Assembly: GCF_003334385.1 (NCBI RefSeq) | Contig: NZ_QOWN01000141.1 | Source of the DNA: Escherichia coli | GTDB taxonomy: Bacteria > Pseudomonadota > Gammaproteobacteria > Enterobacterales > Enterobacteriaceae | Direction: 5' to 3' (one strand) | Length of the DNA: 951 nt | In this document: positions 1 through 951 of the stretch, piece by piece | How positions within the stretch are numbered: position 1 is the first letter of the stretch | Layout: each line of letters opens with the position of its first letter | Program-made: the position numbers and the translations under genes | The notes under the pieces: model-generated | The model's input: only the letters and a program-made list of their open reading frames with translations | Databases searched by the model: none | What the model was told of the DNA's origin: nothing

Positions 1-45
1 CCCCTGCAGCGGGTCATAATAGCGGTGGCGGTTGTAATACAGGCC
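1..45 (-). other. Start of the Rhs repeat-associated core terminal motif ([15 protein letters not shown]), truncated by the window edge
   Basis: Seen in sequence: codons 303-317. Established knowledge: in Rhs, TcC and teneurin-type YD proteins the YYxxRxRYYDPxxGR motif immediately precedes the conserved DPxGL core boundary, after which the variable C-terminal toxin begins. Confidence 0.8.
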
Positions 46-951
46 GGACTCCTCATCATACTGCTGCCCCGGCAGGCGGATAAGCTGCTGCAGCTGATGC
101 GGGTTCTCTTCATTCAGCAGGTTGCCCCATTCATCATATTCTGCGCACCACGCTGTTGCCCCTTCCGTGCTGATGAGCGCCAGCGGCAGGCCGCGATGGT
201 CGCAGTGGTACAGGTGGATTTTTCGCGCCGGCGTGTACACCGGGTCCATCTGGTTTTGCATCTGCTCCACGGTCAGGCCGCACGATGCCAGCCAGCGGCG
301 GCTTTCCTCACTCACCCGGTCAGCCAGGATTTCACTTTCCAGCCGGTCGAGCATCTGCACCAGCACCGGCGGGAACACCACACTGCCACCGTCTTCGCCG
401 CCGGACTGCTGAAGGGTATCCGCCAGGCTGCGGCGCTGCGTTTTCGCCAGCTCACCGGTGGCGGTTTCAACCCTGATGAGTGGCGTGAAGCTCCCCGGCT
501 GATAAATCGTCTGGATGCGGGTTCTGTCGTTCTGTATCGTGGTCAGGCGGTCGCCGTCCCAGCCGTACCAGGTCACTTGCGGTTTCCGTGACAGCGACAT
601 CCAGCCCGTCAGGTCCCGTTCACGCCGCCACACCCGTTTTGCCACCCTGCGGCCCAGCGGGTCGTAAAGATAGCGACTTTCGACCAGCGGCTCTTCATAT
701 TGTGTCCGCGTGTAGTGCACCAGCCGGTGCTGACTGTCGTAATGGTACCGGTGAGTCCGCTCATCATCCGTGCGGATAACCCCTTCCGGGATGAGGTCGG
801 TTTTCTCTGTCAGCCTGCCGTGACGGTCATACCGGTAAAGATAGTGCGCGTCACGGGCGATACGGTTATCCGGCCACATGCTGAGGGTGCTGTCCGGGTG
901 CAGCTCCGGGTCGGGCAGGCGGTTACCTGCCGGGTCTGTGGCATACGGGAT
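1..951 (-). CDS. rhs: Rhs-family protein (YD-repeat polymorphic toxin core), internal fragment; 5' and 3' ends both outside the window
   Basis: Seen in sequence: the reverse complement read in frame from position 951 gives 317 codons with no stop: [317 protein letters not shown]. It contains repeated YxYDxxGRL-type (YD) motifs and ends in the RYYDP motif typical of the Rhs repeat-associated core. Established knowledge: this motif series matches the enterobacterial Rhs core as I recall it. The paralog (rhsA, B, C, D type) cannot be resolved from 951 bp, so the symbol is given at family level only. The ORF track lists no minus-strand ORF, presumably because this frame has no stop inside the window. 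Confidence 0.93.
115..144 (-). other. YD-repeat motif (protein level): [10 protein letters not shown]
   Basis: Seen in sequence: codons 270-279; YDxxGxL pattern. Confidence 0.65.
187..216 (-). other. YD-repeat motif (protein level): [10 protein letters not shown]
   Basis: Seen in sequence: codons 246-255; Y-x-x-D-x-x-G-L spacing matches the YD repeat. Confidence 0.65.
241..420 (-). other. YD-free segment within the Rhs core (Gly/acidic stretch followed by a helix-prone stretch)
   Basis: Seen in sequence: codons 178-237, [60 protein letters not shown], contain no YD motif, unlike the flanking sequence. Inference: the composition (L, E, R, Q rich after a GG-E-D-GG stretch) suggests a helical insert interrupting the beta-rich repeat array. 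Confidence 0.5.
544..570 (-). other. YD-repeat-like motif (protein level): WYGWDGDRL
   Basis: Seen in sequence: codons 128-136; a degenerate YD repeat with W substituting for Y, in aromatic-x-aromatic-D-x-x-x-R-L form. Confidence 0.55.
652..672 (-). other. YD-repeat motif (protein level): YLYDPLG
   Basis: Seen in sequence: codons 94-100, followed by RRVAKRV; a YDPxG-type YD variant. Confidence 0.7.
721..747 (-). other. YD-repeat motif (protein level): YHYDSQHRL
   Basis: Seen in sequence: codons 69-77; YD core followed by a basic residue and L, the same pattern as the neighbouring repeats. Confidence 0.7.
811..843 (-). other. YD-repeat motif (protein level): [11 protein letters not shown]
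   Basis: Seen in sequence: codons 37-47 of the minus-strand frame; fits the Y-x-Y-D-x-x-G-R-L consensus of Rhs/YD repeats. Confidence 0.75.

Follow-up and report, generated by a model that had tools for sequence, protein, structure and literature searches.

The window, i.e. the whole stretch of 951 nucleotides analyzed here, is occupied over its full length by one coding frame. All 951 of 951 bases are open in frame 0 of the minus strand, which is read from base 951 to base 1 and comprises 317 codons with no end closed. The 317-aa product matches the NCBIfam profile NF041261, "RHS element core protein," with an E value of 3.3e-207 and a score of 691 bits over profile positions 913–1229 of 1261; approximately 32 core positions of the profile are absent past the last codon of the window. 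The whole-protein cut-off of this profile is 2000 bits and, hence, out of reach for a fragment of 317 aa. Further profiles match parts of the product: the first 42 of 76 model positions of TIGR03696 (Rhs_assc_core) with 37.6 bits against a cut-off of 32.5; Pfam PF03527 (RHS) with an i-Evalue of 5.2e-16; the YD repeat TIGR01643 with 31.1 bits; and PF05593, with weak matches at residues 38–52 and 66–83. The GC content is 62.0% and rises to 75.7% at third codon positions of the coding frame (GC3). The open frame is real Rhs core coding sequence and not a chance ORF, and the window is identified as an internal piece of an E. coli clade I Rhs core, an already known and ordinary sequence. All testable traits of the Rhs core family were found: the core match, the start of TIGR03696, and a multicopy GC-rich core set against AT-rich tips. 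A plus-strand ORF at 25–591 (188 aa, GTG start) was considered as a gene and rejected; it is most simply the shadow of the Rhs frame, an antisense ORF of GC-rich coding DNA whose opposite strand matches at E = 3e-207. The features are collected in Table 1.

Table 1. Features of the 951-nt window, in plus-strand coordinates
Feature	Position	Strand	Basis
Clade I Rhs core ORF, internal fragment, 317 codons, both ends open	1..951	-	Open frame; NF041261; 98.1–99.3% DNA identity to K-12 rhsA/rhsB/rhsC/ybfO
Codons of the 20-residue motif quoted by the initial annotation; last codon GGG (Gly) finishes at base 1	1..60	-	Translation
First 42 of 76 positions of TIGR03696, start of the C-terminal plug	4..138	-	Residues 272–316; 7pq5 alignment
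PF03527 "RHS protein" motif	109..219	-	Residues 245–281
Stretch without YD-type alignment to solved Rhs structures	241..456	-	Residues ~166–237; phmmer
YD repeat	703..771	-	Residues 61–83; TIGR01643
Gene-5' edge (ATCCCG...), switch point of ybfO-type orphans from AT-rich flank to core	946..951	-	K-12 ybfO versus full-length genes
Gene-3' edge; the source-type contig has 2 more bases (CG), then a base polymorphic among paralogues	1..3	-	Ten 953-nt contigs

The window codes for the last strands of the YD-repeat shell and for the first half (~46 residues) of the C-terminal plug, which is the aspartyl-protease domain. Its residues ~24–165 and 238–317 have their counterparts in the final shell repeats and the beginning of the plug of solved Rhs cores, at a distance reflected in E values of 1e-34 to 1e-5. 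In the alignment to 7pq5, query residues 254–349 fall on chain residues 1245–1342, and the plug starts near window residue 272, where TIGR03696 begins. In Rhs1 of P. laumondii, the plug/protease domain spans residues 1263–1357 (PMC8636562). Residues from ~166 to 237 or 247 are skipped in the phmmer alignments; over the same stretch, the Tse5 chain advances by 28 residues and the S. bongori core by ~6. Residues ~166–237, some 70 extra residues, therefore appear to form a clade I-specific insertion inside the shell region of the core. The motif at the end of the window aligns with the residues just before ryitqdpigl in the Tse5 and S. bongori Rhs cores. The initial annotation had described the minus-strand frame as reaching the left edge inside this motif, which translation and the NF041261 match confirm. 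It had also placed the motif at 1–45; the left edge is right, but these 45 bases cover only the last 15 residues of the 20-mer.

This segment is a repeat in E. coli. By megablast, it is found in 3888 of 5426 complete genomes at 20066 places—with a median of 5 and a maximum of 14 per genome—and the matches are annotated as rhsA, rhsB, rhsC, or "RHS element core protein." K-12 MG1655 carries full-window copies in rhsB (99.3% DNA identity), rhsA (98.7%), the orphan pseudogene ybfO (98.7%), and rhsC (98.1%); the orphan yibJ is a fifth copy, which covers the last 385 nt of the window (gene-oriented positions 567–951). Orphans of the ybfO type, in K-12 and MB50, span the window from end to end. Near-invariant cores bearing nonhomologous tips at several loci have been described for the clade I rhs elements (Jackson et al. 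2009, PMC2935791). The window shares with K-12 RhsA, RhsB, and RhsC the same NF041261 core positions and the GC-rich core that precedes AT-rich tips, without any structural difference. Set against these full-length proteins, it is missing the first three quarters of the core (counted from the N terminus) as well as the tip and the protease motifs; the N-terminal delivery domain lies >2.5 kb upstream of the window equivalent in the full-length genes. In the loci inspected, the rhs genes have no annotated vgrG as a neighbor. The orphans ybfO and yibJ are "dissociated" core–tip fragments, annotated as pseudogenes and followed by the small genes ybfC and yibG. In contrast to full-length genes, they have an AT-rich noncore flank upstream; the window alone fits either context. 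A 540-aa partial protein from a 1620-nt contig (P0083), labeled Listeria monocytogenes in NCBI, is 97% identical to the window translation and is probably E. coli contamination of the Listeria monocytogenes assembly.

The exact 951 nt occur in 0 of the 5426 complete E. coli genomes, in which the best match reaches 99.8%, and on none of the long metagenome contigs sampled, in which the closest copy (L113) has 1 mismatch. The exact DNA of positions 1–152 likewise has 0 matches among species-representative genomes. The sequence may be an unsampled allele or a consensus that arose from bubble popping across paralogues. The three best complete-genome matches have 2 mismatches each and lie at three loci: yibF-rhs-yibA, ybfA-rhsC-ybfB, and rpmE-rhs-metJ. 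The SNPs were considered as a means of placing the window at a single rhs locus; this was discarded, as these three matches tie and the terminal haplotype occurs with eight tip types.

The same stretch recurs as a contig of its own. L012 (ENA ERZ4561101, Hadza gut, NODE_60620_length_953_cov_17.69) holds the reverse complement of the window exactly, plus the two bases CG. The assembly collection has, in 80 of its blocks, an identical 317-aa product bounded by the contig ends; of the 23 contigs that were read, the ten listed all measure 953 nt. Contigs with the same ends and an identical protein occur in at least 23 assemblies of unrelated samples, among them SPAdes-style NODE_, "scaffold_," and Logan contigs. 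Identical DNA is established for one of these 953-nt contigs, L012, the others being compared by their identical protein. An exact look-up of a product with both ends open returns contigs of ~953 nt only and, hence, proves recurrence but not absence from longer contigs. A claim that contigs of ≥2 kb never contain the sequence was dropped as circular since a longer contig gives a longer product.

Both ends of the contig coincide with places at which the copies part. At the gene-5' end, K-12 ybfO reads ...GGGCATTGAT followed by ATCCCGTATGCC, whereas the full-length genes read ...GATATCCGC followed by the same ATCCCGTATGCC; the break is the first codon of the window. The same edge between orphan flank and core is seen in MB50 and, among the matches listed, in 17 of ~74 full-window metagenome copies, the other ~57 having core-type sequence upstream. 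At the gene-3' end, the ten 953-nt contigs all finish in ...CAGGGGCG. The first bases past the window are CGG in rhsA, CGA in rhsB and rhsC, and AGG in ybfO. Among 106 metagenome copies listed, position +1 is C or A in a ratio of 93:13 and position +3 is G or A in a ratio of 80:26; variable sites follow at +27, +33, +45, +46, +48, and +52 and are denser after, with full divergence beyond +96. In these copies, the spacing of variable sites past the window end never exceeds 24 nt, which is below common assembly k-mer sizes, so that the paths would be unable to rejoin. At least 23 metagenome loci start within 129 nt ahead of the window end, and seven keep exactly 53 nt—together with CG 55 nt, matching the overlap expected for k = 55. 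Two further contigs stop at +0 (L065) and +2 (L136).

On the copies compared, the 953-nt contig is the longest stretch common to full-length clade I cores and ybfO-type orphans. In all probability, the window is such a short-read contig (953 nt minus 2), that is, the near-identical 3' portion of the clade I rhs core copies, collapsed into one sequence. The assembly graph would fork at both contig ends, and the contig would stop there: at the gene-5' end, because the orphan flank splits from the upstream core; at the gene-3' end, because of closely spaced paralogue differences that run into nonhomologous tips. One sequence would then adjoin several different tips inside a single genome, and the window would be uninformative on which. 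Two partial proteins touch on this subject. P0001 (E. coli, 1588-nt contig) runs through ...YYDPLQGRYITQDPIG and then restarts exactly at the first residue of the window—a circular permutation of the repeat—and P0002 contains scrambled, reiterated pieces of the same core region. Both look like assembly artefacts in a collapsed repeat.

The window could, alternatively, stem solely from a silent 5'-truncated orphan of the ybfO type and thus lie outside an expressed full-length toxin gene. The ybfO-type homology covers the window and begins exactly at its gene-5' end, 12 of the 17 listed full-window copies with an orphan flank bear the ASKYGH tip, and the closest long copy, L113, bears this tip as well. 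However, the sequence upstream in L113 is core-type, and the K-12 and MB50 orphans are 98.5–98.7% identical to the window compared with 99.8–99.9% for full-length copies. Moreover, a contig derived from an orphan should run on into its unique AT-rich flank, yet the contig stops at the edge. An exclusively orphan origin is unlikely on these grounds, and the collapsed repeat common to both contexts is the preferred reading.

Past base 1, the relatives of the window continue in a regular manner. The metagenome contigs were scanned for the terminal 45 nt of the window, which gave at least 138 occurrences at at least 120 loci. Among 138 listed occurrences, the motif P....D..GL ends at +32 in 128—102 with a strict DPxGL and 26 with DSMGL—and at +33 in three, so that 131 reach the junction; five are cut by the contig end and two have an early stop. 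The typical continuation is RYITQDPIGL, 17 aa, and D(P/S)xGL. The three best complete-genome matches continue as RYITQDPIGLKGGWN.Y.YPL.Pxxxx-DPLGL, with the motif finishing exactly 32 residues past the window. The window, hence, stops 5 residues short of the first DPxGL motif, and in real genomes the toxin tip lies ~96 nt further on. In a phmmer comparison of the H8 continuation with PDB sequences, the solved Rhs core chains of Tse5 (8cp6_B) and S. bongori (8qjd_A and 8qjb_A) end at query residue 349, i.e. 317 + 32, on DPxGL.

The chemistry of this site has been characterized in two other systems. RhsA of P. protegens features the catalytic dyad D1324/D1346 and is cleaved after W1350; changing either residue from D to N blocks tip release and killing (PMC8765631). 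Rhs1 of P. laumondii carries two DPLGL motifs, 17 residues apart, and the substitution D1338N abolishes cleavage (PMC8636562). Since the E. coli continuations read DPIGL–17 residues–DPLGL, their catalytic Asp residues are expected at +6 and +28 (22 apart), with the cut after +32. The solved Rhs cores show the same geometry as predicted here: a dyad spacing of 22 residues and a cut 4 residues past the second Asp.

Before the ybfO-type tip (ASKYGH...), the junction reads PVQYIDSMGL, in which Ser replaces Pro after the second predicted catalytic Asp. This variant is seen in L002 (8823–8918) and L014 (8100–8195) and also on a full-length-type core (L113), and DSMGL is present in 69 of the 120 best protein cluster representatives besides the 26 metagenome occurrences. 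Junction scans should, hence, accept D[PS]xGL. The initial annotation had predicted, within a few tens of residues, a DPxGL boundary at which the toxin is released by autoproteolysis, with R-[YF]-x-x-x-DPIGL ahead of PxxxxDPxGL. The relatives bear out the distance and the order of the motifs, and the end points of the solved core chains agree with the cleavage site. In contrast, its proposal to abandon the reading if no DPxGL is found would wrongly reject 26 of the 138 listed occurrences (19%), namely those that read DSMGL.

The tips that follow the junction are AT-rich, ~120 to 180 aa long, and mutually unrelated. At least 12 tip types follow the terminal 45 nt; three merge in an all-against-all BLASTP comparison, which leaves ~10 families. 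The three best complete-genome matches alone bear unrelated tips of 131, 151, and 148 residues. With Pfam, 12 tip representatives gave DUF4329 in three and Ntox34, Tlde1, and Peptidase_M91 in one each; no Pfam family was found for the other 6 of 12, which include the tips of K-12 RhsA, RhsC, and ybfO, and NCBIfam gave 0 matches on 10 tips. The abundant tip types match tips annotated at loci of K-12, H8, MB50, and JNEC-KY203. The tips are followed by small genes: in most tip representatives, the next ORF starts between −35 and +15 nt from the stop codon of the tip, and yibA, ybfB, yhhH, ybfC, yibG, and dsORF-f3 are annotated after tips. Orphan core–tip cassettes are present downstream in K-12, H8, and MB50. 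Each copy would accordingly be laid out as RYITQ-DPIGL-17 aa-D(P/S)xGL, an AT-rich toxin tip, and a small immunity-type gene, often with orphan tip/immunity cassettes.

The transition from core to tip is accompanied by a gradient in GC content: 62% in the core, 40 to 50% in the 96-nt linker, 31 to 41% in the tips, and 31 to 34% in the next gene (L001–L003 and L016). The drop starts within the linker, which still codes for the conserved protease motif. Tip-linked DNA starts at about +45 nt, with CCGG in 34 of 34 SMWEDA copies and TTTC in 31 of 31 VDINLY copies among the metagenome matches listed. The low GC content of the linker and these tip-linked SNPs point to a cassette that includes the second half of the protease motif, and it seems that an exchanged cassette brings its own copy of this part.

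The core, in turn, does not tell which tip follows. Near-identical cores are joined to the tips ASKYGH (L113, 1 mismatch), EVFPRP, ETLKCI, and YEFKSK (2 mismatches each), and VDINLY (4 mismatches), and K-12 alone provides five continuations. Nor do the SNPs within the final ~115 nt of the window discriminate between tips: its own haplotype over the last eight variable positions (GCCTGTAA) is combined with eight tip types among the metagenome copies listed. Tip-linked DNA starts ~50 nt before the peptide junction, which renders core SNPs useless for guessing the tip. Because there are several copies per genome and near-identical cores carry unrelated tips, the adjacent toxin is not recoverable here; the question of the adjoining toxin has several answers, and none can be recovered from the window. 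This also serves as a caution: a short contig made up entirely of conserved Rhs core represents a collapsed repeat, for which "beyond the edge" has several answers.

The initial annotation had placed the window in one full-length rhs gene with its own, possibly novel, tip and immunity gene directly past position 1. Many of the copies are built in this way—131 of the 138 listed occurrences reach a junction and a tip, usually with a small ORF, and ~57 of the ~74 full-window metagenome copies listed have core-type sequence upstream—and three tip types (DLLSLP, LAFAIP, and SAWDDA) are singletons among the matches listed. Against this stand the end of the contig 2 nt past position 1, the median of 5 copies per genome, the five tips on near-identical cores, the terminal SNPs that do not discriminate between them, and the identity of the abundant tips with those at the K-12, H8, MB50, and JNEC-KY203 loci. 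Origin from a single gene of this kind is very unlikely. It is likewise very unlikely that one of the collapsed rhs copies bears a tip/immunity pair absent from all databases, although, if true, the contig would be the entry point to a new toxin.

As a whole, the interpretation given in the initial annotation is partly supported. It rightly stated that the window holds no toxin or immunity sequence and cautioned that nothing new can be claimed from it; that a variable tip and then a small gene follow is true of the relatives, which have unrelated AT-rich tips and an ORF within ~35 nt of the tip stop, and the orphan cassettes that it thought might follow are present in K-12, H8, and MB50. A single "directly adjacent" toxin does not hold for a repeat found at a median of 5 sites in each genome; as the window makes up effectively the whole 953-nt contig, the suggested extension by 1–3 kb has no sequence to draw on in this record. 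Nor can a full-length gene be presupposed, given that ybfO-type orphans cover the window and 17 of ~74 listed full-window copies have an orphan flank. The "potentially novel" part is unlikely to be so: the abundant tips correspond to ones already annotated in complete E. coli genomes, and several of the rest fall into Pfam families. The suggested search against toxin families, carried out on the tips of relatives, places 6 of 12 representatives in Pfam families and leaves 6 of 12 without one.

An insertion element or deletion that truncates the gene just past the window, leaving no junction or tip, is the case that the initial annotation named as refuting; it does occur, but in just 2 of the 138 listed occurrences, and for the window it is to be given next to no credence. 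In L125, the gene is interrupted 27 nt beyond the end of the window (oriented, window end 2455) and reads RYITQDPIG-PGKDHVTPVFCTK up to a stop; another ORF, a candidate gene for an ISAs1-family H-repeat transposase, starts ~90 nt on. In L092 (window end 4509), the frame diverges once past GWNLYG and meets a stop codon 27 residues beyond the window, shortly before the end of the contig. Remnants of ISAs1 and IS1 are annotated at rhs loci.

The window is a block common to full-length genes and orphans. Tips occur in both contexts: among the metagenome copies listed, the ratio of core-type to orphan-type upstream sequence is 6:12 for ASKYGH, 15:2 for VDINLY, and 14:1 for SMWEDA. In Salmonella Typhimurium LT2, a 522-bp block of 95% identity mediates the fusion of main and orphan rhs (Koskiniemi et al. 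2014, PMC3967940), and recombination across this shared core block loads the orphan tip onto the main gene (PMC3967940). The E. coli arrangement resembles that of LT2 by having a near-identical core block common to the full-length gene and a downstream orphan; the two differ in that the block is ~951 bp long and 98.5–98.7% identical in E. coli. By analogy, we infer that the block of the window could act as a homology arm for recombining an orphan tip onto a full-length gene. These results re-illustrate published facts on Rhs: the near-invariant clade I cores, the protease motif immediately before the tip, and the exchange of tips from one locus to another as well as between full-length genes and orphans.

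The junction motif itself differs between tips. Among the matches listed, the four "x" residues of PxxxxD travel with the tip in the other copies of common tip types. In L096, an RhsC-type PISNIDPLGL is joined to the YEFKSK tip, whose usual motif is PVNSMDPLGL—which points to an exchange with its breakpoint within, or immediately at, the junction motif.

Follow-up and report, generated by a model that had tools for sequence, protein, structure and literature searches.

The locus raises the question of which gene a 951-nt stretch of Escherichia coli DNA (hereafter the window, meaning the whole stretch that was analysed, numbered from its first letter) belongs to, and whether it can be assigned to one particular copy of that gene. 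Our analysis indicated that the window almost certainly makes up the 3′-terminal 951 nt of a conserved, G+C-rich Rhs core from a clade I gene of E. coli (rhsA/rhsB/rhsC/rhsF), read on the minus strand.

Translation of minus frame 1 gave 317 sense codons without any stop over 1..951, and the remaining five frames contained 1–19 stops each. This open frame is by itself only modest evidence, because shuffled sequences at 62% G+C also give long open stretches: in 2,000 mononucleotide shuffles the mean open stretch was 146 codons and the maximum 316, and none of the shuffles reached 317. The window has a G+C content of 62.0% (range 0.57–0.66 in 150-nt windows), and a G+C content of 62% is a described hallmark of Rhs cores (PMC2935791). 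Six YD dipeptides were counted in the translation (aa 41, 71, 96, 272, 298, and 312). After residue shuffling the mean number was 1.5, and six or more were reached in 0.2% of the shuffles. About four of the six (3–4 in canonical context) fit the fuller motif [YWF]D..[GHL].[LRVI], for which the shuffle mean was 0.14, and a WD variant, WYGWDGDRL, was found at aa 129–137. Both the run of 317 minus-strand sense codons and the presence of at least six YD-type motifs, as claimed in a preliminary description of this DNA, were thus borne out.

The G+C contents at the three codon positions of minus frame 1 were 0.67/0.44/0.76, and the polymorphic sites among 59 related copies were synonymous or non-synonymous at 32:27 in this frame versus 9:50 in plus frame 1. 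Both patterns support coding in minus frame 1. The alternative of a real gene on the plus strand (ORF 25–591, 188 aa) has in its favour that plus frame 1 contains one stop only, with 196 codons open in a row. In coding DNA of 62% G+C, however, long open frames on the antisense strand are to be expected. The 188-aa ORF had no match in NCBIfam, PADLOC, or PHROGs, and the proportion of 9 synonymous to 50 non-synonymous polymorphisms is a non-coding pattern. This ORF was rejected, its chance of being a real gene being close to nil, and a better plus-strand frame, which the preliminary description had named as grounds for doubting an Rhs gene, was absent.

Homology supplied the decisive evidence for the Rhs core identity. 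In the NCBIfam equivalog NF041261 ("RHS element core protein"), the translation covered profile positions 913–1229 of 1261, at E=3e-207. The curated cut-off of this model, 2,000 bits, refers to the whole protein and is out of reach for a 317-aa fragment. The fragment scored 691 bits over 317 of the 1,261 positions, i.e. 2.2 bits per position, which is the same rate as that of a full-length relative (2,647 bits over the 1,261 positions). The Pfam RHS domain was matched over model positions 1–37 of 38 and the RHS repeat-associated core by aa 272–316 (Table 1). A TIGR01643 match was found at E=2e-7, and the Pfam RHS_repeat model gave only sub-threshold matches in this terminal region. Over its 317 aa the protein is 100% identical to the annotated Rhs proteins of two loci (L001 and L003), namely those of H8 and JNEC-KY203 (Table 1). 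The best sequence and fold matches were the solved Rhs cocoons, namely Tse5 (8CP6), RhsA (7Q97), Tse15, and the S. bongori and Advenella Rhs proteins; in Foldseek, Rhs cocoons topped the list, followed by teneurins and Tc toxins.

The profile search of the translation that had been proposed at the outset therefore returned Rhs models (NF041261, PF03527, and TIGR03696). The proposal that the entire window is the interior of an Rhs core gene stood as regards the Rhs core, but the window corresponds to the 3′-terminal quarter rather than to a generic interior, and a full gene is likely, not certain. Rhs cores of E. coli have been on record since 1984. The segment is already known and ordinary, with nothing different in kind from annotated Rhs cores, and the view that it represents well-described biology rather than novelty agrees with the protein-identical annotated genes already on record.

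Table 1. Features of the window and places of its best matches in complete genomes (positions are those of the window unless a gene context is given; aa numbers refer to the 317-residue translation).
Feature	Position or place	Strand	Basis or strain
ORF fragment, C-terminal quarter of a clade I (rhsABCF-type) Rhs core	1..951	-	NF041261, 98-99.8% DNA identity
Direct-repeat unit common to full-length rhsC-type core and downstream 5′-truncated orphan (K-12 ybfO type)	1..951	.	copy comparison
Predicted last YD-repeat beta-hairpins of cocoon wall, aa 1-164	460..951	-	motifs, AlphaFold2, alignments
Canonical YD motifs	826-831, 736-741, 661-666	-	motif scan
Predicted lineage-specific helical insert of ~72 residues, aa 165-236	244..459	-	alignment gaps, AlphaFold2
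Pfam RHS domain PF03527, aa 245-281	109..219	-	profile match E=5e-16
RHS repeat-associated core TIGR03696, first 42 of 76 positions	4..138	-	profile match
Position equivalent to Salmonella P2	24..59	-	published P2A sequence aligned to window (PMC7043789 S2 Fig)
Two-mismatch match	yibF-rhsA-yibA		H8
Two-mismatch match	ybfA-rhsC-ybfB		MB50
Two-mismatch match	rpmE-linked rhsF-type gene		JNEC-KY203

The window encodes the last hairpins of the shell, a helical insert of ~72 residues, and the RHS repeat-associated core up to about its middle. In an AlphaFold2 model based on an alignment of 42 relatives, the mean pLDDT was 82; consecutive beta-strands were placed at aa 37–164, and beta-strands resumed at aa 243–312. 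From aa 31 the block-mean pLDDT in the hairpin region was 76–93. This hairpin stretch aligned to residues 863–983 of Tse5 and 1179–1313 of the S. bongori Rhs. In the RHS domain, H246, Y248, C250, D251, G254, P256, L259, and W268 were invariant in the family alignment. The C-terminal conserved region of solved homologues spirals into the cocoon, seals it, and contains an aspartyl autoprotease (PMC8765631). By analogy, the RHS repeat-associated core of the present protein would spiral inward and plug the shell, and the autoprotease would cut off the C-terminal toxin. This cocoon/toxin mechanism appears well supported by homology.

The window stops ~100 nt short of the core/tip junction. In the relatives, the protein beyond position 1 reads RYITQDPIGLKGGWN..P....DPLGL and then diverges into unrelated tips, and the DNA diverges within ~60 nt beyond position 1. 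The hyperconserved core-end motifs DPxG-(18)-DPxG / PxxxxDPxGL, which mark the autoprotease and the junction with the tip and sit 15–100 nt past position 1, outside the window, were present in 10 of the 10 relative copies compared, the second motif being DSMGL in two ybfO-type orphans and in the metagenome contig L050. The motifs for cleavage (DPxGL...PxxxxDPxGL), the variable toxin tip, which is A+T-rich in Rhs elements, and the immunity gene are thus predicted just to the left of position 1, outside the window. On the other side, full-length relatives have the clade-specific N-terminal domain (MSGKPAARQGD..., a DUF6531 plug) ~2.7 kb rightward of the window; an orphan would have no such domain.

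Of the 5,426 complete E. coli genomes searched by megablast, 3,888 contained the window DNA, the highest identity being 99.8%. The copies occupied a median of 5 places per genome, nearly all chromosomal. The best complete-genome matches were three, with two mismatches each, at three different chromosomal loci (Table 1). Among the metagenome loci, retrieved with a 79-nt pattern (n=58), the contigs L028 (main type) and L054 (orphan type) likewise had two mismatches, and the closest copy, L050, which lies at rhsC and continues into the core, had one. No 100% DNA match to the window was found in the 5,426 complete genomes or the 58 metagenome loci. The exact allele combination of the window is absent from the records searched, and yet every one of its bases occurs in some other copy, with no private allele relative to the 59 related copies.

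In K-12, the DNA identity to the window was 99.3% for rhsB, 98.7% for rhsA, 98.7% for ybfO, and 98.1% for rhsC. The rhsD and rhsE genes of K-12 aligned end to end with 3 gaps, and the DNA identity of the RhsD/RhsE subfamily to the window was only 78%. The architecture of RhsD over the window, helical insert included, is presumably the same. The core of E. coli RhsA/RhsB/RhsC/RhsF (Hill's rhsABCF; NF041261) has 98–99.8% DNA identity over the whole window, and shares with it the G+C content of 62%, the YD motifs, the helical insert, and the RHS domain. The genes at the rhsA, rhsB, rhsC, and rhsF loci (98.1–99.8% identical) were clearly apart from rhsD and rhsE. The same split is on record as that between the rhsABCF and rhsDE subfamilies, and it assigns the window to clade I of Jackson et al. 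2009, in which the cores of several loci were described as "almost identical" (PMC2935791). Assignment to one paralogue by allele pattern was tried and rejected, since equal matches lie at rhsA, rhsC, and rhsF and the one-mismatch contig lies at rhsC. The window cannot be placed at one locus because it is a multi-copy repeat with about five copies per genome. As DNA, the segment is thus a dispersed repeat of nearly identical copies, homogenised among the paralogues.

The 59 full-window copies comprised 47 that continue into core DNA to the right of position 951 (main copies) and 12 orphan fragments without core there. The orphan cores (K-12 ybfO; pseudogenes downstream of ybfB) carry the same 951 nt at 98.5–100% identity across strains and also have the next ~60 nt of the core end in common with the main copies, but they lack anything of the core right of 951 and differ in the tip. 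In every pair examined, main and orphan copies part at exactly position 952. The flank immediately after 951 is GCGGATATCCAGATT in the main gene and ATCAATGCCCAGGTTACATATAAT in the orphan; the main copies continue as GCGGATATCC..., and the orphan sequence is the end of ybfB. At the opposite end, the main and orphan copies of locus L002 are also different one base ahead of position 1, and rhsC and ybfO of K-12 have different first codons past position 1. The main and orphan copies of two metagenome contigs (L052 and L062) were 100% identical over the 951 nt, their starts being 1,871 nt apart. Because these divergence points match the ends of the window, the window, as judged from the copies compared, has the same extent as the maximal direct repeat that an rhsC-type locus contains. 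The preliminary description had considered the locus worth following outward in both directions. Such a walk turned out to be ambiguous on both sides, the window ends being repeat ends.

The 951-nt block is the homology that a full-length core and its downstream orphan tip cassette have in common, and recombination across it could swap the toxin tip, as homologues and the literature suggest. In Salmonella, recombination between main and orphan copies has been shown across 522 bp of homology (PMC3967940). The main/orphan locus of Salmonella Typhimurium (Koskiniemi 2014; Starosta/Koskiniemi 2020) resembles the present case in having a near-identical 3′ core block as recombination substrate. It differs in that it belongs to clades II/III, lies in SPI-6 beside T6SS genes, and has a common block of 522 bp at 95% identity, compared with 951 bp at 98–100% here. 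In contig L050, a full main core is joined directly to an orphan-type tip. Recombination across the repeat would be expected to leave such an arrangement as its deletion product; the alternative is an assembly collapse. In addition, rhsA and rhsC "fusions" have been noted between EDL933 assemblies (PMC7216683). As a homology substrate, the block would let a full-length core capture the downstream orphan tip, this being the accepted way in which Rhs toxins diversify.

The coincidence of the window ends with the repeat ends bears on what kind of object the sequence is. One reading places the window in a 5′-truncated orphan, i.e. a silent cassette of the K-12 ybfO type downstream of rhsC-ybfB, with an immunity-gene end to the right of 951. 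The homology of orphans to the main core ends exactly at position 951, K-12 ybfO matches the window over its whole length, and orphan-type copies make up about a fifth of the full-window copies (12/59), including L054 with its two mismatches. We nevertheless regard this reading as unlikely, as the other 47 copies run on into core DNA, the closest copy, L050, does the same, and the K-12 and MB50 orphans of the ybfO type have 12–14 sites that differ from the window.

A repeat-collapsed assembly contig, that is, a unitig bounded by branch points and possibly the consensus of two or more identical or nearly identical copies, is the reading that we consider rather probable. Each end of the window coincides exactly with a point at which main and orphan copies diverge (in all pairs position 952, and in L002 also position 0), and the copies in L052 and L062 are identical over exactly these 951 nt. 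The odd length of 951 and the mosaic of alleles, without a private allele and without an exact match anywhere searched, point in the same direction, although a single copy in a strain with identical main and orphan copies would give the same sequence. Whether single copy or collapsed consensus, a repeat of about five copies does not allow the locus, the identity of the tip, or the immunity gene to be inferred from it, and caution is needed on these points.

For the neighbourhood of clade I rhs genes, the preliminary description had expected vgrG and hcp genes, and this was not confirmed in the flanks that were fetched. No vgrG, hcp, or EagR chaperone gene was found in the 9–14 kb on each side of the rhsA, rhsC, and rhsF loci of the relatives, nor in the K-12 stretches, which extend only 2–5 kb past the individual rhs genes. 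At the loci of the nearest relatives, the neighbours are housekeeping genes (mtl, sel, kdp, nik, rpmE, and priA) together with small immunity-like genes and orphan fragments. This is in line with previous reports that clade I of E. coli is not vgr-linked (PMC2935791; PMC7216683), and the translocating VgrG has been called "unclear" (PMC7216683). A vgrG/hcp neighbourhood is thus not the norm for E. coli clade I.

A PAAR or VgrG-binding domain had likewise been expected in the gene's N-terminal part. In the full-length relative, no Pfam match to PAAR was found, the only match being DUF6531 at aa 46–123. Its residues 2–29 weakly resemble the last ~28 residues of the PAAR proteins 4JIV and 9RCE (E=0.02–0.6), which might represent a remnant. 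Clade I proteins have been described as having a PAAR domain (PMC7216683), unlike the Pfam outcome on the full-length relative. The plug domain of this relative aligned to residues 1–95 of Tse5 and 235–335 of RhsA.

The solved T6SS Rhs effectors (Tse5, 8CP6; P. protegens RhsA, 7Q97; A. baumannii Tse15; S. bongori and Advenella Rhs, 8QJA-D) have the same fold, a YD shell followed by the RHS-associated core. They differ from the window product in having 21–31% identity and in being without the helical insert, and their N-termini are complete PAAR or VgrG-linked ones, encoded beside vgrG. The full-length clade I relative, unlike these effectors, has only the ~28-residue remnant of the last PAAR strand. 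T6SS delivery of clade I Rhs is an inference; that the nearest matches are T6SS effectors would support the view that clade I proteins work like them, not that they are members of such a system.

An internal promoter at the 3′ end of the window, like P2 of Salmonella or rhsFint of EHEC, was also considered. Such a promoter would transcribe the tip and the immunity gene apart from the full gene and lead to toxin-antitoxin-like behaviour. In Salmonella, transcription from P2 begins within the conserved 3′ core, 89 nt upstream of the codons for PxxxxDPxGL, and expresses the tip and the immunity gene (PMC7043789). The Typhimurium locus has this internal promoter at the equivalent position; in the window, the counterparts on the minus strand are 59..54 (ATGATG) for the −35, 36..31 (TACAAC) for the −10, and ~24 for the start. 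The window does not conserve the P2 hexamers, however. ATGATG matches the consensus at 3/6 positions and TACAAC at 4/6, the final T of the −10 being missing, so both elements are degenerate. A consensus scan for sigma-70 promoters found none on either strand of the window, and a TATGAT hexamer is present at 60..55.

In EHEC, too, internal starts are present in rhsF and rhsG, upstream of the site of the autoprotease (PMC7618764). The EHEC system (S-loop 44, vgrG-EagR-RhsF-RhsFI-RhsG, at the clade IV position nfrB-cusS) is likewise a polymorphic toxin of the Rhs type and shares the C-terminal DPxGL module. It is, however, vgrG-linked with a PAAR/TMD N-terminus, and its Rhs proteins have no DNA similarity to the window and 35–37% amino acid identity over the last 67 residues only (37% for RhsF/G). 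We rejected the transfer of the RhsF/RhsG internal promoter to the window, as these proteins belong to an unrelated Rhs lineage. On balance, an internal promoter in the window seems doubtful.

Other scans of the window gave little. The Rfam search (E≤1) returned only a chance snoRNA-like match of 19 bits against a gathering score of 47, the terminator scan one terminator-like site at chance level, and the repeat scan short chance repeats only. No Chi site was found in the window, and the PADLOC and PHROGs searches showed nothing relevant.

The conserved helical insert is the only feature of the window not tied to a described function. The alignments to solved Rhs proteins covered aa 17–164 and 237–316 and skipped aa 165–236, the counterpart of aa ~1062–1133 in full-length E. 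coli RhsA; here Tse5 has 27 residues and the S. bongori Rhs 3–4. AlphaFold2 predicted five helices in the insert (aa 165–169, 176–183, 195–209, 215–223, and 228–234), and the 10-residue block means of pLDDT were 84–94, with the exception of 63 at aa 181–190. The insert, confined to this lineage, could conceivably be a functional adaptor, e.g. a docking or gating module, but we hold this to be improbable. If true, this might account for the action or export of clade I Rhs proteins, which have neither vgrG linkage nor a complete PAAR domain and are retained in T6SS-less strains such as K-12. A 111-aa query spanning the insert matched only 189 clusters among 1.84 billion representatives. One 509-aa protein with four matches to this query (P0001) reads as a chimera of repeated pieces and was set aside as a probable assembly artefact. 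In the 42 relatives, L176 of the insert was invariant, and L204, E205, E207, S214, S217, W220, L221, and L226 were nearly invariant.

Comparison of the loci carrying copies of this sequence revealed that the full-length rhsC-type core (main copy) and the downstream 5′-truncated core fragment of the K-12 ybfO type (orphan copy) share a direct repeat whose ends coincide to the base with window positions 1 and 951. The core copy and its downstream orphan copy of the repeat are spaced 1,871 nt apart, and the two are 100% identical in each of two metagenome contigs, L052 and L062. The match of both window ends to the repeat ends, together with the identity of the copies in these contigs, suggests that the 951-nt window represents a contig that is bounded by repeats or collapsed. 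The nearest match to the window was found in another metagenome contig (L050, 1–5145; OCFZ01000070.1), with the sole mismatch at position 547. In this contig, the ybfO-type orphan tip is directly joined to the full-length core of the rhsC locus, with neither the main tip nor ybfB present. L050 is a natural recombinant or else the result of a collapse during assembly.

Coordinates of the repeat pairs and of the features located in the window and in its full-length relative
Feature	Location	Strand	Remark
Repeat pair, locus L002	7130–8080 and 9001–9951		
Repeat pair, locus L007	5278–6228 and 7149–8099		
Repeat pair, contig L052	218–1168 and 2089–3039		
Repeat pair, contig L062	3379–4329 and 5250–6200		
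Helical insert, ~72 residues	window 244–459 (aa 165–236)	minus	breaks up the beta-hairpin shell
Candidate P2-equivalent position	window 24–59	minus	equivalence to the Salmonella rhs internal promoter
Clade I Rhs N-terminus, aa 1–45	L001 (full-length relative) 12516–12645		starts MSGKPAARQGDMTQYGG

Within the encoded core, five helices were modelled confidently for the insert, which has no counterpart in solved Rhs structures. The insert is conserved: residue L176 is invariant, and L204, E205, E207, S214, S217, W220, L221, and L226 are nearly so. A search of 1.84 billion representatives with a 111-aa query spanning the insert retrieved only 189 clusters.

Clade I Rhs proteins have been termed PAAR-containing in the literature (PMC7216683). 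A Pfam search of the full-length relative gave no match to PAAR, and the similarity of the clade I N-terminus to the PAAR proteins 4JIV and 9RCE is confined to their final ~28 residues (E = 0.02–0.6). The plug domain that follows (aa 48–145 of the relative) is clearly homologous to those of Tse5 and of RhsA from P. protegens, two T6SS effectors with solved cocoon structures.

At the candidate equivalent of P2, the promoter inside the conserved 3′ core of Salmonella rhs, the hexamers are degenerate (ATGATG and TACAAC). A better −10-like hexamer, TATGAT, was noted at window 60..55, with TTATCC lying 17 nt upstream of it.

In P0001, a 509-aa protein of the representative library, the aa 195–300 region of the window protein recurs as four partial copies with odd junctions. 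P0001 looks like the translated product of a mis-assembled rhs repeat and not like a genuine tandem duplication. At the rhsA locus of strain LR-31 (L004, 8512–10655), the annotation splits rhsA in two, giving a DUF6531 fragment (395 nt) and a pseudogene (1,782 nt). This locus is ~2 kb shorter in LR-31 than in H8, which implies an internal deletion within the core of LR-31 rhsA; the gene retains its window copy at 99.6%.

Follow-up and report, generated by a model that had tools for sequence, protein, structure and literature searches.

Identity and domain layout of the window

The window, meaning here the whole stretch of 951 nt of Escherichia coli DNA that was analysed, is identified from its sequence as lying within the core of an Escherichia Rhs gene of clade I (RhsA/B/C-type), on the minus strand. 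Only one of the six reading frames, frame 0 of the minus strand, is free of stop codons across the window. This frame covers positions 1 to 951 on the minus strand as 317 codons, with no start or stop codon within it, and is taken as an internal fragment of the Rhs core open reading frame. The NCBIfam model NF041261 (RHS_core) matches the window from end to end at model positions 913-1229 of 1261, with a score of 691 bits. The cut-off for this model, 2000 bits, refers to the whole protein and cannot be attained by a fragment of 317 residues; the full-length protein from the rhsA locus of E. coli strain H8 scores 2,647 bits. The first-pass annotation had read the DNA as an Rhs element, and its identity as an Rhs core is upheld by the RHS_core score and by matches to PF03527 and TIGR03696.

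The best match to the window is the rhsA locus of strain H8, located between yibF and yibA, with 99.8% nucleotide identity and 100% amino acid identity over the 317 residues; the two differing bases are both synonymous. The window corresponds to codons 899-1215 of the 1377-residue H8 Rhs protein. Cores annotated as rhsA, rhsB or rhsC in the E. coli RhsA-B-C-F subfamily (clade I, NF041261) are 98-99.8% identical to the window at the nucleotide level, and nothing of substance separates the window from an E. coli clade-I core. The variable tip lies outside the window, so the window is not assignable to the rhsA, rhsB or rhsC locus.

Three segments can be distinguished along the encoded protein. 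The last YD-repeat shell strands occupy residues 1-164 (positions 460 to 951, minus strand) and are recognized by TIGR01643 (YD_repeat, E=2e-7), with weak matches to Pfam RHS_repeat; this part aligns to residues 863-983 of Tse5 (8cp6) and to residues 1179-1313 of 8qjc. Next comes an insert of about 75-80 residues (residues ~165-240; positions 232 to 459, minus strand), which separates the final strand of the shell from the C-terminal plug. Neither Pfam nor NCBIfam recognizes a domain in the insert, and its region includes the GC peak of the window, with 240-nt windows there at 63-65% GC. Solved Rhs structures have only 27 residues (Tse5) or 3 residues (8qjc) at the point of insertion. E. coli RhsC and RhsD have the insert too, whereas the Rhs proteins of Ralstonia, IncC plasmids and Vibrio lack it and that of Burkholderia has a shorter form. 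The remaining segment, residues 241-317 (positions 1 to 231, minus strand), is the beginning of the C-terminal plug, the RHS repeat-associated core domain. Pfam PF03527 (RHS) matches residues 245-281 (E=5e-16), and TIGR03696 matches residues 272-316 on model positions 1-42 of 76 with 37.6 bits (cut-off 32.5), the match being interrupted by the edge of the window.

The features that mark the end of an Rhs core lie beyond that edge. By comparison with the H8 homologue, the window stops 5 codons short of the first DPxGL of the aspartyl-protease motif DPxG-x18-DPxG, and the junction between core and tip is found 32 codons past the window end. The junction motif, PxxxxDPxGL / DPxG-x18-DPxG, is therefore outside the window; in the nearest full-length homologue it reads DPIGL...DPLGL.

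The YD repeats of Rhs proteins form a cocoon around the C-terminal toxin, and an aspartyl protease in the plug frees the toxin inside that cocoon (PMC10684867). By analogy with the solved relatives, the core gene sampled here would encode a YD-repeat beta-cocoon that encloses a variable C-terminal toxin, and a C-terminal plug with predicted aspartyl-protease activity would sever the toxin just downstream of the window. Relatives of the window protein are delivered by type VI secretion. The shell strands and plug align to those of Tse5 (8cp6), the Salmonella bongori Rhs core (8qjd), Pseudomonas protegens RhsA (7q97) and Tse15 (8uxt) with E values from 7e-25 to 1e-13. These type VI effectors differ from the window protein in their low sequence similarity and in having no insert of ~75-80 residues, and the window, for its part, does not include the protease motif. 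A closer comparison is RhsD of E. coli K-12, of the RhsD-E subfamily, which has a like architecture with an insert of ~80 residues and a core of 63.3% GC and 75.4% GC3, but is only 77% identical to it in nucleotides across the core.

A second open reading frame, encoding 188 residues, is present on the plus strand at positions 25 to 591. The antisense frame in register with the core is nearly open, with a single stop codon in the entire window, because the sense strand uses TTA and CTA not at all and TCA only once. The plus-strand frame was rejected as a gene and is regarded as the shadow of GC3-rich coding on the opposite strand. No Chi site and no match to an Rfam family is found in the 951 nt, and repeats within the window do not rise above short matches at chance level.

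Base composition against the E. coli background

The window has a G+C content of 62.0%, and every 240-nt sub-window falls between 60.4% and 64.6%. A count of 145 G+C in the first 240 nt, given in the first-pass annotation, is exact (60.4%), and the remainder is similar, as had been stated. By codon position in the 317-codon frame of the minus strand, GC1, GC2 and GC3 are 66.6%, 43.8% and 75.7%.

For comparison, a background of 111,867 nt was assembled from annotated genes of two sources, five 24-kb stretches of E. coli K-12 chosen arbitrarily and the DNA on either side of the H8 locus; it numbers 117 genes. The background genes have a mean GC content of 0.517 ± 0.039 with a maximum of 0.564, compared to 0.620 for the window, and a mean GC3 of 0.552 ± 0.063 with a maximum of 0.680, compared to 0.757. 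Background windows of 951 nt (n=1,501) have a mean GC content of 0.509 ± 0.038 and reach 0.593 at most. None of the 117 genes matches the window in GC and GC3, and none of the 1,501 windows attains 62% GC. The GC excess of the window is above chance, and its composition is atypical for the E. coli host, in that both GC and GC3 are beyond those of every background gene.

The excess is confined by sharp borders at the H8 locus. The flanks have about 51% GC (51.8% in the comparison of flanks described below) versus about 62% for the core. The GC content steps from 0.49 to 0.65 at the start of the core, and falls from 0.62 to 0.41 and then 0.35 into the tip. In bins of 300 nt, the core ranges from 57% to 67% GC, followed by 46% and 39% in the tip. 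Sharp steps at the borders are seen at the Escherichia albertii locus as well. In E. coli clade-I Rhs elements, the core is at about 62% GC and the tip at 39-46%, matching the composition of the window.

Part of the excess can be ascribed to the protein itself. When the window protein is encoded with the synonymous usage of the E. coli background, the expected GC content is 55.0% and the expected GC3 is 56.4%, whereas background coding DNA has 52.4% GC, 9.6 points below the 62.0% of the window. Given that recoding to host usage still gives 55.0% rather than 52.4%, roughly one quarter of the GC excess comes from amino acid composition and roughly three quarters from synonymous choice. The shell is high in Arg, Asp, Tyr, Pro and Thr, and low in Lys, Phe, Ile, Ala and Val. 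The synonymous part of the excess is a preference for codons that end in G or C, CGG and AGG included.

In outline this signature is already known, as it has long been described for Rhs cores. A G+C-rich core joined to an A+T-rich tip is an established feature of E. coli Rhs elements, as set out by Jackson et al. 2009 (PMC2935791), with citation of Hill and co-workers. The GC-rich core and the inference of foreign ancestry go back to the Hill laboratory in the 1990s, and were taken up again by Jackson et al. 2009 (PMC2935791). The clade II rhs of Serratia marcescens (SMA1610), which belongs to another clade and another genus, also has a GC-rich core and an AT-rich tip (PMC2935791).

Codon usage

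The first-pass annotation had also pointed to six codons that are rare in enterobacterial core genes, as consistent with foreign origin. Their positions are exact: AGG at codon 46 (positions 814 to 816), codon 102 (646 to 648) and codon 160 (472 to 474), all on the minus strand, AGA at codon 143, ATA at codon 139 and CGA at codon 243. The argument built on them mostly fails, both on a test against chance and on a codon adaptation index that proves ordinary. Six such codons are observed together where 3.6 are expected. Among those named, AGG alone is above expectation, with 3 of 34 Arg codons versus a background share of 1.2% (P=0.008, uncorrected for multiple testing); for AGA (P=0.48), ATA (P=0.44) and CGA (P=0.87) the counts are those expected of a protein with 34 Arg and 12 Ile codons. 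Arg makes up 10.7% of the residues, and a few rare codons in an Arg-rich protein are no evidence of poor adaptation. The strongest codon anomaly is one that had not been listed, CGG, which accounts for 11 of the 34 Arg codons versus 9% in the background (P=1.5e-4).

Comparison of codon adaptation with the ribosomal protein genes of the host had been proposed as part of a check on foreignness, and on this measure the gene is no outlier. Measured against 25 ribosomal protein genes, the codon adaptation index of the window is 0.436, at the 55th percentile, and the 117 ordinary genes average 0.447. The index was therefore set aside as a discriminator, given that it fails to set the window apart from ordinary genes. 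A scaled chi-square of synonymous usage does register a difference, at 0.474 versus a mean of 0.173, and of 64 background genes a single one is as extreme. In composition the gene is thus unusual, yet poor codon adaptation is not seen by the codon adaptation index.

Distribution and carriage

By megablast, a match to the window is found in 3,888 of 5,426 complete E. coli genomes, nearly always with at least 95% identity, and 28% of the genomes have no match. Genomes with a match have from 1 to 14 places, with a median of 5, and the matched genes are annotated as rhsA, rhsB, rhsC or 'RHS element core protein'. In its patchy presence and its copy number, the core behaves as variable, accessory DNA in E. 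coli. Nearly all of the places in E. coli, 20,063 of 20,066, are chromosomal.

A scan of one genome per species detects close relatives only and is silent on distant donors. Within that range the core was found in E. albertii only, in addition to short contigs, apparently E. coli contaminants, in unrelated metagenome-assembled genomes and draft assemblies, and no GC-rich donor or host was seen.

Mobile elements were likewise searched for the core. No genuine plasmid with a clade-I core was found in the plasmid collection, where the matches are mislabelled pieces of chromosome of 0.28-4.8 Mb or tiny contigs, and Rhs proteins of genuine plasmids, such as IncC plasmids, are only about 31% identical. 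No genuine phage with the core was found in the phage collection, where the matches are unannotated fragments of 2-3 kb or record ends of 180 nt. The 12-kb flanks of the H8 rhsA locus contain no integrase gene and no tRNA gene. Remnants of an H-repeat transposase lie downstream of rhsC in K-12.

Age of the locus

The E. albertii core can be placed by its neighbours, since the DNA upstream of it, kdpD-kdpC-kdpB-kdpA-ybfA, is the neighbourhood of E. coli rhsC. The two species align collinearly, in a single stretch of 7,856 nt with 92.3% identity, across kdpB, kdpA, ybfA and the whole core, and the junction is unbroken. At third codon positions the cores of the two species have an identity of 0.843, a value inside the range of the four kdp genes (0.763-0.879). 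Of the 5,426 E. coli genomes, 5,424 have the kdp flank, with 90-95% identity to E. albertii. A positional orthologue with synonymous divergence like that of its flank means that the core occupied the rhsC site before E. coli and E. albertii separated, and that its acquisition is ancient. The copy-number variation and the 28% of genomes without a match would then reflect duplication and loss in the later history of the core. An early date is in keeping with the literature, as Jackson et al. 2009 (PMC2935791) describe clade I as predating E. coli and rhs as an ancient family.

The first-pass annotation had taken the composition as the signature of a horizontally acquired element. That description holds for the atypical composition, and in an ancient sense only. 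Recency or present mobility does not follow from the composition, given the E. albertii orthologue and the lack of carriage by plasmids and phages in the collections searched.

Origin of the GC excess

The reading that we favour, and consider probable though well short of assured, is that the window belongs to a clade-I Rhs core with a GC content that is the unequilibrated legacy of an old acquisition from a GC-richer regime. The core, an old acquisition, occupied the rhsC site before the two species parted, and has since been passed on by vertical descent, with duplication to several loci and loss from some strains. The most likely cause of the synonymous part of the excess, as we infer, is a GC-richer past: such a regime would have left its signature on the core, and the equilibrium of the host would still be unreached. 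The scan of species, which reaches close relatives only, brought no donor lineage to light.

Decay of the GC content toward that of the host was assessed with polarised substitutions. With K-12 rhsD as the outgroup, third positions of the core have 39 GC-to-AT versus 16 AT-to-GC changes in E. coli and 51 versus 19 in E. albertii. A control with kdpA and kdpB, polarised by an Enterobacter outgroup at similar distance, gives 49:17 and 63:13 (Fisher P=0.69 and 0.16). Because the skew is equal in ordinary genes, GC-to-AT decay specific to the core is not shown, and the test was rejected as evidence of amelioration. It is uninformative because third positions are saturated and the outgroups are GC-rich, such that the composition of the outgroup sets the direction of change. 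A two-state calculation of our own from the third-position divergence suggests that about 15% of the GC3 excess would have been lost since the split. With so small a predicted loss, persistence of the excess is what an old acquisition would lead one to expect; it provides no date and does not of itself call for a maintaining force.

Core and flanks were also compared in GC across five replicons. The core has a GC content of 46.0% on a Vibrio plasmid with flanks of 41.1%, 56.9% on an IncC plasmid (flanks 52.7%), 61.7% in E. coli H8 (flanks 51.8%), 64.7% on a Burkholderia chromid (flanks 62.1%) and 70.7% on a Ralstonia megaplasmid (flanks 67.4%). The core is thus above its flanks in five of five replicons that range from 41% to 67% GC, by 2.7 to 10 points in GC and by 7 to 20 points in GC3, and the tip is GC-poorer than the core in all five. 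With five replicons and crude values for flank GC3, the pattern is suggestive of a core GC content that tracks that of the host with a positive offset. A family-intrinsic bias accounts for this pattern no less well than a relic of transfer does.

The most serious alternative, which we regard as unlikely but far from negligible, is that the GC excess is inherent in Rhs cores as a family, upheld in every host by a continuing process rather than left over from a foreign source. Gene conversion biased toward GC, between paralogous cores and orphan core fragments, might be such a process, as might selection acting on the repeat region at the level of DNA or mRNA. The five replicons, with the core always above its flanks and the tip always below the core, speak for this explanation, as does the core of Serratia marcescens, at 67.7% versus 46.4% for its tip (PMC2935791). 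Jackson et al. (PMC2935791) report that rhs genes of the same clade differ in composition across genomes and that different clades within one genome are alike. A core GC3 above 70% has persisted in E. coli and E. albertii alike since their split, and a median of 5 copies per E. coli genome offers ample substrate for gene conversion. However, E. coli has an offset of +10 points, which exceeds those of the other four replicons two- to fourfold, and something extra would be needed to account for it. Four of the five replicons are plasmids or chromids, and their GC3 comparison depends on crude calls of open reading frames in the flanks. The persistence in both species, with a predicted decay of only about 15%, does not by itself demand a maintaining force, and biased conversion is at most a candidate mechanism. 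The broader proposition, that the excess of Rhs cores over their replicons is family-wide, tracks the host and is perhaps actively maintained, for instance by GC-biased conversion, is put forward tentatively, as a shade less likely again.

Two further explanations have much lower probability. Recent acquisition of the window as part of a mobile or accessory element would be in keeping with its atypical composition, its variable presence (72% of genomes, 1-14 copies) and the transposase remnants 3' of K-12 rhsC. It is nonetheless very improbable: the positional orthologue in E. albertii has diverged synonymously as much as the genes that flank it, all but three of the E. coli places are chromosomal, the plasmid and phage collections offer no genuine carrier, true plasmid Rhs proteins are distant relatives at about 31% identity, and the codon adaptation index is ordinary. 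Scarcely credible at all is the absence of any anomaly, by which the host genome itself would be near 60% GC, the circumstance that the first-pass annotation had named as fatal to its interpretation. The host lineage is Escherichia, at ~51% GC, and no genus near 60%: the 99.8% matches are all in E. coli, with flanks of about 51% GC, and the scan of species found only E. albertii and the contigs that resemble contamination.

Implications

As a discovery, the composition of the window carries little weight; its value is cautionary. A GC excess of 10 points can outlast a species split at one chromosomal site, and composition alone cannot date a transfer. In addition, a test of amelioration by polarised substitutions needs ordinary genes as its control, for otherwise its positive outcome is spurious. 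Were the GC content of the cores maintained across the family, the classical inference from a GC-rich core to foreign ancestry would be wrong in the case of Rhs, and biased conversion in bacteria could be measured in Rhs cores as a natural system.

Within the window, a segment of about 75-80 residues (residues ~165-240, window 232-459, minus strand) follows the final shell strand of the Rhs core and precedes its C-terminal plug, and none of the solved Rhs structures compared has an equivalent of it. Tse5 (8cp6) has 27 residues at this position and 8qjc has 3. A search of Pfam and NCBIfam found no domain in the segment, which looks acidic and helical. Equivalent segments are present in both RhsC and RhsD of E. 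coli and absent from the Rhs proteins of Ralstonia, IncC plasmids and Vibrio. The Burkholderia Rhs has a version of reduced length.

The plus strand of the window carries an ORF of 188 amino acids (25-591), which is not a gene but a shadow ORF of the kind usual in GC3-rich genes. Over the full 951 nt the in-register antisense frame has only one stop, since TTA (0), CTA (0) and TCA (1) are codons that the sense strand hardly uses.

Four short contigs of 0.5-2.7 kb (L005-L008), assigned to a Candidatus Nanosynbacter MAG, a Lachnospiraceae MAG, a Terrisporobacter draft genome and an Oscillospiraceae MAG, are 94-100% identical to rhs core, tip and yibA DNA of E. coli, so the bins or assemblies concerned are probably contaminated with E. 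coli DNA. In two Campylobacter phage genome records, the extreme end of the record (MG065686.1, 1-187; MG065691.1, 173936-174114) is a stretch of roughly 180 nt that matches the E. coli rhs core at 96% identity, which looks artefactual, from either assembly or contamination. Several PLSDB entries with both the rhs core and the kdp operon are E. coli records of megabase size, classed as non-mobilizable (NZ_OL790696.1, 4.8 Mb; CP061270.1, 1.2 Mb; CP099174.1, 1.3 Mb; and others), evidently chromosomes or pieces of chromosomes entered as plasmids. The 404-kb E. coli plasmid NZ_AP023206.1 encodes an "RHS element core protein" (363787-364721) that shares no more than 76% identity with the window and belongs to another Rhs subfamily.

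At the rhsA locus of E. coli H8 (L001), the DNA 3' of the rhsA gene (13461-16907) holds an array at 31-49% GC, in the layout already known for orphan toxin and immunity cassettes: yibA, which encodes a protein with HEAT repeats; two orphan rhs core-end/tip fragments; yibG, which has a Sel1 repeat; and an Imm57 immunity gene with a frameshift. The H8 protein extends about 130 residues beyond the DPLGL motif at the junction of core and tip, but the rhsC orthologue of E. albertii extends only about 46 residues beyond it (L004, 11048-11188). The DNA past the end of the E. albertii gene has 30-41% GC, and the toxin tip of this orthologue may be truncated or decayed.

Follow-up and report, generated by a model that had tools for sequence, protein, structure and literature searches.

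Introduction

Rhs proteins are polymorphic toxins, built as a YD-repeat shell around a variable C-terminal toxin that is marked by the motif PxxxxDPxGL, and an immunity gene comes after this toxin; orphan rhs-CT/rhsI modules are located downstream of rhs genes (PMC3150448). In the model of Jackson et al. 2009, incoming tips displace the resident ones, and the tips dissociated in this way keep fragments of the core, the length of which is set by the recombination breakpoint (PMC2935791). For Salmonella Typhimurium LT2, Koskiniemi et al. 2014 showed how recombination between rhs-main and the orphan, within 522 bp shared at 95% identity, leads to a chimeric full-length toxin that can be deployed (PMC3967940). 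Furthermore, internal promoters drive the expression of Salmonella rhs toxins (PMC7043789). Rhs cores, their multiplicity, the orphan tips with a retained core, and recombination among all of these have been described since the 1980s-2010s, and as such the biology of the sequence studied here is already known, with nothing new being added to it.

Here we follow up a 951-nucleotide stretch of Escherichia coli DNA, referred to as the window throughout (i.e. the whole stretch that was analysed). An initial annotation had left undecided whether this sequence belongs to a full-length rhs gene or to a long orphan fragment of the core. For the DNA that was sampled, a merger of the two is the most likely answer, and what follows sets out how the ends of the window, rather than its content, lead to that answer.

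Results

The window is the near-3’ interior of the Rhs core

Frame 1 of the minus strand consists of a single ORF of 317 codons that spans the full 951 bp, and many stops are found in the remaining two frames of this strand. The 317-aa product matches the NCBIfam family RHS_core (NF041261) with an E-value of 3e-207 and a score of 691 bits, colinear with positions 913-1229 of its 1261 positions; the whole-protein cut-off of this family, 2000 bits, is not reached, as is expected of a 317-aa fragment. The window is classifiable as part of the NF041261 core, not as a full-length member, and represents the near-3’ interior of the conserved core of the E. coli RhsA/B/C/F subfamily. Its domains (Table 1) are arranged in the order YD repeat, PF03527, TIGR03696, as in the E. 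coli RhsA/B/C/F core, with the TIGR03696 match scoring 37.6 bits where 32.5 is the cut-off. By this arrangement the window would encode late YD-repeat strands of the shell plus the first part of the C-terminal plug (Rhs-associated core) domain, and the residues at about 165-240, in between the matched blocks, may form a lineage-specific insert in the shell, going by the sequence.

Table 1. Features of the window and their positions, numbered from its first base.
Feature	Position	Strand	Remarks
Internal coding segment of the Rhs core, RhsA/B/C/F type	1..951	-	sole open frame; NF041261; 99.8% to E. coli rhs genes
Left edge	1..1	.	identical contig adds 2 bases (CG); then C/T, rhsA-type versus rhsB/rhsC-type
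RHS repeat-associated core domain TIGR03696 (Rhs_assc_core), aa 272-316	4..138	-	profile positions 1-42 of 76, cut by the left edge
188-aa antisense ORF, sharing the codon register of the sense frame	25..591	+	attributed to high GC3, not considered a gene
Pfam ‘RHS protein’ domain PF03527, aa 245-281	109..219	-	E 5e-16
About 76 codons (aa ~165-240) without a YD-repeat or solved-structure match	232..459	-	gap between PDB-matching blocks, inferred
YD repeat, aa 61-83	703..771	-	TIGR01643, E 2e-07
Weaker RHS_repeat match, aa 38-52	796..840	-	PF05593, weak (E 0.066 and 0.84)
Last base common to full-length genes and the ybfO-type orphan	951..951	.	also where the recurrent 953-bp contig ends on the right

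The frame lacks a start at the right edge, which is the 5’ side of the gene, as well as a stop at the left edge, the 3’ side. In a full-length core, the start codon and the N-terminal region would lie about 910 codons further upstream, and the nearest copies in complete genomes do have them. The initial annotation had taken the right edge to be the open 5’ side; this is correct, as the minus-strand frame is open through position 951, and the same is true of the 3’ side. The left edge falls short of the end of the core by some 32 codons (~95 bases), meaning that the PxxxxDPxGL motif, the toxin tip and the stop codon are all located outside the window; judged from homologous copies, the PxxxxDPxGL boundary is to be found about 23-32 codons past position 1. 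In K-12 ybfO, this motif has the degenerate form PVQYIDSMGL. Because the tip falls outside, there is no tip from which to identify the rhs copy, and with the N-terminal region, PxxxxDPxGL and the tip all missing, neither a paralogue nor full-length status is assignable.

A search of the window against Rfam returned no family. No promoter-like site was detected within it, and the one terminator-like site found is at chance level.

The antisense ORF listed in Table 1 is open in all close copies, and antisense ORFs of 353 and 397 aa are present at the equivalent place in rhsD and rhsE. We considered this ORF as a gene and rejected it, given that it is in register with a sense frame of high GC3 (0.757) and that rhsD and rhsE have similar ones. 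High GC3 makes codons that read as stops on the opposite strand rare, and a long antisense ORF is therefore most likely compositional.

Near-identical copies occur at several loci

Megablast against complete E. coli genomes gave matches in 3888 of 5426, at 20066 places in total, with a median of 5 and a maximum of 14 per genome, and a top identity of 99.8% over all 951 bases. The three best matches have 2 mismatches each, at differing positions, and are found at three separate loci, namely rhsA (yibF-yibA), rhsC (ybfA-ybfB) and the rhsF locus (rpmE-yiiX). The genes carrying them are continuous and full-length, comprising 1377, 1397 and 1354 codons. With its nearest copies at three different loci, the sequence of the window is specific to no single locus.

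In K-12, the whole window is present in rhsB (99.3%), rhsA (98.7%), ybfO (98.7%) and rhsC (98.1%), and in more divergent form in rhsE (78.7%) and rhsD (78.4%); partial copies are carried by yibJ (window 1-385) and ylbH (window 1-153). Strain MB50 has four full-window copies. All in all, this segment of the Rhs core is present in about four near-identical copies per E. coli genome, and among the 22 main and orphan copies examined, none has a stop codon within the window region. The suspicion voiced in the initial annotation, of a near-identical repeat on the scale of a kilobase, is thus confirmed by the median of 5 places per genome and by the four K-12 copies of at least 98.1% identity. It had also been stated that a single-copy locus with a continuous ORF of about 1,400 codons would argue against such a repeat: the continuous ORF does exist, the nearest copies being 1354-1397 codons long, but the locus is never single-copy.

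The ybfO-type orphan parts from the core at position 951

Downstream of rhsC and ybfB, an orphan is located that consists of an N-terminally truncated rhs fragment (in K-12 the pseudogene ybfO, b0703). It shares 1045 bp with the main gene at 97.4% identity, in line with the earlier statement that orphan modules carry a retained 3’ fragment of the core. This shared part includes the whole window, in frame and without stops (98.7% in K-12). Past position 951, full-length genes run on as GCGGATATCC..., which is core, whereas orphans run on as ATCAATGCCC..., which is AT-rich DNA from the ybfB side that is unrelated to the core. The junction between core and AT-rich DNA was base-exact at 951 in all eight orphans examined (K-12, MB50 and six further strains). 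With a query of 300 bases spanning the junction, and counting a genome if at least 80% of the query was covered, it was found in 2647 of the 5426 complete E. coli genomes (~49%). The last 300 bases of the window occur at 14324 places in these genomes; on the assumption of one junction per genome, ybfO-type orphans make up ~18% of the copies that reach 951, and the other ~82% continue as core. A count of truncated copies by subtraction was dropped, since the 300 core bases upstream of the junction gave 17283 places against 14324, i.e. a negative difference. Presumably, at megablast sensitivity the upstream query picks up more distant rhs cores as well.

Stops are absent from the core frame of the orphan in all eight strains. 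This frame is open from the junction to the orphan’s own stop, with the frame reaching just 15 codons upstream of the junction, and its first ATG lies 72 bases inside the core homology. The annotation of K-12 ybfO starts from an internal ATG (locus coordinate 6221), with the core homology starting 72 bases upstream of it, at 6149; in the RefSeq annotation of other strains, the orphan fragment begins 15 bases upstream of the junction. The orphan’s own tip and the small downstream immunity-type gene ybfC were seen in complete genomes, beyond the left edge of the window.

Two further strains deserve mention. In E. coli 7_12_30A (locus coordinates 1-2079), the annotation lists the full-length rhsC, which has an internal stop, as a pseudogene, and the core fragment of the orphan downstream of it is still open across the region that aligns with the window. 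E. coli Ecol_545 carries a rearranged hybrid locus (coordinates 1-4900) made up of a yibG-like sel1 gene, a short rhs fragment of the rhsA-locus type, ISAs1, ybfB and an orphan with the ybfO junction, the tip of which is followed by dsORF-f3 (rhsF-locus type) and IS1. Its make-up suggests that distinct rhs loci have recombined.

The ends of the contig coincide with permanent forks

The window is found verbatim, extended by ‘CG’ on the 3’ side of the gene, as contig NODE_60620_length_953 (coverage tag cov 17.69) of ENA assembly ERZ4561101, a Hadza gut metagenome. The exact 317-aa product is indexed in 80 blocks of a public assembly collection, and all 23 contigs that were read with this product measure 953 bp, although they originate from several assemblers and sample sets. 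That all contigs with this product are shorter than 2 kb is so by construction, as a product truncated in this way needs these ends, and only the recurrence in independent assemblies counts as evidence. Ten contigs that were inspected share both ends; nine of them depart from the window by 1-6 synonymous changes in the interior, and these siblings contain differing mixtures of the same variable sites.

We then compared rhs copies of K-12 and MB50 by their colinear shared 31-mers and 55-mers. At the left side, k-mers shared by rhsA and rhsB stop 2 bases left of position 1, in both strains and at both values of k. After the C/T difference at this place, further differences come in close succession up to the toxin tips, and no 31- or 55-mer is common to the copies from there on. 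At the right side, k-mers shared by ybfO and rhsB stop at 951 in K-12 and MB50, as do those of ybfO and rhsA in K-12. Differences elsewhere form bubbles, since the sequence rejoins that of one or more other copies; this applies to the orphan’s G-to-T change one base left of position 1, to rhsC at 942, and to the internal SNPs. Positions of the window known to vary include, for example, 136, 175, 271, 547, 625, 754, 757 and 808. Full-length copies go on sharing k-mers beyond 951, to at least +357 and for some pairs past +600. From the positions of these forks a non-branching path of 953 bp is predicted, with ends that are base-exact as observed.

From the geometry of the contig ends and their recurrence, we infer that the window is, with high probability, a repeat-collapsed short-read contig (953 bp, trimmed to a 951-bp gene call) in which several full-length genes and the orphan are represented together. 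Its right end would be a fork between continuing core and the AT-rich DNA after ybfB, i.e. the 5’ junction of the orphan rhs-CT module, and its left end a fork at the first difference between the rhsA type and the rhsB/rhsC type ahead of the divergent tips. The window would then stand for typically three or so full-length genes plus one long orphan fragment, where the sample would have held both continuations past 951, and where differences between the copies would have been merged by the assembler. The initial annotation had warned that assemblies can collapse repeats of this kind, and such a collapse apparently produced the window: an identical 953-bp contig exists, its ends recur, and these ends are points of permanent divergence. 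It had further held that a full-length gene and a long core fragment are not to be told apart here, which proves right, as the ybfO-type orphan keeps the whole window and splits off exactly at 951.

Allele content leans weakly towards full-length copies

In K-12 and MB50, ybfO can be told from the main genes at twelve sites, and at none of these does the window carry the orphan allele. In six further strains, however, orphans carry 6-12 and main genes 1-7 of the 12 orphan alleles. We had considered these diagnostic sites as proof of a main-type window, and downgraded them to weak evidence on account of this shuffling. The only site of the 12 that is consistent is 808, a C in all eight orphans and a T in the window. 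Furthermore, the eight orphans examined have 9-29 mismatches to the window, against 2 for the best full-length copies. Even so, main and orphan copies are not distinguishable by their alleles, and the leaning of these towards full-length copies (2 versus 9 mismatches, and site 808) is a weak one.

In strain CUVET21-147, which has the orphan nearest to the window, this orphan differs from it by 9 mismatches and the adjacent rhsC by 14. In E. coli CUVM3, no base of the 951 distinguishes rhsC from the ybfO-type orphan next to it, and both have the same 20 differences from the window; the two copies are located at 580-1530 and 2451-3401 of the locus, as direct repeats ~1.9 kb apart. Their identity implies recent gene conversion between the direct repeats, and it is gene conversion between copies that evidently shuffles the sites of main and orphan.

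Could the window then derive from full-length rhs genes only (rhsA/B/C/F-type, of about 1350-1410 codons), with no orphan involved and with some other cause for the end at 951? The nearest copies in complete genomes are indeed full-length, most copies that reach 951 (~82%) go on as core, and the T at 808 together with the 9 mismatches of even the closest orphan point in the same direction. But given that these copies share k-mers well past 951, there would be no fork at that position without an orphan, and the exact end that recurs at 951 across assemblies would be left unexplained. With main and orphan alleles shuffled, the argument from alleles is moreover a weak one, and we consider this explanation improbable.

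Conversely, the window could come from nothing but a ybfO-type orphan, as the retained core of an rhs-CT cassette that is displaced and silent. The orphan keeps exactly positions 1-951 of the window and ends there, the window in K-12 is equally similar to ybfO and rhsA (98.74% each), in CUVET21-147 the orphan is nearer to the window than rhsC is, and in CUVM3 it matches rhsC exactly. A unique path, however, would extend into the DNA on the ybfB side instead of ending at 951. The left end, too, is placed at the difference between the rhsA type and the rhsB/C type, and not at the orphan’s own G-to-T change. Adding to this a prior of ~18% and the 9 to 29 mismatches of the sampled orphans, against 2 for the closest full-length copies, an origin from the orphan alone is very hard to maintain.

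One string or several alleles

A metagenome contig does contain the string verbatim, but among the 20066 places in the 5426 complete genomes not one reaches 100% identity. This absence fits a merged consensus, and could equally mean that the string is a genuine single allele, identical in several copies of an unsampled strain. As a refinement of the collapse proposed above, the 951 bases may constitute a chimera, formed by bubble popping from the alleles of several copies, that is present in no real gene. Besides the missing verbatim match, this idea draws on the exact identity of window positions 1-887 to rhsC of MB50 and of 272-951 to rhsA of H8, on every allele of the window being present in at least one MB50 copy, and on the sibling 953-bp contigs mixing their variable sites differently. 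Against this, real copies are already mosaics as a consequence of gene conversion, and an unsampled strain could hold the string. The majority consensus of MB50’s four copies, moreover, differs from the window at 2 sites, which means that a simple majority-rule merge of MB50 does not reproduce it. We therefore put the chimera forward tentatively, as possible but on balance doubtful, whereas the collapse of several copies into one contig is in our view very probable.

Discussion

With the window being, very probably, a graph node that is common to several genes and an orphan, caution is needed in annotation: the 951-base ‘gene’ should not be counted as one gene, given a paralogue, or called either full-length or a pseudogene. 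Since rhsC and the orphan can be up to 100% identical over 951 bp, phasing of the two requires reads longer than about 1.1 kb.

So why would an orphan hold on to such a long stretch of open core? About 1 kb of core is kept, the frame is open in 8 of 8 strains, the same base-exact junction recurs in about half of the complete E. coli genomes, and homogenisation with rhsC has taken place repeatedly. These observations would be in keeping with selection preserving the core of the orphan, as opposed to a relic in decay, either as an unusually efficient homology arm for toxin switching or, by analogy with the internally expressed toxins of Salmonella, as part of a truncated Rhs product that may be expressed independently. 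We regard selection of this kind as unlikely.

Compared with the core of E. coli RhsA, RhsB, RhsC and RhsF as described by NF041261, the window has the same frame and a nucleotide identity of 98.1-99.8% to rhsA, rhsB, rhsC and the rhsF-locus genes, but holds only 317 of about 1260 core positions. The similarity to solved type VI secretion (T6SS) Rhs effectors (Tse5, 8cp6; P. protegens RhsA, 7q97; the Salmonella bongori Rhs core, 8qjd) is distant, with E-values from 7e-25 to 1e-14. These structures match the late shell repeats (aa 17-164) and the region of the C-terminal plug (aa 241-316), and the ~76 residues between these blocks have no counterpart in them. The model of C-terminal displacement (PMC2935791) is well suited to the series of retained core fragments, from about 1045 bp in ybfO to 385 bp in yibJ and 153 bp in ylbH, and nothing found here exceeds what it describes.

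The likeness to the ybfO/ybfC orphan module is that this module retains the whole window and that its 5’ junction coincides with position 951. The module also has its own tip, ybfC, and the in-frame codons ahead of the junction, none of which the window shows. Finally, the pair formed by rhs-main with rhs-CT-orphan in Salmonella Typhimurium LT2 resembles the E. coli arrangement in having, after a full-length gene, an orphan with a retained 3’ fragment of the core, although the shared region, 522 bp at 95% identity in LT2, amounts to 1045 bp at 97.4% for E. coli rhsC and ybfO, and sometimes reaches 100% over 951 bp. By analogy with LT2, the window would correspond to the homology arm of a similar recombination between main gene and orphan.

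Follow-up and report, generated by a model that had tools for sequence, protein, structure and literature searches.

Does the helix-prone segment that interrupts the YD-repeat array of an Escherichia coli Rhs core protein belong to all Rhs shells or to one lineage, and does it form a plug or a surface module of the cage? The question arises from a 951-nucleotide stretch of DNA, referred to here in its full length as the window, a first-pass annotation of which had raised both points. It bears on how Rhs cages, which are investigated both as containers for toxins and as delivery vehicles amenable to engineering, are modeled from solved relatives.

Parent gene of the window

Only one frame of the window, frame 1 of the minus strand, is open throughout, and its 317 codons are free of stops. 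The window is 99.6–99.8% identical in nucleotide sequence to annotated rhsB, rhsC, and "RHS element core protein" genes (99.8% for rhsC). Of 5426 complete E. coli genomes, 3888 contain a match, at a median of five copies each. The RhsC protein of strain MB50, which has a length of 1397 residues, covers the entire window, and residue i of the window corresponds to RhsC residue i+898. MB50 RhsC matches the NCBIfam equivalog model NF041261 (RHS_core) over residues 1–1247 with a score of 2658 bits, the cut-off being 2000, and the window is a fragment of this gene. RhsC also matches TIGR01643 in nine stretches, as well as PF05593 and PF03527. The region encoded by the window can be aligned without gaps to RhsD, with 81% amino-acid identity, and groups with the E. 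coli rhsA–D core, the identity to rhsB and rhsC being 99.6–99.8%. Clade I in the scheme of Jackson et al. 2009 (PMC2935791) comprises rhs of the E. coli RhsA–E type, and, judged by sequence, the window belongs to this lineage. Two putative aspartyl autoprotease motifs of the form DPxGL, namely DPIGL (RhsC residues 1221–1225) and DPLGL (1243–1247), are located beyond the window.

The plus strand carries a 188-codon open reading frame opposite the rhs frame (nucleotides 25–591) and several shorter ones, according to a mechanical list of open reading frames; these antisense frames are probably a by-product of the GC-rich codons that the core uses. An RNA element was considered and rejected, as the sole Rfam match in the window is to a trypanosomatid snoRNA with an E-value of 0.22, far under the gathering score.

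A predicted helical insert interrupts the YD shell

Residues 48–1247 of RhsC were modeled using AlphaFold2 from a shallow alignment of 43 homologues. The 1200-residue model has a mean pLDDT of 87.1 and a pTM of 0.78, and forms an almost purely beta cocoon. Foldseek comparisons gave TMt values of 0.87 for Tse5 (31% identity), 0.86 for P. protegens RhsA, and 0.88–0.89 for Advenella Rhs; the RhsC shell is predicted to be a closed beta-spiral cocoon that can be superposed on the solved Rhs cages. Strands formed by model residues 1008–1015 (PLIRVETA) and 1094–1101 (RKIHLYHC) flank five helices, which comprise model residues 1016–1020, 1027–1034, 1046–1060, 1066–1074, and 1079–1084, with no strand in the segment 1016–1093. 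These five helices provide 43 of the 68 helical residues of the whole model, as counted by hand from the DSSP list.

Because the helices are bracketed by the two strands, the true insert comprises window residues 165–242 and is wider than the segment flagged previously (Table 1). That segment, nucleotides 241–420 or residues 178–237, lies inside the insert, but it is about 13 residues short at the N-terminal side and 5 at the C-terminal side. The first-pass annotation had missed the first two helices, since the insert starts earlier, at residue 165 (nucleotide 459), and it ends at residue 242 (nucleotide 226). The four peptides that had been quoted, with no strand named, are all encoded on the minus strand where they had been placed: WYGWDGDRL (residues 128–136, nucleotides 544–570), a Gly/acidic peptide (181–195, 367–411), the Leu/Glu/Arg-rich peptide VLVQ...NQM (196–235, 247–366), and a downstream repeat peptide (246–255, 187–216). 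The loss of YD repeats following WYGWDGDRL is real, but one more beta-hairpin and the strand PLIRVETA intervene before the insert.

Table 1. Features of the window. Residue numbers (aa) refer to the translated window; all features are on the minus strand.
Feature	Nucleotides	Strand	Basis and remarks
Partial CDS of Rhs element core protein (E. coli clade I, rhsA/B/C type)	1..951	-	Open frame; rhsC identity; corresponds to RhsC residues 899-1215; codon 1 is nt 951-949
YD-shell beta-hairpins upstream of insert, aa 1-164	460..951	-	AF2 strands to model residues 1008-1015; aligns to Tse5 chain 863-983 and S. bongori Rhs
Last pre-insert strand, PLIRVETA, aa 157-164	460-483	-	AF2
Insert proper, predicted helical and YD-free, aa 165-242, 78 residues	226..459	-	PDB homologues break or gap there; AF2; corresponds to RhsC 1063-1140
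Helix 1, TGELA, aa 165-169 (aa 165-171 in isolated model)	445..459	-	DSSP on AF2
Helix 2, LADTLQQS, aa 176-183	403..426	-	AF2; L176 invariant, A177 and L180 conserved
Gly/acidic loop, aa 184-194	370..402	-	AF2, lowest pLDDT; gap fraction
Helix 3, aa 195-209	325..369	-	AF2; hydrophobic moment 0.46; L197, L201, L204, E205, E207, I/L208 conserved
Helix 4, EESRRWLAS, aa 215-223	283..309	-	AF2; follows conserved S214; W220 conserved, L221 invariant
Helix 5, VEQMQN, aa 228-233	253..270	-	AF2; follows conserved G225-L226
Return linker to shell, QMDPVYTPA, aa 234-242	226..252	-	AF2 coil; P237 mostly conserved
PF03527 'RHS' hairpin, first beta-hairpin after insert, aa 245-281	109..219	-	E = 1.4e-15, RhsC 1143-1179; AF2 strands, model residues 1094-1101 and 1107-1112
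Start of RHS repeat-associated core domain (C-terminal plug and autoprotease region), continues past window	1..138	-	TIGR03696, 83.6 bits, RhsC 1170-1247

The insert has a molecular weight of 8.6 kDa and a pI of 4.45. The pLDDT values of consecutive ten-residue blocks from model residue 1021 to 1090 are 80, 65, 78, 86, 87, 88, and 84; the minimum corresponds to the Gly/acidic loop, and helices 3–5 lie in the blocks from 1041 to 1090, which have values of 78–88. When modeled in isolation, the insert forms matching helices with a pLDDT of 66 and a pTM of 0.48. The higher confidence obtained in the context of the shell suggests that the insert depends on the shell for support and does not form a domain of its own, and the modest confidence of the isolated model indicates that it may be partly flexible.

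None of the YD- or RHS-repeat profiles in the Pfam and NCBIfam scans of RhsC matches the insert, and PF03527 begins two residues past it. The Pfam scan gave no match on RhsC residues 1063–1141, and the NCBIfam matches there are those of the whole-core model, the insert alone falling on positions 1075–1156 of the NF041261 profile. A Foldseek search of the PDB with the isolated insert model gave no significant fold match (best E-value 3.4), and sequence searches of the PDB provided no insert-specific match. The insert contains a single tyrosine among its 78 residues, as opposed to 19 among the 239 flanking residues (binomial P of about 0.01).

Together with the absence of strands from both the full and isolated models, the intact shell of homologues that have no such segment, and the absence of repeat-profile matches, this scarcity of tyrosine makes it extremely improbable that the segment continues the YD beta-spiral in degenerate form; nothing beyond the position of the segment within a repeat protein speaks for this reading. 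The structure prediction proposed in the first-pass annotation as a check thus returned helices and no degenerate YD strands, in agreement with its description of a helix-prone segment without repeats that breaks up the beta-spiral.

The first 23 residues of the translated window (nucleotides 883–951) form a second stretch free of YD repeats. It is mostly coil in the AlphaFold2 model, with a pLDDT of about 75–77, and directly follows the position of Tse5 segment 873–909, which was too flexible to model. This stretch may be another variable exterior loop.

Comparison with solved Rhs cages and position on the shell

The phmmer alignments of the window protein to Tse5 and S. bongori Rhs stop at query residue 164 and restart at residues 237–246. 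After deletion of the insert, the query aligns in one piece to S. bongori Rhs (query residues 2–144 to residues 893–1030), P. protegens RhsA (to residues 1117–1255), and V. parahaemolyticus RhsP. The length of the spacer at this site, counted by hand from the alignments as the number of residues between the "PL" of PGSFxPL and the "Y" of YHCDH (Y-x-C/T-D), is 10 in RhsP and S. bongori Rhs, 22 in Advenella Rhs, 43 in Tse5, 49 in Tse15, and 89 in the window. Since three solved Rhs proteins do not have the insert and three have shorter spacers, the insert is lineage-specific and its site is an indel hotspot. The cross-family alignment that had been suggested as a second check thereby settles whether the segment is conserved in all Rhs cores: it is variable.

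The Rhs proteins of S. bongori (PDB: 8qjb-d), P. protegens (RhsA, PDB: 7q97), and V. parahaemolyticus (RhsP, PDB: 8h8a/b) share with RhsC the YD cocoon and both strands that flank the insert. In these minimal shells, however, the insert is replaced by a tight turn, as in the S. bongori sequence ...PLARYEKGQLHYTITD (PLARYEKG-QLHYTITD), where the turn consists of the two residues KG. The closest solved relative is Tse5 (P. aeruginosa PA2684; PDB: 8cp6), which has the cocoon fold and the flanking motifs PGxFxPLLR ... FFHTDHLGTP in common with RhsC. Tse5-NT contains a PAAR-like domain and RhsC starts with MSGKPAARQGD, a possible further likeness. Tse5 also has extra residues at the insert site, the 43-residue spacer LRLEQACEPDPPELLQLRQAFAAEGQPLPAQCVPALGEARIAF (sequence from P0272). 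This spacer is about 46 residues shorter than that of RhsC, and contains at most one helix-prone stretch, which can be weakly aligned to helix 2; it has no counterpart of helices 3–5, and homology between this spacer and the insert of E. coli is not supported statistically. We found no discussion of the spacer segment in the Tse5 paper.

Tse15 of A. baumannii (PDB: 8uxt/8uy4) belongs to a different Rhs clade, characterized by an N-terminal helical "clade domain", and resembles RhsC in having an enlarged spacer at the insert site, formed by chain residues 1243–1281 between the aligned blocks. Unlike the RhsC insert, the Tse15 spacer is shorter, unrelated in sequence, and disordered instead of helical. 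Its residues 1256–1267 are the only cage residues without density, and were described by the authors of the structure as a solvent-exposed exterior loop.

Among the non-repeat modules that decorate YD shells are the beta-propeller of TcB, the FN-plug and NHL domains of teneurins, and the N-terminal plug or cork of Rhs proteins. Like the insert, these are modules without YD repeats on a conserved shell; however, they are larger, recognized domains at other positions and with assigned roles, whereas the insert is a small helical excursion that matches neither a Pfam family nor a known fold. None of the solved Rhs structures contains the helical module, and our search of the structural and comparative Rhs literature found no description of it. 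The "helical insertion" mentioned in PMC11067744 was rejected as such a description, because it concerns an ADP-ribosyltransferase toxin and not the shell.

We infer that the insert is located outside the cocoon near its C-terminal pole, with its conserved hydrophobic face packed against the shell wall. The insert has a volume of about 10,400 Å3, and the 150-residue RhsC toxin (16.6 kDa) one of about 20,100 Å3; the two together would almost fill a cavity of the size of that of Tse5, reported as roughly 32,000 Å3. The exposed loop of Tse15 lies within the homologous spacer, and the site tolerates spacers from 10 to 118 residues long, including a 5-residue indel, a 34-residue duplication, and variants of 99–109 residues. 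These three observations point to an exterior position, and the gain in pLDDT over the isolated insert model argues for packing against the shell.

The plug regions of Tse5 are residues 48–124 at the N-terminus and 1092–1168 at the C-terminus, and in the alignment the insert falls between chain indices 983 and 1016 of Tse5, corresponding to residues 1030–1063. The C-terminal plug, which starts at about window residue 271, and the TIGR03696 domain are thus both downstream of the insert, with one PF03527 hairpin in between; the insert is not part of a plug domain. Of the "plug or surface module" proposed in the first-pass annotation, the surface module is favored, also by the exterior position of the equivalent Tse15 loop, and the plug is not. 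Helices that reside in the lumen, where they would line the cavity, touch the toxin, or help to close the C-terminal end, are very unlikely. The proximity of the insert to the C-terminal plug and the occurrence of amphipathic helices inside Rhs cages, such as the anchor helix of P. protegens RhsA, would fit such an arrangement. The exterior loop of Tse15, the nearly full cavity, the length variants of up to 118 residues, the assignment of plug domains to other sequence positions, and the ability of Rhs proteins that have no insert to close their cages all speak against it.

Distribution, conservation and possible role of the insert

The insert with short flanks was used in a HMMER scan of 1.84 billion representatives of 50%-identity clusters, which provided 151 proteins with E-values of 0.001 or lower. 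Rhs fragments account for nearly all of these, and low-complexity repeats for the small remainder. Three low-complexity tandem-repeat proteins (P0249, P0251, and P0260) were rejected as occurrences of the module outside Rhs, as was a 509-residue NCBI protein (P0002) composed of scrambled, repeated Rhs pieces with four matched stretches, which looks like an artefact of assembly or open reading frame calling. When the 317-residue translation of the window was used in a word-indexed protein search, only near-identical E. coli fragments were retrieved, which gave no information on diversity.

A further scan covered one genome per species; as it was seeded with motifs typical of the clade, it charts this clade and should not be read as a survey of Rhs proteins at large. 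It identified the module among Enterobacteriaceae in Escherichia albertii, Citrobacter, Trabulsiella, Yokenella, Phytobacter, Buttiauxella, and others, in Yersiniaceae (Serratia silvae and Rahnella) and an Erwinia metagenome-assembled genome (MAG), and among Comamonadaceae in Paracidovorax, Acidovorax, Diaphorobacter, Delftia, Comamonas, and Variovorax. The matches outside Enterobacterales and Comamonadaceae are from two other MAGs. The homologous inserts of Enterobacteriaceae, Yersiniaceae, and Comamonadaceae are 77–90 residues long, and the spacers of the family fall into length classes of 89 and 84 residues. More divergent, helix-prone variants of 99–109 residues occupy the insert site in a few genes; among Rhs proteins in general, the spacer ranges from 10 to 118 residues. 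Full-length members of the family start with the PAAR-like motif MxGKPAARQGD.

Several side observations concern individual loci. In Trabulsiella odontotermitis strain 01 (L035:5202-5408), the insert contains an in-frame 102-nucleotide tandem duplication (2.0 copies, 98% identity), which repeats the 34-residue unit of helices 3–5, VDNLEAGLRRGELSEHNRQWLVQSGLTVEQLV, and extends the spacer to 118 residues; the duplication could be real or an artefact of the draft assembly. Rhs fragments with 60–96% identity to the query alignment are present on short contigs in Bacillota, Nanosynbacter, Collinsella, Sporosarcina, Lachnospiraceae, and Flavobacterium MAG records (L007, L008, L016, L032, L038, and L055), and a 97% identical one in a Listeria monocytogenes record (P0083); these are almost certainly due to contamination or mis-binning. 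At several loci outside E. coli, the open reading frame directly upstream appears VgrG-like by eye. Downstream orphan rhs fragments, which are displaced C-terminal tips, often start within or just after the insert (L010:7664-8443, L012:7898-8608, L047, L054, and L057), and the conserved block that directly follows the insert may often serve as a boundary of recombination. The rhsC and rhsA-type loci L001:7857-9377 and L002:8333-10014 have downstream partial "RHS repeat-associated core" pseudogenes, which are accompanied by the immunity-like genes ybfC, yibG, and Imm57 in a classic orphan toxin/immunity arrangement.

Conservation was calculated over 74 unique family sequences from Enterobacteriaceae to Comamonadaceae, which are 23–40% identical within the insert. 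L176 and L221 are invariant, and A177, L180, L197, L201, L204, E205, E207, I/L208, S214, W220, G225, L226, and E229 are strongly conserved. The conserved hydrophobic residues have the i/i+4/i+7 spacing that is expected of packed amphipathic helices. Residues 185–189 (nucleotides 385–399) are missing from about 60% of the family sequences, with gap fractions of 0.59–0.61. In the gap-free alignment of RhsC to K-12 RhsD, dN/dS is 0.29 for the insert and 0.08 and 0.09 for its flanks, and the insert is therefore under purifying yet relaxed selection. Its GC content of 0.62–0.66 matches that of the core, and a recent foreign origin was rejected on this basis.

The main rival explanation is a neutral expansion of a permissive exterior turn, in which the insert would be a loose linker that is prone to helix formation and serves no particular purpose. 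Such an expansion would account for the variation in spacer length, the tolerance of the Gly/acidic indel and of the in-frame duplication, and a dN/dS three times that of the flanks, and it fits the pLDDT of 66 of the isolated model, the lack of a fold match, and the disorder of the equivalent Tse15 loop. Selection on the insert is nevertheless still purifying, the two invariant leucines and A177, L204, E205, E207, S214, W220, G225, and L226 persist across 74 divergent sequences, and helices 3–5 are predicted with a pLDDT of 78–88 in context. We consider neutral expansion unlikely.

The reading that we favor, with a probability of roughly 0.7, is that the five-helix acidic insert is a hallmark of clade I, positioned on the cage exterior, where it would serve as a non-catalytic brace or docking surface. 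An excursion of 78 residues, modeled as five short helices, takes the place of the tight beta-turn of minimal Rhs shells, with a single hairpin separating it from the C-terminal plug and autoprotease. The insert characterizes the E. coli-type core with its N-terminal PAAR-like motif (Jackson clade I), and is also present in relatives from other Enterobacterales and from Comamonadaceae. The analysis establishes that the insert exists, that it is helical and additional to the shell of other Rhs proteins, and that purifying selection acts on it less strongly than on the shell, whereas its location and role are inferred. Our best guess for its function is that of a structural brace or a clade-specific docking surface, neither toxin chamber nor plug.

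A more specific proposal, which we put forward tentatively and regard as rather unlikely, is that the external module is a clade-specific functional handle. It could dock the cognate VgrG or PAAR-like N-terminus, or an adaptor, or act as a latch beside the C-terminal plug. A latch, if real, would influence autoprocessing or the release of the toxin, and docking or latching could explain why the clade I core is conserved together with the module from E. coli to Comamonadaceae.

The insert is a lineage-specific and probably external elaboration of a loop in a long-known protein, ordinary in kind and not a new system, and in this respect it is unsurprising; the helical module itself is a newly described feature of the textbook E. 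coli Rhs core. Because no solved structure contains the module, the solved cages, Tse5 included, provide incomplete templates for the classic Rhs proteins of E. coli, and knowledge of the module is mildly useful when Rhs cages are modeled or engineered. In nature, the turn that precedes the final hairpin of the shell accommodates 10–118 residues; this permissive insertion site is of practical use for tagging and engineering.
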